Virus record (IMG/VR): IMGVR_UViG_3300028048_001915
Coordinates: 1-64,000 of that record
Direction: 5' to 3' (one strand)
Source of the DNA: a virus
Lineage: Duplodnaviria; Caudoviricetes
DNA: 64,000 bases
This document shows positions 1 through 64,000 of the stretch, in pieces (the first letter of the stretch is position 1; the number at the start of each line of letters is the position of its first letter). The translations under genes were made by a program, and so were the position numbers. The notes beneath the pieces were generated by a model, which had not been told where the DNA came from, did not search any database, and saw nothing but the letters and a program-made list of their open reading frames with translations.

Positions 1-913
1 ATGTATGTTCTCTTAATTTTTTATTTTTTTCAGTAAATGCTTCCGATACAGATATTTGTTGTAATTGACCTTTAAAAAACTTTTTTTTACTTGAAAATAA
101 TGAATCTTCTTTTGTTAATTCTAAATTCATATGACTTCTTTTATTTTTTTTAGGAATATACTCGTAATAGATTTTTCTTAAATTTTGTAATATCAAGTTT
201 GATGTTTCTGGATCATTAAATGTGTGGCAAGGTATTTTGAATCGTTGTGTTTTGTGGGGGTGGAATTTCCAGGAACCTATCATGTCTTGCGGGGCATTTT
301 TCACGAAGTCATCTAATGTTATGCAGTTATGGTATTTTGATGTTGCTTTCATGAAATCCCCCCATGTGAGAGATAATGCGTCTGTTATTCTCATCCCTGT
401 TGATTGTAAGAATTTTATTAAGCTACTGTGTGTTAGTGGTGCATCTGCCATTACAAATTTAAAATCTTCTTTGGATAATAAATTCCATTTGGGGGTTGTT
501 TCGTTTAGTTTGTCAAATGAAGGGATTTTGATGTTATAAAAGTTTAGTATTGCTGTGATTAGTACAAGATAGTTGTTAATGGAGCTTGTTGCTAGTGATT
601 GTTTGCAGTATGAGATGAATTTGTTAATGTAATTGTTTATATATGAGTCTGGACTGTTTATGTCGAATGATATTATTTGTTTTTCTACTATTCTGTTTCC
701 TTCAGTGTCTTCGCCTATGTTTATTGTTTTTTCTATTATTCTGTCTTGTTGTGTTTTGCAGTTGTTTATTATGGTGGTTAGTGTTTCGTTTGTGGCTTGG
801 TGGAGTTTTGTTAGTGCGGATATGTATTGTTTTTTTGTTTTTTCAGATAGATTGGGTTTGCTTCTTAAAAAATTTTGGAATAATTCATCTTCTATGATTT
901 TATAATTTTGCAT
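1..913 (-). CDS. Tyrosine recombinase/integrase, truncated at the left window edge (not in the ORF track)
   Basis: Manual translation from ATG at 913 (upstream AGGTGG SD-like) stays open to position 1: MQNYKIIEDELFQNFLRSKPNLSEKTKKQYISAL...LIKFLQSTGMRITDALSLTWGDF...KFHPHKTQRFK. Contains the box I TGxRxxD/E motif and an N-terminal core-binding-like segment. Confidence 0.85.
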   Translation of the reverse strand, partial: MQNYKIIEDELFQNFLRSKPNLSEKTKKQYISALTKLHQATNETLTTIINNCKTQQDRIIEKTINIGEDTEGNRIVEKQIISFDINSPDSYINNYINKFISYCKQSLATSSINNYLVLITAILNFYNIKIPSFDKLNETTPKWNLLSKEDFKFVMADAPLTHSSLIKFLQSTGMRITDALSLTWGDFMKATSKYHNCITLDDFVKNAPQDMIGSWKFHPHKTQRFKIPCHTFNDPETSNLILQNLRKIYYEYIPKKNKRSHMNLELTKEDSLFSSKKKFFKGQLQQISVSEAFTEKNKKLREHT

Positions 914-1146
914 TTTTTTTTCAACCACCTTTTTTTTGTTATAATAGATTATTTATTGTAGGTGGTTTTTATATTTTTGTTAAGATATTTTCTAGTAGTT
1001 ATCTTATTCATGTTTAAGTTATTTCTAAACGATATCTTATTAATGTATTGTTTTTAAGTTTTGGTTTTTTGGTGTGTTTTTTGTTTATAACTCTAAATTT
1101 CACTAAAAGTGAACAAAATATAACAATGTGATTATGCATTATTTAT

Positions 1147-1180
1147 AAAAAAAAGACCAGGTCAAAACAATGACCCGGTC
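1147..1180 (-). terminator. Hairpin plus T-tract downstream of the 1230..2267 recombinase
   Basis: Minus strand GACCGGGTCA-TTGTTT-TGACCTGGTC followed by T8. Confidence 0.55.
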
Positions 1181-1229
1181 CATGCTGTGATAATATAACA
1201 TATAATCACATCAAGTATATAAAAATTAC

Positions 1230-2267
1230 TCACAAAATATTCAACTCCTTACCAGACAAAAAAATATTAACATTAATAGTAAACTCCTGATTCACCACAT
1301 CAGGCACATCATTAGCATTAATCATAACATTACCCATAACATCCATATAAATCTTCTTCAACCGCTTAGGATTAGTCTTAATATAAGTCTCATGAATAAC
1401 ATTCTTACTCCTACCCTGCAAACTATCAACATACTCAGCAGCTAATCCAATATTAGAAGCATGAAACTTACGCAAACTATGACTACGGAAAAACCTATAA
1501 TTACCTTTAAAACCCCAACCCATACGGTCATTAATCTCCTGAAACCTCAACAATAACCTTGATGGAGTAAAATCAAACAACTTATCAGACAACTTCAAAT
1601 CTTCCCTAGTCTTCAAATACTTAATAATATAATCCGTAGCTTCAGGACTACAAAAAGTATAATAATACTTATCAGTCTTAATCCTCTTCAAATACAAAGT
1701 AGGAACAACATTATGCTTATTACTTAAAGTATCAAGAATATAATCCAAAGAACCACCAGTATGATAATCTTGACAACCTATAATAAATTGTTCAACAGTT
1801 AAAGATAATGTTTCAGCTTTAGCAGTACCACTACTGGACATGAATAAAATAACTGCTTTCAAATCAATAGAAGAAATATCTAACGCTTCTCGGATATGAT
1901 GCTTACTTGGAAGATCTAAATAGTTAATTTCATAATCAATATCATATTTAGCTTGCGGAAGATTAGGAATGGTAACTTCAAAATGATTATAAACAGTTTT
2001 AATCTTTTGAATATAAGTCTTCAAAGTATTATGTGACATTTTACTATCAAATAAGAAATTACGATAAGATATTAATCTTTTTTTCAATTTTCTATCCTTC
2101 AATGGTATTTTTTCTTCTTCCTCATGTAATGCTTCATCAATCAAATATTCTAGTGAATGCTTTTGAACTTTAACATAATGTTGAATAGCTGACTGATATC
2201 CTTTACGAGTACTCTCTTTTATATGTCGTTCTTTACAGAATTTATTGAATATTTTTTCATTATACAT
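1230..2267 (-). CDS. Tyrosine recombinase (archaeal integrase-like); candidate cassette invertase
   Basis: 345 aa with ILFMSSSGTAKAETLSL (box I region), KRIKT, HSLRKF (HxxR), LQGR and HETY (catalytic Tyr). Confidence 0.85.
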   Translation of the reverse strand: MYNEKIFNKFCKERHIKESTRKGYQSAIQHYVKVQKHSLEYLIDEALHEEEEKIPLKDRKLKKRLISYRNFLFDSKMSHNTLKTYIQKIKTVYNHFEVTIPNLPQAKYDIDYEINYLDLPSKHHIREALDISSIDLKAVILFMSSSGTAKAETLSLTVEQFIIGCQDYHTGGSLDYILDTLSNKHNVVPTLYLKRIKTDKYYYTFCSPEATDYIIKYLKTREDLKLSDKLFDFTPSRLLLRFQEINDRMGWGFKGNYRFFRSHSLRKFHASNIGLAAEYVDSLQGRSKNVIHETYIKTNPKRLKKIYMDVMGNVMINANDVPDVVNQEFTINVNIFLSGKELNIL

Positions 2268-2502
2268 AAGAAATAGTATAAGTTAAATCTAATAAAAAAA
2301 TAGGCCAAAAAACATTAAAATATAATGTTAATTAGCCTTGGAACTTATTATTTTCCCATCAGCATTTTAAAGTGATTAAAATATTGAGTGCTCTATCTTC
2401 TTATTTTTTTTTAGTTTAATGTCTTTATTTTTATTTTCGCATTCTCTGCTACTTTTAAATTTAGACAGATTAATGCATCATTTGGGATGATTAAATATAT
2501 AA

Positions 2503-3798
2503 TTACCTATATAAGTTTTCAAGGAACCATGAAGGATTTACAGCCCAAGTAGTACCATCAAGACACCAACAATAAGTAACACCTTGACCATTATCAGACA
2601 ACACTGCTGCAGGGTCACGGTTGATCCATTGACCACCTGTGTTAGTTGGATGTCTGAATTGTAATCTGACATGCCCGTCCCCACCACGGCAACCAACATG
2701 TATACACCTGACATCATAACCTAATGCTTTTGCTATATGCCAGAACCAATGGCATAAATCAGTACAATTAGCACCTAACCATTTATACACTCTATTCGCA
2801 GTTTCCTTGTTGGTGTAACGGTCATCATAGTAATAAGCATAACCTCTACCATTAACTTTAGCTAATGCACCATCGATAGTAGATACTTCACCAAATTTTG
2901 CTTCAAAATCTTCAAGTATTTGTTGTTCATAACTCTTTGGTTGTGGTTTTGGTGCTTCTTTAATATTGATTTTATTTTCAACACTTGATGATGCATATTT
3001 GTTGTTACCTGTGAATTCTGCACGAAGAATATAACTTCCTGGTTGTAAGTTAATATTCAATTTATATAATCCTTCACTGTTTGGTGTTTTCTTATATGTG
3101 ACCCCGTTAACTGTGATGTTTACAGTTCCAGCAACTCGTTCATCACCAGAATATACAGCACATTGGTATGGAGTATCTTCACCATAAGTTTTATTGATAT
3201 CAGTTCCTTCCATTCTTGTAGGTTTTGGAGGTTCTTCATCTATATGTATCTTATTCTTTTTGGTGATTCCAGCACATTTTGTAAGTATTTCATAATCTCC
3301 TTTCACAAGATTAATAGGTAAAACAGCTAATCCATTTTTATCAGTGATTCTTTCATAAGATATACTGTTAACAATAAAAATAATTTTAGCATTAACTATT
3401 TTTTGATGATTAATATCAGATAATACTGCTTGGAATTTACTACCATCTTTTTCCCTCATGTTTAAATCACAAGTTCCAATTATTGGATTAACAGTTACTT
3501 TACAATAAGCATTCACATAATTATAATCATCATCAACAAACTCAATTTTAGGATCATAAGAACCCACAGGTAAATTAATATTCAATCTACTAATACCATT
3601 ACTATCAGTTTTCCTTTGATAAGTAACACCATTAATCTCAATAGTAACATTCTTATCAGATAATGGAGTATTACCTTCAAACAAACCTATTTCTAAAGGG
3701 TCCTTTTCACCAAAAGTTTTAGTTAAATCCTTTGTGATTAAACGAGCATTCTTTTTATTATTACCAAATAAATTTTTTAAAAAATCTAAAAAACTCAT
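2503..3798 (-). CDS. Endolysin, pseudomurein endoisopeptidase (PeiW/PeiP-like C71 peptidase) with N-terminal Ig-like repeats
   Basis: C-terminal GANCTDLC...GYDVRCIHVGCRGGDGHVRLQF...WINRDPAAVL gives the Cys-His-Asp pattern of Pei enzymes. The N-terminus has three Methanobrevibacter adhesin-type Ig-like repeats (TIxxNGVTYxxxTxxxG...LNINL). Confidence 0.85.
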   Translation of the reverse strand: MSFLDFLKNLFGNNKKNARLITKDLTKTFGEKDPLEIGLFEGNTPLSDKNVTIEINGVTYQRKTDSNGISRLNINLPVGSYDPKIEFVDDDYNYVNAYCKVTVNPIIGTCDLNMREKDGSKFQAVLSDINHQKIVNAKIIFIVNSISYERITDKNGLAVLPINLVKGDYEILTKCAGITKKNKIHIDEEPPKPTRMEGTDINKTYGEDTPYQCAVYSGDERVAGTVNITVNGVTYKKTPNSEGLYKLNINLQPGSYILRAEFTGNNKYASSSVENKINIKEAPKPQPKSYEQQILEDFEAKFGEVSTIDGALAKVNGRGYAYYYDDRYTNKETANRVYKWLGANCTDLCHWFWHIAKALGYDVRCIHVGCRGGDGHVRLQFRHPTNTGGQWINRDPAAVLSDNGQGVTYCWCLDGTTWAVNPSWFLENLYR

Positions 3799-3938
3799 AA
3801 ATATCCTTTCTCCTCTTGTCTTGTTTCACGTATCAAGCATTTTTGATTAATTAAGTAACAACATTTTTCTAAGTCATGGCTGCATGTATTTCTTTGGCAG
3901 CAACCTTGACATTCTTGTATTTGTTCTACTTGTTGCAT
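3795..3938 (-). CDS. 47-aa Cys-rich protein (not in the ORF track)
   Basis: AAAGGTGAAGA-ATG start; MQQVEQIQECQGCCQRNTCSHDLEKCCYLINQKCLIRETRQEEKGYL; its TGA overlaps the endolysin ATG (ATGA). Confidence 0.6.
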   Translation of the reverse strand: MQQVEQIQECQGCCQRNTCSHDLEKCCYLINQKCLIRETRQEEKGYL

Positions 3939-3947
3939 TCTTCACCT

Positions 3948-4214
3948 TTATTTCGGATTTTTAGGGATGGTTATTTTTTCTTCTTCTTCGTTTACAATTG
4001 CTTTAACGATTGTTCTTTTTCCTGTTGGTGTGAATCCGCAGATTGCTGTTCCGTCATTGTTGGTGAGGGTTTCAGCTAGTAATTCATCATCTTTTTCAAA
4101 TCTTATTCTTGTTGATGGTGAATCGGTTTCTGCGGTGATTTCGATTATTTCTATTTCGATTATTTCTTCTTCTTCAAATTCTTCTTTTTTTAATTCGTAT
4201 TTTAAGTTTATCAT
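3948..4214 (-). CDS. Hypothetical acidic protein (88 aa; start revised from 4304 to 4214)
   Basis: GAGGT SD upstream of ATG at 4214 (MINLKYELKKEEF...). Confidence 0.6.
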   Translation of the reverse strand: MINLKYELKKEEFEEEEIIEIEIIEITAETDSPSTRIRFEKDDELLAETLTNNDGTAICGFTPTGKRTIVKAIVNEEEEKITIPKNPK

Positions 4215-4290
4215 TTTTCTTTGATACCTCAGTTTAATTTTTTTTCTGTTGAGTTTTGTATGAGATATGAACATGATTTTGGTGATGATT

Positions 4291-4725
4291 GTGAAAGATA
4301 ACAATAACTTATTAGATTACAATCAATGGTGTGCAGATTATGATAAAAATGAAAACATATTTTATCATGGTGCAGGAATGAAGGTACAATGCAGTAATGA
4401 AATATCAAGCATTGGAGAAAATTCATTCAAAACAATACAAATAGGAACAACGCAGTTATGGGCAGAAGTTAGAAAAACTTCTAATAATACACAATTCACT
4501 GGTGTTATTGATGTTTATAATCCGAATAATACTGGTAATTTTATAATGGTATTAACATATACCGATAATACTCAATCATCAACAAATATCTATATTCCCC
4601 CGTCAGAGGTTTTACAAAAAGATATTAGTTGTAATATTGATGCAATAAATGGTAAAACTGTATCCTATGTTTCATTAAGAGTTTCATTAGATAAGGGTTA
4701 TATTGATAATTTAAGATTAAATTAA
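4291..4725 (+). CDS. Variable cassette 1 (CBM4/9-like beta-sandwich, 144 aa)
   Basis: VKDNNNLLDYNQW...SIGENSFKTI...YIDNLRL; starts at site 4291, preceded by GGTGATGATT. Confidence 0.8.
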   Translation: MKDNNNLLDYNQWCADYDKNENIFYHGAGMKVQCSNEISSIGENSFKTIQIGTTQLWAEVRKTSNNTQFTGVIDVYNPNNTGNFIMVLTYTDNTQSSTNIYIPPSEVLQKDISCNIDAINGKTVSYVSLRVSLDKGYIDNLRLN

Positions 4726-4729
4726 ATCT

Positions 4730-5173
4730 GTGAAAGAAAACCAAAACACACTAGGCTATAATGTATGGAGTGCAAGCGAATATAAAAACAACCTAGAAGA
4801 TATATACTATATCCCAAACACGGTAAAAGCCAATCCGAGTACCATATGGTCTACTATAGGTGAACAATCACTACATCTAACAACCACTACAGACGGTTTT
4901 CAAGCAGTAATCATTAAACAAATAACCTCAACAAGTAATAAAACTCTAATTGTAAACTGTGATATACTACATCAAAAAGGAGGTACCTGCCAATTAAGAA
5001 TGGTTGAAACAGGAAATATATATACTGAGGTTAATATTCCAGTAAACAGTGATACACAACACATTAGTTTATCCAAACAGACAACAGTAGATGGTACTGT
5101 TCAAGTAATATTAATTTTAAGGAGTAATACTGATGAGATATATATTGATAATATTAGTTTAACTACTAGTTAA
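4730..5173 (+). CDS. Variable cassette 2 (147 aa)
   Basis: VKENQNTLGYNVWSASEY...TIGEQSLHL...YIDNISL. Confidence 0.8.
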   Translation: MKENQNTLGYNVWSASEYKNNLEDIYYIPNTVKANPSTIWSTIGEQSLHLTTTTDGFQAVIIKQITSTSNKTLIVNCDILHQKGGTCQLRMVETGNIYTEVNIPVNSDTQHISLSKQTTVDGTVQVILILRSNTDEIYIDNISLTTS

Positions 5174-5575
5174 CACCATATCATCAATAAATAAATCATC
5201 AGAACCATAATTCAACAAACGAATACGACAATTACTTAAATCACTAAAAGAACCGGATAAACTAAAACTAGTGAAAGAATCAGTTACTGGAATACCAATA
5301 TCGGCCATTATATCATTATTCTGTAACAACCTTAATACTGCAACCGCCCCTGATTTATTTAATATTTTACAAGATAATGTATATTGACCGGTACGTGGTA
5401 GAGAAATTGTTGTATCACTCCACCAACGACTGCTTGTTCTTTTTGCTCTTATAGAATATTCTCCAATGGATGAATATTTGTTTGTTAATTCTGCTTCGTT
5501 GTAAAATCCGTTTATTCCATTATAATCCCCACAACCCCATTGATTATAACTTAGTATGTTATTGGTATCTTTCAC
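5159..5575 (-). CDS. Variable cassette 3 (138 aa)
   Basis: VKDTNNILSYNQWGCGDY...SIGEYSIRA...FIDDMVL; converges on cassette 2. Confidence 0.8.
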   Translation of the reverse strand: MKDTNNILSYNQWGCGDYNGINGFYNEAELTNKYSSIGEYSIRAKRTSSRWWSDTTISLPRTGQYTLSCKILNKSGAVAVLRLLQNNDIMADIGIPVTDSFTSFSLSGSFSDLSNCRIRLLNYGSDDLFIDDMVLTSS

Positions 5576-5581
5576 AGACTA

Positions 5582-6052
5582 TTAATGTAACCTAAAATTG
5601 GTACTGTAAATAGTACCATTACTAACAGATGGCATAATCCGGAATTGTAACTGTGTTTCACCACCAACAAACTCATTTGAATTAATACTTATTGATGGAG
5701 AAGTATTGCTACCGGCGGGAATGGTCAATGTTTTAACAATAGTATTTGTACCTGAAGAAATATTTCTTGCAATGAAATATAATATTACATTTACAGTAGT
5801 GTAAATATCTACCTGCATAGTATAATTCTTATTTGTATTTGGGTTATTATCCATTAATACTATGTATTGAGGATTATCTACTTTTTGCATTATGGAATAC
5901 TCACCAATTGAAGAATAATTATCAGAATAAGTATATCCATCATCATTAGTAGTTGCAGATAATTTGAAATCCTCATATGTTCCCCGCGGTACTTTACCAA
6001 GGTATTCTGGTGTCCATAATTCATGGGGTAGTATATTGTTGGTATCTTTCAC
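5582..6052 (-). CDS. Variable cassette 4 (156 aa)
   Basis: VKDTNNILPHELWTPEY...SIGEYSIMQ...YSTNFRL. Confidence 0.8.
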   Translation of the reverse strand: MKDTNNILPHELWTPEYLGKVPRGTYEDFKLSATTNDDGYTYSDNYSSIGEYSIMQKVDNPQYIVLMDNNPNTNKNYTMQVDIYTTVNVILYFIARNISSGTNTIVKTLTIPAGSNTSPSISINSNEFVGGETQLQFRIMPSVSNGTIYSTNFRLH

Positions 6053-6055
6053 AAA

Positions 6056-6502
6056 CTATACACTTATCAATCTCCAATCATCTGATAAAACATAACCTGA
6101 AGCATTAGATAGTACACGATATACAACAGTAGTGGTTGATGATGGGATACTCATAGACAAAGAAACATCACCAACAAAATCTGATGGAATATTAATATGT
6201 TGGTCTGTCCATTCCTCATTGTTAAATAAACTAATACATAACTTATGGACTCCATTATATGCATTTTTAGTGTTTACATTTACTGTGAACATAACTGTTT
6301 TCCCAACACCCAATGTTCCTCTTGCATCTATATAAAAATTTCCTGTATCTTGTTTTTTTATTTTCATACAAGATTCGCCAATCTCTGAATATTGGTTTGT
6401 TATATCTGATGAGCAGTTTATTTTGGTATAGTCCTTGAGGTTTTCATTATATTCTCCACATGTCCAAATATTATGTGGGAATAGGTTATTGTTATCTTTC
6501 AC
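6056..6502 (-). CDS. Variable cassette 5 (148 aa)
   Basis: VKDNNNLFPHNIWTCGEY...EIGESCMKI...LSDDWRL. Confidence 0.8.
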   Translation of the reverse strand: MKDNNNLFPHNIWTCGEYNENLKDYTKINCSSDITNQYSEIGESCMKIKKQDTGNFYIDARGTLGVGKTVMFTVNVNTKNAYNGVHKLCISLFNNEEWTDQHINIPSDFVGDVSLSMSIPSSTTTVVYRVLSNASGYVLSDDWRLISV

Positions 6503-6960
6503 TAACTTACACTTAATGATATATCATCAACAAATGTAAGACAACCAATATCACCATAATTAGTTATGTTAATCGCATATGTAGTTGCAGTATTATTCGC
6601 AGGAATATTCAGTGATACAGTAACTGGAATATTAGGAGATATTACATCCAGTAAAGTGGAATCTACAATTTCACCATTTGAATTAGTGGAATATAAGATT
6701 ATTGTTGTATTTTTATTAGAGTTAGATAATACTGTTAATTTTCCAGTTACAATACCTGTTAATGTTCCATGATATTCTACTCTGAAACCTGTTTGAGTTG
6801 ATCCTAATTTGGTTGCCTTTAAACTTGATTCCCCGATTTTTGACCAGGTATTTGTTGATTCTCTTCTTGTTCCAATTCCGCCCAGAAATCCAGTTGTACT
6901 TAGAGTATATTCGGTACATGACCATTGGTCATGTGTTAATAGATTACTAGTATCTTTCAC
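6502..6960 (-). CDS. Variable cassette 6 (152 aa)
   Basis: VKDTSNLLTHDQWSCTEY...KIGESSLKA...FVDDISL. Confidence 0.8.
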   Translation of the reverse strand: MKDTSNLLTHDQWSCTEYTLSTTGFLGGIGTRRESTNTWSKIGESSLKATKLGSTQTGFRVEYHGTLTGIVTGKLTVLSNSNKNTTIILYSTNSNGEIVDSTLLDVISPNIPVTVSLNIPANNTATTYAINITNYGDIGCLTFVDDISLSVS

Positions 6961-7400
6961 TAACTTACAGTAATATTAATATCATCAACATAGCAAACAC
7001 CAATATCCATAGAAACAAAGAGTAATCTAATAGAATTAGAATGAGGAGTAAATGAAATAATGTGTTGATTAAAACTTTTATTAACAGGTATATTAGTAAT
7101 TACCACTTCAGATATGTCATTATTATTTTGTAATCTCATATCTAATGAGTTATTATTCGGATTATAAACCATTACTTTTGCAGTTATTGTTTTTTCTTCT
7201 TCAAGTGTAATATCTAAATAGGAATAATTTAATATGGAATTTTTTGTTTTTATTTTATAACTTTTTTCACCATTGTATGATGCATCAGATGAACTATTAA
7301 TTATAATTTCATTATTTCTTGCTTTTAAATCTGATGATATATTATTATATTCTGATCCACTCCAAATATTATATGATAGTAGATTACTGGTATCTTTCAC
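6960..7400 (-). CDS. Variable cassette 7 (146 aa)
   Basis: VKDTSNLLSYNIWSGSEY...YNGEKSYKI...YVDDINI. Confidence 0.8.
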   Translation of the reverse strand: MKDTSNLLSYNIWSGSEYNNISSDLKARNNEIIINSSSDASYNGEKSYKIKTKNSILNYSYLDITLEEEKTITAKVMVYNPNNNSLDMRLQNNNDISEVVITNIPVNKSFNQHIISFTPHSNSIRLLFVSMDIGVCYVDDINITVS

Positions 7401-7849
7401 TAACTTATACTTAAATATAAATCATCAATATACATAGAAGAATATTTATCACCATGATTAGAGAATTGAATTCCAAATCTAGAATTATCATTACCCGAAT
7501 TTAAAGAAACAGTAAATACAGCACAACTACCAGCAGGTATTGTAACTCTATTTGTAGTAATAATATTATTTCCGGAGATTTCAATTAATATTAGTTCACC
7601 AGAATTATTTGTTTTAATCATAGCTGATGCAGTTACTGTTTTATTAATTATACTATTATCATATGATACTCTTGCATATGTACCAGAATCAGCTTTTTTG
7701 GTTAATTTTATTGATTGTTCACCAATACTTGAATAGTCATTTGTACATATACGATCTGTCATGGGTGCTGTATAAAATATTTCAGGATAGTTTTCATATT
7801 CACCAGCACTCCATTGATTATGAGATAGTAAGTTATTGTTATCTTTCAC
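7400..7849 (-). CDS. Variable cassette 8 (149 aa)
   Basis: VKDNNNLLSHNQWSAGEY...SIGEQSIKL...YIDDLYL. Confidence 0.8.
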   Translation of the reverse strand: MKDNNNLLSHNQWSAGEYENYPEIFYTAPMTDRICTNDYSSIGEQSIKLTKKADSGTYARVSYDNSIINKTVTASAMIKTNNSGELILIEISGNNIITTNRVTIPAGSCAVFTVSLNSGNDNSRFGIQFSNHGDKYSSMYIDDLYLSIS

Positions 7850-8298
7850 TAACTTAAACTTATATTATCAATATAAAATGATTTATTCTCAGTACGTGGG
7901 AACACACGAATACTAATATTACCTCCCGAATATATTGATGTATCACCAGTAACACTAATTTCGACAGGCTTATCATTCATTGGAACATTAACATAAGCAA
8001 TATTATGTGCTGTTGTTGTGTGGAATAAATTAATCATTACATCACATTCTGGAGTATATATTATAAATTTACCTGTGATTGTTTTGTTTGGATTAGTTAT
8101 TTTGAATAAATCAATATTGACCCATGAGGGAATGTTTTTTGTTGTTATTTTTAAACTTGATTCTCCAATATTTGAAAAATCGTTTGATTGGTTTATTATG
8201 ATATTGTTTGGGCTGTTATTGTAAATGTTTGTTGTATCGTGATTATACTCTGTAGCTGACCAAACATTATAATCTAATAGGTTATTGTTATCTTTCAC
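7849..8298 (-). CDS. Variable cassette 9 (149 aa)
   Basis: VKDNNNLLDYNVWSATEY...NIGESSLKI...YIDNISL. Confidence 0.8.
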   Translation of the reverse strand: MKDNNNLLDYNVWSATEYNHDTTNIYNNSPNNIIINQSNDFSNIGESSLKITTKNIPSWVNIDLFKITNPNKTITGKFIIYTPECDVMINLFHTTTAHNIAYVNVPMNDKPVEISVTGDTSIYSGGNISIRVFPRTENKSFYIDNISLS

Positions 8299-8738
8299 TA
8301 ACTCACAGTTGAAATAATATTATCAACATACACCGAACCAATACCATCAATAAACATTCTTAAACCCATATTACCATAATTGACTGGGATAACCCCAGTA
8401 ACACTTACATGTTTACTATTATCTGATGGAGGTACAGTTATTGTAGTAATATTAGAATTATTATCACTTTTTAATCTACATCTAACAGATACAGTCGGAT
8501 TATACATAACTAATGAAATAGTAAATGTTTTACCCTCTGTTAGTCCAGTTATTTTTTGCAGTTCCATAAACTCATTTGCCTGCGCACATGTTATTTTTAA
8601 ACTGTTTTCCCCAATACTTGAAAAATCATTAGAGGGTATTAATTGGATATTCTCTGTTTTATCAAAATCATCAGTATTGTTATTGTATTCTGTACATGAC
8701 CATACATTATAATTGTATAGATTATTTGTATCTTTCAC
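8298..8738 (-). CDS. Variable cassette 10 (146 aa)
   Basis: VKDTNNLYNYNVWSCTEY...SIGENSLKI...YVDNIIS. Confidence 0.8.
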   Translation of the reverse strand: MKDTNNLYNYNVWSCTEYNNNTDDFDKTENIQLIPSNDFSSIGENSLKITCAQANEFMELQKITGLTEGKTFTISLVMYNPTVSVRCRLKSDNNSNITTITVPPSDNSKHVSVTGVIPVNYGNMGLRMFIDGIGSVYVDNIISTVS

Positions 8739-10003
8739 TAAGTTATAATCAACTTTATATTATCAACAAATAACTTTGTATCTGCAACATTATTGAAAAA
8801 ACGCAACTTTAAATCTTCACTAAATGAAGATGGCGTAGTAAAAGATAATTCGATATGTTGAACAAATTTATTACCATACACATAAACACGACCTAATTCC
8901 CCGCCTAATGAAATAGTACATACAAAATATTCTTCAGGACAATATGTATCAAAAGAAATTACATATGTAGTGTTTTTTTGTAAAATATTTTTAGTAATGT
9001 AAAATAAGACATAATTCCAGTTTACAGAATGGGGTTGAATATATTCTATACAATTTTCACCAATAATACTAAAATTATTTGAGTATATTAAATTCCCATT
9101 TGTACCAGATACTGGTGTATCGTATTCTCCACAACTCCAAAGATTAAAATCTAACAAGTTATTTGTATCTTTCACAAACACGGTTAATATTTGGCTTCTT
9201 ATGACAGACCCGTTAATTGTTGCTTCAGCATAAACATAATAAATACCAGGACTCCAAACAACCTGTGAATCAGACCAATTTTCGAAATAATACTTATAAT
9301 TCATCATACTTTGATTACGAGAATCATCATTTAATTTATATATAGATTCTCCAATTACAGTACCATCAATTAATTTAAAAGTAATTTTAGAAGTATTTGA
9401 TGTTTGTGCCACACCATTTTTATAAATCATACCACCTAACACAAAATGAGCGCCTACTCCCAACCAATCCTTACTATTAGTTACTGCTAATCTATTCTTA
9501 TCATCAGAAAAAGTAACTGAAGTTGAATTATTAAAACACGCATCATCAGCATCACCACTAAGATTTCCTCTAGCTCCTTTCAAATCTAAAGTATAATAAT
9601 TATCCCCCGCACCATTCTCCATATAGTTGATTAATCGTCCTATGTTTATACGGTCTTTATTAGTGAAACTTGTAATCTTCGCTTGTGTTTCCACTTCATT
9701 CTGCTTAGTATCCAAAACAGTCTTCACACCACCACTAGCCACAGCATTACTACTGGAATCAGTAGGACTACTATCCACCTTAACATGACCATAATTTGAT
9801 GCTGAACCCACACCATAAGTAGTACCAGAAGATGCATGGCTGGTAGGTGCACGACTAGTATCTACTGGATGCACATGGTCAGCCCTAGCAATCAAATCAC
9901 TAGAACCCGCAGACTGAGTACCATTCATTTTACTATTAGACGCCGTACTATTCAATTTAGATTTTAACCAATTACTTAAATTAGCTGTATATTTTTTAAC
10001 CAT
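8738..10003 (-). CDS. Tail fibre / receptor-binding protein: constant N-terminus (aa 1-276) plus the currently fused cassette 11 (aa 277-421)
   Basis: Tail-fibre motifs ARADHVHP and YGVGSASNYGHVKV. At codon 277 (nt 9175) the frame reads TVF-VKDTNNLLDFNLWSCGEY...IIGENCIE...FVDNIKL, the same domain as cassettes 1-10. Confidence 0.85.
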   Translation of the reverse strand: MVKKYTANLSNWLKSKLNSTASNSKMNGTQSAGSSDLIARADHVHPVDTSRAPTSHASSGTTYGVGSASNYGHVKVDSSPTDSSSNAVASGGVKTVLDTKQNEVETQAKITSFTNKDRINIGRLINYMENGAGDNYYTLDLKGARGNLSGDADDACFNNSTSVTFSDDKNRLAVTNSKDWLGVGAHFVLGGMIYKNGVAQTSNTSKITFKLIDGTVIGESIYKLNDDSRNQSMMNYKYYFENWSDSQVVWSPGIYYVYAEATINGSVIRSQILTVFVKDTNNLLDFNLWSCGEYDTPVSGTNGNLIYSNNFSIIGENCIEYIQPHSVNWNYVLFYITKNILQKNTTYVISFDTYCPEEYFVCTISLGGELGRVYVYGNKFVQHIELSFTTPSSFSEDLKLRFFNNVADTKLFVDNIKLIIT

Positions 10004-10156
10004 AAAGCTTCAAGCCTCCCTTTAAAAAGAAAATAATAAATAAAAATTATAAAAAATAAATTTGTAATAATCGTGAATCCAAAAAAAAATAAAAAAAGAG
10101 AGTAAATTTATAATACTCTCAAACAATAAAGAATAAAAGAGAATAAATCCTCTTTT

Positions 10157-11305
10157 TTACTCCGCAATTTCAATCTCTAAAATACCAGTAGTATTATCCC
10201 AAGAAACAGAAATATCATCTGCTTCAAGTTTACTATCTAATTCAGTAGTTACAGCAGTAGCTAATTTAGCCCTTGTTACTCCACCATCTTTAATACTGAA
10301 AGTATTACCAGAAACAGTTAATGTTACTTCATCAGCAGTATAAGTATCAATTAAATCAGAAACAGGTAATAATAACCTTTTAGGGTCATCATTATCTTTA
10401 GTATTAACAACGAATAAAATATACTTATCACCAGTAACTAAACCAGCATCAGATTCTTCTTCAGTTGGAGTAGCGCCAACAGTTTTTAACTCAGCAGATT
10501 TTAAAAGTAAATCTTTAGGAATGTTAATTTTACTACCTACTTGCACACCATCTTGTTTAACAATATAAGTAGCTGTGAAACCAGTTTCTGCAGTAGCTTG
10601 TTTTTCAACAGTTACTACTCCACCAAGGTCTGCTAAAGTAGGTTTATCAGATAAATCATCATAACTACCAGTAGTTGCAACAGTTGCAAGGTCAGCTTCA
10701 TCAACTTTAGCATCTAAACTAGTTTGTAAATCAGTAACATCACTAATAGCATGAGTATGTGAGGAATCAGCTTTACCCGCTAAACCATCATAAACTGCTT
10801 TAGCAGATGCATATTGAGTATCAGTACTGGAAGCAGATAAAGTAGTTACTTTATTACTAGTGTCTTCTTTACCAGTAATATCTGAAGCTACAAGATAACC
10901 GGAATCATTATCTAATTCAGATACTGCAGTTGGAATATCTGAGTTATTTGCTTTACCTGCTAATTGGTCGTATACTAATTTTGCAGATGGGTATTGTTCA
11001 TCAGTAGAAGCAGAAGAAATACTAGTTACTTTATTAGATTTATCCTCTTTACCAGTGATGGATTGGTGTTCGGTTAAAAATGGATTAGTACCATCACCAT
11101 CATTAGTTAAATCAGAGGTTTTGGTTGGTAAATCAGTTGCATCTGCTTTACTTTCTAACATAGTGTCTACTTCAGTTTCAGTGTAGTATAAATCACCATG
11201 TTCATGATTAAGTGCTGCTTTTCCAGCTAATTTATTATCTACTTCGTCTTTGTCATATACTAAACTTTTAATAAAATTTTTTATATTTATTGTAAATTTA
11301 CTCAT
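10157..11305 (-). CDS. Tail fibre-like protein with internal repeats
   Basis: Two copies of ITGKEDxSNKVTxxSxxSTDxQYxSAKxVYDxLAGKA; ATVATTGSYDDL and HTHAISDVTDLQTSLDAK fibre motifs; located in the tail module. Confidence 0.7.
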   Translation of the reverse strand: MSKFTINIKNFIKSLVYDKDEVDNKLAGKAALNHEHGDLYYTETEVDTMLESKADATDLPTKTSDLTNDGDGTNPFLTEHQSITGKEDKSNKVTSISSASTDEQYPSAKLVYDQLAGKANNSDIPTAVSELDNDSGYLVASDITGKEDTSNKVTTLSASSTDTQYASAKAVYDGLAGKADSSHTHAISDVTDLQTSLDAKVDEADLATVATTGSYDDLSDKPTLADLGGVVTVEKQATAETGFTATYIVKQDGVQVGSKINIPKDLLLKSAELKTVGATPTEEESDAGLVTGDKYILFVVNTKDNDDPKRLLLPVSDLIDTYTADEVTLTVSGNTFSIKDGGVTRAKLATAVTTELDSKLEADDISVSWDNTTGILEIEIAE

Positions 11306-11349
11306 ATTATCTTATCCTCGCAGGAAAAAAAATTGTTTTTATATATTTT

Positions 11350-11973
11350 TTATTTTTCGAAAATTAGTTCGCCTGTTGTGAAATCAAAGTCAAGGTTCTT
11401 GATATAACCTTCATCCGATAGGAATTCTCTGATTTCATTTTTAGTTACAATATTCTGTATCAACTCTTCAAATTGAGCTTCATCTACAAAATTATTCAAA
11501 CAAACACTATCAACTAATTCACCATTACTGTAACATTGTAGACATTTATCAACAACAATAATATCATCAATACTTTTGTCTAAACGTTCGAATATTTCAA
11601 CAAAAATATCTTTGGCTTCATGACCACAATCGTTAGTGTGGTGATGGTTTTTAGTATATCCACTATTTTGTAAAGGGATAGTGACTTCATTACATGTAAT
11701 GAGATCTCCTCCATAAACAGTGACTTTAAAAAATGTACCGTTTAAACAATCGTTAGGGACAATACAACTACAGATACATGCTGTGCCTAAGTGTATTGTT
11801 TTTTTATCACCCCAACTATTGGTGAAAATAGCGAATTTGTTAACATCATTCCATATCGAGCCTTCGAATGTGAATGTTGTTTTAACTATGTTTTTTGATT
11901 TGCTTATGATGATGTTGTCGGTGTCTGTTCTTTTCATTATTTGGTCATTTATTATGTATTCGGTTTCTATCAC
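11350..11973 (-). CDS. Tail/baseplate-associated protein (possibly BppU-like N-terminus)
   Basis: Position among fibre genes; beta-rich N-terminal domain (FTFEGSIWNDVNKFAIF). Confidence 0.45.
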   Translation of the reverse strand: MIETEYIINDQIMKRTDTDNIIISKSKNIVKTTFTFEGSIWNDVNKFAIFTNSWGDKKTIHLGTACICSCIVPNDCLNGTFFKVTVYGGDLITCNEVTIPLQNSGYTKNHHHTNDCGHEAKDIFVEIFERLDKSIDDIIVVDKCLQCYSNGELVDSVCLNNFVDEAQFEELIQNIVTKNEIREFLSDEGYIKNLDFDFTTGELIFEK

Positions 11974-12026
11974 AAAGTATCAACCCCCCAATGAAAAAAT
12001 AAAAGTTTTATACCATGGGATGAATT

Positions 12027-13007
12027 TTAATCAACTCTTAATTGAATTGTACGATAGACTGGATAATAATTTCCACTTCCCTGGAAAATAAAGTGAACAT
12101 CATATGTTCCTTTGTCTAAGTTTACTCCAAAAGAACTTCCTGATTGGATATCACGATTAGCTCCATTAATAGTATAATGTATGTTTACATTTGGGATTAT
12201 TAATGAATCATCCCATCCCTCAGTTTCAATATTACGGAGTTCGGAATTGTATAAACAAACTTTTAAACGAGTTCCTTGATTAATTGTGATTAATCCTTGA
12301 TTAGTATTATCTTTTGGAGATTCAATATATAATCCCGGAACTCTTTTTTTAGCTTTCGCACCATCAGCAATACCATCTAATTTTCTGAATAATTCTGATG
12401 ACATTAAACCTTTTGTTTCAGCTGAAGCAATATCTAATGAAGCCTTATTATCTAATGCTGTTTTGATTACTTTGTTTTGAACAGGATTAGTACTGGTTCC
12501 AGATAAAGCATTATCCACAGTTATCTTATTCGCACCCTCTTGAATGTACTTTAATTTATTGAACATTGTTGTTGACATGAATCCGGCTGCTGAAGCGGAA
12601 GCTTCACTATGTGTATGTGAAGTATTTGCTTTACTTTGTAATGCAGTATATATTGCTTTATTCTGTACTGGATTAGTTGAAGTAGAAGATATGCTTGTAT
12701 CAGTAGCATGTGAATGTAATACTTCTGCTTTATCATCCAATGCAGTTTTAATTACTTTATTTTGAACTGGATTAGTTGAATTACTTTTTAAAGCATCATC
12801 AACAGGGTGAGTATGATTATAATTTGCTTTACCATCTAAAGTTGTTTGTAAGTCATTCACATCACTTATTTCATGTTTATGTGTGTCTATTAAATCATCC
12901 ACATCTTCTTTTGGGTAGAAATATGATTTCATTAGTTCTTTAATATTGCAGATGAAATCATCTAAACTATCAATATCCATAAATATTATTCCTCCATTGT
13001 TATCCAT
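12027..13007 (-). CDS. Tail fibre-like protein with three STNPVQNK repeats
   Basis: Repeats of D..LS..STNPVQNK.I..AL..KA and ASA..AG.MS...F.KL; HKHEISDVNDLQTTLDGKA. Confidence 0.7.
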   Translation of the reverse strand: MDNNGGIIFMDIDSLDDFICNIKELMKSYFYPKEDVDDLIDTHKHEISDVNDLQTTLDGKANYNHTHPVDDALKSNSTNPVQNKVIKTALDDKAEVLHSHATDTSISSTSTNPVQNKAIYTALQSKANTSHTHSEASASAAGFMSTTMFNKLKYIQEGANKITVDNALSGTSTNPVQNKVIKTALDNKASLDIASAETKGLMSSELFRKLDGIADGAKAKKRVPGLYIESPKDNTNQGLITINQGTRLKVCLYNSELRNIETEGWDDSLIIPNVNIHYTINGANRDIQSGSSFGVNLDKGTYDVHFIFQGSGNYYPVYRTIQLRVD

Positions 13008-13777
13008 GATGCTTGGCCATGGAATATTCCGGAACCCTCATCTTTAATGAATGCATGAATTTTACAATCATCTCCAATTATAATATGTTGGCTTCCAACT
13101 ACAACATCATCAATATAAATTGTTACTCCCTGTGGTGGACGACAATTTTCAGGTAAAACTAGGTTAGTGTTAAAGTATTGATTCCTTATACTACTATTCG
13201 CTTGCCAAGCTACAATATGTAATGAAACAACGTTTCCTGATTTATATAATTTCCATTTACTATGGTGAAATGTTTCAGTTTCTACTTTTGTTGGGGTTAA
13301 TGAATTATCTAAATCGTTAATTTTATCATTTAATACATATCCTTGGTGACTTGATAAAACTTCCCCTGCGTTATATCGTTCACTGGTTAAATTATCTATT
13401 AGTTTAACATGGCCATATTCTGTTGTACTTCCTAGGCCGTATTTAGATGATGTTGATGAGTGTTTATCTGGTTCAAAAGGGTATGTTTTAACATCCGTTT
13501 TCTTTAGGAACACATCGGATGCCATACCATTAAACAAAGAGGCATTAATTTTGTTTTCTTGATTATCATTGCTTAGGAATCTTTTTAACTCATCAGTATC
13601 AACATAAGTAGAATCTAAAGTATCTAATTTCCTGGCTAACTCATTTAATTGGGTTTCATCAGTTAAAATAATTTTACTTATCACATCATTGCCTTTGTAA
13701 GCTATAACTTCCGCCCCAATAATATTGTCTTCGCCATCATTGTGGTAACATCTTACTTTCCATTCCATAAATAACAA
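12986..13777 (-). CDS. Tail fibre-like protein
   Basis: YGLGSTTEYGHVKL motif shared with 8738..10003; C-terminal LYKSGNVV...LPENCRP knob-like segment. Confidence 0.6.
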   Translation of the reverse strand: MLFMEWKVRCYHNDGEDNIIGAEVIAYKGNDVISKIILTDETQLNELARKLDTLDSTYVDTDELKRFLSNDNQENKINASLFNGMASDVFLKKTDVKTYPFEPDKHSSTSSKYGLGSTTEYGHVKLIDNLTSERYNAGEVLSSHQGYVLNDKINDLDNSLTPTKVETETFHHSKWKLYKSGNVVSLHIVAWQANSSIRNQYFNTNLVLPENCRPPQGVTIYIDDVVVGSQHIIIGDDCKIHAFIKDEGSGIFHGQASWITMEE

Positions 13778-13788
13778 TCCTCTTTTTT

Positions 13789-16095
13789 TTATGATTTATA
13801 TTCAATATAATTCGAATCAATAACGACTTGATTATCAGTGTTTGTTCTACTGGCGGAATATCCGATACTAATACAATTATCATCTAAATTAGGAGTGTAA
13901 ACAATAATTACTTTATCATTTAAGGTTATTGTTGGGTTATCATCTTCAAACACAGCAATTTCAAACATGATACTTTTATTGTCAATGATATTATAATCTA
14001 ATCCTTCAACTAATTCCACTTGAGACCCGTCACTATGCATAACAGTAACTTTTCTGATTGGATCTACAGGTTCGGCACGTAACTGAACAGTACGATTAGC
14101 TACCATATCCTCGTCAACAACAATTGTTTCTTCAAAATAATCAAGTATTAATCCTTCTGTTTTGTCTTCACGTAAACCTACTTCGTTTGCAGTTAATCCT
14201 TCAATGAATATCGGATTATAAGAGACAGATAAAGTTCCTTTAGGTAATTCAACATCATCATAGAATTTTAAAGTGTTATTATCATAGTCTACAGTGTAAT
14301 CATACCATTCTCCGTAGGTAACAATGTTTTCTCCTTTGGTGGATGGTTGTATGCTACATTTTAATGTAGGATATGCTGGTTTATCAGTAAATTGGAAATC
14401 AGTGATAAATCCTTTCACATATAAGTTGTTATTTCTTAATATTGTTATAACTGAAGATTTCCCTTTAAGATATTCTTTTATCTGTGATTCTGTTTTACCT
14501 GCAATATCTGCTTCAAGATTAATAGCTTTTAAATCAGGTAAATTAACATAACGTATTAAGTCTGTTGGATTTATGATTGTAAAATGGTCTATAACTTCTT
14601 TTTGACGGATTATTTCAACTGTACATTCGGTATTATTTCCTTCTGTGAATGGTGCATATATTCTACCCCATACATTAGCGGATAATATCCCGGTTAATGG
14701 TGGTGCATATGCGATTGTACGAACATACATTTCTTTTGGTAATTCCATATCTAATGTTATTCCTAATTGTTCTATCCATGGAGTATTTGAACCATTGTTA
14801 CTTTTCATTACTGCACGAACAAATACTACTTTTCTTGGTTCGGTGAATGAGTAACTACCATTTTTAGCAATGTCTTTCCAAGACCTACCATCTTTAGATA
14901 CTTGGAATTTTAATGTATTACCTTCACTTGTTGAGTCTCCACCACATCTTGATGAATCTATTCTTATTTGAGTTATAGGGTTAGCATAAATTGGTTTTAA
15001 GTAAACATAATATGTTTTGCTTGAGTCATATGAATCATGTACTTGTGATATGTCACATTGGAAAGCAAAATCCTGTGGGGCATATTTCCCTTCATGATAA
15101 GGTACTTCCTCCCCAGTTTCTACGTCATCTTTTCCATAGCGTATCCATGTGTAACCACTGTTGAAACTGTAAAATGCATTACCATCCGTATAAACATCCG
15201 CATGACAATGTTTATTCCATCCTCCAATCCAGTAACAGTTTGTTGGATGTGATAATGGGGATAATAATACAATAGCATAAGTTGTTCCTTTTTTAACTGT
15301 GCATGGATGGTCAAATGTTACACTCATTACTCCAGGATTGGTTGTGTTGAAAACTACTGCTTGATAAGCTAAATGTTTTTGGTCACTATCAACTGGAACT
15401 GCAACACCATCTACTACTTGTGTTCTTCTGATTTGAACAATTAAAGGCATACCTGTATTTGTTGTTCCTTTTAAGTTTAACCTAACAGATTCTAATAAAC
15501 CATCAGCTTTTGCTTTAAAAGTTTGAGCACGACTAATGCCTGGTATTTCACCATTCAACATATTAGCCAGCCAATTCGGCCTTGTCTCATAATGGCGGTT
15601 ACGGTCAAAACCAATATACCAGAATTCGTTACATGTGAAGTCATCAGAAATCACATTTCCAGATTCATCACGAATAGTCCAAGGACTATAATTCCGTGTA
15701 GTACTGTCAATTGTATTTTTAGAGACTTTAGGTACTTCAAACCTTTGAACAACACTTGAACCACTAGTGTAAGCATTTCTTATAGCTGTGGTTTTATTTA
15801 TATCAATACAATCAAGAGTATTGAAATCTAAATCTATTCTTTTTTGCACACTATTGTCAAAGGTTATTTTGTTTGTTATTGGGTCTTGATTATACCCATA
15901 ACTGTTTAATTCATCAATAGGAATACTTGAGAATACTTTACGAACTGCAGGTGGTGTTAAATATTCTAATCTATCTACCATTTTTTTAAGGTATGCATCG
16001 TTTTTACAGAATTGACGGAGCATATCTGCGGTTACGTATTTTTGTTCACCGAAACTTTTCAATCCGAGGTTTCGATATTCTGCTGGGCATGGCAT
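13789..16095 (-). CDS. Large tail/baseplate structural protein (768 aa)
   Basis: Long beta-rich ORF between baseplate and fibre genes; family not recognised. Confidence 0.5.
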   Translation of the reverse strand: MPCPAEYRNLGLKSFGEQKYVTADMLRQFCKNDAYLKKMVDRLEYLTPPAVRKVFSSIPIDELNSYGYNQDPITNKITFDNSVQKRIDLDFNTLDCIDINKTTAIRNAYTSGSSVVQRFEVPKVSKNTIDSTTRNYSPWTIRDESGNVISDDFTCNEFWYIGFDRNRHYETRPNWLANMLNGEIPGISRAQTFKAKADGLLESVRLNLKGTTNTGMPLIVQIRRTQVVDGVAVPVDSDQKHLAYQAVVFNTTNPGVMSVTFDHPCTVKKGTTYAIVLLSPLSHPTNCYWIGGWNKHCHADVYTDGNAFYSFNSGYTWIRYGKDDVETGEEVPYHEGKYAPQDFAFQCDISQVHDSYDSSKTYYVYLKPIYANPITQIRIDSSRCGGDSTSEGNTLKFQVSKDGRSWKDIAKNGSYSFTEPRKVVFVRAVMKSNNGSNTPWIEQLGITLDMELPKEMYVRTIAYAPPLTGILSANVWGRIYAPFTEGNNTECTVEIIRQKEVIDHFTIINPTDLIRYVNLPDLKAINLEADIAGKTESQIKEYLKGKSSVITILRNNNLYVKGFITDFQFTDKPAYPTLKCSIQPSTKGENIVTYGEWYDYTVDYDNNTLKFYDDVELPKGTLSVSYNPIFIEGLTANEVGLREDKTEGLILDYFEETIVVDEDMVANRTVQLRAEPVDPIRKVTVMHSDGSQVELVEGLDYNIIDNKSIMFEIAVFEDDNPTITLNDKVIIVYTPNLDDNCISIGYSASRTNTDNQVVIDSNYIEYKS

Positions 16096-16155
16096 GGTTA
16101 ATTATTCCCTCCATAAAAAATTTTATTTTTATTATTCTTTTTCTTTTAATTTTTT

Positions 16156-16827
16156 TTATTTAGTTTGAACAATCAAATCAATAGTATTTGGATCCACATT
16201 ATTCAATGTCTTAATGAAAACATTTCTGGTATTAACATCATAGTAATATGAACCTGCATAAAGGTCTTCTTTTTTAGTTACTTGATTGTATCCCGAACCA
16301 GAATCCAATTCACATACACCAACAACAAGATTTGGCTCATAAACATAATATGTACCATCATAGGCTTTCCAATTGCTTCTGAGACTTCCTGTTACTAATG
16401 TGAAGCAGTAATCTATATGTATGCTGCTTGTTATATCTCCTAAGAATGTTGAGGAGATTTTATTGTAGATGTCTCGACTGATTAATATTTCATCATTAGC
16501 TACTCCTATTTCGCAGGTGTCGAGTATTTCTGATGCGGTGACTTCGCAGGATAAACAGACTTTTTTGGTTTCAGGATTGGCTTTGCTTGAACATAATTTC
16601 CTTACTGTTTCTTTACCTAATTTTTTATTGGTTTTTAATGGTCTGTCTGTTGCTTTTCCCAATACTATGTATTTAATCACTTCGAATTCATTGTTTATCC
16701 ATCTGTTCATGAAGAAACAATCTCCTTGTCTAGTGATAAGATTTGTGCCTTTGATTACTATTTTAGCATTTAAAAACATTGTTTGAAGAGGTATACTTAT
16801 AGCATATTCTCCTTTAACATCAATCAT
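16156..16827 (-). CDS. Baseplate/tail-associated protein
   Basis: EIGV...LISR segment typical of fibre-attachment proteins; operon position. Confidence 0.4.
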   Translation of the reverse strand: MIDVKGEYAISIPLQTMFLNAKIVIKGTNLITRQGDCFFMNRWINNEFEVIKYIVLGKATDRPLKTNKKLGKETVRKLCSSKANPETKKVCLSCEVTASEILDTCEIGVANDEILISRDIYNKISSTFLGDITSSIHIDYCFTLVTGSLRSNWKAYDGTYYVYEPNLVVGVCELDSGSGYNQVTKKEDLYAGSYYYDVNTRNVFIKTLNNVDPNTIDLIVQTK

Positions 16828-17099
16828 ATTATATCAACTCTTTTAACTGTTTTACCTATTGTTAATGTTAATTCTGATACAATTTCAACAGTGTTATTGT
16901 ATTCTTCATTGGAAGTGTTTAACATTACATGAACTTTTTTGGATAATGGTGTTAATTGGTCTAAACGAGCGGATAAATTAGGAACATCTTCCACTATTAT
17001 ATTTGATGATATTTTGTTATGTTCGAACCATAATTCATAATCATTTGGTGTCCAATTCATTTTTGAACGCATATATTTACAAGTGTCTTGATTTACCAT
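16824..17099 (-). CDS. Hypothetical baseplate-region protein
   Basis: Tightly packed ORF in the tail operon. Confidence 0.5.
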   Translation of the reverse strand: MVNQDTCKYMRSKMNWTPNDYELWFEHNKISSNIIVEDVPNLSARLDQLTPLSKKVHVMLNTSNEEYNNTVEIVSELTLTIGKTVKRVDII

Positions 17100-17105
17100 T
17101 TTTTA

Positions 17106-20100
17106 TCAGTCCTCGTTTTCCAATATAACATCTTCCGCATCGTCATCATCTACTAAGATTATATCTTCTTCACCAGTTACACTTGATTCATCAGGGTTGT
17201 CTGTGAGTATTAGTTTTGGATTATCATCATCTAATAACTCTGATAGTATGAGATAGTCTTCTTCACTGTAACTTGATGTGTCTGATGGGAATTCATCTAA
17301 TAAAGTAATATCCCATGGTGAATCGGTTTTGTCTTTAATACTGTATGATGGATTAACTATTGTTAATTTAATTCCAGTTATTGTAACTTGATTTAAATAA
17401 TCATCACCAGAGTAAACAAGTTTGCCTTGAATAACTTCTTGTGATGTGAATAATAAGTTAATAGCTTGTTTAACAGTAACTGTTTGTATTACTGTACCAT
17501 TAGTTTTTTGTAAACTTATTGTTCCTGATGGAGTGATTGTTTCTGATGTTTTTGATGATATATTTGGTAATTCAAAAGTATATGGTAAATTATATGAATC
17601 ATCAACAACCAATAAATGATTTTTCTCAAGAGTGATGACTGGTGTTAATTTGGTTATAGTTAATGTAGTTTCTTTATTACTGGTTTTATAATAAGTATTC
17701 TCAACATAATTGATATTTATACTGTAATCTGATGGTTTGAATAATTTATTAAGGGATAAACTAAACTCACCATTACTTAATACAACATTATAATCAGTAC
17801 TATCCACTGTGATAGTTACACTACCAGTATCTGCAGGAATATTATTCTCATCTATCACACTACCTGTTATTGCAAATCTTTGACTTGTTGGAACAGATAA
17901 ATCTTGTGAACTAATTGTAGTTGCTAATTGTTTGAACATTACCGTTACTTCATCACTACATGCTGCATAAGCTCCAGTATGTTTAGCATAAGTTAATTCG
18001 AATATTAAGTCTTTTCCACGAACATTACTTGTTGTAGTGTATATTGCTTCAAATTCACCTTTAATATCAGTTGTCAAGTTATATGTTTTAACTAGAGTAT
18101 TTTCAGCATATACTTTTACTGTTAAGTTTTCGTTTGGTAATGGATCATCTTCCTGGTCTATGAGAACACCATTAACTGTAATGACTTCATTGTTGTAACT
18201 GTAAACTGATTTGTCAACAGTTAAAAATGATTCTACATTTAATTCCGGTTCGACACTATTACGTAAATGCACGAGATTACTGTATACATCTCCATCAACT
18301 GTGGAAATTGCTTGAATATATGTTCCTTTACAATTTTTAATAGCTTGAGTGTTGAAGTTTCCACTCCACCAACCATCATTATTTGTGGTGTAAACTGTGG
18401 AATCTGTTAGGCCACATTTACTATTGTAGGTGTCTGCTATTTTAAAACTGGTTGATAGTGGGTTTCCGTTTTTATCACATGCATAAACATTTATTGGGAT
18501 GCTTGTTGGTAAGCTTCCCAATATTTTATGTTCAGGATATAATTTTAATTGTATGTCTGCAATTTCGGTGTCTCTTACACGTACACGATAATAGTTACTT
18601 ATGCTTTGGTAATATTTGCTTGTTTCAACGAATTCTAAATGTAGTGTGTGATTTCCTTTAGCGAGTTTTGTGGAGTATGATATTTCACCTTTGCTATCAG
18701 TATTTTTTGTGGTTAATAGTGTATCATCACAATATATTTTTATTGGTTTATTTGATAGGAGGTTTCCTAATTCATCAGTTAATACTCCAGTGATGGTTAT
18801 ATTTTCATCGGTTTTGTAAACAGATTTACCTTCACTAAGCAATACAAGATTTGTTTTGTATTTAACTACATTGACTGTGAATTCTACACTGCTTTCAACA
18901 TAAGTTTCATCATGACTGAATACAATTTTGTAATTGTGTAATCCTGCTACAGTTGGAGTGTAATTTAAATCAGAACCATTATTAACAGTTTTAACCAATT
19001 TATTATCTTCATATAATTTTAAAACACCAACAGTTACTGGAGTATCATAATAATCTTTAACAGAGTATGGTATACTGAATGATTCTTCAATATACATTTT
19101 ACTAACTGGTTTGGTGATATTTGTGGTTGTTGGCATTGGTTCTACAATCACACTATAATAATTTTCACTAAGACAATATTTCTTGGATTCATCATGCTTA
19201 ACAGCAATATTAAATGTTCCAATATTATCAAATAATTGAGTGAATGTATAATCTCCATCTTCTGCAGTAGTTACGGTGCCTAATAAATTGCTTCCAAGAT
19301 ATAATTTAACTTCTTCATTACTTACAGGTTTATTTGGGTCATGTGTTTGTGTTGGGCAATTCTTTGTGAGTCCAGATACATATTCAGCACCAACCATATA
19401 ATCTCCAGTATCTGTTAGTAATGTTCCCCTTAATGTAATATTTCTATGAGCATATGTGGTGTAGTCTTTTGTCATATCAATCTTAGTAGCGATTTTACAT
19501 ATTGATTTAGGTATTTCAATATTGATTGGATAATTCAAAGCATTCTCGTTAACGAATTCTGTTGATTCAGATAACATTTCACAACATTTATGCTTTAAAG
19601 TAATTCCTTGCAAGTACAGATTGGTATCTTGCATTACATTGAACAAGCTCCATCCATTATTCTGATAGATAACTGCACCTGATGGACAGGATATTATACT
19701 ACATGTTTCATCTATTTTTAATACATTATCAATATAGAATCTTTCATTTTTATTGATTAATGCTATTACATTTCTTGAACCATGCATTTGTGAGACTGCA
19801 TATTCTAATGTACGGTAAGCTGTTTGTGATGTTGTTCCATCATTATTATCATTACCATCCACACAATCCACGTAGATATCAGCATTTCCACAGCCTTTAA
19901 TGGTTATTCTGATAACATCTGATTCAAGATAATTAGTGTTCAGAGCTTTCATGTCATTATAGTTTTCGTATGCTCTGAAGATGAAATCGAATTGATAATC
20001 TGTATCAATGCCTGGTATATCATTAGTGTTTATAGTCCATAAGAAACCTTTATCTTTGGTATACTGGTAGAATTCATCATCGTATCGGTGCAATTCTCCA

Positions 20101-21197
20101 TTTTCTGTTTTGAAATATGGTATTATATAATAATCTGTTTCGGTTTTTCTTGCGAATTCATCAATAAAATCATAATCAAATGTAATATCCATTCCTTGAA
20201 CTGGACTTGCATTGTTTACATTTGCAAAAAAGAATATATCTGGTTTTACAGGACACCATAAAATATCTTTATGCTCCCATCTTTTAGGTTTCCATCCTTC
20301 ATCATATTCTCCATTAGGACTTAAATGTCTGTTTTCTTCAAACATTTTACAGAGATATCTTTCACGATTGATGAAACTGATTTCTTTTTCATCTTCTGGA
20401 TTTAAACCGTAGAGTTTCCATATTTCAATTACTGGTAATGGGAGTTTATGATAGTATTGTAAGAATTTAATTATCCTATTCATATAATAATAATCGTTCT
20501 CTGTAGTTTGATTATTGAATGGATGTTCAGTATTCTTATAATAAGTTATTAATTGGGTTTTGTTGAATATTTGGAATTCTTCTTTATTTGCTATGTCATT
20601 AATTGTTAATTTAGCATAATCTTCATCGGTTAATTTTACTACGCCGTTGTAAACATAATAAAGGTCATCGTTTAGTTTATGGGGTATTTTATATGTTTTA
20701 CGGGGTATGTTATGTAATTCTCCGAAATGGTCGAGTGATGAATCATGATCATAAATATCGTTAAGTGGTGTATCGTTTTCAGGGTATCCTTTACTTAATG
20801 TATATTCTTCCCAAGTCTCCACCGTTATATGAAATTTATCTGAAGGGATGATGTTTTCTGAAGAACCATCATAAGAATAAATGAATGTATCAACTTCATC
20901 ACTATACTCATAAGACTCAGTATATATAACTTCATCATTTTTATAACAAGTAACAGTTTTCAGATAAGGAAAACAAGCAACAAAATTAATACTATAATCA
21001 TAAGCATCAGACTGCTCACGCCAAACCAACAAACGCTTATTCAAATGAAAACTCTCATAAACCTCAATCAAATCATTATACAAACCTTTAAACTGCTCAT
21101 TAAAAACATATTCAGACTTATAGAAATTACTATCCGGCGATTTCTTCAAAAAATAAGGAAATTTACTCAACAATTTCTTTAAACTTGAATAAACCAT
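17106..21197 (-). CDS. Large baseplate-associated adhesin-like protein (1363 aa) with Ig-like repeats
   Basis: Follows baseplate J. Has a YVDCVDGNDNNDGTT...AYRTLEYAV motif (start of pectin-lyase-like domains), then multiple G.L.DE.G..L...I.(V/I)Y...T...GE Ig-like repeats; acidic tail. Confidence 0.65.
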   Translation of the reverse strand: MVYSSLKKLLSKFPYFLKKSPDSNFYKSEYVFNEQFKGLYNDLIEVYESFHLNKRLLVWREQSDAYDYSINFVACFPYLKTVTCYKNDEVIYTESYEYSDEVDTFIYSYDGSSENIIPSDKFHITVETWEEYTLSKGYPENDTPLNDIYDHDSSLDHFGELHNIPRKTYKIPHKLNDDLYYVYNGVVKLTDEDYAKLTINDIANKEEFQIFNKTQLITYYKNTEHPFNNQTTENDYYYMNRIIKFLQYYHKLPLPVIEIWKLYGLNPEDEKEISFINRERYLCKMFEENRHLSPNGEYDEGWKPKRWEHKDILWCPVKPDIFFFANVNNASPVQGMDITFDYDFIDEFARKTETDYYIIPYFKTENGELHRYDDEFYQYTKDKGFLWTINTNDIPGIDTDYQFDFIFRAYENYNDMKALNTNYLESDVIRITIKGCGNADIYVDCVDGNDNNDGTTSQTAYRTLEYAVSQMHGSRNVIALINKNERFYIDNVLKIDETCSIISCPSGAVIYQNNGWSLFNVMQDTNLYLQGITLKHKCCEMLSESTEFVNENALNYPINIEIPKSICKIATKIDMTKDYTTYAHRNITLRGTLLTDTGDYMVGAEYVSGLTKNCPTQTHDPNKPVSNEEVKLYLGSNLLGTVTTAEDGDYTFTQLFDNIGTFNIAVKHDESKKYCLSENYYSVIVEPMPTTTNITKPVSKMYIEESFSIPYSVKDYYDTPVTVGVLKLYEDNKLVKTVNNGSDLNYTPTVAGLHNYKIVFSHDETYVESSVEFTVNVVKYKTNLVLLSEGKSVYKTDENITITGVLTDELGNLLSNKPIKIYCDDTLLTTKNTDSKGEISYSTKLAKGNHTLHLEFVETSKYYQSISNYYRVRVRDTEIADIQLKLYPEHKILGSLPTSIPINVYACDKNGNPLSTSFKIADTYNSKCGLTDSTVYTTNNDGWWSGNFNTQAIKNCKGTYIQAISTVDGDVYSNLVHLRNSVEPELNVESFLTVDKSVYSYNNEVITVNGVLIDQEDDPLPNENLTVKVYAENTLVKTYNLTTDIKGEFEAIYTTTSNVRGKDLIFELTYAKHTGAYAACSDEVTVMFKQLATTISSQDLSVPTSQRFAITGSVIDENNIPADTGSVTITVDSTDYNVVLSNGEFSLSLNKLFKPSDYSININYVENTYYKTSNKETTLTITKLTPVITLEKNHLLVVDDSYNLPYTFELPNISSKTSETITPSGTISLQKTNGTVIQTVTVKQAINLLFTSQEVIQGKLVYSGDDYLNQVTITGIKLTIVNPSYSIKDKTDSPWDITLLDEFPSDTSSYSEEDYLILSELLDDDNPKLILTDNPDESSVTGEEDIILVDDDDAEDVILENED

Positions 21198-21198
21198 T

Positions 21199-22353
21199 CT
21201 ACATCATCTCGATTGTAATTGTATTAGTCGCACCAATTTCTTCATCAGTAATCTGAATATAATCCTCAGGCAATTTAAAAGTAATATTCATTAATTCCGG
21301 AATCTGAGTGTTTAAGAATGCTCCTAACTTATAAGGTATGAAATCTTCACCAATACTTAAACCTTTATAATATTTACCAGTAACATTATTCAAACCACCA
21401 TCAATAAACAATTTAATGGCAGCAATAATCCTATTTCGTATTTCATCTTTTTGAGTAGTACTATACGGATTTACCTGGTCAATATCAACATTAACAGTAG
21501 CATAAACATCAATTGGAACTTTAACTGGTGCAGTTAAATAAATATCTTCAGAAGCTTGACTAACACGTCCTTGTAAATCATCATAAGCTGCACCTAACTG
21601 ATAATCAGTCCCTGGATCCAAAATTATTTTCAAAGTACCTGACCCATCCCAATTCGGGACAAAACGATAACCATCAATACCATCAAAATTAGCTAAATAA
21701 TTAATGAAAGCCCATTCATTACCTTTCTCATAGACTAACTCCCAATTTTTTAATAATTCACGATATTCATCATCAGTGAAAGCATCATAACCTCCAGTTG
21801 AAGAAGATAAATTAGTAACAGTAACACTACTTATAGGAGTGATTAATTCAGATTCTAATTTTGTTAATTGATTTTCAATAACAGTACTACCAGTTCCAGT
21901 ATTAACAGCTAAAGCAGAAACATTAGCAGATAAATCACCTGCAGGAATATATAATCCTTCAACAGTGTAATAACTAATACCTTTACCGGATGTTATAAGC
22001 AGATTTTTTGGTTCGACAACATCAGTATCCTGTGCATGATTTAATGTAAAAGTAATTTCACATGAAGCACGAGTAGCTCTTGGTCTTGGAATACCTACAA
22101 GCAAACCTAAATCATCTAAATCAGAACCAGTTGCATGATTAACTTTATTACTATAATAAACTTCAGTCATATCAGCATATACCTGTTCAAAGACTTCACT
22201 ATGAACACTTAATAACATCACATAAAAATTACTGATATCTTGTTTATTAGAAATATACTTCTCAAATTCATTTTGATGGCTAATTAAACCTTGCATTAAA
22301 GCTTCGTTCAATGCATTTAAGAATATTTCTTTATAATACTTCTGTTTGTACAT
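21199..22353 (-). CDS. Baseplate J-like protein
   Basis: ATGSDLDDLGLLVGIPRPRATRA...VTNLSSSTGGYDAFTDDEYRE pattern. Confidence 0.8.
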   Translation of the reverse strand: MYKQKYYKEIFLNALNEALMQGLISHQNEFEKYISNKQDISNFYVMLLSVHSEVFEQVYADMTEVYYSNKVNHATGSDLDDLGLLVGIPRPRATRASCEITFTLNHAQDTDVVEPKNLLITSGKGISYYTVEGLYIPAGDLSANVSALAVNTGTGSTVIENQLTKLESELITPISSVTVTNLSSSTGGYDAFTDDEYRELLKNWELVYEKGNEWAFINYLANFDGIDGYRFVPNWDGSGTLKIILDPGTDYQLGAAYDDLQGRVSQASEDIYLTAPVKVPIDVYATVNVDIDQVNPYSTTQKDEIRNRIIAAIKLFIDGGLNNVTGKYYKGLSIGEDFIPYKLGAFLNTQIPELMNITFKLPEDYIQITDEEIGATNTITIEMM

Positions 22354-22806
22354 TTAAAGATTCACCCTCCCTTCCACTATTTTATCATTAATACTTGTTA
22401 CATTGAAATCAATTTGATATTTATAAAAATTTTTATCAGGATTATCTGTGATTTTAATCCAGTTAACTTTTTGAACACGTCTCATTTTGGTTAATGTTTC
22501 TTCAACAAACAATTCTATTTTGTATTCGACCATATGGGATTTGTTGGCTTTGATTAATTCATGTACTCTGCAACCGAATTCGGTGTATAATTGATTATGT
22601 TTCAATTCTTGATATCGTGTCATTATAGCAATACATATTGCATTTCTTAGACTATCGTGACCGGTTAGGTTATTAATGTCTCCGTTTTCGAAGACCATAT
22701 CCCATTGATTGTATTCATCGGGTTTTAATTCAATGTCTTCATTTAATGTTTTGTAGAATCTGTAAGAATCACTTTCATAATCAACCGGTAGAGTCATCAG
22801 TATCAC
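22354..22806 (-). CDS. Baseplate wedge protein (gp25/W-like)
   Basis: 150 aa upstream of baseplate J; SLRNAICIAIMT...EFGCRVHEL...EETL...RRVQKV pattern. Confidence 0.6.
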   Translation of the reverse strand: MILMTLPVDYESDSYRFYKTLNEDIELKPDEYNQWDMVFENGDINNLTGHDSLRNAICIAIMTRYQELKHNQLYTEFGCRVHELIKANKSHMVEYKIELFVEETLTKMRRVQKVNWIKITDNPDKNFYKYQIDFNVTSINDKIVEGRVNL

Positions 22807-23485
22807 CTAACATTTCTTCTTTAAAATCATCAATAGCTTTCTGTATTAATTCATCAACTTCTTCTTTAGTGTAGACTTCTTCTTTGGTATAAACATCATC
22901 TTTAACAGGTACATCATCACTATTAGCATATTTAATCGTAGTGTTTTCTTCTTGAACTAAACCCTCAACAAAGTTAACTCCTTCATGGGAAACCATATTA
23001 ATATTAGACATGCCAACATCTAATCCAAATTCATTTGTTGAACCTACATCAGATATCCGGTAATGGCCAGGTTCTGCGGGATTAATGTAAAGAATATTAT
23101 TTTTAATGAAATAACCTAACAATACTTGTTCTTTAGTATCATCACTAGTTTCAGCTATGAAACAATCTAATTCACTTTGAGGGATAATGCAAGGTTCTTT
23201 TAATTTTTCACAAAACGCCCTATCTCCTGCAGGTGTGAAGAAATCTATTAATGAACCATGCATACGATGAAGCATTCTACAAAGAACCAATTTATCTCCT
23301 ACTTTAACTTCTGCTTTGTCCAAGTAAGGATAATATTTAGTTAATACGCCAATATGGAGTTTAGATGCATTAACTTCTTTTTTAACAGTAGTTTCCAAAC
23401 TATCCTCAACAACATTATGAATAATAGGAGTTATAGCACTAATTAATCGGCCATCTGTAGCAGTTATGTTATTTGATTTTTTCAT
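22781..23485 (-). CDS. Baseplate spike/assembly protein (putative)
   Basis: Position between hub and wedge genes; OB-like N-terminal region. Confidence 0.4.
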   Translation of the reverse strand: MKKSNNITATDGRLISAITPIIHNVVEDSLETTVKKEVNASKLHIGVLTKYYPYLDKAEVKVGDKLVLCRMLHRMHGSLIDFFTPAGDRAFCEKLKEPCIIPQSELDCFIAETSDDTKEQVLLGYFIKNNILYINPAEPGHYRISDVGSTNEFGLDVGMSNINMVSHEGVNFVEGLVQEENTTIKYANSDDVPVKDDVYTKEEVYTKEEVDELIQKAIDDFKEEMLGDTDDSTG

Positions 23486-24774
23486 GTTGTTGTCTCCTCA
23501 GTTGTTTCTTCATCTTCACTTTCTTCCTCGTCTTCATCACTTTTTGCTTCTTCCGGTTCACCAAATCCTGGAGGATAATCAGCTAATGTGATATTAGTTT
23601 CCCATCCTGGAGAAGCAGATTCACTATGAGAACATTTTGTAATATACATATAACCATCTTCGTCAAAGCTTGGAATGTATACTCTAACCCATTTTCCTTG
23701 TTCCCATAACGGAGAACCAATAACTTTACATTCTATTGTGTGGCCGTTGTCTCTTTTGATTTTAGCCCATTCTGTATTAGCGAATGTCTGTGCTTCTTCT
23801 AATGTTTCACAGGGAACTTCTTCAACACTGGACTCTGTGTCACTACTTGAATCATCAGAGGATGTAGTATCTGTTGTGGTGTTTGTGGTGTTATCTGTAG
23901 TAGTAGTTGTAGTTGTGGATGAAGTATTCGAGCTTGATGAATCCGACTCTTTTGTTGTAACAACCCTTTTAACCGCATCCATTTCAGCTTTTTTCTCACC
24001 AAACCTTTCAATTAATTTTTCATCACGAAAGACAATGTCTTCACCACCTTGCCAATGCACAGTCAAGAAGTTAATTGTTTCAGGATTAATATCAGTAATG
24101 TTAATGCTTTTTTGGATAATATCTCTACCTTCAATTAAAGATAATTCAGCAGTTTCAGGGTCAGGAATCTTATTAATAAAAACAGTATCGTTAACTACAC
24201 GACATTCAATTTCTCCATCACGCATTTTAAGAATATCTTTAATTGCTTCTTTGATTGTTGATGCAGATGAACCATCATCACTATCCTCTCCACCACCAGC
24301 CAATATTTTCTTTGCCAGTTCCTCTGGTGTTTGACCATAAACATAATTCACATACTGTTTATTTTCCTGGAAAAAATAATCTGCAGATTTCCCTAGGTAT
24401 GGTGCGATAGATGATCCACTACTGAAATTATCATCATGTGCTCTTACTAAAGGTTTATTTTTTAAATCTTCTTTGGTAATCCATGAATGAGCTGTCCATG
24501 ATGCAAAAGCAAACCATGCATATTTCCAATGATAATATCCATTTTTGATACCATCACGAAAATCAACGTAAGTACCGATATCACTTCCACCAACAATGAA
24601 AATTGCTACTTTTCCTGATGATGAACTTTTTAAACCAGAAGATTGAACAAAATTTGGACCTACACTTAATCTTTGAGCGGTGTGTCCTTTGCTTTCAAGA
24701 ACTTTACATACTCTTTCAATTAAGTTGGATTCCCCACCTACAATGTTATCGCATCCAACAATATAATCAGTCAT
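23482..24774 (-). CDS. Tail/baseplate hub-like protein with an extra N-terminal alpha/beta domain and an S/T/D-rich linker
   Basis: C-terminal IECKVIGSP.WEQGKWVRV...YITKCSH...TNITL hub-like segment; low-complexity SSSSNTSSTTTTTT. Confidence 0.5.
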   Translation of the reverse strand: MTDYIVGCDNIVGGESNLIERVCKVLESKGHTAQRLSVGPNFVQSSGLKSSSSGKVAIFIVGGSDIGTYVDFRDGIKNGYYHWKYAWFAFASWTAHSWITKEDLKNKPLVRAHDDNFSSGSSIAPYLGKSADYFFQENKQYVNYVYGQTPEELAKKILAGGGEDSDDGSSASTIKEAIKDILKMRDGEIECRVVNDTVFINKIPDPETAELSLIEGRDIIQKSINITDINPETINFLTVHWQGGEDIVFRDEKLIERFGEKKAEMDAVKRVVTTKESDSSSSNTSSTTTTTTTDNTTNTTTDTTSSDDSSSDTESSVEEVPCETLEEAQTFANTEWAKIKRDNGHTIECKVIGSPLWEQGKWVRVYIPSFDEDGYMYITKCSHSESASPGWETNITLADYPPGFGEPEEAKSDEDEEESEDEETTEETTT

Positions 24775-24789
24775 AATTATAATACTCCT

Positions 24790-25848
24790 TTAACATGCTC
24801 CATTAGCTTGGAAATCCCATAAACTATTCATTTTCATATTTTGATAAACTTGACCAAGGCTACGTCTACTGTACCCTGGGTCTGAATCTTGCCATTGCCC
24901 ATCAACATAATATTGAACCCAAACATGCCCTGGGCCATGAACACCACGAGCTTTAAGTTTAACTGCTTGAGCCATTTGGTAACCCAAGTTAGCACGGTCA
25001 CAACAATTACTAACACCTGATTTCAAAACTTCTGATGCACATTTATGATGGTTACTGTAATTTGGTGATGGGTATTTTACATGATCACAGATAAAAGCAG
25101 TGATAGCATTAGCTTTGGCTTTTGCAGATTTTTTGCCTTTACAAACTTTCTTTGCCATTGCTTTTACATCACCGGAAACTTCACCGGAAAATTCTCCACC
25201 CTCATCATCATCTTCACTTTTAGAAACATTACTATAATCAATTACCTCATCAGCCATTCCTGTGAAATCAACTTTAGGTTTTAAACCAGCCGTTTTAATC
25301 ATCTCTTCTAATATGGCTGACATTTTCATTTGAGTGAAATCAAACTGGTATTTCTTATCTAAAAGTTTTGTCATTCCAGATAATGTTAAATCAACACCAT
25401 TTTCACTATAAGTCTGTTCAGTAATGAAACCTAATAGTACTGGTGTTAAATCATCTAAATTAGTTGTTTGACCATGTTCTTCCCAAGTTTTACGAAGACA
25501 AGTACGAACACCTTTATAGAATCTTTTTTTATCAACTGATGGTACACTGATGTTTCCATTATTATCTATAGCTTCATAATCATAATCATAATTAGAATCA
25601 AATAAATCTCCATAATAATAAGTTTCCAATATTTCGCCTTGATGTAATTTAAATCCTTCATCATTTTCCTCAATTTCTTCATCCTCTTCCTCTTTTTCAT
25701 CTTCTTCTTTCTCAGAGTCTTCTGAAGATTTTTCACTATCTTCTTCTTTATTACCCATATTAGGTTCATAAGGGACAAAGTTCTCTTCATCGGTTTTATA
25801 AACTTCAAAAAGGTTACGAGGAATACTATAACTAGCTACTTTAACCAT
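24790..25848 (-). CDS. Baseplate hub-like protein fused to a transglutaminase-like cysteine peptidase domain
   Basis: C-terminal GVSNCCDRA...GPGHVWVQYYVDGQWQDSDP gives the Cys-His-Asp triad pattern. Confidence 0.7.
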   Translation of the reverse strand: MVKVASYSIPRNLFEVYKTDEENFVPYEPNMGNKEEDSEKSSEDSEKEEDEKEEEDEEIEENDEGFKLHQGEILETYYYGDLFDSNYDYDYEAIDNNGNISVPSVDKKRFYKGVRTCLRKTWEEHGQTTNLDDLTPVLLGFITEQTYSENGVDLTLSGMTKLLDKKYQFDFTQMKMSAILEEMIKTAGLKPKVDFTGMADEVIDYSNVSKSEDDDEGGEFSGEVSGDVKAMAKKVCKGKKSAKAKANAITAFICDHVKYPSPNYSNHHKCASEVLKSGVSNCCDRANLGYQMAQAVKLKARGVHGPGHVWVQYYVDGQWQDSDPGYSRRSLGQVYQNMKMNSLWDFQANGAC

Positions 25849-25851
25849 AGT

Positions 25852-26445
25852 TTAACTCCTGCTTTTAAGTTTATCTTTAATTTCCTGTACCCATTCTTCT
25901 TTAGTTTTGTTGGATGTAGGTGTAGTGACTTTATTATCTTTGTTTGTATTAACTACTTCAGTAACATTAGATTCTGTTTCTGTATTCGTAGCTTCCGCAT
26001 TTTCTTTTTGTAAAACATCTTCTGGAACAACAAACAAATCGCCAGGAATATTTGGTTGTTCTTCAGGAATTTCTTTAATATCAACTCTTAAAGTAATATG
26101 GTCTGGTGAAGCTTCTTCATCTTCACGTTCAATAGTAATTTCAGCTTTGAATTTACCACCCATATATTCAGAGATAACCTCACATTCTTTGTTCATCATT
26201 TCACGGAATATTTCATCAAAGATTCTGGGGTTTCCTTCAGTATAAACCTCAGTATTGAAACTATATTCACGACCCATATACTCTCCACGAGTTACTTTTT
26301 CCGTACCACCTAACAGTTTTTGACGGTTTACTTTACGATAATTATAAGAAGTAGTTGAAGTAAGTCCCTCAGCATAGAATGGATATCCATCTATTTCAAC
26401 TGTTTCATTAACTCCATTTACAATATCTTTATACATGTTTGGCAT
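25852..26445 (-). CDS. Tail protein downstream of the tape measure gene (tube-initiator-like)
   Basis: Synteny only. Confidence 0.45.
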   Translation of the reverse strand: MPNMYKDIVNGVNETVEIDGYPFYAEGLTSTTSYNYRKVNRQKLLGGTEKVTRGEYMGREYSFNTEVYTEGNPRIFDEIFREMMNKECEVISEYMGGKFKAEITIEREDEEASPDHITLRVDIKEIPEEQPNIPGDLFVVPEDVLQKENAEATNTETESNVTEVVNTNKDNKVTTPTSNKTKEEWVQEIKDKLKSRS

Positions 26446-26448
26446 GGG

Positions 26449-29400
26449 TTATGCAACTCCTTTTGGATTTGGATCATATAAGTCAAGTGATTCTAAAGCA
26501 AGAATTAACATTTGTTTAGCTTCTTTTTGTGTCATGTTACGAGCATCAACAGGGATTGCACCTTCCTGAACAATAATAGTGGTGTTATTACCATTATTAG
26601 TTGGTGGTGCAGGACTTGCCATTAATCCCATTGATTGTAATTGTGATGGATTTAATGGTCCCATTGCAACATCTAATGATGGATTACCAAATCCATCAAC
26701 AACTGATTTACCTGCAAGATATGCGGATGTGTTTAATGGACCATATGAATCAGTGATTGCTTGATTAGTATATCCCATTTCTGCGCTCATTGCACGATAT
26801 ATATCTCCAGGAGAACCACTGTTAATACCATTTTTAAATGCAGCCACTATTTCTGCAGCACCATTTTGAGCAACTGATTTAGCTGCATTTATACCATTTT
26901 GAACCGCAGATGTCATGAAACTCATTTCCGCATTCATTGCATCAGCTAATTTTAAAGTAGATTTGAAACCATCAGTAACATTAGTACCTAATGATTGTCC
27001 ACCACTTGAAGCTGCACCGCTTGCACTTGATATACCTGATGAAACACTGCTTTGGACAACACCTCCTAATGGTGATAATCCTGATTGAATACCACTAACA
27101 ATTTGAGAACCAATACTCATTGCAGGAGCTGCAAATCCTCCAGCAGCACTTGCTAATGTTGTACGAATAGTAGTTAATGCAGTATTAATACTATTAAGTA
27201 ATCCATTAACATCACCAATACCAGCATTAGTCATTCCAGATAAATAATTCGCAACTTTGCTCACAGTTTCAACAGCTAATCTTACTCTTTCAGCAATATC
27301 TGGTGAAATAGTGACTCCACCAAATTGTGATAATTGTGTTCCTGCTTGTTTTAAATAACTTAAACCCACGGAAACTCTTTGAATAAAACTAAGGTCAGGT
27401 ATATTGGTTATTTGTATGCCTGCTAATTTACTGGCAACTTGATTAATTTCATTGATGGCTTTGTCAATACTGCCTTGAATATCAGTTCCGCCGAATAATC
27501 CTCCTTGAATCCATCCAACGAAACCACCATCATAACTTTGTGCTACAGATTTAATTGAATCTAAACCTGATTTTAAACTACCTAATGCATTAGAAACATT
27601 TTGTATTTTACTTCCAATATCTTGTGGAACATCGGATATAGTCCAAGTGCTTAAAGCGGAAGCTGCTTTTTCAATATCTGTTTTCACATTAGTTAATGCA
27701 GTTTGAATATCTACTCCACCGAATAATCCTCCAAGTAGACTATCCCAGTTTTGACCATCACGTATACTACGTAATGCACCAATCGCATCCCCTACAGATT
27801 TAAGGCTATTGCAAACATTTTGAATATTCTGTGCAACACTCTCAGGTAAAGGTGATAAACTAGAAAATTCCTGTAATTTACTAGATGCTTTAATAATTTC
27901 ATCTTTTGCTTGACCAATACCATCAGATATACTACTGAAATTTAATACTCCAGCAATCCAATTACTAATACCGGTGTTAATATTAGTCCAGGTCATAGCA
28001 CCCATAGCATTAGACACCGCACCAAGACTATCACTAATTGTTTTAAGATTTGTTGCAATAGATGGATCAAGTTTAACATCACCGAAACTTTGAAGTTCTT
28101 TAGCAGCTTCTTTCAATGCACTACTTGCAGTTTTTAATGGTCCAGTTATACCGGTGAATAATGTAATCATACTGTTAATGCCGACAAGTATGCTAACTCC
28201 GGTCATTGCTAGCATTGCAGCACCAATCCAAGCAAGACCAGTAGCTATCTGTTTGATTCCTTCAATACTCCCTTTTAAATCGATACTGTCGAAGTTTAGG
28301 GATTGCATGAATTCACCTAATAATTTGATGAATAGCATTGCTTCTGCAGCTATTCCTGCTATTATTGGAATCATTATTGCTACTACTGCTGCTAATGCTA
28401 ATGCAGGTACAATCATGGATGTGAATGCTGCACTTAATGATGTTGTTGCTGCTGCGGCTGCTTCTGTTCCAGCTGCTCCTGCTTCCATTGCTGGTGCTGC
28501 TGCACCCATTGCTCCAGCTGCTTCTGCAACTCCTTCAACTCCATCAACAACATCATCTATTTCTGAGACTACTTCCGTCGCTCCACGAAGACCGGAGATT
28601 TTATCTTTTAATCCACCGAAAACATCAGTAAAACTGAATCCACTAATGCTTTGGTATAATGATTTGTTTAATCCGTTTAATTTGCCTTTTATATCAGGCA
28701 TTTTAATATTTTTAATTGATGTTCCGAAACTAGATAATTTACCACTAATGGTACTGGCTACATCTCCTAATCCACCAAAACCTTTTTTCAATCCATTTTG
28801 TAATGTTTCACCAAAGCTGAAATTTTTAATGCTTGATGCTATTTTAGTGAACGGTGCTGTTATTTTTCCTTTAAAATCCAAATCTTTGATTGAGGAAAAT
28901 GCCTCTGTTAATTGGGTTTTAAATCCAGAGAATTTATTTTTAATAGCACCTGTAAAAGTCATTTGTGAAGCTTCTTCAGCTAATTCCCATTCTTTAATTA
29001 AATCATCATCAAGAAAATGACTTCCTTCTTTAAGTGCTTCAGATAATTCTTCAGTTGATTTTTTACCAAAGATATTTTCAGGGTCAAAACCAAGATCACT
29101 CATTCTAGTTTTTGTAAGTCTCTCTGCGGTTTCAGCATTGATTTTATTGATTTCTTCAAAGACACCATCTTTTTTTTCAAGTTCTTTAAGGTATTTTGCT
29201 AAATCTTTGTTTTGGTTTTTACTATCTTTTAGCATGTCTGCTGCGAACAATGCATCGGTACCAGCTTCAACAGCTTTTTCTCCTTTACCTGCACCTTTCG
29301 CAGCTTCGGCACCTGCAGCACCCATACCAGTAACATTAGCACCCATTTCTCCTGCATTACCTACAGTAGACATTGCATTACTCATACCTTTAACTGCATC

Positions 29401-30357
29401 AGTAGCATCATTAGCAGCTTCAGCAACATCACCAGCACCTTTAATCCAAGACCTTAACTGTTTAATACCTGTACTAATATCCTCAAAACCACGAACAGCA
29501 GTACTGACATTAAATAAAGCACTGTTCATTACATCAATACCCTCGCCAACAAGGAGGATACTAGCAGTTAAATTACCTCCTAAAGCATTATCTAAATCCA
29601 AGAAACCTCTTTTAACATCTTTAATCACTGGTAAGAATTCATTACCAATTTTCTTACCACCACGACTAAAAGCTTTTTGGATTAAAGCATCAAGACCTTG
29701 GTTAGTTTCCATTAACTCTTTAGTAGAACCCATTACCTCAGTAACTGCCTCCATGAATCCACGAACATCTTTCTCATCACCACTCCATTTACCAGTACGT
29801 TTTAACGCATCTTCAGATACACCGTACTGGTCTAATGCAGCGAAAGCACCTTTAATACCTTTAGACAAAGACATCATTGCAGTTTCAGCTAAAGCAGTAC
29901 TACCAGTTTGAGCTAATACAGCCGCACCAAAGTTAGCCATATCATCAGTAATATCTTTAACTTCAGCATCAGATGCACCAGTTGCGGCTTTAAATGCATT
30001 CAAAGCAGGGATTAAATCTTGCATTGAAGTTAAACTAGAATCAGTAACTTTATCAACAGTATCATATAAATCTGCAGCAGCTTCTTTAGTACTAGTCATA
30101 TTGTTAATAAGTACCTTGTTGGTTTCTGCTTTACTTGCATTACCAAATATAATATCAGAAGCAGATTTACCACTGTTAAGTGAACCTATTAAACCATCAC
30201 TAACAGTACTTAAGTTAGCCATACCTGCAGTCATACTAGCTAATGCTGCTTGGGCGGATGAAGCCATTGATTGAACATTATTATCTATTTGTCCAGTTAC
30301 TGAACTAACTTCATCTTGTGCTCTGAATATAAGCATAAGCTCTTCCATACTCGCCAT
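26449..30357 (-). CDS. Tape measure protein (1302 aa)
   Basis: Long Ala/Gly/Ser-rich helical ORF after the tail chaperones; hydrophobic stretch MIVPALALAAVVAIMIPIIAGIAA; C-terminal TTIIVQEGAI.VDARNMT. Confidence 0.9.
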   Translation of the reverse strand: MASMEELMLIFRAQDEVSSVTGQIDNNVQSMASSAQAALASMTAGMANLSTVSDGLIGSLNSGKSASDIIFGNASKAETNKVLINNMTSTKEAAADLYDTVDKVTDSSLTSMQDLIPALNAFKAATGASDAEVKDITDDMANFGAAVLAQTGSTALAETAMMSLSKGIKGAFAALDQYGVSEDALKRTGKWSGDEKDVRGFMEAVTEVMGSTKELMETNQGLDALIQKAFSRGGKKIGNEFLPVIKDVKRGFLDLDNALGGNLTASILLVGEGIDVMNSALFNVSTAVRGFEDISTGIKQLRSWIKGAGDVAEAANDATDAVKGMSNAMSTVGNAGEMGANVTGMGAAGAEAAKGAGKGEKAVEAGTDALFAADMLKDSKNQNKDLAKYLKELEKKDGVFEEINKINAETAERLTKTRMSDLGFDPENIFGKKSTEELSEALKEGSHFLDDDLIKEWELAEEASQMTFTGAIKNKFSGFKTQLTEAFSSIKDLDFKGKITAPFTKIASSIKNFSFGETLQNGLKKGFGGLGDVASTISGKLSSFGTSIKNIKMPDIKGKLNGLNKSLYQSISGFSFTDVFGGLKDKISGLRGATEVVSEIDDVVDGVEGVAEAAGAMGAAAPAMEAGAAGTEAAAAATTSLSAAFTSMIVPALALAAVVAIMIPIIAGIAAEAMLFIKLLGEFMQSLNFDSIDLKGSIEGIKQIATGLAWIGAAMLAMTGVSILVGINSMITLFTGITGPLKTASSALKEAAKELQSFGDVKLDPSIATNLKTISDSLGAVSNAMGAMTWTNINTGISNWIAGVLNFSSISDGIGQAKDEIIKASSKLQEFSSLSPLPESVAQNIQNVCNSLKSVGDAIGALRSIRDGQNWDSLLGGLFGGVDIQTALTNVKTDIEKAASALSTWTISDVPQDIGSKIQNVSNALGSLKSGLDSIKSVAQSYDGGFVGWIQGGLFGGTDIQGSIDKAINEINQVASKLAGIQITNIPDLSFIQRVSVGLSYLKQAGTQLSQFGGVTISPDIAERVRLAVETVSKVANYLSGMTNAGIGDVNGLLNSINTALTTIRTTLASAAGGFAAPAMSIGSQIVSGIQSGLSPLGGVVQSSVSSGISSASGAASSGGQSLGTNVTDGFKSTLKLADAMNAEMSFMTSAVQNGINAAKSVAQNGAAEIVAAFKNGINSGSPGDIYRAMSAEMGYTNQAITDSYGPLNTSAYLAGKSVVDGFGNPSLDVAMGPLNPSQLQSMGLMASPAPPTNNGNNTTIIVQEGAIPVDARNMTQKEAKQMLILALESLDLYDPNPKGVA

Positions 30358-30363
30358 ACTGCA

Positions 30364-30591
30364 TTACCTCATTCTTCTTCTTTTATTACGATTCTTTTTA
30401 GCTTCTTGCTCTGCTTTTCGGATTTGTCTTTGTTCTGATTTTATAATCTCACCATACTTTCTCATGAGCATGATGATGTCTAAATGATTTCTTTTGTAAA
30501 TTACTTCGCTGATAGGTATTCCAAGATGTTTACTGACACGGAAATAAACTTCTCCGAGAAAACTATCTAACAGCTGGAAATAAGTCTTCAC
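30364..30591 (-). CDS. Tail assembly chaperone, downstream (T-like) frame
   Basis: Overlaps the 3' end of 30563..31315 in the +1 frame, immediately before the tape measure gene. Confidence 0.6.
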   Translation of the reverse strand: MKTYFQLLDSFLGEVYFRVSKHLGIPISEVIYKRNHLDIIMLMRKYGEIIKSEQRQIRKAEQEAKKNRNKRRRMR

Positions 30592-31315
30592 GGAAAGTTT
30601 CAGTTAATTGTAAACGATTACGGACTTCGTGGAATAAACTTACACGGGTGGATAAGTCAACTTCTTGCCAGAATTTAATATTATCTTCAAAACTAGTTTC
30701 AGTATCATCAACAAATTCAATACGATCGGCTAGGAATTCATTGATGACATTGATAAGGAAATCATTGTCTTCTGCTTTTTCATTAATTTTATCCATGACG
30801 GATTTGTACATTTTAGTTTCTTCTGGTGACATTGGTTGTTTATTTTGAGCTTTACTGACAACTTTTCTTTCATTAATGTTTAAATCATCAAATAAACCAA
30901 ATTGGTTGTCTTGTGCTTCAAGGTATTGTTTATCAGTGAATGGTTTGATACGCATTTGTAAAAGGAATTTCTCACCATTCAAGTAATAATTCATATCTAT
31001 ACGGTAACGATTTTCATCATGGATTAATCTTAAGAGTTCAGATTGTGTTTTAACAATTTTTTCTGATGTTTCAAGATTCTTTTCAAGTTTATCCGCATCA
31101 TATTCTTTGAAAAATCCACGATAATCTTTTAATAATGATAAAATATCTTTTTGTTCTTTTTCTGTTAATTCTTCTTTATTAATACATTTATCAACTAATT
31201 TCTTCTCATCGTCTTCTAAATAATCATAAGGTAGTTTTTTACATTCTCTTGGATATTTAGTGTCCCATAAGAATTTTTCTGTTGTTTCACTTACCATAAG
31301 TCTAATCACTTCCAA
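30563..31315 (-). CDS. Tail assembly chaperone (G-like)
   Basis: Lies between tail tube and tape measure genes; helical and acidic. Confidence 0.6.
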   Translation of the reverse strand: MEVIRLMVSETTEKFLWDTKYPRECKKLPYDYLEDDEKKLVDKCINKEELTEKEQKDILSLLKDYRGFFKEYDADKLEKNLETSEKIVKTQSELLRLIHDENRYRIDMNYYLNGEKFLLQMRIKPFTDKQYLEAQDNQFGLFDDLNINERKVVSKAQNKQPMSPEETKMYKSVMDKINEKAEDNDFLINVINEFLADRIEFVDDTETSFEDNIKFWQEVDLSTRVSLFHEVRNRLQLTETFREDLFPAVR

Positions 31316-31385
31316 AAAAATAATAATAATATAATTTTTTAAAAAAAAAAATAAAAGATAAAAACATGAAAAAAATATCTTGTTT

Positions 31386-31790
31386 TTATCTTGGGTCTTT
31401 AAATCCTAATGCAATAAATTCTAAATCAAAGCCTAAACCTTCATCTTCCATAGTTGGGTTAATGGATTCGATACGGCAATGTAAAAGAGTTCCTATTTCT
31501 TTGTAGTCCCCTTCATCTCCGTAAGCATAAACACTTATCGGGAAGTTGATACGTTTAGCTTGATATTGTCTGCATAATTTTAAGAATTGTGGAGCAATAC
31601 CGTTTGCACTTCCACTATATTCGTTTTTACCTCCAGCATATCTGTAAGGGTCACGACTATTGGTGGGTGTTTTTGTATTGTTTTCGGTTGATATTTCAAA
31701 ATCAAAATCTTCACAGATGATAACTTCATTATCTAATCTTAATTCCGCTAAGTCATAGCTGTTGTCATCTGGGTCAACGGTGATAGCCAT
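31386..31790 (-). CDS. Tail tube protein
   Basis: 134 aa after the sheath gene; beta-rich, with YAGGKNEYSGS and C-terminal DLEFIAL. Confidence 0.65.
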   Translation of the reverse strand: MAITVDPDDNSYDLAELRLDNEVIICEDFDFEISTENNTKTPTNSRDPYRYAGGKNEYSGSANGIAPQFLKLCRQYQAKRINFPISVYAYGDEGDYKEIGTLLHCRIESINPTMEDEGLGFDLEFIALGFKDPR

Positions 31791-31792
31791 AT

Positions 31793-32947
31793 TTAATTAC
31801 CTCCTGCAACTGTAGCGTTTGGTGCTTCAATGTACATGCTGAAACCAATAAATAGGGTTGAGTTAACTGGTATGGATACTCCTTCAGCTAATAATCTGTA
31901 AGGATTAGTACCTGATTCAATAACTTGGATTTCGGTTCCATTCATCATATAACCATTATCTAAGAATTTATTCACGATAACATCAACATCGGTTTGACAA
32001 TAAATGATATTGACTTCGGTTTCGTTTCTTTTGATTTGATGATATAATGCAACATAGACTTCTCTGATTAATTGGTCTACGTTTCTTCTTGCATGTAATA
32101 AACAATCATTTGCCCTGCTGTCCTGACTTGCAGCAAAAGCTGTGGAAACGGCAAGGTTAATTCTTGGGTGTATTTCACTACCTGCGAGTTCATCTTTAAT
32201 GAATATAATTCCTGCAGCTTGTAACTCGTTTTCTTCAGATGGTGTACGTTTATTGAATTCACCTGGTAGTATACTTCTGAAGTCAGTGTATCCTGGTTCT
32301 TCATAGTATGGGGTGGTGAATATTTTCGCTAATATTCTTCCAAAGTATTTTGGCTCACATAACCCTAAACGAGAGCTTTGAATATATGCTTCTTGTTCAT
32401 CATCAGTGTAAGTTTTTAATTGAGCATCAGTAGCACCAGCAATAGTATAATATGCTATTCTTGGATTACCATACTCATTATCTGCTTTAATACTTGTTAA
32501 AGCACTATTCAATATAGCTAATACCTTAGCTTTATCATCTGCTTGTTTGAAACCAACATATACTTCTGCAGTTACTTCTCTTTTACTTTTTGCTAATTCC
32601 ATAGCTGCAATCCATGGTGCAGCATTAGCAACAGTAGCAGTCCCTAAGTCAATTACATAAACATAAGGAATTCCAATATCTTCTGATTCGTTTTTTCTTC
32701 CTTCAATGAAGAAATCTTCTAATACTGCTAATAAAGGATTAGTTGCAGTGTCGGTTCCTATTCCTCCATTTGCAACAGTTCTTTTAGCTGCAGTGAAACT
32801 TTTGAATTTTTGTATTCCTGGTGCAGGTGTTGAGTTTCCAGTGATACCAATGAATATTGGTATTTGTGCTCCTTCACCAGATAATCCAGGATTACTATCC
32901 CCTTCATAATATCTTACTTTTGGGGTTTCAGTGATGGTTATTGCCAT
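31793..32947 (-). CDS. Tail sheath protein (putative)
   Basis: 384 aa upstream of the tube gene; C-terminal ELQAAGIIFI...LLHARRNVDQLIREV...VNKFLDNG pattern; baseplate J and wedge genes present. Confidence 0.65.
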   Translation of the reverse strand: MAITITETPKVRYYEGDSNPGLSGEGAQIPIFIGITGNSTPAPGIQKFKSFTAAKRTVANGGIGTDTATNPLLAVLEDFFIEGRKNESEDIGIPYVYVIDLGTATVANAAPWIAAMELAKSKREVTAEVYVGFKQADDKAKVLAILNSALTSIKADNEYGNPRIAYYTIAGATDAQLKTYTDDEQEAYIQSSRLGLCEPKYFGRILAKIFTTPYYEEPGYTDFRSILPGEFNKRTPSEENELQAAGIIFIKDELAGSEIHPRINLAVSTAFAASQDSRANDCLLHARRNVDQLIREVYVALYHQIKRNETEVNIIYCQTDVDVIVNKFLDNGYMMNGTEIQVIESGTNPYRLLAEGVSIPVNSTLFIGFSMYIEAPNATVAGGN

Positions 32948-32951
32948 GTTT

Positions 32952-33194
32952 TTATTCTCCTATAAAATTTTTAATTATTTTGTTAAGTTCATCAGTGGTG
33001 ATTGATGGTTCAATGTCCTCAATACTGTAAATTTCTTCTTCAGCTTTGTATTGAGGTAAAAGACCAGCTAATGATAATGCACCAACAATAATGTAAGTTG
33101 GTGTTGGATTATCCCTAACCGCTTCATAAAGAATTAATTTCTCTTGTTTTGGTTTAGGAGTATCCTTTTTCTTATTCTCATTCTTTTTACTCAT
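32952..33194 (-). CDS. Hypothetical protein
   Basis: ORF in the neck/tail operon. Confidence 0.5.
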   Translation of the reverse strand: MSKKNENKKKDTPKPKQEKLILYEAVRDNPTPTYIIVGALSLAGLLPQYKAEEEIYSIEDIEPSITTDELNKIIKNFIGE

Positions 33195-33802
33195 AATTCA
33201 GTCTCCAATTCAAAATCAGTGAATGGTTTACCACCAATAGGATAGTATTGGTAATAATCCATGTTCAGTTTGAAAATAGTTCTTAAAACTTGACCTGTTG
33301 GATCCAATTCATCTAAATCAGTAACACTATCAACATGGAAAGTGTTTTTAACGATATGATGTGATTGGAAAAATGATTGGTAATGGTTAATATCAGGGCA
33401 TTGGTTTTTCTTTGCCCTTGCATTTGTATCTGTACGAGTTAACGCTTCGCATCTGCTCTTCAATATACTACATTCATCATCTTTATAAAATTTACAAGTG
33501 GAATAATGATTAGCTTCTGCTTGAAGTATACGATTATTCACTTGTTTTATTAATTCGTGGCGTTCCTTTTCAGTGTTACACCAGATATTAATCCATATAT
33601 TGGAAGAATATCTTTTCATGATATATTCCGCACCATCTATTTGAGCATATCTTCTGCGAACGAATTGTTCGTCAGCTTGATTAATTGTAAAACATGGAGT
33701 GCGGTCTATTTCAGAATAATTTTTAACAAAAGGAACAATTTTACCATCTAAAAATAAATGATTAGCCAGTAAATTCAAGAAAGCAGTTTCCATGGGAAAC
33801 AT
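33191..33802 (-). CDS. Tail terminator/completion protein (putative)
   Basis: Synteny; ...NIWINIWCNTEKERHELIKQV motif. Confidence 0.5.
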   Translation of the reverse strand: MFPMETAFLNLLANHLFLDGKIVPFVKNYSEIDRTPCFTINQADEQFVRRRYAQIDGAEYIMKRYSSNIWINIWCNTEKERHELIKQVNNRILQAEANHYSTCKFYKDDECSILKSRCEALTRTDTNARAKKNQCPDINHYQSFFQSHHIVKNTFHVDSVTDLDELDPTGQVLRTIFKLNMDYYQYYPIGGKPFTDFELETEL

Positions 33803-33811
33803 GATTTTTTT

Positions 33812-34273
33812 TTATAATAATCCGTTTTCTGATAAAACTTGATGATAATATTCTTTAAACTTAGGTATTGACCTATTCAATGTACGAGTAACAAATGGGT
33901 TTGCTGCAGTTCCTGGATGGTTAACTTTACGTGCAAAAACAGTGTCACCTCCAGTTTCAAAAACAAGGAACTTACCATTTTTTGGTGTGATAACATGTGG
34001 TCCTGTACCATATTGAACATCCTGCCAATAAGTACGGCCATTGCTTCTTGCATTACTATGTAGTTCACCAACTAATTTAGATGGTTTGCGTTTAGTAATG
34101 CTTCGACGAAGGTTACCTGTTTTAATTGGTGCTTCTCGTCTAGCTATATTATTGGCTTCATTCAAACCATAATCTAATGTATCACTAATCATATCAGAAT
34201 GTTTTTTACCCTTTAATCCAAGTTTTTTATAATATGATGATCCGAATTTCACATCTAAACTAAAACTAATCAT
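33812..34273 (-). CDS. HK97 gp10-like tail completion protein
   Basis: APIKTGNLRRSI...QYGT...HPGTAANPFVTRTL. Confidence 0.8.
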   Translation of the reverse strand: MISFSLDVKFGSSYYKKLGLKGKKHSDMISDTLDYGLNEANNIARREAPIKTGNLRRSITKRKPSKLVGELHSNARSNGRTYWQDVQYGTGPHVITPKNGKFLVFETGGDTVFARKVNHPGTAANPFVTRTLNRSIPKFKEYYHQVLSENGLL

Positions 34274-34620
34274 CGAGTATTCACATCTTGTTTTCTTTGT
34301 TTTTGAATAGTCATTCTTTTATGATGTATAATATGATTCCAAGTTTCTATTGAACCTAAAATACTATATTTAACACCATTAATCATTATAAGGTCAGTAT
34401 CGTAGATTTCAGTATCAATACTCATATAGACAACATAAGTATCCTGCAATATCTTACCGAACTGTTCCATAGATGATTTAGGAGATATTGGTTGAAAATC
34501 AACTTCAACAGTATCCCTTAAATTATATTCTGGTAATGGTTCACCCCATTCAGTATATTCTCCAGTTGTTTGGGAATAAGAGTAAATATCCATTATTTCA
34601 TTAGGAAAAAATGGTGGCAT
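34270..34620 (-). CDS. Head closure protein (putative)
   Basis: Synteny; DTDLIMINGVKYSILG. Confidence 0.6.
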   Translation of the reverse strand: MPPFFPNEIMDIYSYSQTTGEYTEWGEPLPEYNLRDTVEVDFQPISPKSSMEQFGKILQDTYVVYMSIDTEIYDTDLIMINGVKYSILGSIETWNHIIHHKRMTIQKQRKQDVNTR

Positions 34621-34621
34621 A

Positions 34622-35122
34622 CTATATCATCCTCGCAGTGGCATTATAGCGGTTTTTCAAATCAGTTATCATGGAATTGATAACTCCCCATTGTCCAGCA
34701 CTAGTATCTAATGAAACTGTTACTCCACCTTCACTAATGCTGGAAGCTCTTTTATCCCAACCCGGAGTATTCTCATATTCCATCATCAAATCAATGATAG
34801 CGGAATAATCCTCTTCAGGAATACAATACATATATTGAACATATAACAGGCCAGTATAATTATCATCTAAATATATTAAACCAGATTCTTCATCAATAAG
34901 ACAATCATTTAAACAGATACATTTTTTATCAATCTTTATTTTATTAATTGAATGTAATGGGTAGTGATCTAAAATTATCACATCCCCATCAAAATCACGT
35001 GTTATTTGTTTTGCAGGTGTAGGTGATAATGGTAGACCGGTTTGTACTGCTAATTGTTTGATTAATAATTCCCTTGTTGGTTCAGAATCAATAATTTCTT
35101 CAGTATTCTCTTCATTAGTCAT
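34622..35122 (-). CDS. Head-tail adaptor/connector (putative)
   Basis: C-terminal RASSISEGGVTVS...LKNRY. Confidence 0.6.
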   Translation of the reverse strand: MTNEENTEEIIDSEPTRELLIKQLAVQTGLPLSPTPAKQITRDFDGDVIILDHYPLHSINKIKIDKKCICLNDCLIDEESGLIYLDDNYTGLLYVQYMYCIPEEDYSAIIDLMMEYENTPGWDKRASSISEGGVTVSLDTSAGQWGVINSMITDLKNRYNATARMI

Positions 35123-35161
35123 ATTTTCACCTAAAAAATAAAATAATTAAAAGAATTAATT

Positions 35162-35485
35162 TTATTCTTCAATCATTACAAATTCAGCTTTATTATTTCC
35201 CGCAACAACAGTTATATTTCCATAATACTGTTCATATCCCTCTTTGATTCCAAGTAATTCATAAGTTCCTACAGGAACATTAGTTATATTACATCCCCCT
35301 GCAGAACCTGTAGTGCCCTCGTATTCATCACCAGTAATTCCATCAGAAACAAGAACATCTACACCTTGTAATGGATTACCTGATTCATCTTTAACAGTTA
35401 CATTAACATTACCTGTTTGAGGAGTATCATCAGTATTATTATTTCCGGTATTTTCAGGATTCCCCTCAAGGACTGGGATCTGCAA
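35162..35485 (-). CDS. Ig-like (carboxypeptidase-regulatory/PEGA-like) domain, probably a frameshift extension of the major capsid protein
   Basis: VTVKDESGNPLQGVDV...TGSAGGCNITNVPVGTYEL; no ATG start; overlaps the capsid gene end in the +1 frame. Confidence 0.6.
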   Translation of the reverse strand: MQIPVLEGNPENTGNNNTDDTPQTGNVNVTVKDESGNPLQGVDVLVSDGITGDEYEGTTGSAGGCNITNVPVGTYELLGIKEGYEQYYGNITVVAGNNKAEFVMIEE

Positions 35486-36428
35486 TACCTGTGATTAAAC
35501 CGTTTTTGTATTCTGCTACGTTTTGAGCAGTAACAAATGATACAATTGCATCACGTGTACCTAATTTGTTAGTTGGTAAATCAGTTAACAAAGTAGGAGC
35601 AAGTAATCTTTTAACTTCAATAGTTGCAGAGTCAACAAATAACATGGAATCTGATTCAAGATTGGAATCAATTAAGATAGGGATTTCTGCACCGTTTGGA
35701 GCTTCGTAAGCTACAACTCTGTGTCCTAAACCAATGTCTATTTTGTCATTGTATCTTCTGTAAGGTGCAACAATCTTTTTAAGTTGTTTAGCAACAAGGT
35801 TAGTAGTTACAATACAATCAGGAGTACCATTATTTTGGTCAATGATGTCAGTTAACATATCATCAATAAGGTCTTCTGTGATTGGTTCGTCAGTTAAAGT
35901 TTCTTTGTTAGTAATAACTTGGTTTACGAAACCTTTGAAATCTTTATCACTAGCAGCACCAGTACCTTGTAAGAGAGTGTTATCTAAATCGTTAGTGACT
36001 TTAATGAAACCATCTTGGATTTCAGATTGGATTAAATCAACAACATTATTACCCATTTGAGATAACATGGAAACATCAATAGGGTAGATTAATGTTTTCA
36101 TTTTCTCCATTCTTTCTTCATAAGATGAAGCTACTGCAGCTGGAATATCATCATCTTCATTAATGAATTGAGATACACCAGAACTGTTTTTCAAGTAGAA
36201 TGCAGCGTAAGTGCTACTGAAGTTATCATCCACTCTTCCTTTTGATTCAAGGAATCTGAAATATGGTGCTTTTTCAAATACACGAGTTTGTAATTCTGGA
36301 CTGTATGCAATTTGCATTGATGCTGGTGCAGCATCAGATAATTGCATAGCTTTCTGTAAATCAGCTATTTGTTTATTTTGTTTTTCGAATTCAGCTTGGA
36401 TTTCTTTCATGGTTAATTCTTCGGTCAT
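35466..36428 (-). CDS. Major capsid protein (HK97 fold)
   Basis: 320 aa after the protease; E.DDIP...SY...KTL...DVS.L...DLDNTLLQGTG...FKGF pattern. Confidence 0.85.
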   Translation of the reverse strand: MTEELTMKEIQAEFEKQNKQIADLQKAMQLSDAAPASMQIAYSPELQTRVFEKAPYFRFLESKGRVDDNFSSTYAAFYLKNSSGVSQFINEDDDIPAAVASSYEERMEKMKTLIYPIDVSMLSQMGNNVVDLIQSEIQDGFIKVTNDLDNTLLQGTGAASDKDFKGFVNQVITNKETLTDEPITEDLIDDMLTDIIDQNNGTPDCIVTTNLVAKQLKKIVAPYRRYNDKIDIGLGHRVVAYEAPNGAEIPILIDSNLESDSMLFVDSATIEVKRLLAPTLLTDLPTNKLGTRDAIVSFVTAQNVAEYKNGLITGIADPSP

Positions 36429-36496
36429 GGTTAATCCTCCAAAATATAAAATAAAATATTTAAAATTATATTAAAATGGTTAAAAATGGTTTAATT

Positions 36497-37648
36497 TTAT
36501 AATAATGATTTAATCAAGTCTTCTTTGGTTTGTTTAGCAACTAACATTTCAGCTGCTTCACGACTTGTGAATTGGTCTTTTTTAGAATCATTATCTTGGG
36601 TTTTCACAGTATCTTCATCATATTGGAACTCAGGGTCACGTTTATCAGATAAATCTTTAAATAATTTACCCATTTGTTCTGATACTGCTTTGTCAACAGT
36701 TGATTTAACTGTTTCAGTTACATCTACTTCTGGAATCATTTCTTTGATTTCAGATTTCATAGATTCTAATTCAGAATGGAATAATCCTTTAATATCATCT
36801 AATGCGATAGATTTTTCTTCCTCAGGTTTTTCCTCTTCTTCATCTACTTCTGCTTCAGGAGTTTCTTCAACTTCTTCCTCAGGTTTTTCCTCTTCTTCTT
36901 CAGATGCAGATTTAATAGCATCTTTAACAATTTTTTCTAATTGTTTAGAAACTGATTGAACAGTATCATTTTTAATTTCCTCTTTCATAGGAATTAATGC
37001 TTCATTGATTAAATCCTTAACATCTTCTTTAGTTAAAGTTTCTATTTCATTTTCGGCCATATTATCAACCTCATTTTTCATAATTGTATAACATGCACCA
37101 GTCAAACAAGTAGATTTAACTAATCCTTTGCTTGTAGTGATGGTTCCATAGGTGTCCCAGTTAGCAGGCATACCTGTTAAGGAGATTTCACGTAAGGTGA
37201 TGTCTTTAATTTCCCACCCACCATCTTCAAGTTGGGTGTGTTCAGTTACTCTCCCTCCAATAGACAATCCGAGTTTAACTCCAATATCTAACATGTCTCT
37301 GATTTCATTGGCATATTTCGGCAATATTTTAGCTTTAATTCTTAAAGAATAAGCATCAGTATCTATTACCCCAGTGATTGCTCCAATGATACCATCGAAC
37401 AATCCATACCAATGATCACCATGCAAGTTTAAACCTGCTTGCAATTGTCTTTTCATTGACTCAATTGCAGATGGAGTTACTATGTCATCTTGAAGGTCTT
37501 TATTTGTTGTTGAAGCTATTCCTTCTATTGTTAATGAACCGTCCTCATTGAGAGTATAACTTTTTGTGGTGTCCGGATAGATTTGAGGACGTGCATAGAG
37601 TTGGAATTGCTTATCTAAGACTTCAGTTGTCATAATATTTGTTTCCAC
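36497..37648 (-). CDS. Prohead protease with acidic scaffold C-terminus
   Basis: IEGIASTTNKDLQDD...LHGDH...GLSIGG...EISLTGMPAN motifs. Confidence 0.85.
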   Translation of the reverse strand: METNIMTTEVLDKQFQLYARPQIYPDTTKSYTLNEDGSLTIEGIASTTNKDLQDDIVTPSAIESMKRQLQAGLNLHGDHWYGLFDGIIGAITGVIDTDAYSLRIKAKILPKYANEIRDMLDIGVKLGLSIGGRVTEHTQLEDGGWEIKDITLREISLTGMPANWDTYGTITTSKGLVKSTCLTGACYTIMKNEVDNMAENEIETLTKEDVKDLINEALIPMKEEIKNDTVQSVSKQLEKIVKDAIKSASEEEEEKPEEEVEETPEAEVDEEEEKPEEEKSIALDDIKGLFHSELESMKSEIKEMIPEVDVTETVKSTVDKAVSEQMGKLFKDLSDKRDPEFQYDEDTVKTQDNDSKKDQFTSREAAEMLVAKQTKEDLIKSLL

Positions 37649-37682
37649 AATCTAATTTTTTTTACATACTATTTTTTTTAAA

Positions 37683-37752
37683 TGGTTAGTGGGTTTCAGG
37701 GTTTGAACCTGTATTTTTTTTAAAAAATGAAGATTAATTTTTTTTAACCCAC
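37683..37752 (-). ncRNA. tRNA-like element A (acceptor stem + T-arm)
   Basis: GTGGGTT...(A/T-rich insert)...CAGG-TTCAAAC-CCTG-A-AACCCAC-TAACCA. Confidence 0.45.
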
Positions 37753-37779
37753 ATGCAAAAAAGGAATAAAAAAGTATAT

Positions 37780-37832
37780 CTTATTTTTAATTTTAGGGGA
37801 GGACCACCTCTCCCTAAAATATTAAAAATAAG
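37780..37832. other. Long imperfect inverted repeat
   Basis: CTTATTTTTAATTTTAGGGGAGG-ACCA-CCTCTCCCTAAAATATTAAAAATAAG. Confidence 0.7.
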
Positions 37833-38093
37833 AAAAATTTTGTTTTAAAACACATACATAGAGAGATATTTTAAAAAATGAAAAAATCGCACAAAAAAAA
37901 ATTATTCATTTTTTTTATAGTGTTTCTTCTTTTATTTTTTTTTTTATTTTAGCAAAAAAATATGGTAAACAATGAACAGGGTTTTTTTTTAGAGATAATA
38001 AAAGAACCTGTCTTTTGTTTTTGGTTTTAGTTAATGTTTTTTTTTTGGCATTAATAAAGGAAGTGAAAAAAATGCATTAACCTATTTTTAAAC

Positions 38094-38139
38094 GGTAGGT
38101 GGGATTTAGGAATCGAACCTAAACAAAGATGTTCCCACC
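38094..38139 (-). ncRNA. tRNA-like element B (minihelix: 7-bp acceptor + T-arm, no D or anticodon arm)
   Basis: GGTGGGA-ACATCTTTG-TTTAGG-TTCGATT-CCTAAA-TCCCACC-T; canonical G-TTCGA-C T-loop. Confidence 0.6.
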
Positions 38140-38362
38140 ATTAGTGACAAATAATAAAATATTTTTTTTTGATAAGGGAGAAAAAAAAGAAAGGAGGAAA
38201 AAATATAATTTAATAAAAATTGAAAAAAATAATTAATGGCTGAGCTATGTGTAAAAGAATAAGTTTTTCAAATTTTTTTTATTATTTTCTTTTCTTTTTT
38301 AAAACTCCCAAAATATGGTGACATAATATGAAAACTAAATATTTTTATAAAAAAAATTAAAA

Positions 38363-38614
38363 TTAAGTTGTCATAACTGAATCTTCAGTAATAATATTTA
38401 AAACTTCAAATATATCTTCAAAATAAGCTCCAAAAGTATATCTTTCACCATCAAAAGTGATAAGGACATTTCTAAGTTCATCCTTAAAAGTCCATTTATG
38501 AACATTATCTTCTAAAGAATATTCTGCATCTTGCCAATAATCATCTATCATATTATATGATAACCATTCAGGGCATGTGATGTTTTCTTTATCAAATAAT
38601 TCTTTAACAAACAT
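38363..38614 (-). CDS. Small acidic protein; candidate immunity protein (start revised to 38614)
   Basis: GAGGA SD then ATG 38614 (MFVKELFDKENITCPEW...); directly follows the MuF gene. Confidence 0.55.
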   Translation of the reverse strand: MFVKELFDKENITCPEWLSYNMIDDYWQDAEYSLEDNVHKWTFKDELRNVLITFDGERYTFGAYFEDIFEVLNIITEDSVMTT

Positions 38615-38618
38615 AAAA

Positions 38619-40457
38619 TTATTCCTCATTAAATTTTTTAGTGAAATATTCATAATGTTTTGGATATAATTGTTTATATTCTTCAAAGTTAATATCTTTT
38701 GTTATTTTGCCTTCATCAGCATAATATTGGATTGTAATCTTTTTCTTTTGTTCAGTAGGATTTGCTAACATATAACTAATATATCCACCATGTTCAGCAT
38801 AAGATTCTTCTCTTGCAGTATTTGCATACCATGTGAAACCAGGTAAATCATCTTTATTTTCTGATTTCAAATGAATCTTAGAATATTCATCAGTATAGCA
38901 ATTTCTAATATGATTATTATCATCCCACTCTTTTTTTGTCTGATCCATACTATGAGTGAATTCATGATGAATAGTTTTTTTCCAGGAAGTTATCATATCC
39001 TCTTCTTGATTCCACAAGAAAGCATATCTTCCTTTACCTCCACCTTTGAAGTATTTAGGATTAATCACAATCCTATGATTGAAATCTTCTTGTTCTGGAA
39101 CAAAACGTTTACTTGCCATTTGCGAGTATGAATTATATCCTGCAGTTGTTTGGTCAAAAGAATCATAACCAGATTTAGTTGGCCTATGAATAATACCTTG
39201 ACTAGTATTTTTAAACCATATTTCACGAGTTTCATTTCTTAAAACTAGAGGTACTTTGAATACTTCATGTATAATCTCGTTTGGAGTAGCTATTCCTTTT
39301 TTTAAATATGATTTAACCGCACCTTCTTCAAAACGTAACACAAAGTCACGTCCATCATCAAAGGTTTCTACAAATTTATGGTATTTTTTACCATCATAAT
39401 CATAAGTTTCTAATCCTTGATAATCAATACCATGGAATTTAGCTAATTCATCGAAAGTGAAATTGTTTAATTGTTCTAATGATAAGCTTTCATTTAATAT
39501 TACTGATGGTGTATCTTGTGGTGGAGTATTAGTGAATACTTGTTCCCAATCATTGATTGGTGTTAAGTTAACAGTGAATGGAACATTCTCTGATGGCTTA
39601 ACCTTACTCTCCCAAACAGACAAGTAAGTGCAACGGCAATGAGGATGAAACGGTGGATAAGCACCACCTTTAATCAAATCACGAATATTATGAACTCTCT
39701 CATCACCACGATTCTCAAAGATAATCTTATCATCTTTATTAAACTCATAAGCATATCGTAAACATAAAGTACAAACATTATCATCTTCAGCAGTTAACAA
39801 TTTAACTTCTGTATAACCCTCATTAACATAAGACTGTAATATACCAGTATTTTGTATACGGCTTATTTCAGTACGAGCTATCATTGTAGCTCTTTGTCTT
39901 GGAGTGAATGTACTTCCAGGTAATTGAGTAACACCTAACTCTAATAATTTAGGTGCAAGACTTAAAGGATTCTCGCCTTCAATAGCTGCACGAGTCAATC
40001 TATTCTTGATGGCTCCTCTTAAATCATCATTTAATCTTTGAATCAGACCATAATTATAATTTCGTGCAAATGCAAAAGCTAAACGGTCAGTGTCAGTGTA
40101 TCTTAAATGTTCGGCAATGTTACTATATCCTTTGGCTTTACCATAATCATATATTTCTTGGAGTAATCCATCAATAGTTTCATATTTACCTGATAATATG
40201 TTATCCCATTCTTCATCCAATGACTCCCATATTTCTTGTTGGTAATATGCTTCGTTGAAGAAGAATTCTTTAGCTTCAGGACTATCAATCCATTTTACAC
40301 TGGCTTGTAATGTATCATCTATTTGTTGTGAGATTAATCTGTAATATTTCATTAGTTGGATATTATCTTTTAGACTTTTTTCCGTGAACTCTTCCTCGAG
40401 TTCTAGGTCTTCAATTAGTAATTGGTTGGTTAATATCCTATCTTCTGATGAAATCAT
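38619..40457 (-). CDS. MuF / SPP1 gp7-like head morphogenesis protein with C-terminal HExxH metallopeptidase-like extension
   Basis: RATMIARTEISR...DDNVCTLC...PPFHPHCRC (MuF) followed by about 330 aa containing IHHEFTHSMD and REESYAE. Confidence 0.8.
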   Translation of the reverse strand: MISSEDRILTNQLLIEDLELEEEFTEKSLKDNIQLMKYYRLISQQIDDTLQASVKWIDSPEAKEFFFNEAYYQQEIWESLDEEWDNILSGKYETIDGLLQEIYDYGKAKGYSNIAEHLRYTDTDRLAFAFARNYNYGLIQRLNDDLRGAIKNRLTRAAIEGENPLSLAPKLLELGVTQLPGSTFTPRQRATMIARTEISRIQNTGILQSYVNEGYTEVKLLTAEDDNVCTLCLRYAYEFNKDDKIIFENRGDERVHNIRDLIKGGAYPPFHPHCRCTYLSVWESKVKPSENVPFTVNLTPINDWEQVFTNTPPQDTPSVILNESLSLEQLNNFTFDELAKFHGIDYQGLETYDYDGKKYHKFVETFDDGRDFVLRFEEGAVKSYLKKGIATPNEIIHEVFKVPLVLRNETREIWFKNTSQGIIHRPTKSGYDSFDQTTAGYNSYSQMASKRFVPEQEDFNHRIVINPKYFKGGGKGRYAFLWNQEEDMITSWKKTIHHEFTHSMDQTKKEWDDNNHIRNCYTDEYSKIHLKSENKDDLPGFTWYANTAREESYAEHGGYISYMLANPTEQKKKITIQYYADEGKITKDINFEEYKQLYPKHYEYFTKKFNEE

Positions 40458-40480
40458 AGAAAATCACTTATTATTTCTTT

Positions 40481-41806
40481 TTATATATTATATTCTTTAC
40501 CTAATCTTTCCATTAACAAAGCCTTTTTCAAAGCTTTAGCCTCAGTATCAGTATGAGGATTAATCAAAGTCGCATCCTCAACATTATCAATTGTAGGTGC
40601 TAAAGCAAACTGACTATAATTCATTGGCACATTACCCCAATCAACAGGGTCTAATCCATAATTGGATCTAACTTCATTAATATAAGTTGAACCATTTCTT
40701 AATTGCTTATCTTCAATCTCGGCACGGTTTAATTTATTCTCAGTATCCTCACGATTAAATTGGAATACTTCACTGAAACCACTACGGCCAAGACTTTTAT
40801 TAAACTGGTCTTCAATTACACGGGCCGTACCATTCAATACTTTTTGGAAGTCCTTGTTCTGTGATTCACCAGTACCCGAACCTAAAGAAGCGGTTTCGAT
40901 AATATCTACTTTTGCTGGTGGAACACCAAAGTTAACCAGGATAACATCACGACTATATTTCATCAAGTCCAGGAATTCCATGTCCCTGTTACTGTTAGAT
41001 GTTCGTAGGTAGTTAGCTGCTTGTAAGATTAAAGTACCTTTCTTATTTTTGTCTTCTTTTAATCTTTTACGGTTAGCTTCAACAGCTACTTGTCCTAAGT
41101 CTTTATCAAAAGTAATGATACCTCTTGGGTCTAAACCACTATTTTGAAAGATATTTTTATTATGGTCCTTACCTAAAATCTCTAAGGTAATATCTGCAGA
41201 TATTGAATCTATTAGACTGGTTCCCCATTTACTACCTTTTAATTCGATTTTAGGTTCGTAAATATGAATTAATTGGTCGGGTTCATATCTTATCTGGGTA
41301 TTTCTTATACCCCATTGATTAGTGTCAGGATCCCATCCAATTAATTCTGTTGGAATGAATTTTAACCCATTAGGTACGCGGTCAAATACTCTATCATGAT
41401 TAACTTCAATGAATGCATCGCCTGTGCATTTCCATGAAGGTAGTATTTGTTTGACTAAACTACTGAATGTAGCTTCATCATATAAACCTGATGGATGGTT
41501 GAATAAATTATTTAAATAGTTAACACGAGCAAAATCAACATAATCTGTTTGTGGATTGTTAATACTGAACCCATTGTTTAATAATTCATCACAGTAAACT
41601 CCACAGCATCTACGAACCCACGCATTGTAGTGGAATGCGTCATAGTACGTTTGTAGTAGGTTTATGCTTTTATCTTGATTAGGGAATGCCCATTTATATT
41701 CACGAATATATGATTCAAGTAAACTATTCATTTCTGGTTTTCTTAATAATGGTAGTTTATTTGATAATGAGTTAACTATTGATTTAGCTGTGTTAATTAT
41801 TCCCAT
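40481..41806 (-). CDS. Portal protein (HK97-like)
   Basis: WKCTGDAFIEV...LKFIP...DQLIHI...GTSLI...DMEFLDL....RDVILVNFGVPPAKV...INEVRSNYGLDPV. Confidence 0.9.
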   Translation of the reverse strand: MGIINTAKSIVNSLSNKLPLLRKPEMNSLLESYIREYKWAFPNQDKSINLLQTYYDAFHYNAWVRRCCGVYCDELLNNGFSINNPQTDYVDFARVNYLNNLFNHPSGLYDEATFSSLVKQILPSWKCTGDAFIEVNHDRVFDRVPNGLKFIPTELIGWDPDTNQWGIRNTQIRYEPDQLIHIYEPKIELKGSKWGTSLIDSISADITLEILGKDHNKNIFQNSGLDPRGIITFDKDLGQVAVEANRKRLKEDKNKKGTLILQAANYLRTSNSNRDMEFLDLMKYSRDVILVNFGVPPAKVDIIETASLGSGTGESQNKDFQKVLNGTARVIEDQFNKSLGRSGFSEVFQFNREDTENKLNRAEIEDKQLRNGSTYINEVRSNYGLDPVDWGNVPMNYSQFALAPTIDNVEDATLINPHTDTEAKALKKALLMERLGKEYNI

Positions 41807-41858
41807 AATCTTATTTCTCCTTCTCTTTTTCCTTATTTTTTTTATATTATTCTTTTTT

Positions 41859-43274
41859 TTATAAATCTACAATATCAAATACAATATCTCCAATAAAGTT
41901 ATCATTAAGATAGTTAAATATGTGTGAAGTAGCATCCACAATGTCGTCATTTTGACCATTAGGGAATGCTTTGAATTCATTAATGAATATTTGTCTTAAT
42001 TTATCGTCAGCTATATCAACATAGACTTCACCATCAAATATTTTATTTTTCAATGGTGTAGCACGGTCAGCTTTACTATTGTTAGGAACAGCTTTACCTC
42101 GTTCTACAAAGTAACCTATTAATTGCTCTTCCCATTCATCGAATAATATTTGGCCTGCAGCAGCCACTCCTGTTTCAATAACATTAATATTATCATGACC
42201 ATCAAAATGGACTTGATCTTTAACAGTATTTTTTGTATTTTTACCGAATTGACCATATAAGTAATCAGTGATTAATACACTTTTATTATCATCTAAAACA
42301 TACATTGGTACACCGGCGGTGTAATCGTTTTTACCAGGGTCGCTTGAAGCTATATCGTAACCCCGACCCATTTGTATAGTTTCCATATCTGGACGATACC
42401 AATGTATTTTACTTAAGTCAAAGAAGTCTGATGTATCATCGATTGGTTTCTGTTGGTAGATAGATTGGAATACTCTTTCACCAACGGATTCTCTTTTCTT
42501 TTCTAATACTTCTATACTGTATCTTTCCGGCCATAATGGAGTTCCATCATCTTTAATAGCAGCGAATTCTATGAAGTAGTAATCATCTGCACGATCTCTT
42601 TTGAATACTCCCTGCAGGTCTCCACTTGACCAGCGAGTATGGAGTAAAACAAGCTTCGTTTGGGGTTCGATACGTTGTTCTATGATTGTATCAAACCAAT
42701 CTACCTTTTTCTGCAATAATGTTGGGGTTATATCTTTAAAACCAGAATATATATCATCGAGAATTATGTAATCTGCATCTTGACCTGTGATTGAGCCGTC
42801 CGCTCCAACAAGTCTTATGCTTCCCTGATATAATGTACCTTCACGGTCACAGAACATTAAATGGTCTTTTGCATGTTTAATGTCTGATAAGTAAACATTG
42901 AAGTATTCACCATAACGGGCAACAGCTTCTTTTAATTGTATACCAAACTTTTCAGATAAAGTAGCTGAATTATTCACAATTAAAATATTCAAATCAGGGT
43001 CTTGGAATATTAACCATAATGGAAAAGCTAATGTAACCATACTTGACTTTGAGTGTCTTGGTGGCATTGCAACACATAAACGCTCAATATCACCTAGATA
43101 AACCATTGTCAATAATTCACTTAATTCATTAATATGATCTGCTTCAACAATATCTTTATATCGTGAAGCAATAAATGTCATGTAAAACTCATACAAATCA
43201 TCTAATATTTCCTCCCAATCATCCACCGTCAGATTTTGATTTGGATTTAGATTTTCTAAGCTTTCGTTTGGCAT
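41859..43274 (-). CDS. Terminase large subunit
   Basis: LCVAMPPRHSKS (Walker A), ITGQDADYIILDD (Walker B), LLHTRW, nuclease GYDIAS...FPNGQNDDIVDA. Confidence 0.92.
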   Translation of the reverse strand: MPNESLENLNPNQNLTVDDWEEILDDLYEFYMTFIASRYKDIVEADHINELSELLTMVYLGDIERLCVAMPPRHSKSSMVTLAFPLWLIFQDPDLNILIVNNSATLSEKFGIQLKEAVARYGEYFNVYLSDIKHAKDHLMFCDREGTLYQGSIRLVGADGSITGQDADYIILDDIYSGFKDITPTLLQKKVDWFDTIIEQRIEPQTKLVLLHTRWSSGDLQGVFKRDRADDYYFIEFAAIKDDGTPLWPERYSIEVLEKKRESVGERVFQSIYQQKPIDDTSDFFDLSKIHWYRPDMETIQMGRGYDIASSDPGKNDYTAGVPMYVLDDNKSVLITDYLYGQFGKNTKNTVKDQVHFDGHDNINVIETGVAAAGQILFDEWEEQLIGYFVERGKAVPNNSKADRATPLKNKIFDGEVYVDIADDKLRQIFINEFKAFPNGQNDDIVDATSHIFNYLNDNFIGDIVFDIVDL

Positions 43275-43845
43275 TTAATCTCTCACGAATCTTATTAGTA
43301 TCAAATAATTGACTTAAATCATTCATATTATTCTCAACATTAACTTCAACATTATTCTCTTGACTTTTAATGAAATCCAAATACAATTTTTGTGCATTAC
43401 GTTTTTCACTAGCAACATCTTTCCAGGAAGTATTTGAATCAGGGTCATCAGCTTCAGATTCCATCTTACGAACTGCATCAGGATAATCACGACTAACATC
43501 AAGCAAACCTTGAATTTGTTCCGCAGTAGCTTCAGCTATTCCTCTACCAATAACGGTTCCTTCCTGAATAGCAGCAGCTCTATCCGTAACATGTTTTTTT
43601 TCAATGGATTTCTTTTCATTATCCACAGGGTTTTCATGTTTCTTTTTAAGATTAACATCCGCTATATCCAAAGCTTCTGCTTCAAGATTATCTTTCTTAT
43701 ATCTGCTAATCGCACCATGACCAATGTCTTCATTATATTCCTTTTTCAACCAACGAGATATTTCACGTGAAGACTTACCCTCACGAATCTTATCCATGAT
43801 TTCATTATAATGAATTGATTGTGCTACTTTACTTTTTGGTGGCAT
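43219..43845 (-). CDS. Terminase small subunit (putative)
   Basis: N-terminal HTH-like segment; overlaps the TerL start. Confidence 0.7.
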   Translation of the reverse strand: MPPKSKVAQSIHYNEIMDKIREGKSSREISRWLKKEYNEDIGHGAISRYKKDNLEAEALDIADVNLKKKHENPVDNEKKSIEKKHVTDRAAAIQEGTVIGRGIAEATAEQIQGLLDVSRDYPDAVRKMESEADDPDSNTSWKDVASEKRNAQKLYLDFIKSQENNVEVNVENNMNDLSQLFDTNKIRERLNAKRKLRKSKSKSKSDGG

Positions 43846-43961
43846 GGTTATCTACATCCGAAGACTATTTTTCTAATGTTTTGTTTTGTTTCATTTGTTC
43901 CGGAACAATAATGTTCTGTTTCGAAACACTGTTGCGAAACAGGTAAAAAGAATATTAAATT

Positions 43962-44336
43962 TTAATGCACTAATTGGAAATATATATTCACAGCAATAGT
44001 TATTACAGTGAATATTGCACCTAAAATTAGCATTTGATTATTAAAACGTCTTTGGTCATCTTTCTCTTTATCTTTAATGCTATCTTTCAAGTTTTGATAA
44101 TCTGTTTCAATTGTTTTTAATCGGAGTTCTAATTCAACATCTCCTTTATTTGAATCTACTTTGAAATCATTGAAACCTTGAACTAAGATATCTAATTTTT
44201 TATCCATTTCATTCATCTTAGTATTCAATTCATCAATCCTCTTTTCCTTATAATCTGCACGAGCTTCTAACTCAGCAGTTTTTCGACTAATGCCTTGAAT
44301 TTGTTCTTCATGTATACAGTTATGTTCAGTATGCAT
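43962..44336 (-). CDS. Coiled-coil protein with C-terminal transmembrane helix (lysis accessory/holin-like)
   Basis: SD GGGTGAAG then MHTEHNCIHEEQI...; C-terminal MLILGAIFTVITIAVNIYF. Confidence 0.55.
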   Translation of the reverse strand: MHTEHNCIHEEQIQGISRKTAELEARADYKEKRIDELNTKMNEMDKKLDILVQGFNDFKVDSNKGDVELELRLKTIETDYQNLKDSIKDKEKDDQRRFNNQMLILGAIFTVITIAVNIYFQLVH

Positions 44337-44634
44337 CTTCTTCACCCACTGCATCACTGGTATTAATACTATCATATCCTGCAGCAGGATCAACTGTTTC
44401 ATTTAACTTCGCTTCATAATTTTCAATTGCCATTTGTTCAGCCACATCAACACGTGTGTTTTCTGTTGATTGAACTATAATGTAACCTGCAATCCATACT
44501 ATGAATGGTGCTAAGTATGCGAATTGTTCGGGGAGTATTTGTGCTAATGCATCTTTCCCTAAATATGATATTGCTCCTGCGATGAATACTATTGCATTCG
44601 CTGCTTTACTTTTATATTTATATGTTTGTGTCAT
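44326..44634 (-). CDS. Holin-like membrane protein
   Basis: Two hydrophobic helices (AANAIVFIAGAISYLG; FAYLAPFIVWIAGYIIV) and a charged C-terminus. Confidence 0.55.
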   Translation of the reverse strand: MTQTYKYKSKAANAIVFIAGAISYLGKDALAQILPEQFAYLAPFIVWIAGYIIVQSTENTRVDVAEQMAIENYEAKLNETVDPAAGYDSINTSDAVGEEDAY

Positions 44635-44666
44635 TGGATGATGGTCTCCTTTAAATTTTATATTTT

Positions 44667-44847
44667 GATTGGTGATGTCAGGGTTTGCACCTGATTATAT
44701 TTGAAAAAAGAGAGAGAAAAAAAATTTTAATCTAAAATTTATAAGTCTACAGGAAAATTAATTTTTTGAATGAAATCTAAAAAAAGATATTGTTACCCAT
44801 TATTTTTTTAACACCTTTCACCAACCCTCTTTTTTTTATACATCACC
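44667..44847 (-). ncRNA. tRNA-like element C (possible)
   Basis: TCAGG-TGCAAAC-CCTGA-CATCACC-A at 44694-44670; complementary GGTGATG at 44847-44841. Confidence 0.3.
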
Positions 44848-44857
44848 ATATCCATTT

Positions 44858-45070
44858 TTATATGATTAGGATTTTATATGGATAATCCGCTTTTCTTAAT
44901 CCAACATATTCTATTGATGCACGGGTTACTAATCCGCATTCTGTACAATAATCTAGGCAGTGTTCTTCATTATGGATTACTCTGCCTTTGCATTCTGGAC
45001 ATTTGTCGAAGTTGAGCTCTGCTCTTATTATCTTCGCTCTTTTAAGCGGTTTTGATGTTATGGGTTTCAA
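44858..45070 (-). CDS. TFIIB-type zinc-ribbon protein
   Basis: CPECKG...YCTECGLV. Confidence 0.7.
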   Translation of the reverse strand: MKPITSKPLKRAKIIRAELNFDKCPECKGRVIHNEEHCLDYCTECGLVTRASIEYVGLRKADYPYKILII

Positions 45071-45922
45071 TGTTATCCTTCTCTATTATACTATAGTAAT
45101 TAGTCGCAACATTCTGGAATAGTAAAGTATAAAAAAGTAACTTTTCATTATATATTAATTGGAAGAGGAAAAAAATAGGAAAAATATTTTTAATATTTTT
45201 TTTTAGGATTTTCTTTTCCTATTGTGTTCACTATATGAGAAATGAAGTGTTATTCCCCTCAATTTTATGTTGAGGGGGGTAGAGTTTTATTCTATGTTTT
45301 GGAGGAAAAAATTTTGGATAAAATGAGATAAGTGAAGGAAAAAAAATGTTTTTTTTATGATAGGAGGTTATTTTTTTTACTTTTTTTAATATTACATTCT
45401 GTGTATATGTTTTTTAAAAAAAATGGTGTGGTATCTTAATTATATTTAAAGATGACTTTCTTATGGAAATATTATATTTTTTTTTTACAAGTTTTATCTC
45501 TTTTAATTCAATTTTTTTCTCTTAAAATAGAATAAAAAAAATAGAATATTTGGCACCTAATTTGGTGCTGAAGAGTACTTTGAAAACATTTAAATATATG
45601 TTTTTATAAATATTTATACATAAACTTAATACTAGTATACTGTTTATGTGTTTCTGTTGTTTGTCTTATTATCAACTGCCATTGGTAATAAGATCCAACA
45701 TTCTATTTATGAAATCTTATTTTTTTAAAATTTCCATATTTAAATATAATCTTATTTTACTCAAATAATAAAAAAATAGAATATTTGTTTAGCATTTTTG
45801 ATTTTATTAGTAATTTTTTCTAAAAATAGTATTCATAATAAAGTAATAATAAAAAAAATTGTTTTTAATTTGAATGGTTTTATACTCTACTTTTTTTGGA
45901 AAAAAATATTATGCTTTTATTC

Positions 45923-46354
45923 TCATATTAATCCTAGTCCTCTTTGAATAAAATCTATTTCATTTTTATCTTCAGTGTAAAATACTGGAAAATTATTAAA
46001 TAATACCCTATAACCTTTAATATGAGTATTATTAACTTTATTTGGTTTGTATACTTCTGTGAAACTACATTTATATAGACCATGATTCCATTTATCACTA
46101 TCTTTTATTACAACACCCATATTATTCATGACATGGAAAAACTCATCAAATACTACTTCAAAGCTAATGGTATCCATGTAACGTGCAATTTTTAATAAAT
46201 TACTAATATCTAATTCACAGTCCTGACAATTAGTCATGAACTCTATTGATTCATGTTTATTAAAATTAATAAACTTATCATGTTTATTGCAATTATGCCC
46301 TAATTCATGTATGAAATTTCCTGTATGTTTACATTTGCTACAACAAATATACAA
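45923..46354 (-). CDS. Hypothetical protein with Cys pairs
   Basis: ORF track; CSKC and CQDC. Confidence 0.55.
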   Translation of the reverse strand: MYICCSKCKHTGNFIHELGHNCNKHDKFINFNKHESIEFMTNCQDCELDISNLLKIARYMDTISFEVVFDEFFHVMNNMGVVIKDSDKWNHGLYKCSFTEVYKPNKVNNTHIKGYRVLFNNFPVFYTEDKNEIDFIQRGLGLI

Positions 46355-46396
46355 TTATATCATCCCTTTAAATACAATTTTTAACCGAATATTATT

Positions 46397-46639
46397 TTAT
46401 TTTTCTAAGTATTCTTCATTATCTGTCGCAATATATTCTTCCATGACTTCAGGTAGATCGTTGAATGGTATATCGTATTTGTTGCAGATTTTTTGTAATT
46501 GGTCGAGTGTTTGTGTTTCTTCTTGTTCTATTTCGAAATAACGGAATATTACTTGTGGGTCTATCCAAGTTGTATCTCTTTTTATTTTGAATTCTTTTTT
46601 TAAGAACCATTCTTTGAATTGTTCGTATCTGTCAGTCAT
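46397..46639 (-). CDS. Hypothetical protein
   Basis: ORF track. Confidence 0.6.
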   Translation of the reverse strand: MTDRYEQFKEWFLKKEFKIKRDTTWIDPQVIFRYFEIEQEETQTLDQLQKICNKYDIPFNDLPEVMEEYIATDNEEYLEK

Positions 46640-46799
46640 TCTTCCACTTCCTTATTAAATGTCTTAAAAATGCCTCTTCATCACTTATTAAAGGTTCTTG
46701 ATTCATTAATTGTTTTTTTATTTCTTCTATTGATGGCTTCTTCCCAGTATCAACAAAAATAACATGATTCAATATAGTAGGAAATCGTTTTTCAGTCAT
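46632..46799 (-). CDS. 55-aa protein starting MTEKRFP (not in the ORF track)
   Basis: GGAGGTG SD; MTEKRFPTILNHVIFVDTGKKPSIEEIKKQLM...KWKND. Confidence 0.55.
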   Translation of the reverse strand: MTEKRFPTILNHVIFVDTGKKPSIEEIKKQLMNQEPLISDEEAFLRHLIRKWKND

Positions 46800-46990
46800 T
46801 CAAACACCTCCTTTTTTAATTCAAGATAAACACGTATACTATCCAGGGAACCTACTGCGCATACATCAAGATTTTCTTTTAAAAATTCTTTAACCTCGTT
46901 AGGATTACCTGATAATTTATTGTTCTCAAATAAATCATTTAACTGCCTTGTTAATGTTCTTGTATTGGCTTTGATTGTTATTTCAGTCAT
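46796..46990 (-). CDS. Hypothetical protein (MTEIT... start)
   Basis: GGTGA SD before ATG 46990. Confidence 0.55.
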   Translation of the reverse strand: MTEITIKANTRTLTRQLNDLFENNKLSGNPNEVKEFLKENLDVCAVGSLDSIRVYLELKKEVFE

Positions 46991-47165
46991 CGTTATCACC
47001 ATCACAAATAGAATGTAAATATTGCCATGTTTCATACTTCATAGGAATAGGAAGAGATAATACAAATTTTGATAGTGAAATATTGAATTTATCATTTGCC
47101 TTTGTCATCTCTTTCAAACTCTTTGCTATACCACTAAACTTATCTTCCATTCTTCTTTCAGTCAT
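46983..47165 (-). CDS. Hypothetical protein (MTERR... start)
   Basis: ORF track frame, internal ATG 47165. Confidence 0.5.
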   Translation of the reverse strand: MTERRMEDKFSGIAKSLKEMTKANDKFNISLSKFVLSLPIPMKYETWQYLHSICDGDNDD

Positions 47166-47169
47166 TCCA

Positions 47170-47490
47170 TCACTCTTTTTCAAAATATTCACACTCAAAA
47201 CCATACAATTCCTGTCCTTTCAAACATACTTCATATTCATCTTCACCAACAAAACCATCACCCATCTTCCAATCCCAATCATGCCACCCACATTTATTAC
47301 AATCAATAACTGCCTTAAAATCTTCACAATTTTTATTTGGTTCATGTCCTTTTGAACAACAAAAAAGCAGACCCATACCTAAATCACCATGATAACATTT
47401 ACGACAATTATCTGGAATTCTTCCTGAATTCTTATTTCGACTTGTAGTTTTATATCTTATTATATTCTTCTTCGTCTTATTTCCATTCAT
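47170..47490 (-). CDS. Cys-rich hypothetical protein
   Basis: GGAGG SD, ATG 47490; CRKC, CCSKGH, CNKC motifs. Confidence 0.55.
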   Translation of the reverse strand: MNGNKTKKNIIRYKTTSRNKNSGRIPDNCRKCYHGDLGMGLLFCCSKGHEPNKNCEDFKAVIDCNKCGWHDWDWKMGDGFVGEDEYEVCLKGQELYGFECEYFEKE

Positions 47491-47579
47491 AATAATAATC
47501 CTCCCAGTAATAATCCAGTAATAAATGCTAAAATCATACAAAATCGTAAATACCATGTGGGGAATCTTTTTTCAGTCAT
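47487..47579 (-). CDS. 30-aa hydrophobic peptide starting MTEKRFP (not in the ORF track)
   Basis: MTEKRFPTWYLRFCMILAFITGLLLGGLLL; overlaps both neighbours by ATGA. Confidence 0.5.
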   Translation of the reverse strand: MTEKRFPTWYLRFCMILAFITGLLLGGLLL

Positions 47580-47803
47580 TCTAAATCACTTTTTAAATCA
47601 TTTACTTCACGATATAATAAAAGTTCACAACTTTCATCTTTACCATATTTCGCACGATATTCCTCCAATATAAGATAAATATGTTTTTTCCATTTCCTAT
47701 CTTCAAAATAACTCCTAATAACTGCATAAACAATTACACAAAGTAATAATTCAAATGTCATAATTACTAAATCCAATAAAGTAAATGATACAATTTCAGT
47801 CAT
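47576..47803 (-). CDS. Small membrane protein (MTEIV...)
   Basis: N-terminal hydrophobic helix. Confidence 0.55.
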   Translation of the reverse strand: MTEIVSFTLLDLVIMTFELLLCVIVYAVIRSYFEDRKWKKHIYLILEEYRAKYGKDESCELLLYREVNDLKSDLE

Positions 47804-48266
47804 CTGAATCACCAAATAATCTTTTATTTTTTTCTTTAATCTCTTTAGTGTTTTCTTTTAATTCATCAAGATACTCTTGAAATTTATCCGATACTTCATA
47901 TCCTTTCTTTATTGCTCTTGAAATTTCAGACATGAATAAAGAGTTTGCATTAAAATAATGTATACATTGTAATTTCCAAAATTTAATATCATTATCTTGT
48001 TTTAATTCTTTAATTGTTTTATCTTGCTCATTTAATAAATCACAAACAGTATCTGCTTCCACATGATATTCATATACATAATCCCAGTATTTATCACTTG
48101 CAGATTGCAAAATAGCATCTTCATACTCTTCAATATCTATATTATCCTTTTTAGCCGTTTCAAATTCTTTTTTCTCAAAATCCTCTAATGTTTTATAGTC
48201 TTCGCTTTCTGTATCTAAAAAATAAACATATTCATCATCAGTTACACTAATATATCTTTCACTCAT
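47796..48266 (-). CDS. Hypothetical coiled-coil protein
   Basis: ORF track; GGTGATCCTGA-ATG. Confidence 0.6.
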   Translation of the reverse strand: MSERYISVTDDEYVYFLDTESEDYKTLEDFEKKEFETAKKDNIDIEEYEDAILQSASDKYWDYVYEYHVEADTVCDLLNEQDKTIKELKQDNDIKFWKLQCIHYFNANSLFMSEISRAIKKGYEVSDKFQEYLDELKENTKEIKEKNKRLFGDSDD

Positions 48267-48272
48267 TCAGGA

Positions 48273-48566
48273 TCACCATCTCTTCAATTCCTCGTTCACA
48301 TAATCTTCACATACACAAGTAGTACAATTACATTCTACTTGATTTGATTTTATCATTGCATTGATTATTCTATCTTTCATTGATGCATTCTCTTTTTCCA
48401 GTTCAGTATTTTGTTTGTCTGCTAATTCTAATTCTTCACGAAGAAGATTAATATATTCATCTTGCTTATTCAATAAATCAACAACTTCTTCTCTGTTTAA
48501 CTCAAATTTCCCTTCTACAACAGGACATTCAGTATCATCACCAATTTTAAATCGTTTTTCAGTCAT
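48273..48566 (-). CDS. Hypothetical protein (MTEKRF...)
   Basis: ORF track; GGTGA SD. Confidence 0.6.
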   Translation of the reverse strand: MTEKRFKIGDDTECPVVEGKFELNREEVVDLLNKQDEYINLLREELELADKQNTELEKENASMKDRIINAMIKSNQVECNCTTCVCEDYVNEELKRW

Positions 48567-48578
48567 ACAACATCACCA

Positions 48579-48884
48579 TTATAAATTAAACTCCATACTT
48601 AAACCATCAAAACTAAAAAAATACCTCTGCCCATAATTATTAGTATATTCAAAAGTACAACCGAACTCCTCACAAAAATCAACTAATATATTTAATGGGA
48701 TTTTAGATACATTAGAAATGTCTAATCCAAATGAATCACCAAAAAACATTAGTTTTACTTTTATTCCATTATTACGCATAAATTCTTCACAATCAAATTT
48801 AAATTCTCTTTTACTTCTCTCAAATTTCTTTTTTATATTATTCAAATCAATAACATCTTGTTTAAATCGTTTATTTTCAGTCAT
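48579..48884 (-). CDS. Hypothetical protein (MTENKRF...)
   Basis: ORF track frame. Confidence 0.6.
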   Translation of the reverse strand: MTENKRFKQDVIDLNNIKKKFERSKREFKFDCEEFMRNNGIKVKLMFFGDSFGLDISNVSKIPLNILVDFCEEFGCTFEYTNNYGQRYFFSFDGLSMEFNL

Positions 48885-48885
48885 T

Positions 48886-49092
48886 TCAATCATCATATAA
48901 AGTTATTTCTAATCTTCTTTTATTACCGATTGCATCTTTTAAATCAAAACAAATTGTTCTTTCTGTTTCAATTGACAATTTATTTTCACATAACATCTTA
49001 CTGAACATTTCACCATTTTCTGTGAATATTTGCTCCAAATACATTATAAAACTCATACCATTTTGAATTGGTTTTATTTTTTCAGTCATCAT
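48886..49092 (-). CDS. Hypothetical protein (MTEKIK...)
   Basis: ORF track. Confidence 0.55.
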   Translation of the reverse strand: MMTEKIKPIQNGMSFIMYLEQIFTENGEMFSKMLCENKLSIETERTICFDLKDAIGNKRRLEITLYDD

Positions 49093-49310
49093 TCCACTTC
49101 CTCTAATTGTTTTTTAATAGATTTACCATATATTGCTTCTAAATCTTTTTTATGTTTTCTTACAAGTAATTTATAAGGAAATAAATCATTTAACAAATCT
49201 ACAAGGACTTTGGCATCTTCGGGGCTAAAAACACTTGCTACATTTTCAGTATAACCATTATGTTGCATCATTATCCAATGTGAATCGTGATAAAATCGTT
49301 TTTCAGTCAT
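49089..49310 (-). CDS. Hypothetical protein (MTEKRF...)
   Basis: GGTGA SD, ATG 49310. Confidence 0.6.
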   Translation of the reverse strand: MTEKRFYHDSHWIMMQHNGYTENVASVFSPEDAKVLVDLLNDLFPYKLLVRKHKKDLEAIYGKSIKKQLEEVE

Positions 49311-49315
49311 ATTAA

Positions 49316-49576
49316 TCACCTATTAAATTTTCCCCATACTTTTCTTTCGTTTTTTGATTCCATAATCCAAACAACTGGATTTTTCTTGTAACGACATGAC
49401 CCCAGATTTTTAATCTTCATCTGATATGGTCTATATCTTCCTCTTGTACTAATTCTTTTCGTAAACCTGAATGAATAATGAAGTAACCATAATTCCCAGA
49501 TAGGTAAAATAGGGTTCAATGGATTACTATAATACCTTTGGTGCTTTGAAAAATTTGATTTATGAATATAAGTCAT
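49316..49576 (-). CDS. Basic hypothetical protein
   Basis: ORF track; GGTGA SD. Confidence 0.55.
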   Translation of the reverse strand: MTYIHKSNFSKHQRYYSNPLNPILPIWELWLLHYSFRFTKRISTRGRYRPYQMKIKNLGSCRYKKNPVVWIMESKNERKVWGKFNR

Positions 49577-49593
49577 TCCACATCACCTAATTC

Positions 49594-49866
49594 TTATAAA
49601 CTATCCCTTTCCCTCATCTTTTTATTAGCCACATCATAATCCCATATTTTCAATGGGTAAATACCTTTTTCTTTTAATAATTTAACCATCTCCCCTAATA
49701 TCACATTAGGCTCTGTCCGTATTCCTGCCCGTACTTTTGCTTTTGCATATGCTATTTTCCACATTTTATCTAATTCTTTTTTATTAGGCAGTTCTTTCGC
49801 ATTGTAAAGATAATGTTCTGTAAATTCCCAATCAAATGAAGTTAATGCAATTATTTCAGTCATCAT
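49594..49866 (-). CDS. Hypothetical protein (MTEII...)
   Basis: ORF track. Confidence 0.6.
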   Translation of the reverse strand: MMTEIIALTSFDWEFTEHYLYNAKELPNKKELDKMWKIAYAKAKVRAGIRTEPNVILGEMVKLLKEKGIYPLKIWDYDVANKKMRERDSL

Positions 49867-49879
49867 ATATCACCATTTA

Positions 49880-50254
49880 TTAAACATTATATTTCCTCAA
49901 TATTCTATTAAAGAAACCTAAATTATAATTAAAACCATATGGGGCAATGTCCTTATCTTCAAGAACAAACAACCAAGCAACACAAACTTCTGTCATAAGA
50001 CTTAATGAGATTCCCCTTTCATCTTCTGCCTTTGCTTTACCAAATTTGGCATCAGAAACTAATTCTTTAATAATATTCTCTTCTGTCCATCTTTTATTAA
50101 CCACCCAGTTATCAACATATTCACCTTTAACTTCTATACCTATTGTTTTTAGTTCATCAACAGTTAGATAATCCACTAATCTTTTAGCAAACCTTTTATC
50201 AAACATTGTTTCTAATTTCTCATAATTTTCCAATATTTCTTGTTTAGTTTTCAT
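49880..50254 (-). CDS. Hypothetical protein
   Basis: ORF track; GGAG SD. Confidence 0.6.
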   Translation of the reverse strand: MKTKQEILENYEKLETMFDKRFAKRLVDYLTVDELKTIGIEVKGEYVDNWVVNKRWTEENIIKELVSDAKFGKAKAEDERGISLSLMTEVCVAWLFVLEDKDIAPYGFNYNLGFFNRILRKYNV

Positions 50255-50300
50255 AATTAATTACTCCAATGAATTATTTATTTTCAGTTATTCAGAATCC

Positions 50301-50420
50301 TCATTCATCATCATATCTTTTTTCTTCATCTTCAATCTCTAATGCTTGATACCCACATTCAAGACATAAAGTACAACAATGTCCTGATTGCAAAACACAG
50401 TATGTTATTTCATCACTCAT
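50301..50420 (-). CDS. 39-aa Cys-rich peptide (not in the ORF track)
   Basis: GGTGATCCTGA-ATG; MSDEITYCVLQSGHCCTLCLECGYQALEIEDEEKRYDDE. Confidence 0.5.
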   Translation of the reverse strand: MSDEITYCVLQSGHCCTLCLECGYQALEIEDEEKRYDDE

Positions 50421-50426
50421 TCAGGA

Positions 50427-50921
50427 TCACCTTAAAATTTCGTAATCTTGTCCATTCATAAATACTATCTTATCATTACTTGCTAATTCTGTAATTCTTT
50501 CTTTTAATCTTTCATTTTGTTTTTTCAAATAATCTATATAATCATCTTGACTATTTGATTCAATTGTGCATCGTAAAAATTTGTTTTCTTTTTTTAATTT
50601 TCTATTTTCTTTTGCTAAATCGTATTCTTTCACTTCTGAATAGAATAAATCTTCTAATGCATTTTTAACTTTTTCATCTTCACAATTGTTTATAAATTCT
50701 TTTAACGATAAGATACGATTATTTATATTCTCATCCCTAATTTCACTTAATCGTTTATACCTTTCTTTTTCTCGTTTTAACTGAATATTCTTTTTTTTTA
50801 GTTCTTTGTTCTGTTCTTTTAATTGTTGATTTTTTTTATCTAATCCATTCATTACTTCAAGAAAAGCATTTGTCTGCCATCCATGCACAGTTTTCCAGGT
50901 AAATCGTTTATTTTCAGTCAT
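50427..50921 (-). CDS. Coiled-coil protein (MTENKRF...)
   Basis: ORF track; heptad pattern. Confidence 0.6.
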   Translation of the reverse strand: MTENKRFTWKTVHGWQTNAFLEVMNGLDKKNQQLKEQNKELKKKNIQLKREKERYKRLSEIRDENINNRILSLKEFINNCEDEKVKNALEDLFYSEVKEYDLAKENRKLKKENKFLRCTIESNSQDDYIDYLKKQNERLKERITELASNDKIVFMNGQDYEILR

Positions 50922-50923
50922 TA

Positions 50924-51112
50924 TTAATCACCAATATAATATTCACAACCATCCGCACTTGACAAAACTTGTTCATGTGTCAATGCACAATAATCATTAC
51001 AATCCTCACCATCTGTCTTTTTTTTATAAGGTTGGAATAAATGATTATTACAATACAAACACCATGTATCCCGATATATTTTCCTGTTAATCCTTTTTTT
51101 ATATTCCACCAT
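50924..51112 (-). CDS. Small Cys-containing protein
   Basis: CLYC...C...C...C. Confidence 0.5.
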   Translation of the reverse strand: MVEYKKRINRKIYRDTWCLYCNNHLFQPYKKKTDGEDCNDYCALTHEQVLSSADGCEYYIGD

Positions 51113-51118
51113 AGTATT

Positions 51119-51511
51119 TCACACCTCTATATGTGATGGCTCGTAACATTCAAATGGAATATACACCATAAAACATTCATTATCAGATTCTTCATTATTA
51201 TGACAATAAAGAATTATTTTTAATTTACTCCTTTCCACCATAGCTGCTTCACTAACATGATCTGCAGCAGTAACTGGGTTAACGAATATGAAAAAAGGTG
51301 GTGTATATGGTAATCGTATTAATTCCCATTGTCTAAATTTCAAATAAACACCTGATATATCATAATAACTGTCATGTATCTGCATGTAATGGTTTTGCCA
51401 TAATTTACGGTTGATTTTTTTGATTAACCATCGGCTTTTACGATTTAATTCATTGTTTAAACCATTACATAATCCGCCAATATGTTTTGCTGATTTACGA
51501 GTCATAATCAT
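51119..51511 (-). CDS. Hypothetical protein
   Basis: ORF track. Confidence 0.5.
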   Translation of the reverse strand: MIMTRKSAKHIGGLCNGLNNELNRKSRWLIKKINRKLWQNHYMQIHDSYYDISGVYLKFRQWELIRLPYTPPFFIFVNPVTAADHVSEAAMVERSKLKIILYCHNNEESDNECFMVYIPFECYEPSHIEV

Positions 51512-51792
51512 TAATACCTCTTTGTATTTAATATACGGAGAGCTTCTATTAACCCCTCATTTTTACCTTCAAGTTTAATTCGTGAATCTTTTATTTGACT
51601 TATTATGTCGTTTAATTTTTTAATAGTTGATTCATATTCATCAATAGATTCATTCTGTTTTTTTATTTCTTTTTTCAATCCCTTTATCTCTTTTTCTAAA
51701 CGAGTTATTTGTCTGCTTTTTTCCTCACTTAAAGATTTATATTTTTTCTCATCAACCATAACTTTAGTCTCCTTTGTTTTTAATATACTCAA
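51511..51792 (-). CDS. Coiled-coil protein
   Basis: ORF track. Confidence 0.55.
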   Translation of the reverse strand: MSILKTKETKVMVDEKKYKSLSEEKSRQITRLEKEIKGLKKEIKKQNESIDEYESTIKKLNDIISQIKDSRIKLEGKNEGLIEALRILNTKRY

Positions 51793-51949
51793 ACATTTTT
51801 CTCTCTAATTCATCCATTTTACTAACAATATTATTCATATGATTAATATCTGGATTTTCTTGTTGTTTCAAATTATTCAATATAGCTGAATATTCCAGGT
51901 ATTTTCTGCAATAATTTTTGAAAGGATTATCGTTTTTCATGCAGCACAC
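51764..51949 (-). CDS. Hypothetical protein
   Basis: ORF track. Confidence 0.5.
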   Translation of the reverse strand: MCCMKNDNPFKNYCRKYLEYSAILNNLKQQENPDINHMNNIVSKMDELERKMFEYIKNKGD

Positions 51950-52296
51950 TCCCCATAGTTTTTAACGTCTAATCCTTTTAACATATTCCAGTTTAAACCT
52001 TCATTGTTTAATGTTTGTGTTGCTAATTCTTTATTCACGATTATTATAGTGTATCCTTGATTGTTGCATTTTTGGAATAATTTTAATAGGTTAACAGAGC
52101 TGAATCTGAGAGTTTTTTTGTTTGATGTTATTGCGAATACCCATGTGTATCCTTTTTTTGTAGATGCATTGGCTTTTTTGATATTAACGAATCCGGTTTT
52201 ATTTCTTGTTGTTTTGAATCTGTTAGATTGGTTATGGTTTATTTTTAGTTTATTCTTTTTTAGTGCTTCTTCGAATAATATTTTTAATTTAACCAT
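51937..52296 (-). CDS. Basic putative DNA-binding protein (AP2-like beta-sheet domain)
   Basis: NKTGFVNIKK...KGYTWVF...LRFSSVNLLKL. Confidence 0.45.
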   Translation of the reverse strand: MVKLKILFEEALKKNKLKINHNQSNRFKTTRNKTGFVNIKKANASTKKGYTWVFAITSNKKTLRFSSVNLLKLFQKCNNQGYTIIIVNKELATQTLNNEGLNWNMLKGLDVKNYGECAA

Positions 52297-52341
52297 TTTT
52301 TATTTCACATCCCACCATTTTCTATTAGTTTTTTTTAATTA

Positions 52342-52668
52342 TCACTCTTTTTTAATTTCCACTGTTACATTATGGTTGTCTTTTAGTAATTCTTGGAAAT
52401 CTAATCTCCAACTGTCCTTGAATTCAGGATTATCTGCAACATATAAACCATCAATACTGGTTAATTCATGTTCATATGATTTATTACGTTTCTCAAGAGT
52501 GTGAGAATAATCGGCTAATTTAATAATGATTTTGCCCGTAATCTCATTACTTTCTAATAAAGATTTAATCATTTTACTGTTTATTTTATCATTAATTATG
52601 AATCCTAAACTTATTCCACATATGAAGAGTAATATGAAACTTATTGTCATCATAACTGGTTCAATCAT
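52342..52668 (-). CDS. Membrane-anchored hypothetical protein
   Basis: N-terminal hydrophobic helix. Confidence 0.55.
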   Translation of the reverse strand: MIEPVMMTISFILLFICGISLGFIINDKINSKMIKSLLESNEITGKIIIKLADYSHTLEKRNKSYEHELTSIDGLYVADNPEFKDSWRLDFQELLKDNHNVTVEIKKE

Positions 52669-52715
52669 AATTTTATACCTCTCCTTTAAAAAAATAATAA
52701 ATAATGGAATTTTTT

Positions 52716-52970
52716 TTATAAATAAACTCCATTAATTAAAGTGAATAATTTTCCAGGACCTTGCATTAATCCATCATCATAATTTTTAATAGAAACTTTC
52801 ACTTGATCTTCAGGCATGCCTAGTACATTAGCTAGCATCCATTTGGATGGTACGAAGTTATGTTCTTCTGCTTTGAAATGGACTCTTAAGTTATTGTTTT
52901 TCTTTGTTACGTATATTGTGATGTTTGGGAAAACATCTAATAATTTCATTGCTAATTCTTTTTCATTCAT
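52716..52970 (-). CDS. Hypothetical protein
   Basis: ORF track; GGAGG SD. Confidence 0.55.
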   Translation of the reverse strand: MNEKELAMKLLDVFPNITIYVTKKNNNLRVHFKAEEHNFVPSKWMLANVLGMPEDQVKVSIKNYDDGLMQGPGKLFTLINGVYL

Positions 52971-53011
52971 TAAAAATCATTCCTCCATTTTTTTTCTTGT
53001 AATTTTTTTTA

Positions 53012-53223
53012 TTATATAGAATATTGCTTAAATATCTCATTTACTAATTCATTGAATTTTTTATCAGGATTTTCTTCTATTTTAGCTAATATTTTAGTAA
53101 TATCCCTACCCTGTATGTTCGCAGTGTTAATTTTAGTATACTTAACATATTTTGTATACGAAGTTCCTGCTTAACTCCACGTAATTCTTCGTTAATTTCA
53201 TTTAATTCATATGATTCTTTCAT
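53012..53223 (-). pseudogene. Small gene apparently split by a -1 frameshift
   Basis: MKESYELNEINEELRGVKQELRIQNMLSILK continues naturally as INTANIQGRDITKILAKIEENPDKKFNELVNEIFKQYSI in the -1 frame at the A4 run (53131-53134). Confidence 0.35.
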
Positions 53224-53227
53224 TATT

Positions 53228-53410
53228 TTATTCCTCCATGCAGTCTTCTAAGTAGGTATGGTCTACTAATATTATTTTTTCATTGTTTAGTGGGCTTTTT
53301 AGTATGTCCACTAGTTTTGATTCATATTGTTTTATGCCGATTTTTACTTGGGCATTGTCTGGGCATTGTTCCAGATATTTTTTTAGTTGTTTTACTGTTA
53401 GTGGTTTCAT
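53228..53410 (-). CDS. Hypothetical protein
   Basis: ORF track. Confidence 0.55.
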   Translation of the reverse strand: MKPLTVKQLKKYLEQCPDNAQVKIGIKQYESKLVDILKSPLNNEKIILVDHTYLEDCMEE

Positions 53411-53635
53411 TGCATCCTCCCTGTGCTGATTTGGATTATTGGATATCCATCAACCATTCCATTATTTCTATTTTTTATTGTTGGTCTGTTTAAATGAAAA
53501 TCAGCGACATTAATATAGAATGGGTTTCTTAATGTTGGCCCATTCCTATTGTAGTTTTTTCTAATTTTATAAGCTACCATAAGCCAAACTCTCCCAAGGA
53601 ATTAATTTTTCCATTTTTCCACACCCATTAAATTT

Positions 53636-53917
53636 TTACCATAAGTGGTCCCAGGATAAAGTCTTAACCTGACCCACCTTAGCCTCCTGATGATAAATAT
53701 GGTCACCATAAACATAACCCATACTATTACCATAATCAATCAAATGCTTATACCAACCTTTACGAATATTCAAATTAGTACCACGACTTATTCTTCCTAT
53801 TTTGACTAAAGCAGATTTGTAGCTGAAACCTTCATCTAAGTAGGGTTTGATTTGTTCAAACAAATCTTTTGTTTCGTTTTTTCTTTCTGCTGTAGTTTGT
53901 TCGACTATTGTTATCAT
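53636..53917 (-). CDS. Hypothetical protein
   Basis: ORF track. Confidence 0.55.
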   Translation of the reverse strand: MITIVEQTTAERKNETKDLFEQIKPYLDEGFSYKSALVKIGRISRGTNLNIRKGWYKHLIDYGNSMGYVYGDHIYHQEAKVGQVKTLSWDHLW

Positions 53918-54861
53918 TTTTTCACCCCATATCTTTTGATAAAATCGATAAAATCAATTGGATTAATATTTTTTAACCCGTAAACACTATGGTATTTGTC
54001 ATGGCAGAATTTGCATAATGTAACACCATTATTCTCATTAACAGCTAGTTCGGGGTTTTCTTTGTATCCGAATAGGTGGTGTACGTGTAGGTGTTTGTTT
54101 AATCCGCAGCAGATGCATTGTTGATTATCTCTTGATAATACTTGTTTTCTCCAGTTATCGTATCCTGGTACTTCATCTTCACGAGTTATGGTGATTGGTT
54201 CATCTGATTCTTCGATTTTAACTGCATCAGATACGAGTAATTGGATTTTACCGCCTCTATATTCATTTGGGCTGTATCTTCCGATTAATCTGATATGGTC
54301 TCCATTTTTCCATTTATCGAAGTCTGCACATTTGTCTTCAAATCTTGCTTTGATTATTATACTGGTGTCCTCGTCATAGATTTCAACATATTGTGAGTAA
54401 ACTGCCTTTCCTATAATATCATCTTCTTCCACAATAGGGTTACTCATATTTTTTATTTTACAGTCTAATGCTAGGAATTGGGTTTTTCTTAAATCAATTT
54501 CATTTAATTTAATGTATAATTCATCAGGTTCTGTTCCCATAATGTTGCATAATTGGTGGAATTCCTCTATGGATATATCCATTCTTGCATTACACATAAT
54601 AGCTTGAGATAACCCTTCTATAATACCAATATTTTTTAGAGTATTTGTATCTGTTAAAACAGATAAGTTAATATATATACCACATAAACAAACTTGTGGA
54701 TTGTCGTTCAAACTTTGTTCTTCTGAATCACGGTGAAACCATATAAATAAATGCTCCGTGAGCCTATCCTCTCCATATTTAAAAGTACCTGGAACACAAG
54801 TACGATATTCGATAGTATAATTTTCAAATTCAAGTTCTTGAGTTTTCCCCATTATTTTCAC
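53914..54861 (-). CDS. HNH endonuclease domain protein
   Basis: C-terminal WRKQVLSRDNQQCICCG...HLHVHH...NGVTLCKFCHDKYH. Confidence 0.8.
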   Translation of the reverse strand: MKIMGKTQELEFENYTIEYRTCVPGTFKYGEDRLTEHLFIWFHRDSEEQSLNDNPQVCLCGIYINLSVLTDTNTLKNIGIIEGLSQAIMCNARMDISIEEFHQLCNIMGTEPDELYIKLNEIDLRKTQFLALDCKIKNMSNPIVEEDDIIGKAVYSQYVEIYDEDTSIIIKARFEDKCADFDKWKNGDHIRLIGRYSPNEYRGGKIQLLVSDAVKIEESDEPITITREDEVPGYDNWRKQVLSRDNQQCICCGLNKHLHVHHLFGYKENPELAVNENNGVTLCKFCHDKYHSVYGLKNINPIDFIDFIKRYGVKK

Positions 54862-54871
54862 TCTCCATCTT

Positions 54872-56605
54872 TTATTTTCCTATTGGAATTTTCACTTTCC
54901 TACGTTTACGAGTAACATCCAAACCATCAATAGCTTCCAAGAAATACTCATTAAACAAATACCTATAATTAGATAATAAACTTTCAAAATCCGCATCTAA
55001 AACATAAGTAATACAATAATCATCCATATCACGTATACCTCTACCATAAGCCTGCATTAATGGCATGATAGTTTGATACATATACCAGGATAAATCATAT
55101 CTTTTACGAATGTTGATCTGTTTTCCTGCAAGACTTGGGAAAGGCATTTTATATAATATTTGGAATCTGCATTTATCACCTTTAAAATCAACTCCATCTT
55201 TTACACCCGCACCTATGAGTATTGTTGGTTTGCGACTTTTTTCGAATTGTTCGATGAATTTGCTGCGGTCTTTTCCTCCAGCTATCATTATTTTATGAGT
55301 GGTGGATAATTCTTGTTTTAACCACCATGCTTGTTGGTTGCTGGATACATGGATTACTCCTTTTTCGTTTTTGTGTTTGTCGAGTATTTCTTCGATTTTG
55401 TTTAATCCGTTAATGTTTTTCCAGTTTCCTCGTTTCATATTCCCCACATAGTCTCTGATTATAGGCCTATTCTTACGTGGGAATGGTGATTTTACGTATA
55501 TGTAGTATGTTTTTTCTGGGTTGAGTCCTATCCAGTAGCAGAATTTTTCTTTGTTTCCTAATGTTCCTGTCATGAATAGTCTTGTTCCTCCGAAGTGTAG
55601 GAGTGTTTCACTGTAGTCTTTTATCATTAATGGTTTGAATTCTGCTTTTAATCCGATATGATAATCGTCTTGTTGGATCTCTTTTTTGGTTGGTATTTCG
55701 ATGATTAAACTATTGTCTTTTAATTGTTTTCGTAACTCTTCAAATTGGTTAATTTTTCTTTCATAATGATTTAATGTATCATCATTGAAAGAATCTGATA
55801 TGCTCATGTTTTCACGGCCACCATAAGTTTCATTAATATACCTTGTGAATTGGATTTTTGTTTCATTGATTAATTTTTCACATACTCCAATCCAGTATAA
55901 TGGACCTTCCATTTTCTTTAAAGTTAAACCATGTTCTAAACCATCAAAAATATCAAAATCATAATCTTTTTTAATGGTTTTACGATTCAATGTTACTGTT
56001 ACTAATTGCATTACTTTTTTCTCAAAATTATGAGTTTCATCCAAGATTAACAAGTCTCTTTCAGGTAATGCTTGTGCAAAGTTTCCAGCATAATATAAAT
56101 AATCATAGTTAGTGATTATTGCTGGTGAAAGTAATGCTTCCTGTATTGCTTGATTGTATGGGCAGTCTCCACATTTTTTAGGTTTTTTAGGTTTCTCCGG
56201 TGCAGCATATTTTCCAGGATTTTGTTTATGTTTTTTTAATGCTATACTGTAGCTTTCTAACATTTTTTGGTATTGTTCGTTAATGTTACATGGTTCGCAG
56301 GAGCCATCATAATTACATGGGTAATTACTTCTTCCTTTGATTTCTTTTAACATATCTTTGAAATCATGTAGGTATTGTTCCTGGAGTTGGTTTGTCATTG
56401 TGCAAATGTATGTAGTTTCGAAGTAGTTTGCTATAGTTGTTGCAATAGCGGATTTTCCTACTCCGGTTCCTGCTTCCAGAATAATATTTTCATATCCTTT
56501 ATTGATTGCTGTTAATATTTCATCAATAATTTTTTCTTGTTCTGGTCTTGGATTATATCCTTTTAAACTCCATTTTTCCATATTCATTATTTTTTCACCT
56601 CCCAT
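54872..56605 (-). CDS. DinG/XPD (Rad3-related) SF2 helicase
   Basis: ILEAGTGVGKS, ILDETHN, MTGT, DGVDFKGDKCRFQILYKMPFP, QAYGRGIRDMDD; Cys cluster. Confidence 0.9.
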   Translation of the reverse strand: MGGEKIMNMEKWSLKGYNPRPEQEKIIDEILTAINKGYENIILEAGTGVGKSAIATTIANYFETTYICTMTNQLQEQYLHDFKDMLKEIKGRSNYPCNYDGSCEPCNINEQYQKMLESYSIALKKHKQNPGKYAAPEKPKKPKKCGDCPYNQAIQEALLSPAIITNYDYLYYAGNFAQALPERDLLILDETHNFEKKVMQLVTVTLNRKTIKKDYDFDIFDGLEHGLTLKKMEGPLYWIGVCEKLINETKIQFTRYINETYGGRENMSISDSFNDDTLNHYERKINQFEELRKQLKDNSLIIEIPTKKEIQQDDYHIGLKAEFKPLMIKDYSETLLHFGGTRLFMTGTLGNKEKFCYWIGLNPEKTYYIYVKSPFPRKNRPIIRDYVGNMKRGNWKNINGLNKIEEILDKHKNEKGVIHVSSNQQAWWLKQELSTTHKIMIAGGKDRSKFIEQFEKSRKPTILIGAGVKDGVDFKGDKCRFQILYKMPFPSLAGKQINIRKRYDLSWYMYQTIMPLMQAYGRGIRDMDDYCITYVLDADFESLLSNYRYLFNEYFLEAIDGLDVTRKRRKVKIPIGK

Positions 56606-57078
56606 TCTGTTGGGTAATTTTCTTTTACGTATTGCCAGTCATCGAATAGTTGTTGTTGATCTTTTAGGTCATGTGTGTAATCTTGGTATGCGTCGAATAG
56701 TATGTCTTCGAGTTCTTCTTCATCTTTGATTTCAAGTATTTTCATTACTTCTTCCATGTCTCTTGGGTCTGGTTTTCCTCCTCCTCGGTATGGTGCCCAG
56801 ATTCTTAGCCATGCATCACTGTTTTTCTTGTTTCTGATTTTTTCTTCCATGTTTTCTTCATAGTAGGTGTCTTCGAGGAGTAGGTAGATTTTCATTTTTG
56901 CCATGTTCATTGCTTTTTGTTGTTCTAGTAGTTCTGCTCCCCTTTGTTCTCCGTTTTTGTCTGTGTAGTCTAACCATGATTCTAGGCATTCGGTGAAGAA
57001 TTTGCTTAGGTTTGGTATGTGTTTTTTTGCGATTGTTAGTAAGTCTTCATCGATTGATAATTTGATATCTTTTTTCAT
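56587..57078 (-). CDS. Protein with an N-terminal ribbon-helix-helix-like DNA-binding domain
   Basis: MKKDIKLSIDEDLLTIAKKHIPNLSKFFTECL. Confidence 0.5.
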   Translation of the reverse strand: MKKDIKLSIDEDLLTIAKKHIPNLSKFFTECLESWLDYTDKNGEQRGAELLEQQKAMNMAKMKIYLLLEDTYYEENMEEKIRNKKNSDAWLRIWAPYRGGGKPDPRDMEEVMKILEIKDEEELEDILFDAYQDYTHDLKDQQQLFDDWQYVKENYPTEWEVKK

Positions 57079-57154
57079 TTTTTTCCACTTCCTTTTTTTA
57101 ATACTTTTTTGTTTTTTAGTAATACACTCGTGAAGGGTTTAACCCCTACAATCC

Positions 57155-57195
57155 AAATACGACCGTACGGTCATAACGGTCGTACGACCGTATTT
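57155..57195. promoter_or_regulatory. GC-rich tandem palindromes; candidate replication origin or protein-binding site
   Basis: GACCGTACGGTC (57161-57172) and ACGGTCGTACGACCGT (57176-57191) are both perfect palindromes, flanked by AAATAC...GTATTT. Confidence 0.5.
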
Positions 57196-57236
57196 CAGTA
57201 TACCCCCTATATAGCGAATTCGGTGTAAAATAAATT

Positions 57237-59213
57237 TTACAAAATACTCTTCCTAACATTAGAAACAGCCTCCTCAAAAATCATATCCAAATCACAACTC
57301 CTACTCTTACAAATAGGACCCAATTCCATACGAACATCAGACAAAACACCATCATCCAAAATACCATCATTCATCTGAATACGAGCACGTAACATCCTCT
57401 CAGCATCATTAACAACCAACATCTCACTATCAGACCACACATGCTCCAACACACCCGCAGTCTCAGGAGACAAACCAATAGACTCCAAAGCCTTACTATA
57501 AATACGAATAGCATTACGAGCATCATCAACACTAACAACATCAGACAAACGAGTCTTAGCCTTAGCAATACTCAAACGCTCAATAGCCTTCAAATCCCTA
57601 GCAGTAATAGGCTTAGCAGAATCATCACCCTGAGCAACATTACGAGTACTAACATAAAATTCAGTTAACAAAACCTTAGCCTCATCAGACAAAACCGGAA
57701 AACACTCCATCTTAGCATAAGTAATATACTTCTTAAAACACTCATCAGACAAAGCCTCAACATCATTAACAAACCGCTCCTTATTCAACAAATTAGTAGC
57801 TAACTCACGGTCTTTCTTTTCATCAATAATATCTTCTAAAGCAAAAACCAAATCAAACCTAGATAAATTACTATCTGGAATATCAATCTGTTCTTTCACA
57901 GTCTTGTAACGATTAAACTTACTATATTTCGGATTAGCACAAGCTAAAATACTTGTACGGGCACTCATATTCTGAACCAAACCTGCTTTGGCAGAAGATA
58001 CAGACAATTGTTCCATAGGCTCATTCAAAGACTTCTGAGTACCCGCACTAAGCTTATCATATTCATCAATACATAACAAACCAGTATCTGCTAAGACAAC
58101 AGCACCTGCTTCCATAGCCCAAGTACCAGTCAATTCATCTTTAACAGCAGACACAGTTAAACCGGCTTTACTTGTACTTGTACCAGCAATACTGATAATT
58201 TTAGGTGCACGCTGATTAACCGCAGATATAATTTGTGATTTACCAATACCTGGATCACCAATTAATAAAATATGAATTGTCCACCTATCCATTTGACTAG
58301 TTTTAACACTATCATTAGATGGTCTAGCACCCTCAAATAATTGCAACAATAAACCTTCCTTAACAGTATCATAACCATAAATCTCAGGAGCTAAAGTACC
58401 AACTAATCTATCATAAATATCCTCTTGTTGAGATAGTTCATGAATCATTTTTTTATCAGATTCAGTAATCCTATAATCCTCAAAAGCATCATCAACAGGA
58501 GCAATATTATGCAAGTTAATCATGAATTCAAACTCATTCTTATTAGGTTCACTTTTCTCAATATCAAACTTACCAAAAATATCACAAACATCACCAGCTT
58601 TTAATTTATGCTGAGGTGAAGCTAAATAATCAGTCATATAACCTTTGAACTCACGACTAACACCACCTTGACGGAATTCCAAAGGTTCTTCTAATTTAAC
58701 ATATCGAGTATTTTTAAAAGTGCTGCTTTCAGTTAATAATCTGAAAGATCTACCCCCACATTCATTACATAATGAAGGCACAACAACACTTTTACTATTA
58801 GACATATCAATATAATGTAAACGCATACAACCTCTACATTCAAAAGCAGCTTTTTCAATCTCAACATGTATTGGAGTGATATTTTTAATCATAGCTTTAG
58901 TACTGATTAAATCACCATTATATGTTGTATCCAAGTCATGTAAGAGTACATTTGGAGGTATGTCAACTAATTTAAAAGTGATATGGTGTTTTTCACTTCG
59001 GTTTTTATTCACTTTTTCTTCAGCGTAAGCTAACATTGCTTCCCATGATAAATCAAAAAGATTTTTATCTAAAAGTTCTAAAAAGAAGTTATTAACCAAA
59101 GTATAATCTATATTTACTTTGGTTTGTGTCTTACACTCTTTAGCATAAGCCAATTCTTCTTTATAGTTTTCTTTTATGAAGTTCATGAAAAGTTTTTTGG
59201 GATTAGCACCCAT
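57237..59213 (-). CDS. mcm: MCM replicative helicase
   Basis: Zn finger CRGC...CNEC, HILLIGDPGIGKSQ, LTVSAVKD, CIDEYDK, ILACANP, SRFDL, ITARDL. Confidence 0.95.
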   Translation of the reverse strand: MGANPKKLFMNFIKENYKEELAYAKECKTQTKVNIDYTLVNNFFLELLDKNLFDLSWEAMLAYAEEKVNKNRSEKHHITFKLVDIPPNVLLHDLDTTYNGDLISTKAMIKNITPIHVEIEKAAFECRGCMRLHYIDMSNSKSVVVPSLCNECGGRSFRLLTESSTFKNTRYVKLEEPLEFRQGGVSREFKGYMTDYLASPQHKLKAGDVCDIFGKFDIEKSEPNKNEFEFMINLHNIAPVDDAFEDYRITESDKKMIHELSQQEDIYDRLVGTLAPEIYGYDTVKEGLLLQLFEGARPSNDSVKTSQMDRWTIHILLIGDPGIGKSQIISAVNQRAPKIISIAGTSTSKAGLTVSAVKDELTGTWAMEAGAVVLADTGLLCIDEYDKLSAGTQKSLNEPMEQLSVSSAKAGLVQNMSARTSILACANPKYSKFNRYKTVKEQIDIPDSNLSRFDLVFALEDIIDEKKDRELATNLLNKERFVNDVEALSDECFKKYITYAKMECFPVLSDEAKVLLTEFYVSTRNVAQGDDSAKPITARDLKAIERLSIAKAKTRLSDVVSVDDARNAIRIYSKALESIGLSPETAGVLEHVWSDSEMLVVNDAERMLRARIQMNDGILDDGVLSDVRMELGPICKSRSCDLDMIFEEAVSNVRKSIL

Positions 59214-59236
59214 ATTCTACCTCCAGATGTCAATTG

Positions 59237-60154
59237 TTATTCGACTAATTCTTTTTTAGCTGTTCTGTATTCATCTAAAGTTACTTCATTTTCTTCATAT
59301 AAACGAAGTAACTCTGCTACGATATTTTCACGAGTTACCTTTGTTTTATTTGCTTGTAAGTTTGCAATAGCTAAACCTACTTGAGGGTACTCTTCTTTTA
59401 ATACTTTGATTGTTTTCTTTTTAGGTTTAGATTCTTTTTTAGGTTCCTCATTTGTTACGAGTTCTGCTTCCACTACTTCAGCAGGTTCCTCCTTAACTAC
59501 TTCTGCTTTGGTTTCGATAGGTTCATTTTTTGGTTTGTTTGGCCTATCAGCAGCAGTTTTTTTAACTGTTTTTTTCACAGTTTTTTTACTTTTCTTAACA
59601 GATTTTTTCTCAGCACCCCTCTCTTCTGCAGAAACTTCACCTGCACCTATAAGGTCAGATATTGCTCTGCTTTTTGCCCTTGTATGTGCTGTTGATGGGA
59701 CATCGTGTTCAGCATTGCTGAACCTACCACGTAAAATGAAATTACTTGGTGTTTCTTTATCTGCTGGATATTTAGGTGTTCCTTTGTATCTGATTTTATC
59801 ATATATGCTGCAGGACCCTACTGCGGTAGCTGATCTACCATTTGGTAGTACTGCTCTGACGTAATATTTAGCAGAGACGATTTGATTTGTCTCGTCTCTT
59901 GTGATTTCTTCATTGACTACTTCATCTGAAATATTGAATGCTGTAGCTAATTTCCTCCATGCGGATTTCTTTTTTGCTTTTTTGTCTCCGATTTGTTGGT
60001 AATCGGATTCGTCTAATAGTCTTTCGACTAATTCTTGATAATTGTTCATGAATGCTTCTGCTGCATCCACGTCAACTATGTCAAATTGGTTTACTATGGA
60101 AGTTGGTGCAGTAGATTCAACTACTGCTACTTCTCCTGTCATTTCTTCAGCCAT
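59237..60154 (-). CDS. Putative ssDNA-annealing/recombination protein (Rad52/ERF-like) with basic-acidic tail
   Basis: VRAVLPNGRSATAVGSC...AHTRAKSRAISDLIG; adjacent to MCM. Confidence 0.5.
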   Translation of the reverse strand: MAEEMTGEVAVVESTAPTSIVNQFDIVDVDAAEAFMNNYQELVERLLDESDYQQIGDKKAKKKSAWRKLATAFNISDEVVNEEITRDETNQIVSAKYYVRAVLPNGRSATAVGSCSIYDKIRYKGTPKYPADKETPSNFILRGRFSNAEHDVPSTAHTRAKSRAISDLIGAGEVSAEERGAEKKSVKKSKKTVKKTVKKTAADRPNKPKNEPIETKAEVVKEEPAEVVEAELVTNEEPKKESKPKKKTIKVLKEEYPQVGLAIANLQANKTKVTRENIVAELLRLYEENEVTLDEYRTAKKELVE

Positions 60155-60168
60155 TATAAATCACCATT

Positions 60169-60555
60169 TTATTCTTCGTAGTATTCTTCATCATCTTCTT
60201 CATAGATGACTTTGCGGTCTGGATCTACTTGGACTTTATAACTCCTTGTTGGGTATTCCTGGTCTTCTTTTGGTGGAATGATTTTCACTAATTCCACATG
60301 TAAAAAGTCACCGATTGCTACTTTTTTGTAGAATCTTTGTAAATGTGCATGTGTAGGTAAGTGTTGGAGTAATGGTTCTCCTTCTTCATCTTCACCTACT
60401 TCCAAAACCATGCCTTTACGACCGTAGCTGTCTTTGTAAAATTCGTATAAATTCCCTTCCACATTATCCCCTACTTTTTCAAATTTAGGGTATTTTGTGA
60501 AGTTGTTTTCTTCTTCAGGTTCTAATGTTTCCCATGCCATAATTTTTGCCTCCAA
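60169..60555 (-). CDS. Putative OB-fold ssDNA-binding protein
   Basis: GDNVEG...VAIGDFLHVELVK...YKVQV with acidic C-terminal tail. Confidence 0.5.
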   Translation of the reverse strand: MEAKIMAWETLEPEEENNFTKYPKFEKVGDNVEGNLYEFYKDSYGRKGMVLEVGEDEEGEPLLQHLPTHAHLQRFYKKVAIGDFLHVELVKIIPPKEDQEYPTRSYKVQVDPDRKVIYEEDDEEYYEE

Positions 60556-60556
60556 A

Positions 60557-60871
60557 TTAGTTTTTTATGAATTGCATACAAACAAAACGCAATTCTATAT
60601 TATTTAATTCAATTTCGCTTAATTCTGTGAAATGTTTAGGTAGTTTTCCTCCTTTAGTGAATATGCTTATGCATACATCATCAGGGTTGATGATTATATT
60701 TCCAGGATTGTATTCTAATCCTAAACATTTGGCCAGATCTTTATGTCCGACCATTGATTTTGCCCCGTAGCATAGGGCTTTAAATTCTTCATAACTTAGT
60801 TCTTTTTGGATTATGAGTACATCATAATCCGATAACATCGCTGGGCTGTACCCGTTGATTACATACTTCAT
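60557..60871 (-). CDS. DUF1874 (STIV B116/AcrIII-1)-like protein (start revised to 60871)
   Basis: GAAGGAG SD; MKYVINGYSPAML...ELSYEEFKAL...KSMVGHKDLAKCLG...N.GNIIINPDD...KLP; the layout and GH motif resemble DUF1874. Confidence 0.6.
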   Translation of the reverse strand: MKYVINGYSPAMLSDYDVLIIQKELSYEEFKALCYGAKSMVGHKDLAKCLGLEYNPGNIIINPDDVCISIFTKGGKLPKHFTELSEIELNNIELRFVCMQFIKN

Positions 60872-61053
60872 TTTTTCACAACTCCTTCTCTTCTTTGGTT
60901 TTGCCTTATGAGGCATTTACCTGGATTGTTATAATAATTGTCTAGGTCTTCGCAGCCGTGTATGCATTGACCGCAACAATTGTCATTGAAGACCAAGATG
61001 TTTCTTTGAGTATAAGCTTCCATTTTATGTGAGTCCTCCATTATAATAGACAT
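60868..61053 (-). CDS. Small Cys-containing protein
   Basis: ORF track; CCGQCIHGC. Confidence 0.45.
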   Translation of the reverse strand: MSIIMEDSHKMEAYTQRNILVFNDNCCGQCIHGCEDLDNYYNNPGKCLIRQNQRREGVVKK

Positions 61054-61267
61054 TTGCTTCTGTACCAGTTAATCCGGCACCATATTTTACGAATATTAAT
61101 ACTAAGGTTATCATTAGGATGATTATTCCGAAGAATATTATGTATGGTGCGATTTTGTTGCACCATTTCTCAAACCTGCTACGTGTGTCTTTGTGGAGGC
61201 TTTTCGGTTTTTTGAAATTATAACCAAAAAGTACTAGGAATAATTGTACAATGCCTATAATGTTCAT
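61025..61267 (-). CDS. Small membrane protein
   Basis: Two hydrophobic segments. Confidence 0.55.
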   Translation of the reverse strand: MNIIGIVQLFLVLFGYNFKKPKSLHKDTRSRFEKWCNKIAPYIIFFGIIILMITLVLIFVKYGAGLTGTEANVYYNGGLT

Positions 61268-61560
61268 AGTTTCACCTCCTGAATGTGGCTAGCTATTTTT
61301 AAGATATCCTCACTGTTTTTGAGGATTATACAGTGTAAGTATGCATTATCCTTTGTTGTTGTGTGTGGGATGTCCAATGATTCCACTAATGTTCTCATTG
61401 CATTGAATGACCCATCTTTTGTGGTTAATTGCAATGCGTATTCTGTTGATATTGCTCGTGGGTTGTAATTTGATTGTCTTGCTACGAAATTACATGGTGT
61501 ATTATAGTTTTCATGGAGATATCCTTTGATGTCTTTTTCTGCTAAGAGTATGTCATTCAT
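61264..61560 (-). CDS. Hypothetical protein
   Basis: ORF track. Confidence 0.55.
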   Translation of the reverse strand: MNDILLAEKDIKGYLHENYNTPCNFVARQSNYNPRAISTEYALQLTTKDGSFNAMRTLVESLDIPHTTTKDNAYLHCIILKNSEDILKIASHIQEVKL

Positions 61561-61862
61561 TGGATCACCTCTGGTGCATCCATTAACATGTCCTTTAACT
61601 GTCTTATTTTATTGAGAATTACTGGTTTGTGTTGGTTGATGTAACTGTATTCTGAACCGTAGAGTATTGCTTCAGCTCTTCGGATTTCCAGTATTTTCTC
61701 CCATTGTTTTATGTGGAGACTGTAATATTTTTTATCTCCTAACATATGGGATTTTATCCCTTTTTTGACTACATGAGCCTTGATTTCTTCTTTGATTTCT
61801 TCTTTTTCTTCTTGTAAAGAAGAAATGCTTTTTTCAAAATAAGTTTTTGAGGTAGCATTCAT
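61557..61862 (-). CDS. Hypothetical coiled-coil protein
   Basis: ORF track frame (MNATSK...). Confidence 0.55.
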   Translation of the reverse strand: MNATSKTYFEKSISSLQEEKEEIKEEIKAHVVKKGIKSHMLGDKKYYSLHIKQWEKILEIRRAEAILYGSEYSYINQHKPVILNKIRQLKDMLMDAPEVIQ

Positions 61863-62356
61863 TCTACCACCCCAGCATTCCATGGTACACTATAAACCAT
61901 ATGAATATCTACATCAGGCACATAATGTTCACTGTTTAAAATTAGTACTGGTGGGATACTCCAGTTTTTCCAAGCATTTTGTAATGCTTTTAATGGTGTT
62001 TTCCCACTTGAGATTGGTGCACCATAATCATCACCATATGGTACATTATGGTATACTCTGAATCTGTCATTATATTCATCTAATGCATATAAGTGTGCAT
62101 TATGGTGGAGTATATTATATGGTGCTTGTTTTTTCGCTTTTTTGTAGATGTTTTCTAAGTCTTCTATTGCTTCTATGAGTTCTGTTTCATCGATTCCACA
62201 GTATTTTATTGTGGAGAATGATGGGAAGCTTGTTTTGTAGACTCTTTCATTAGATAGGAATGTTATAATTTCCATTAATTTATCTGCTTCCCTACTTAAT
62301 TCAGTAGGGTTTTTTGTTAAGCGGTAGTTGTTCCTATTCATTAGAAACACCACCAT
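61859..62356 (-). CDS. Hypothetical protein
   Basis: ORF track. Confidence 0.55.
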   Translation of the reverse strand: MVVFLMNRNNYRLTKNPTELSREADKLMEIITFLSNERVYKTSFPSFSTIKYCGIDETELIEAIEDLENIYKKAKKQAPYNILHHNAHLYALDEYNDRFRVYHNVPYGDDYGAPISSGKTPLKALQNAWKNWSIPPVLILNSEHYVPDVDIHMVYSVPWNAGVVE

Positions 62357-62489
62357 TTAAAAGTAGTTCTTTTAGTTCATCATAGCCTTCACTTCTTCTG
62401 AGGTGATCTATGATTTCTTTTTCGGTGCCTATGATGGCACCGTTTATTGAGAGGGCGGGTTGCCCATTATAGTTGACTATATCTAACAT
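62334..62489 (-). CDS. 51-aa protein, first gene of the leftward early operon (not in the ORF track)
   Basis: GAGGA SD; MLDIVNYNGQPALSINGAIIGTEKEIIDHLRRSEGYDELKELLLNGGVSNE. Confidence 0.55.
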   Translation of the reverse strand: MLDIVNYNGQPALSINGAIIGTEKEIIDHLRRSEGYDELKELLLNGGVSNE

Positions 62490-62589
62490 ATTTTATCCTC
62501 GCAGGAATTACTAGATGATTTTTCATGACGGCCATCATGAAATTTCATCTGCATATTAATGTTGGTTTTGCTATTATTTAAATGTTACT

Positions 62590-62703
62590 ACTATTATAAT
62601 AGTTATAATCGTTTCTACTATAAACTAAATAAACACAAAATATATATAAGTGACTTCTTACAGACTATATTATAACTATTATAATAATTGAAACTATTAT
62701 AAT
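62590..62703. promoter_or_regulatory. Divergent control region with three ACTATTATAAT repeats
   Basis: Copies at 62590, 62675 and 62693; the first lies within the perfect palindrome CTATTATAATAG (62591-62602). Confidence 0.5.
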
Positions 62704-62733
62704 GATTAAAATATTTAATCAAGGTGATTTAGA

Positions 62734-62904
62734 GTGAAAAAATATACAACAAAAGTAAATTATGCGAACCTCCAGAACAATTCATTAAGATGCGGAATAC
62801 CAAAAGAAATAGTAGACCATTTACAAATTGAACCTGGAGATAGTGTAAAATGGATACTTGATGAAACATCAGGAACCGTAACTGTTGAAAAATTAGATTT
62901 ATAA
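62734..62904 (+). CDS. AbrB/MazE/SpoVT-family transcription regulator (56 aa; not in the ORF track)
   Basis: AAGGTGA SD, GTG start; SLRCGIPKEIVDHLQIEPGDSVKW...TVTVEK. Confidence 0.8.
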   Translation: MKKYTTKVNYANLQNNSLRCGIPKEIVDHLQIEPGDSVKWILDETSGTVTVEKLDL

Positions 62905-63100
62905 TAATAATTTAATTTTTTTATAATTAAAAAAAAGCTATATAAATTGACGATAGCTTTCGCTAAAGCAATTAAACTTCTCCTTTCGTTGGAGACTATA
63001 TAAAAATATGTAAATAAGTTTATATAGCATTTTAGACTTATATAATTACAGGTTACGGAATACATCTTATCCTCGCAGGTAACTTGTTTTTATGTAACCA

Positions 63101-63148
63101 AAAAGGTATAGGTGAGGAACGGCCATTCCTACGACCCTATACTTTTTT
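63101..63148. terminator. Imperfect hairpin with T/A tracts between convergent genes
   Basis: AAAAGGTATAGG...AGGAA-CGGCCA-TTCCT...CCTATACTTTTTT. Confidence 0.45.
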
Positions 63149-63220
63149 TATGTTACAAATATTATATTGTAAAAATCTACTTTTATATAATTTTCTAAAA
63201 AACTAAGAAAACTATTTTTT

Positions 63221-64000
63221 TTAATCAGTATCTTTTAACTCAATATGATTTTTAATAATATTCAAAATCCTTTTTTTATAAGAATAAATATCTGAAACAT
63301 TCTTAATATCTATTTTATCACCTATTTTCATTCCATTATGTCCTACTTCAACATTGTCAAATAGTTCTATTTTTAAATTATCCTGGTTATTGAAATGGAA
63401 TCTGACAATTGTATAAAATTGATGATCATCTAATAACACATTACAGTAACTTTTACGGTCACGAATTGTTATTCTTTCACTGTCTGTTACTTCTGCAGCT
63501 ATTGATTTAATGATATAATATCCCTCTAATTCTTCAGGTGTTGTGACTATATCATCGGTTACTGGTGCTTCTTTTTCAGTTTCTTGAACTTCTTCTTTTT
63601 CTTCAGATACATCTGTTCTTGCTACTGCATCAGCTAATCTTTTTTCTACTTTTTCATTGATAATTTCAGTAGATACACTTGTAAGTATTAATCCAAATCT
63701 TTCTTTAATTGATTGGGTTAACACTCCATCATATACTTGTTTTCCTATTGTTTTAATGAATTCTTCTGATGGGTCTTCTAATTCATTTATTAATGTTTTT
63801 TTGATTAAGTTACGATATTTTAAGTCATCTGCTCTTGTGACTATTTCATCAATATCGAAGTTGTTTTTAACGAATTTTTCTAATTCTTTTATATCATTTT
63901 TTGTAAGGTTTAATAAGTTAATGTCCAGGAATGGTTTTTCAGCCATTCTGTTATTATCATCACCTGTGGTGAAGAATTTATATTCAACACCATTAGTTAG
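63221..64000 (-). CDS. HsdR_N-type restriction-endonuclease-like protein, truncated at the right edge
   Basis: The frame is open to 64000 (LTNGVEYKFFTTGDDNNRMAEKPFL...), giving the LTNG.EY.F motif; C-terminal IVTTPEELEGYYIIKSI...RDRKSYCNVLLDD. Confidence 0.65.
   Translation of the reverse strand, partial: LTNGVEYKFFTTGDDNNRMAEKPFLDINLLNLTKNDIKELEKFVKNNFDIDEIVTRADDLKYRNLIKKTLINELEDPSEEFIKTIGKQVYDGVLTQSIKERFGLILTSVSTEIINEKVEKRLADAVARTDVSEEKEEVQETEKEAPVTDDIVTTPEELEGYYIIKSIAAEVTDSERITIRDRKSYCNVLLDDHQFYTIVRFHFNNQDNLKIELFDNVEVGHNGMKIGDKIDIKNVSDIYSYKKRILNIIKNHIELKDTD

Follow-up and report, generated by a model that had tools for sequence, protein, structure and literature searches.

A probable shufflon for the receptor-binding tail-fibre tip of a Methanobrevibacter head-tailed virus

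The locus described here belongs to a head-tailed Methanobrevibacter virus and is, with a probability of about 0.87, a shufflon, in which multiple inversions exchange the receptor-binding tail-fibre tip. The window, that is, the whole stretch of 64,000 nucleotides that was analysed, belongs to a tailed virus with a circular record of 87 kb (130-bp terminal overlap) and holds one expressed and 10 silent tip cassettes for the tail fibre. Arrays of the same anatomy occur as inversion isomers in relatives that are nearly identical to one another. The Pei-like lysin (Peptidase_C71) encoded next to the array points to a pseudomurein-walled host, homologs of the neighbouring genes are annotated as Methanobrevibacter, and the genes beside the tail-fibre gene have PTR and tail-fibre matches. 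The features of the locus are as follows.

8738..10003, minus strand: tail-fibre ORF, 421 aa, with the core GTGAAAGA at codon 277
9176..10003, minus strand: constant N-terminal part of the tail-fibre gene, codons 1-276, from the ORF and its homologs
9166..9175, minus strand: expressed recombination site S0, GTGAAAGATA, with the invariant 8-mer at 9168-9175
8738..9175, minus strand: cassette C1, 145 aa plus stop, fused to the constant region (expressed tip)
5159..8738, minus strand: eight silent cassettes, C2-C9, in the same orientation as C1
5159..5173, no strand: convergent 3'-3' overlap of the C9 and C10 ORFs, the fixed array centre
4730..5173, plus strand: inverted cassette C10, with the site variant GTGAAAGAAAACCAAAAC ('VKENQN'), adjoining the 3'-3' centre
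4291..4725, plus strand: inverted distal cassette C11 (cassette 'A' in relatives), the outermost
3799..4290, no strand: fixed distal flank, including a small conserved gene (4214..3957, minus strand)
2503..3798, minus strand: pseudomurein endoisopeptidase (Pei-like lysin; Peptidase_C71, E 1e-8; phrog_37889)
1230..2267, minus strand: Rec2, atypical tyrosine recombinase, candidate invertase (phrog_1, E 3.7e-11)
1..913, minus strand: Rec1, second tyrosine recombinase, 453 aa (Phage_integrase and phrog_1 matches)

Inside the tail-fibre ORF, GTGAAAGATAC lies at 9165-9175, with codon 277 beginning at 9175. All 11 sites begin an uninterrupted frame of 138-156 codons, with the core in the same reading frame, and they form one contiguous segment, nine on the minus strand and two on the plus strand (4291 and 4730); the minus-strand sites of C2-C9 start at 8738, 8298, 7849, 7400, 6960, 6502, 6052 and 5575. 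The coordinates, the number of sites, the split of the ten further cassettes into eight on the minus and two on the plus strand and the size range given in an earlier, sequence-only reading of this DNA were all reproduced exactly, and the strong divergence that it had reported past the first codons is borne out by protein identities of 22-28% outside the first ~13 residues.

The clustering of the sites in the array is not due to chance. Within the 87-kb genome, 11 of the 14 copies of GTGAAAGAWA fall in the 4.9-kb array stretch, against an expectation of 0.19 for the 8-mer there, and, with GTG making up 9% of the valine codons of this virus, the probability of finding GTG AAA at all 11 sites from codon usage alone is ~8e-13. 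Three GTGAAAGATAT copies outside the array (20365, 38448 and 48262) were considered as further sites and rejected, the cassette-like context being absent. The 8-mer is invariant and the sequence to its left variable at 57 of 57 sites in the window and six related arrays, the form of the site across arrays being GTGAAAGA(W)A.

The stop codon that precedes each of the silent cassettes C2-C9 overlaps or abuts the next GTG. Since all silent cassettes begin with GTG in this manner, and the lack of intergenic spacers implies co-transcription with the fibre gene, the cassettes might be taken for static paralogous small genes, each translated from its own GTG by stop-start coupling to yield free sugar-binding proteins, with the rearrangements among relatives produced by rare homologous recombination. 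Such an origin appears highly improbable, given that the internal expressed site, which needs no start codon, shows the same invariant GTG AAA GA, that no SD-like motif was found 5' of the silent cassettes and that the break points between related arrays fall in the 8-bp core, which is too short for homologous recombination.

The cassettes are putative carbohydrate-binding tips. The AlphaFold model of C1 (pLDDT 88) has a predicted fold that matches CBM4, CBM16 and CBM22 modules (1gui, 8xmz and 2zey; E 5e-8 to 5e-7, TM 0.53-0.63), with a weak match of C1 to Pfam CBM_4_9 (E 0.002; 19 bits against a curated cut-off of 25.9 bits). The tips are shared among viruses. Homologs of the constant region with 92-94% identity (P0001-P0003) carry different C-terminal cassettes, as natural in-frame fusions, and more distant homologs bear Phage_fiber_2 or Phage_fiber_rpt domains; C5 is the expressed tip in L011/P0003, C6 is 100% identical at the amino acid level in L012, homologs of C9, C2 and C8 are present in other arrays (C2 corresponds to K00 of L020, and C8 to K12 of L023), and P0001 and P0010 have a common tip. 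The number of cassettes per array is 11 in the window and ranges from 5 to 15 across arrays. Cassettes were detected in two of the 201 Methanobacteriaceae genomes; a search of a phage collection gave no match, and constant-region scans of viral, metagenome and genome contigs gave few or distant matches only.

Inversion is visible among the relatives. Between the L074 and L073 contigs, a plus-orientation match of 3,099 nt is 100.000% identical and a minus-orientation match of 5,289 nt is 99.70% identical; with respect to K J flank Pei Rec2, the two contigs therefore carry the block A H E F G B D C / I in opposite orientations. Similarly, the 3.5-kb array core of L020 is 99.5% identical to that of L023 and inverted, with both flanks collinear at 96-98%. 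Differences in order and orientation between relatives, which had been predicted from the window alone, are thus present in both pairs. The fusion of another cassette in frame by inversion, also part of that prediction, is seen in L012/L013, whose tail genes are 96.3% identical to those of the window over 7.6 kb: here, the constant region is fused to a homolog of C11 (99.3% aa, 98.7% nt), with the break points at the sites. Cassette C11/'A' occurs with three kinds of left flank, namely, the distal flank in the window and L071, the constant region in L012/L013, and the end of cassette K in L073, L075 and L076. In every comparison, the left flanks (constant region, distal flank and cassette ends) are fixed, and the sequence is exchanged from base 1 of GTGAAAGA rightward. 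The same distal flank adjoins the outermost site in the window, L073-L076 and L024, and the cassettes joined to it differ; its small protein (4214..3957) is 53% identical to a 91-aa protein of L024 and 38% identical to an 84-aa protein of L023.

Both types of junction are also found within single assemblies. The L078 block is flanked on either side by 47 nt of the K end, inverted with respect to each other; L075 contains the K-A junction internally and 55 nt of the inverted K end after I; and in L074, 21 nt of the K end precede A at the contig start, with the I-K junction internal. With both alternative junctions on L074, L075 and L078, both orientations probably existed in those samples, the evidence being at the level of assembly, that is, contig ends shorter than the assembler word length rather than mapped reads. 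Two other contig ends were rejected as junctions: that of L018, where 34 nt of the constant region and an inverted cassette are followed by a fold-back, was not counted, and that of C90, from the genome of L018, is only 93.6% similar to the expressed cassette.

Inversion-only exchange predicts three rules, all of which hold in all arrays examined: direct cassettes always come before inverted ones; the 3'-3' pair at the centre is retained, though in flipped orientation from one isomer to another, with overlaps of 11-15 nt in the same place in L012, L020, L023 and L024; and there is exactly one VKENQN-type cassette per array, always beside the centre. In addition, at least one inverted distal cassette is present in every related array that extends past the centre. 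Static genes would hardly account for the retention of at least one inverted cassette at the far end of every complete array, or for isomers at 99.7-100% identity with both junctions in single assemblies, although an unchanged order, in four L020-type samples as well as in the window and L071, is what they would show. The single order of the L020-type array across the four samples indicates that switching is not fast enough to scramble consensus assemblies. For the genome of the window itself, no isomer was found: the sole near-identical contig, L071 (99.994%), has the same order, and C1 has no exact match on record as a silent gene standing by itself. The sequence-only reading had held that identical order and orientation in related genomes would speak against a switch; L071 is identical to the window in this respect, and other relatives differ from one another by inversion.

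Between L020 and the inverted L023, there are three single-cassette indels located exactly at sites; together with the direct orientation of nine of the window's sites, these imply that deletion or insertion also occurs. The indels, as well as the occurrence of the same cassette with different neighbours and constant regions (as for C2, C8 and the P0001/P0010 tip), would fit an integron-like movement of units, by excision and re-insertion at direct sites or by exchange between co-infecting viruses, with inversion as a by-product. As the principal mechanism, this has a very low probability, because it accounts neither for the conservation of the inverted distal block nor for the flipping of the centre pair, nor for the inversion of whole blocks from one near-identical genome to another; a slower second process that uses the same sites is the better description. 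Least probable of all is that the opposite orientations are assembly artefacts from the repeated sites: all the evidence does come from metagenome assemblies and the L018 contig end folds back on itself, with forward and reverse sequence of the constant region mixed, but the shared repeat of 8-40 nt is far shorter than the words of 127-141 nt in the contig records and cannot alone cause misjoining, the isomers recur across independent samples and assemblers (L073/L075/L076 against L074/L077/L078/L012), and natural in-frame fusions are called as proteins in separate data sets.

The virus encodes only two tyrosine recombinases, both within 4 kb of the array, and no match to the Resolvase family (PF00239) was found in the whole 87-kb record, with control genomes matched. 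The Rec1 gene spans the junction of the circular record; joined through the terminal overlap, it is intact, 99.6% identical to a 453-aa gene in L029, and has a canonical first-Arg box (TGMRITD). Orthologs of Rec2 are present in every array-bearing lineage, with 61-83% identity; Rec1 is not common to all, and relatives with a 99.7%-identical Rec2 (L027) carry a different integrase type in its place. In the Rec2 family, the HxxR box (HSLR) and the nucleophilic Tyr (in ETY) are retained without variation across 17 members and correspond in alignment to HVLR and QIY of XerA, the profile match to which is weak (E 8e-4), and an invariant SSGTAKAE places an alanine opposite Arg-I of XerA 5hxy ('TGxRxxE' box). 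The family is not array-specific, being represented in 56 of the 201 Methanobacteriaceae genomes. Chromosomal orthologs, 59-70% identical to Rec2, lie between oppositely oriented hsdS genes, and six of the 13 non-array loci with Rec2 homologs have the arrangement hsdS-Rec2-hsdS(inverted), with inverted repeats of 150-200 nt. Judging by these sequence comparisons, Rec2 is a candidate for the invertase of the array. In L073 and L074, Rec2 is the last viral gene before host DNA, and given this position at the provirus end, the usual place of an integrase, it may also act as one.

In the proposed mechanism, a tyrosine recombinase would exchange strands within the asymmetric core GTGAAAGA between the expressed site and any inverted site. 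The intervening DNA would flip, and a different tip of ~145 aa would be fused in frame to the constant part. A direct-orientation cassette would need one prior inversion, which suffices, so every tip should be reachable in at most two steps, as had been correctly reasoned from the layout. The genome of the window presumably switches tips in this way, the likely outcome being a virus population of mixed receptor specificities, and the switching would be expected to alter host range. A broader picture can be offered only tentatively and is, on balance, doubtful: a family of Arg-I-less tyrosine recombinases might extend throughout Methanobrevibacter and invert both chromosomal hsdS genes and viral tips, in arrays of 5 to 15, and possibly also integrate the virus, with the tips as site-bounded modules held in common and passed between virus lineages whose fibre shafts differ.

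Little is known of host recognition by methanogen viruses. Methane in ruminants and the human gut comes mainly from Methanobrevibacter. If the switch is real, 11 to 15 interchangeable sugar-binding tips could track variation of the host cell surface, which matters for rumen virus-host dynamics and for attempts to use such viruses or their binding domains against methanogens. The cassettes are a natural library of putative binders for pseudomurein-type cell surfaces, and the locus, with its 8-bp core, small recombinase and clear read-out, is a compact archaeal test system that would lend itself to work on how an unusual tyrosine recombinase carries out site-specific inversion. The literature searched contained no mention of a methanogen-virus shufflon, the survey of Medvedeva et al. 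2023 lying outside its scope.

The shufflon design itself is not unprecedented, Rin, Min, R64 and phiCh1 being known. Invertase-driven hsdS switches with PsrA/CreX-type tyrosine invertases ('epigenetic invertons'; PMC7672463) have the same layout as the chromosomal Rec2-ortholog loci, with a target gene and sites different from those of the window. No copy of GTGAAAGA was found in the 20-kb L058 locus. In p15B Min, Mu Gin and P1 Cin, as in the window, tail-fibre C-termini are swapped at in-frame sites, Min being a multiple-inversion system, but these employ serine invertases, whereas the window virus has no detectable Resolvase-family gene. The R64 shufflon (Rci, pilV) resembles the window in tyrosine-recombinase multiple inversion that joins a constant 5' part to alternative 3' ends, and differs in that it resides on a conjugative plasmid, acts on a pilus adhesin and yields seven ends from four segments. 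The R64 sites consist of a conserved core and right arm with a non-conserved left arm, and those of the window are similar, with a variable left side and an invariant core. Archaeal tyrosine recombinases are reported to have no direct relationship to Rci (PMC8371274). In phiCh1, a virus of Natrialba magadii, inversion by Int1 varies a sugar-binding tail-fibre protein, according to the accounts of Rossler 2004 and Klein 2012 given in PMC8371274 and PMC10791045. By that description, phiCh1 shares with the window virus tyrosine-recombinase inversion at the tail fibre of an archaeal head-tailed virus, and its host is a haloarchaeon rather than a methanogen. It swaps the ends of two oppositely oriented full genes via repeat clusters and is not known to have a promoterless cassette array.

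The closest known system, compared by description, is the Rin shufflon of Bifidobacterium prophages integrated at dnaJ2 (Mavrich et al. 2018, PMC6109161), in which a constant Rc is combined with dissimilar Rv cassettes (6-30% identity), an 11-bp rix precedes each cassette, inversions occur within the sites and a tyrosine recombinase is encoded beside the array. Both systems are phage- or virus-encoded, with one constant receptor-binding-protein N-terminus, several dissimilar C-terminal cassettes, a short asymmetric site before each and a tyrosine recombinase. The Rin site is TTCCCTAACCC, as against GTGAAAGA in the window, whose sites do not match rix; Rin has a bacterial host, five cassettes, compared with 11 in the window and up to 15 in its relatives, and TP901-1-like rather than CBM-like tips; and in the window, the candidate invertase Rec2 lacks the first catalytic Arg, is encoded beyond the lysin gene and may double as the viral integrase.

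The anatomy proposed in the sequence-only reading, a tail-fibre gene whose end can be exchanged for alternative cassettes stored next to it, is correct throughout, with the gene, the site codon, the cassette numbers, the strands and the open frames all recovered. The features are as follows.

Cassette array and candidate invertase (positions in the window)
8738..10003, - strand: tail-fibre gene, 421 codons, with GTGAAAGATAC at codon 277
downstream of the expressed cassette, same strand as the tail-fibre gene: eight further cassettes
sites 4291 and 4730, opposite strand to the tail-fibre gene: two inverted cassettes
1230..2267, - strand: Rec2, tyrosine recombinase, candidate invertase

All cassettes are open over 138-156 codons and start with V-K-D/E-T/N-N/S/Q-N, the remainder being only 22-28% identical between cassettes. 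GTGAAAGAWA occurs 14 times in the genome, with 11 of the copies inside this 4.9 kb. The 8-mer GTGAAAGA is invariant at 57 sites in the window and six related arrays; at these sites, the conservation of the ~16 bases to its right is about what the codons demand, and to its left is limited to T-T/C-A/T. Because GTG is a rare valine codon in this virus (9% of Val codons), its invariance at the sites reflects selection on the DNA rather than on the protein. Many silent sites have a short dyad, GTTA-GTGAAAGA-TAAC, around the asymmetric core. Three copies of GTGAAAGATAT are located outside the array (window 20365, 38448 and 48262, all on the - strand), with no cassette-like context seen at any of them. 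The AlphaFold model of the expressed cassette (pLDDT 88), built on an alignment of 39 cassettes, matches the carbohydrate-binding modules CBM4, CBM16 and CBM22; the Pfam CBM_4_9 match of this domain is sub-threshold. The relatives of the constant part (codons 1-276) are phage tail-fibre proteins, and the natural reading of the cassette is a putative sugar-binding, receptor-recognition tip.

Directly after the array, in three lineages, comes a small conserved gene (window 3957-4214, -; 85-91 aa) that has no family match and whose sequence suggests a small beta-sandwich domain. The fixed distal flank offers an ATG eight codons before the outermost inverted cassette (together window 4267-4725, +), and a GGTGA motif precedes the GTG of that cassette, so that any cassette in this position might be made as a free protein of ~150 aa. 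The flank in the lineage of the related arrays L020 and L023 lacks this feature.

The virus record is 87,267 bp long, of which the window covers bases 1-64000, and its two ends share 130/131 bp that differ by a 1-nt indel (window 1-130 versus 87137-87267 of the whole record), so that the genome is complete, either circular or terminally redundant. The gene for Rec1, the second recombinase, spans the junction of the record ends and is intact only via the far-end copy; the 453-aa protein is confirmed by an independent contig, L029. Judging from its genes for large terminase, portal, protease, capsid and tail proteins, together with a pseudomurein endoisopeptidase and the Methanobrevibacter annotation of close homologs, the virus is head-tailed and has a Methanobrevibacter-like methanogen as its host. 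The lysin slot differs between otherwise similar viruses, with Peptidase_C71 in the window (2503-3798) and Peptidase_C39 in relatives (L073:5084-6403), and some relatives with an identical Rec2 have a 97-aa HNH_3 gene (L027:811-1104) between lysin and Rec2 that is missing from the window.

Evidence of inversion comes from near-identical isomers among the nineteen contigs that were found by exact look-up of cassette C6. With cassettes lettered A to K (A corresponding to the outermost inverted cassette of the window), L073, L075 and L076 have the order flank, J K A H E F G B D C, converging on I, whereas in L074, L077 and L078, A H E F G B D C converge on I and are followed by inverted K and J, the flank, the endoisopeptidase gene and Rec2. 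L074 aligns with L073 at 100% identity along 3.1 kb in one orientation, and at 99.7% along 5.3 kb in the opposite one. The end of K abuts A in one of the two forms and I in the second. Each of L078, L075 and L074 carries both junctions on one contig, which at the assembly level indicates that both orientations existed in those samples. Three different left flanks precede cassette A, the junction always falling at base 1 of the core. For the window's own genome, exact cassette look-ups put no isomer on record; L071, which is 99.994% identical to the window, has the same cassette order.

Less similar relatives also give evidence of switching. Among proteins that share the window's constant part at 92-94% identity, the tips are different, and one of them is homologous to the silent cassette at 7400. 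L012/L013 match the window at 96.3% identity across 7.6 kb of tail genes, and their expressed tip is a homolog of 4291..4725 (98.7% nt), the outermost inverted cassette of the window, with the homology beginning at one site and stopping at the next. Two inversions convert the window order to that of L012. In the silent cassette H of L012 (L012:8865-9261), a deletion of 23 nt just after GTGAAAGA would put the product of recombination out of frame, so that this copy is dead; H is intact in L073-L078. In the second lineage, L020 has the constant part followed by eleven direct cassettes and one inverted cassette, and L023 by one direct and fourteen inverted, the 3.5-kb core being inverted at 99.5% identity between collinear flanks. 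The L020-type order is identical in four samples, and switching is therefore probably infrequent.

Recombination limited to inverted sites requires three rules, all of which hold in every array seen: inverted cassettes come only after direct ones; the tail-to-tail pair is never separated but may flip as a pair; any marker cassette at the centre, where the 3' ends meet, keeps its place, as is seen for the single VKENQN cassette of each array. Single-cassette indels located exactly at sites in the L020/L023 lineage show that deletion or insertion occurs besides inversion. GTGAAAGA cassettes are present in two more IMG/VR viruses with a constant region only ~34% identical, as a multi-cassette array in L064-L066 (IMGVR_UViG_3300021540_000004) and as a single junction of constant part, site and cassette in the short segment represented by L061 (IMGVR_UViG_3300019375_000008); the system thus spans several virus lineages.

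The virus encodes two tyrosine recombinases and no serine recombinase. Four observations favor Rec2 as the invertase: its orthologs (61-83% identity) are found in every array-bearing lineage examined; the second recombinase is exchangeable, with L027 and L029 combining a 99.7%-identical Rec2 with unlike partners and L073 having no second recombinase beside Rec2; the Rec2 family retains HxxR and Tyr, although Ala stands in for the first catalytic Arg; and in host chromosomes, at 6 of the 13 examined loci of Rec2 homologs, the gene is flanked by hsdS genes in opposite orientations. The latter share inverted repeats of 150-200 nt, and the flanked orthologs are 59-70% identical (Methanobacteriaceae chromosomes L058:257-3387, L059:20-3138, L050, L053, L054 and L056). 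This layout is known for invertase-driven hsdS switches (PMC7672463), and these loci are probable phase-variable Type I restriction-modification switches in methanogens. In the family alignment, an SSGTAKAE box is invariant, Ala occupies the position of the first catalytic Arg of XerA (5hxy), and LQGR replaces the GH of most tyrosine recombinases.

Two observations argue against Rec2 being a dedicated invertase. First, the family is represented in 56 of 201 genomes, and arrays in 2 of 201. Second, no viral gene comes after Rec2 in the integrated relatives L073/L074; the next gene is a host M42 peptidase (aminopeptidase) gene, and no tRNA gene lies at this boundary. Such provirus ends are the usual place for an integrase with its attachment site. 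Homology to the window stops ~85-130 nt past the Rec2 stop codon (window 929-1229; L074:7947-8155; L073:3593-3801), and this stretch of the window may be an attachment site because it contains a GC-rich hairpin and a TTCAC-N5-GTGAA dyad. On balance, the odds that Rec2 is the invertase, possibly in a dual role, appear to be about even, the alternative candidate being a host member of this family.

The full-text literature searched, in which methanogen viruses are incompletely covered, yielded no report of such a system from a methanogen virus. The design matches that of the Rin shufflon of Bifidobacterium prophages, in which five variable cassettes accompany a single constant gene part, with an 11-bp site and a tyrosine recombinase (PMC6109161), and more loosely those of R64/Rci, p15B Min and Int1 of the haloarchaeal virus phiCh1. 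The methanogen-virus arrays differ in host domain and site sequence, in having CBM-type tips and a different number of cassettes (11 in the window and 15 in L023), and in an unusual recombinase family that is linked to hsdS switches.

Follow-up and report, generated by a model that had tools for sequence, protein, structure and literature searches.

Adhesin swapping in T-even phages is said to be mediated by short conserved motifs. In the R64 shufflon, the asymmetry of the sfx arms reportedly blocks recombination between directly repeated sites, and tail-fiber inversion by Int1 has likewise been reported for phiCh1/PhiH1. The sfx site of R64 is 31 bp long and has a common spacer (GTGCCAA) and right arm with little conservation of the left arm, and Rci recombines such sites only when they are inverted (PMC4176322). 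A review reports no direct relationship of archaeal tyrosine recombinases to Rci (PMC8371274). In phiCh1/PhiH1, two fiber genes in inverted orientation, both equipped with clusters of short repeats, flank the recombinase gene, whose product, the tyrosine recombinase Int1, inverts the DNA, switching the C terminus of the tail fiber and with it the adhesion specificity (PMC6210493). Inversion of the Gin/Cin/Hin type in phages Mu and P1 joins a constant fiber part to alternative C termini and thereby alters the host range (cited in PMC9881135).

Methane in the human gut and the rumen is produced mainly by Methanobrevibacter, whose viruses have hardly been characterized. Here we describe a locus in a virus of this host type in which 11 alternative C-terminal cassettes of a tail fiber each open with the same short sequence. 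We consider it likely that this element is the crossover site of an 11-way tail-fiber shufflon that exchanges the C-terminal receptor-binding domain by means of an sfx-like site and one or both of two adjacent tyrosine recombinases.

Tail-fiber cassettes and their exchange among relatives

The window analyzed covers the initial 64 kb of an IMG/VR virus record of 87,267 bp, and the virus that it represents is referred to below as G000. The GC content of the window is ~30%. A gene at 2503-3798 codes for a Pei-type pseudomurein endoisopeptidase, and a related cassette array is present in the Methanobrevibacter metagenome-assembled genome (MAG) RUI021; together, these observations point to a Methanobrevibacter-type methanogen as the host, and G000 is thus a Methanobrevibacter virus of ~87 kb. 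Searches of a phage collection, both by DNA and by protein, returned no match.

The locus comprises an expressed tail-fiber gene and an array of further homologous cassettes, with one site per cassette (n = 11). The sites are given below as blocks of positions -5 to +10, where +1 is the G of the initial GTG codon of the cassette (its coordinate in parentheses).

8738 to 10003, minus strand: expressed tail-fiber gene, with a 276-aa constant part followed by a 145-aa cassette that starts V-K-D at nt 9175; relatives whose constant part is 92 to 94% identical have other cassettes
4267 to 8738, two cassettes on the plus and eight on the minus strand: array of 10 further homologous cassettes of 138 to 156 aa each, with a single tail-to-tail junction at 5159-5173
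4286 to 4300, plus strand (4291): outermost site, L_0, preceded by a short ATG leader at 4267-4290 (MNMILVMI)
4725 to 4739, plus strand (4730): second plus-strand site, a VKENQN variant, GTGAAAGAAA
5566 to 5580, minus strand (5575): silent site with a noncoding left flank (TAA TAGTCT)
6043 to 6057, minus strand (6052): silent site whose left flank follows a stop codon (TAG TTT)
6493 to 6507, minus strand (6502): silent site whose GTG is overlapped by the stop codon, TAG, of the preceding cassette
6951 to 6965, minus strand (6960): silent site with a TAG/GTG overlap
7391 to 7405, minus strand (7400): silent site of cassette 6960-7400, which is fused to a G000-like fiber in protein P0001
7840 to 7854, minus strand (7849): silent site with the conserved block AGTTA GTGAAAGA TA, as defined by position counts over 26 sites and by codon tests
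8289 to 8303, minus strand (8298): silent site with a TAG/GTG overlap
8729 to 8743, minus strand (8738): silent site directly behind the stop codon of the expressed fiber gene
9166 to 9180, minus strand (9175): expressed site, L_E, at fiber codons ..V F followed by V K D (TGTTT GTGAAAGA TA)

Every cassette opens with GTGAAAGA, which encodes V-K-D/E. The cassettes share 24 to 67% of their residues, and identity is 24 to 36% when measured against the one that heads the alignment; their 5' 40 to 60 nt are 70 to 88% identical among cassettes, and their C termini are also conserved in the alignment. Gene callers list them as MKD... open reading frames. There are 19 occurrences of GTGAAAGA in the window against 3.5 expected. 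A twelfth match, at 5271 on the plus strand, lies inside a cassette and was dismissed as a chance occurrence, and the seven remaining matches lack the flanking consensus and were not counted as sites.

The joints in public relatives were placed at the protein level by searching protein collections with a cassette profile and with the constant part of the fiber. A preliminary description of this DNA, made from the letters of the window, had taken the motif at the cassette boundary for a recombination joint, and these proteins bear this out, because cassettes have been exchanged exactly there. The fiber N termini (276 aa) of G000, P0056, P0057, and P0001 are 92 to 95% identical and carry four unrelated cassettes, that of P0001 being 96% identical to the silent G000 cassette 6960-7400. 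The silent G000 cassette at 7400-7849 (7849-type) is found elsewhere in three contexts with 97 to 99% mutual identity, namely, as a silent stand-alone MKD open reading frame (P0046), as a fusion to the L_0 leader (P0005, which consists of the G000-type leader MILVMI and this cassette), and as a fiber fusion (P0047/P0051) on a different fiber N terminus. The expressed cassette of G000 recurs as a stand-alone open reading frame in P0008/P0053, and its leader-linked L_0 cassette is fiber-fused in P0059 (99.3%). In all 18 of the related fibers examined, the joint falls at (V/L)F followed by VK(D/E), and the same cassette is also found on fiber N termini that are merely 49 to 61% identical. Across the sequences compared, the left flank that meets a cassette at this point is of one of three types: the constant part of the fiber (L_E), the short ATG leader (L_0), or the end of another cassette. 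Segments that change place and are joined at the site, as in a shufflon, are thus observed by comparison among relatives.

Orthologues of the 7849-type cassette narrow down the position of the exchange. In 12 of 13, whatever the context, the first 21 residues are the same as those of the G000 cassette, which places the crossover between -1 and ~+10. There are exceptions: in P0003, six of the eight differences fall in residues 7 to 21 (P = 1e-4), and four or more different cassette bodies carry the VKENQN start; the mosaic in P0003 and the occurrence of VKENQN on several bodies indicate that some exchanges take place downstream of the core, in the conserved 5' box.

A metagenome scan for the junction of L_E with the core gave four matches, all of them unrelated and due to chance, and a search for related loci with P0047 found none. 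G002 is 100% identical to the related virus G001, and its contig begins 215 nt inside the expressed cassette, so it is uninformative. The start of the RUI021 contig consists of 34 nt of L_E, then the core, and then a VKENQN cassette, with the 44 nt upstream being a fold-back of L_E; we treat this arrangement as an assembly artifact that argues only weakly for a second isomer.

The conserved block, the adjacent recombinases, and the order of sites

Comparison of 26 homologous sites from three viruses, 11 in G000, 9 in G001 (L018), and 6 in MAG RUI021 (L030/L031), revealed that what is conserved is an asymmetric stretch, AGTYW-GTGAAAGA-TA, spanning -5 to +10. Positions +1 to +8 and +10 are invariant (26/26), and +9 is T in 23 of the 26 sites. 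On the left, the counts are 19/26 for A-5, 19/26 for G-4, 25/26 for T-3, 24/26 for Y-2, and 26/26 for W-1, and the position counts over the same 26 sites show no conservation beyond -6. The L_E-type flank, with ..GTTT before the GTG, also occurs in G001 and MAG RUI021. The arrays of the related loci L019 and L021 have unrelated site sequences (TWTTCAACAAAKA, YSA..), so that no common motif can be derived.

The preliminary description had also remarked that conservation extends upstream of the GTG, beyond the needs of the VKD peptide. This holds in coding, noncoding, and fiber contexts alike: G-4 and T-3 belong in one context to a Ser codon followed by a stop codon that overlaps the GTG (TAG in 10/26 junctions and TGA in 3/26), in another to a noncoding spacer after a stop codon, and in the fiber to the third base of a rare codon, GTG or TTG, and the TTT (Phe) that comes next. 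Free synonymous variation, which would be expected if only the peptide were constrained, was looked for as well and is not what the codons show. GTG is used at 26 of 26 sites against 9.2% of the Val codons in the long open reading frames of the virus. AAC makes up 14/16 at codon 4 (ACC, 4/10) and 15/26 at codon 6 against a genomic use of 26%, and CTA accounts for about half of the Leu codons at positions 7 and 8 against 6% genome-wide. Downstream wobble positions do vary (+12; +15, T/C/A; +18, C/T; +19, C/T/A). On the basis of the left-flank counts and the synonymous codon bias that reaches to ~+24, the predicted footprint of the site extends roughly from -5 to +24 and is strong only from -4 to +10.

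That the site is asymmetric, as had been noted earlier, is upheld by its variable left side, its conserved right side, and the lack of a clear dyad. A dyad scan over all registers with 6- to 8-bp spacers gave no convincing symmetry; the best register scored 5.35 of 11, the median being 3.3, so that two inverted arms of ~11 to 13 bp, as in loxP, FRT, and dif, are not seen. Judged by its sequence, the site is lopsided and unlike a symmetric site of the loxP type. The 8-bp GTGAAAGA, which is invariant in all of the sites, lies inside the crossover bracket of -1 to +10. The related suggestion that asymmetry guards the directly repeated cassettes stands in part: R64 offers a precedent, but there the effect is attributed to the arms and not to a 14-bp core. 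An asymmetric core alone decides whether a given pair of sites inverts or deletes the DNA between them, and it does not block deletion between direct repeats.

Two recombinase genes (2-2267) lie next to, but outside, the array (4267-10003).

2 to 928, minus strand: Rec1, a canonical tyrosine recombinase with a PHROG 1 match; the gene continues over the joined ends of the record (86737-87264)
1230 to 2267, minus strand: Rec2, a tyrosine-recombinase fold with a noncanonical box I (SSGTAKAE, no Arg); PHROG 1 integrase, E 3.7e-11

Rec1 possesses the R, HxxR, GH, and Y motifs and is weakly XerA-like, with no named family above the cutoff in NCBIfam. Rec2 retrieved no NCBIfam match, and a sequence search with it against solved structures was empty. 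The structural model of Rec2 matches XerA and Cre with a Foldseek probability of 1.0, although the model has a mean pLDDT of 67 and is of poor quality over the catalytic C terminus, and the SSGTAKAE that stands for the box I Arg and the LQGR that stands for LGH are invariant in nine homologues. These two proteins are the sole recombinases in the genome; a serine recombinase (Resolvase, PF00239) is absent from the whole 87 kb. Rec1 is found beside the arrays in G000, L019, and L021 and is absent near the array of G001 and that of the RUI021 contig. Rec2 is present in all ten loci and is frameshifted in G001; five of these loci have no detectable cassette array, and Rec2 therefore fails as an array marker. 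One or both of the adjacent tyrosine recombinases presumably run the system.

The arrangement of the sites follows a simple rule. L_E lies on the minus strand and L_0, the outermost site, on the plus strand, and in five arrays (G000, G001, RUI021, L019, and L021) all plus-strand sites lie to the left of all minus-strand sites, with one tail-to-tail junction (2+/9- in G000, 3+/7- in G001, 4+/2- in L019, and 2+/1- in L021). Inversion between a plus and a minus site turns "a plus, then b minus" into "b plus, then a minus," so that this order is kept through any number of inversions, and its presence in all five arrays is as expected for inversion-only shuffling. Nine directly repeated minus-strand sites persist in G000. 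A single inversion of the G000 order suffices to give the junction seen in P0005, of L_0 with the 7849-type cassette, which deletion cannot produce; P0001 could equally be a deletion product. We infer from these patterns that the DNA is inverted, and we likewise infer the exact cleavage positions, the recombinase responsible, and the selectivity for inversion.

The 28-bp palindrome and alternative readings

The starting point of the preliminary description was a palindrome at one of the silent cassettes.

7829 to 7856, minus strand: reported 28-bp palindrome, in which the terminal part (..AGT TAG) of cassette 7849-8298 is followed by the core and by codons 1 to 7 of cassette 7400-7849

The perfect 7-bp inverted repeat is present as described, with the plus strand reading TAAGTTA (7829-7835), TTGTTATCTTTCAC (7836-7849), and TAACTTA (7850-7856), and GTGAAAGA lies, in reverse complement, within the 14 bp between the arms. 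Both sites cited along with it for their degenerate arms (6502 and the expressed site at 9175) also have the sequences quoted. What had been concluded from the palindrome is that 7-bp arms, TAAGTTA and TAACTTA, are each bound by a recombinase monomer and enclose an asymmetric core of 14 bp. Apart from the perfect case, such a site could draw on those with an AAGTTA left flank, which reach 5 to 6 of 7, and on the consensus G-4 T-3 T-2, which is complementary to A+16 A+17 C+18 at codon 6, where AAC is overused. When all 26 sites are scored in the 7/14/7 register, however, one of them reaches 7/7 and the mean is 3.5/7. Pairing all left flanks with all right flanks gives the same mean match and 3.1% perfect pairs, so that ~0.8 perfect sites are predicted among 26, and cognate flanks thus match no better than random ones. 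Perfect 7-bp inverted repeats spaced by 14 bp number 21 in the window, against a mean of 7.8 and a maximum of 16 in mononucleotide shuffles. The expressed and L_0 sites, which are necessarily active, score just 1 to 4 of 7. Nor is a role of the arms as binding elements supported, the right one (+15 to +21) varying at wobble positions and the left one being conserved only from -5 to -1. Cre/Xer-type tyrosine recombinases normally have a crossover region of 6 to 8 bp, a range that a 14-bp overlap exceeds if the two adjacent enzymes are simple members of that type. Finally, inversion re-pairs the flanks, the left ones staying and the right ones moving, so that any palindrome formed at a given cassette is particular to the present isomer. 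At 7829-7856, the perfect palindrome results from the chance pairing of the present left flank with the present cassette and is not a feature of the site, and a symmetric 7/14/7 site is very improbable. A more canonical variant would confine the overlap to the 8 bp of GTGAAAGA, flanked by short inverted inner arms, GTTA and TAAC, with specific binding of both half-sites, tight at one and weak at the other. A spacer of 8 bp suits Cre/Xer-type enzymes, as does the match of the Rec2 model to XerA and Cre; the consensus at -4 to -1 (GTTA) mirrors that at +9 to +12 (TAAC), and C+12 is favored beyond codon usage (AAC, 14/16; ACC, 4/10). Since the mean match in this register is 2.9/7, no dyad stands out in the all-register scan, the "T-type" sites read TACN, and the L_0 sites have no GTTA, we regard this variant as possible but unlikely.

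Exchange might also proceed with no dedicated site, by homologous recombination or gene conversion over the ~55-bp 5' box (VKDxNNLLxYNxWSxxEY), as in pilS/vls or T-even swapping. The direct orientation of 8 of the 10 nonexpressed cassettes is that of gene-conversion arrays, the 70 to 88% identity of the 5' 40 to 60 nt and the mosaic 5' ends (P0003 and VKENQN) would fit, and the recurrence of one cassette on N termini with 49 to 61% identity suggests exchange between viruses. Yet the uninterrupted identity between the expressed site and the two plus-strand sites is only 8 to 10 bp, and the invariant block has a sharp boundary, contains a rare codon, and reaches into a nonhomologous left flank. 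Moreover, the 5' end travels with the cassette body in 12 of 13 orthologues, gene conversion leaves both the plus-then-minus order and the L_0 leader unexplained, and two recombinases are encoded next door; this alternative is improbable. The remaining alternative dispenses with recombination altogether and sees the element as a GTG start overlapping TAG or TGA for coupled translation, along with the folding needs of a domain end. The stop overlaps (TAG in 10/26 and TGA in 3/26), the MKD... open reading frame calls, and the conserved cassette C termini could be cited for it, but the same GTG occurs inside the fiber reading frame, ATG is never used in its place, the left flank is conserved even where no stop overlaps, and the cassettes appear in alternative fusion contexts, all of which makes this explanation scarcely credible.

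We therefore return to the shufflon as the preferred reading. Its mechanism would begin when a simple tyrosine recombinase of the virus (Rec1 and/or Rec2) pairs a plus-strand with a minus-strand site; strand exchange within the invariant 8 to 10 bp would then be followed by inversion of all of the DNA between them. Such inversion between sites would leave the left flanks fixed while the cassettes move, and any silent minus-strand cassette could be brought to the fiber gene in two inversions. By analogy with R64, the asymmetry of the arms may suppress recombination among the nine directly repeated sites. A further elaboration, which we rate as a long shot, is that Rec1 and Rec2 act together as a XerC/XerD-like heterocomplex on the lopsided site, with the canonical Rec1 binding and cutting at the conserved right half and Rec2, whose nine homologues all lack the first catalytic Arg, holding the degenerate left half, and so restrict the reaction to inversion with no need of a C-terminal domain of the Rci type. 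If the shufflon reading is true, an 11-way switch of the fiber tip would give a single virus access to many types of host surface and would account for assemblies breaking at the array locus. It would also represent a compact archaeal inversion system with a site of roughly 15 to 30 bp, a possible tool if it is inversion-only.

Comparison with described switching systems

With the R64/IncI shufflon (Rci, sfx, and the pilV adhesin) the G000 locus has in common many alternative C-terminal segments for one adhesin gene, a short site at each junction that is kept in the reading frame, sites in both orientations, and a tolerance of direct repeats. The sites, too, are alike in having an invariant spacer between two arms, of which one is conserved and the other poorly so, and both systems are associated with a tyrosine-type recombinase. 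They differ in that R64 acts on a plasmid pilus and G000 on the tail fiber of an archaeal virus, and in that R64 has four segments and seven sites, whereas G000 has 11 cassettes, mostly head to tail, with one site each. Further, the G000 locus is accompanied by two divergent recombinases without detectable sequence kinship to Rci and has a second expression site, L_0, that carries an ATG of its own; apart from a coincidental GTG start, the sites of G000 have no sequence relationship to sfx. On these grounds, the G000 system works like a shufflon, yet it stands outside the Rci/sfx lineage.

The Int1 system of phiCh1/PhiH1 is similarly a fiber switch run by a tyrosine recombinase in an archaeal tailed virus, but it is essentially two-way, while in G000 the recombinase genes lie outside an array of 11 cassettes with a single site per cassette. 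Switches of the Gin/Cin/Hin type rely on a serine invertase with an enhancer and offer two alternatives (four in Min), whereas G000 has no serine recombinase. T-even adhesin swapping resembles the present case in that border motifs allow tips to be exchanged between viruses, which fits the finding of the same cassette on N termini of 49 to 61% identity; it differs in being an exchange by homology that takes place from genome to genome over evolutionary time, with no array in the genome and no attendant recombinases. The gene-conversion systems pilS and vls have long homologous flanks on both sides of the variable part, which permit exchange by RecA/RadA, unlike the left flanks here, which are unrelated between contexts. 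With loxP-type symmetric sites the shared feature is the encoding nearby of tyrosine recombinases of the cognate type, but the dyad is missing here. In the literature that we surveyed, we found no multicassette shufflon of an archaeal virus, and the only archaeal-virus fiber switching found was that by the two-way haloviral Int1 (phiCh1/PhiH1). The best reading of the G000 locus is that of an 11-way tail-fiber shufflon with an sfx-like site in a methanogen virus.

The outermost plus-strand site and its leader

In the window and in the two related arrays L018 and L019, an ATG and 2 to 8 codons always precede the outermost plus-strand crossover site, as follows.

Window 4267-4290, + strand: leader MNMILVMI, with its ATG upstream of the outermost site
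L018 8448-8456 (related virus G001): leader MGY, with its ATG upstream of the outermost + site
L019, about 12530: leader MIV, with its ATG upstream of the outermost + site

Because of this leader, any cassette brought to the outermost site could, judging from the sequence, be produced as a free-standing protein of ~150 aa, and the site would be a second expression site. Two public proteins carrying cassette homologues, P0005 and P0032, are called as leader-plus-cassette ORFs. A third, P0014, which contains one such homologue, has a precomputed Pfam match to PF02018, which we take to be the CBM_4_9 carbohydrate-binding module; this match would agree with the cassettes being putative carbohydrate-binding jelly-rolls.

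Junctions and irregular joints

The sole tail-to-tail junction of plus- and minus-strand cassettes in the window (5159-5173) is a 15-bp near-palindrome, TTAACTA-C-TAGTTAA, that codes for L-T-(T/S)-S-stop on either strand, and the same 15-bp overlap is also found in G001. One G001 cassette (L018, about 10200-10230) has a 1-nt insertion within the core, GTGAAAG-T-ATAC, which throws an otherwise open cassette out of frame; either this site is dead or the extra base was introduced in sequencing.

The start of a contig from the Methanobrevibacter MAG RUI021 (L031 1-78) has a fold-back copy of the sequence preceding the fibre site, followed by 34 nt of the expressed fibre site, the core, and a cassette with the variant start VKENQN. 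This pattern is as expected if a second inversion isomer in the sample had confused the assembler; we count it as weak evidence for such an isomer and treat it as an assembly artefact. In P0055 (from an ENA contig of 1,455 bp), a lipoprotein-like N terminus, bacterial (Bacteroidetes-like) in appearance, is joined to a cassette of the type silent at 7400-7849 exactly at ..ANKL|VKD, and this protein is most likely a chimeric assembly.

Recombinases and conservation of the layout

The genome, listed as linear in the source, is either circular or terminally redundant, because the record ends have 126 identical bases in common (window 5-130, record 87142-87267). The gene for Rec1, the first of the two tyrosine recombinases beside the array, spans the joined ends and is intact (about 455 aa). 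The second, Rec2 (window 1230-2267), has a predicted Xer/Cre-like fold; it displays SSGTAKAE, without the first catalytic Arg, and LQGR in place of the usual LGH, both being invariant in nine homologues 57-83% identical to it.

The same Rec1/Rec2 pair is present in viruses whose fibre cassette arrays (L019 12530-15173 and L021 13187-14730) are built from a different domain family and use site sequences unrelated to those of the window (TWTTCAACAAAKA, coding for Y/F-S-T-N; YSA..). The shufflon layout is thus conserved across these related viruses, with sites and cassettes replaced.

Follow-up and report, generated by a model that had tools for sequence, protein, structure and literature searches.

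The acceptor/T-arm half of a tRNA is the part recognised by RNase P, tRNase Z and the CCA-adding enzyme. Processing of longer RNAs at tRNA-like folds is already documented for plant mitochondria, the Haloferax 5S rRNA precursor and vertebrate MALAT1. In Haloferax volcanii, a tRNA-like structure (t-element) lies within a longer transcript upstream of the 5S rRNA (Hoelzle et al. 2008, 2012, as summarised in PMC4326828); such archaeal t-elements are cleaved in vivo by RNase P and tRNase Z, which in this way also free an RNA flanked by two of them (PMC4326828). Plant mitochondrial t-elements, identified via the motif GGTTCRANYCC, are likewise non-canonical tRNA-like structures; they are found at 5′ or 3′ message ends, which they define, and share this task with real tRNAs (PMC1920247). 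RNase P, which recognises the T stem-loop and the acceptor stem, also generates the 3′ end of MALAT1 at a tRNA-like fold, and in the mascRNA/MEN-beta family (RF01684), where an acceptor stem plus T-arm mimic stands at the 3′ end of a long RNA, it makes the 3′ end of the upstream RNA while a small tRNA-like RNA is released (PMC3001073). Finally, pre-tRNAs without a D, T or anticodon arm are still cleaved by methanogen RNase Z, for which the acceptor stem and prior maturation of the 5′ end are essential and the discriminator is irrelevant (PMC7479834).

We analyzed a 64-kb stretch of viral DNA (hereafter the window), whose late operon holds three tRNA-like elements, termed A, B and D. These do not form a new category, as t-elements are known from plant mitochondria and Haloferax, and the two-t-element arrangement of Haloferax has the same geometry as A, spacer and B. 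However, the Haloferax t-elements are cellular and haloarchaeal and those of plants are organellar, mostly fuller cloverleaves with experimentally mapped ends, whereas the elements of the window are viral and belong to a late morphogenesis operon of methanogen viruses. They are also reduced in a way unlike the Haloferax t-elements, to a bare top half of 40–42 nt (A) or to a top half with a long insert (B and D). MascRNA, which is vertebrate and nuclear, retains a short anticodon-like stem that element A lacks. The layout of B and D, with paired ends, a T-arm and a large insert, is that of the tRNA-like domain of tmRNA and of the bacterial/phage Y RNA YrlA, although B and D are devoid of a tag reading frame or Ro-binding helix, and neither tmRNA nor Y RNA was reported by ARAGORN or Rfam. 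To our knowledge, no tmRNA is known in archaea.

The window makes up the opening 64 kb of an IMG/VR virus record of 87,267 bp (∼30% G+C), which was rated complete by CheckV, and its genes lie on the minus strand. Its best neighbours in phage collections are Caudoviricetes assigned to Methanobacteriales, homologues of its protease locus are present in Methanobrevibacter assemblies, and an MCM helicase (57237–59213, minus strand; PF00493, E = 3e-73) is encoded in a replication module (54872–59213), which together identify a head-tailed virus of a methanogen. The same module encodes a superfamily-2 helicase (54872–56605, minus strand), and this combination fits an archaeal virus. Elsewhere in the window (5159–8738, minus strand), there is a tandem array of eight head-to-tail ORFs of 138–156 aa, most of which start with GTG. 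The elements A and B both lie within a gap of the head-gene region, which is organised as follows.

38619–40457, minus strand: MuF-like minor head protein, upstream of the gap
38363–38686, minus strand: small ORF after MuF in the ORF list, from a TTG start
37649–38362: 714-nt gap between the MuF/83-aa genes and the protease gene, with no ORF of at least 40 aa on either strand
36497–37648, minus strand: S78 prohead protease/scaffold with probable ATG at 37633, downstream of the gap
35466–36428, minus strand: SU10-type major capsid protein, downstream of the gap

The small ORF after MuF is 83 aa long by gene call on the identical contig L205, and the sole other contig carrying the exact protease sequence in public assemblies (Logan SRR8442993) covers the whole gap. 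The MuF-like protein bears a long C-terminal extension with a weak, below-threshold match to the zinc metallopeptidase family PF15890 (E = 4e-4), and the end of the capsid gene is overlapped by an ORF (35162–35485, minus strand; TTG as its only start) matching the carboxypeptidase-regulatory-like beta-sandwich PF13620 (E = 6e-12). The first-pass annotation had placed a tRNA minihelix in the head-gene operon, a placement borne out by the common minus-strand orientation of the MuF, S78 protease and SU10-type capsid genes; element A lies on the same strand as all flanking genes. The interval annotated at that time, 38094–38139, does contain the element but includes three trailer bases beyond the discriminator. 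Read on the coding strand, element A is composed of the following parts.

38139–38098, minus (coding) strand, plus discriminator at 38097: element A, tRNA top-half minihelix of 42 nt
38139–38133, minus strand: acceptor 5′ strand GGTGGGA
38132–38124, minus strand: 9-nt linker ACATCTTTG
38123–38118, minus strand: T-arm 5′ strand TTTAGG
38117–38111, minus strand: T-loop TTCGATT
38110–38105, minus strand: T-arm 3′ strand CCTAAA
38104–38098, minus strand: acceptor 3′ strand TCCCACC
38097, minus strand: discriminator T (U in the RNA)

The architecture described earlier (a 7-bp stem, a 6-bp arm with a T-loop and a 9-nt linker) was confirmed both in the sequence and by folding with ViennaRNA, in which it is the minimum free energy structure as well as the centroid (−16.1 kcal/mol, z = −3.08 relative to 200 shuffles); the acceptor-like stem GGUGGGA/UCCCACC pairs without mismatch. 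Against an expectation of 0.23, the window has two copies of the T-arm motif GGTTCRAWNCC, each within the 714-nt gap, and element A bears the t-element motif GGTTCRANYCC as GGTTCGATTCC. Using a strict descriptor that combines a 7-bp stem, a 5-bp T stem and the T-loop consensus, we obtained three matches in the 87-kb genome, namely element A, element D and a tRNA-Leu(UAG), compared to a mean of 0.4 in 20 shuffles. This tRNA-Leu(UAG), located outside the window (74627–74714, plus strand), is the one real tRNA of the virus.

Standard annotation tools pass over element A. ARAGORN reported no tRNA in the window and none at the element in related loci, and no Rfam family reached its gathering score in the window, element A being without a match to the tRNA model RF00005 even at E ≤ 10 and the window copy of A without a match to the mascRNA-menRNA model RF01684. 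Lacking a D arm, an anticodon arm and an anticodon, element A is not an RF00005-type cloverleaf and, in common with t-elements, is not a decoding tRNA, the D and anticodon arms being replaced by the 9-nt linker. The T stem is 5 bp long in relatives, and the window virus has one additional U-A pair, inserted on both strands. The resulting stack measures 13 bp (7+6), compared to the canonical 12 and to 7+5 in the relatives, which could shift or weaken any cleavage of element A. A mini-ORF was also considered, as every A-type copy has AT immediately before it and can be read as ATG-GTG-G; the frame stops after 11 codons here and after 3 in relative L060, and this reading was rejected since the frame is not conserved.

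The other two elements, together with the spacer separating A from B, are located as follows.

37752–37688, minus strand: element B (Rfam tRNA model, 23 bits, E = 0.04; our model R2, 65.2 bits)
44847–44670, minus strand: element D, found with the strict descriptor
37753–38096, minus strand: ORF-free spacer between A and B, 344 nt, no ORF of at least 40 aa
37791–37819, minus strand: hairpin with GGAGAGG-UGGU-CCUCC core, ∼40 nt upstream of B

Element B is formed by the acceptor stem GUGGGUU/AACCCAC, a 34-nt A/U-rich linker, a 4-bp T stem plus an A.A, the loop UUCAAAC and a U discriminator; its RF00005 score of 23 bits is below the gathering score of 29 bits, and it ends 55 nt upstream of the protease ATG at 37633. 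Element D is composed of the acceptor stem GGUGAUG/CAUCACC, the T-arm UCAGG-UGCAAAC-CCUGA, a 146-nt A/U-rich insert and an A discriminator, and a distance of 36 nt separates its end from the first packaging-module ORF (start at 44634). It is kept in L203/L204 with a longer insert and a compensatory change of the T stem to UCCGG/CCGGA.

To establish how widely such elements are distributed, the protease was used as query to collect ∼80 loci from viral, metagenome and genome collections, which were oriented with the protease on the plus strand and screened with the descriptor and two covariance models (R1 and R2). In ∼20 distinct Methanobrevibacter viruses or proviruses, some of whose proteases share only 37–50% identity, one or more top-half elements precede the protease, in each case on the coding strand. 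No element was detected at about half of the protease-homologous loci, indicating that the element is non-essential for the head module. Three types were distinguished.

Type A: linker of 8–10 nt, AAUCUUKG; 340–650 nt before the protease; stems GGUGGGA, GGUGGAA, GGUGGGU
Type B: A/U-rich linker of 26–77 nt; ends 30–55 nt before the protease ATG; stems GUGGGUU, GUGGGAU
Type C (L046/L047/L049): D-arm-like hairpin with GG in its loop, without an anticodon arm; adjoins the upstream stop; stem UCAACUA

Across type A, eight different T stems are found, each paired with its exact complement, and the linker AAUCUUKG is conserved in sequence. The L047 copy of type C scores 39 bits on the Rfam tRNA model, above threshold, and in L070 the slot directly upstream of the protease is occupied by a true tRNA-Leu(UAG) (L070:164–248). 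One slot thus shows a graded series from a tRNA, through a form without the anticodon arm and a bare top half, to a top half with an insert. The L070 arrangement resembles tRNA punctuation in mitochondria and tRNA-mRNA co-transcripts, and the tRNA has the same U(−1) context as the elements; unlike the punctuating tRNAs, element A cannot decode.

A scan of IMG/VR for the A-type pattern yielded 82 matches, nearly all of which were long-variable-arm tRNAs or coding sequence; the complementary 3′ strand was present only in the known virus group and one variant (L159). An A-type candidate at L011 was discarded as a chance match in GC-rich coding DNA. Two of the loci, L060 and L061, lie ∼77 kb apart on a single Methanobrevibacter MAG contig (JAFUBV010000001.1, 130,604 bp) and have identical A and B elements; this contig may be a concatemer of a ∼77-kb virus genome and not a chromosome with two proviruses.

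The graded series is what would also be expected if the elements were decaying tRNA genes, that is, functionless relics: a real tRNA-Leu stands in the L070 slot, type C resembles a tRNA minus the anticodon arm alone, and the interior of B is degenerate A/U. We consider such an origin without function very unlikely, because compensatory changes keep the stems paired while the spacer has diverged past alignment, the T-loop is retained, and the elements persist across viruses as distant as indicated above.

These compensatory changes were evaluated in alignments of the A-type (8 sequences) and B-type (15 sequences) copies, covariation in related viruses having been proposed in the first-pass annotation as a check of the minihelix. 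In the A alignment, 99% of cells are paired and both sides have changed in 5 of the 12 pairs; the alignment score was reached by none of 500 shuffles, and no slid register came near. The B alignment is 94% paired, with both-side changes in 3/12 pairs. The proposed check thus returned compensatory changes for both types. Coding-strand scores of model R1 ranged from 56 to 74 bits (55.9 bits at the window copy), the reverse strand never exceeding 17 bits, and the few G.U pairs of both alignments are found in the coding sense only. Furthermore, between the window and its closest relative, L004 (protease 81% identical), the spacer cannot be aligned except for islands: A, B, one hairpin, the ribosome-binding region and, ahead of A, a short block rich in T and A. 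Taken together, the covariation, the islands, the strand bias of R1 and the coding-sense G.U pairs suggest that an RNA is selected for its shape, rather than a DNA site.

This bears directly on a role at the DNA level, whether as an att fragment derived from a host tRNA gene, as an anchor for recombination around an exchangeable cassette, or as a cruciform or the target of a DNA-binding protein. Integration at tRNA genes is common among archaeal proviruses, and the A–B interval is wholly different between clades while A and B persist, as expected for cassette anchors. Nevertheless, such a role appears highly improbable to us, as both the T-loop consensus and the G.U pairs belong to one strand only and an att fragment would not need the 5′ acceptor strand. 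Moreover, pattern searches of five host assemblies revealed no tRNA bearing the acceptor and T-arm of A or B, the provirus element aside, and among 151 host-family genomes strong R1 matches were confined to the provirus. The site also lies in the middle of the head module, and intact head modules in host contigs suggest that the provirus junctions are elsewhere. Weak R1 matches (24–30 bits) in six other genomes were dismissed as chance, being inside coding sequence.

Given selection on RNA shape, we favour, with moderate confidence, a reading in which element A is a viral t-element that would be cut by host RNase P and tRNase Z, setting the ends of late RNAs. Several features of the family, along with the published enzymology, point to such a role in tRNA-end processing. 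First, a U occupies position −1 throughout (A, 9/9; B, 15/15; C, 3/3; and D), mostly preceded by A, and this context is the same at two real viral tRNA genes. Second, shape is kept over identity: any of the four bases can be the discriminator among A-type copies, acceptor sequences show no relationship between types A, B, C and D, and CCA is inconsistently encoded. The free discriminator and the unrelated acceptor sequences make recognition by a particular aminoacyl-tRNA synthetase unlikely, and without conserved identity elements or a 3′-terminal CCA the family does not qualify as aminoacylatable minihelices. Third, the A- and C-types retain the partners of the tRNA elbow contact (C56 of the T-loop, and GG or UG in the linker or D-loop), while the B-type has neither. 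Fourth, the elements are close to stop and start codons. Type C begins 3–6 nt after the upstream stop codon or overlaps it, type A begins 14–39 nt after the stop in L067/L023/L066, and elements of type B and D end 30–55 nt before start codons, so that the elements would most simply be parts of the flanking messages.

In the proposed mechanism, sense-strand transcription would make A part of the late RNA. The 5′ side of A would be cleaved by host RNase P between U(−1) (38140) and G1 (38139), after which tRNase Z would cut behind the discriminator (38097/38096). Both cuts at A would detach the terminase-portal-MuF message from the downstream RNA, leaving the 42-nt minihelix as a by-product. B would act likewise 55 nt before the protease start codon, as would D 36 nt before the first packaging-module ORF, and the late messages would thereby gain defined ends. 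From the arrangement described above we infer that A is co-transcribed and cut at both ends, as well as any consequence for the stability or dosage of the messages. The 223-nt A/T-rich stretch upstream of A has several sense-strand runs of 7–8 T, which could terminate archaeal transcription before A; if they did, A would depend on a promoter of its own. TATA-like strings are found upstream of A and B, but at varying distances, and are no guide to promoter positions in DNA of ∼75% A+T.

The same positions could be accounted for by uncleaved end caps that shield message ends from exonucleases, the elements then being stabilisers and not cut sites. B and D would cap 5′ ends, possibly of transcripts initiated at G1, directly behind the conserved −1 pyrimidine, and A and type C would cap 3′ ends, perhaps after trimming and CCA addition. 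The location of B and D 36–55 nt before start codons and of A and C just past stop codons agrees with this, as does the fit of U(−1)/G(+1) to a pyrimidine-purine archaeal initiator. In addition, a terminator-like hairpin with a run of six or seven T follows type C within 5 nt, and a T run follows most A-type copies at 15–35 nt (in L069 and L024 it is short or lacking). Still, a tRNA fold with an intact T-loop is a substrate of RNase P and RNase Z (PMC7479834, PMC4326828), and remaining uncut would require special protection. A plain hairpin would suffice as a cap, yet the T-loop consensus is conserved, and a consistently placed upstream TATA box was not seen. Overall, we regard end caps as an unlikely explanation.

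The first-pass annotation had itself suggested a late-RNA processing signal or else a small tRNA mimic acting as a decoy. Of these two, comparative evidence best supports the former, and the decoy found no specific support. In its general form, the latter idea holds that the released minihelices are functional, titrating or misdirecting a host factor that binds the acceptor/T-arm half, with a tRNA-targeting defence nuclease, the CCA-adding enzyme, an elongation factor or a modification enzyme as candidate targets. We judge this improbable. The shape is conserved across many viruses, and the A-type linker shows more sequence conservation than would seem necessary for a mere cut signal; furthermore, the top Rfam model for the L023 copy is mascRNA (21 bits, E = 0.12), which is sub-threshold relative to the gathering score of 42.5, the copy not being a member of that family. 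On the other hand, the inserts of B (26–77 nt) and D (at least 146 nt) are long, variable and A/U-rich, which is not what a defined effector RNA would show, an anticodon is lacking, and neither acceptor sequence nor discriminator is constant. The elements are also located in the late structural operon and not among early genes, and a Pfam scan of 20 viral proteins revealed no tRNA-processing or other tRNA-related enzyme.

A variant of the processing-signal reading, which we consider quite unlikely, would make A and B handles for excising a late non-coding RNA that acts in head assembly or packaging, or would have CCA-tagged minihelices act on a tRNA-binding factor of the host. In the former case, RNase Z cleavage after A and RNase P cleavage before B would free an interval of 310–500 nt (344 nt here), and phi29 prohead RNA would be a counterpart in spirit of this proposed archaeal late non-coding RNA. 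The candidate excised RNA carries the UGGU-loop hairpin in the window, and a 27-nt block in most A-type relatives. The hairpin core is identical in L004 (∼3805–3825) and also occurs in L060 (∼2830–2850). YGGU-loop hairpins with different stems are found downstream of A in L023/L066/L067/L018, L069 and L024 (GAC-UGGU-GUC, GAG-UGGU-CUC and GAG-CGGU-CUC).

If the elements are cut as proposed, head-tailed viruses of gut and rumen methanogens would borrow the tRNA-maturation machinery of the host for their late messages. In the literature searched, no paper linking tRNA-like elements, archaeal viruses and RNase P was found. The graded series in one slot amounts to a natural experiment on the minimal shape needed by RNase P and tRNase Z. 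As no Rfam family covers the elements and they are invisible to tRNA finders, the stretches that they occupy stay blank and unexplained in virus annotations; such elements could be annotated with R1 and R2, the covariance models of this analysis.

With respect to the A–B interval of the relatives, an invariant block, CCCAGAGTAAACTGGG, followed by ..A.CAAATCC, is present in every A-type relative outside the window/L004/L060 clade and is without counterpart in the window. Its 27 nt are located at the following positions.

L023:2566–2592, 27-nt block
L067:2555–2581, 27-nt block
L066:2630–2656, 27-nt block
L018:2627–2653, 27-nt block
L069:2658–2684, 27-nt block
L024:2552–2578, 27-nt block

The consensus fold of the block contains an invariant 5-bp hairpin with no covariation, and the block is therefore probably an RNA motif or a site for sequence-specific binding. 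In the window itself, the 3′ halves of A and B and the ∼13-nt trailer CCCACYWACCRTTTAAAAA that follows (38085–38120 and 37675–37710) are 78% identical without gaps. The trailers are alike here, unlike in L004, which suggests sequence exchange between A and B in the lineage of the window.
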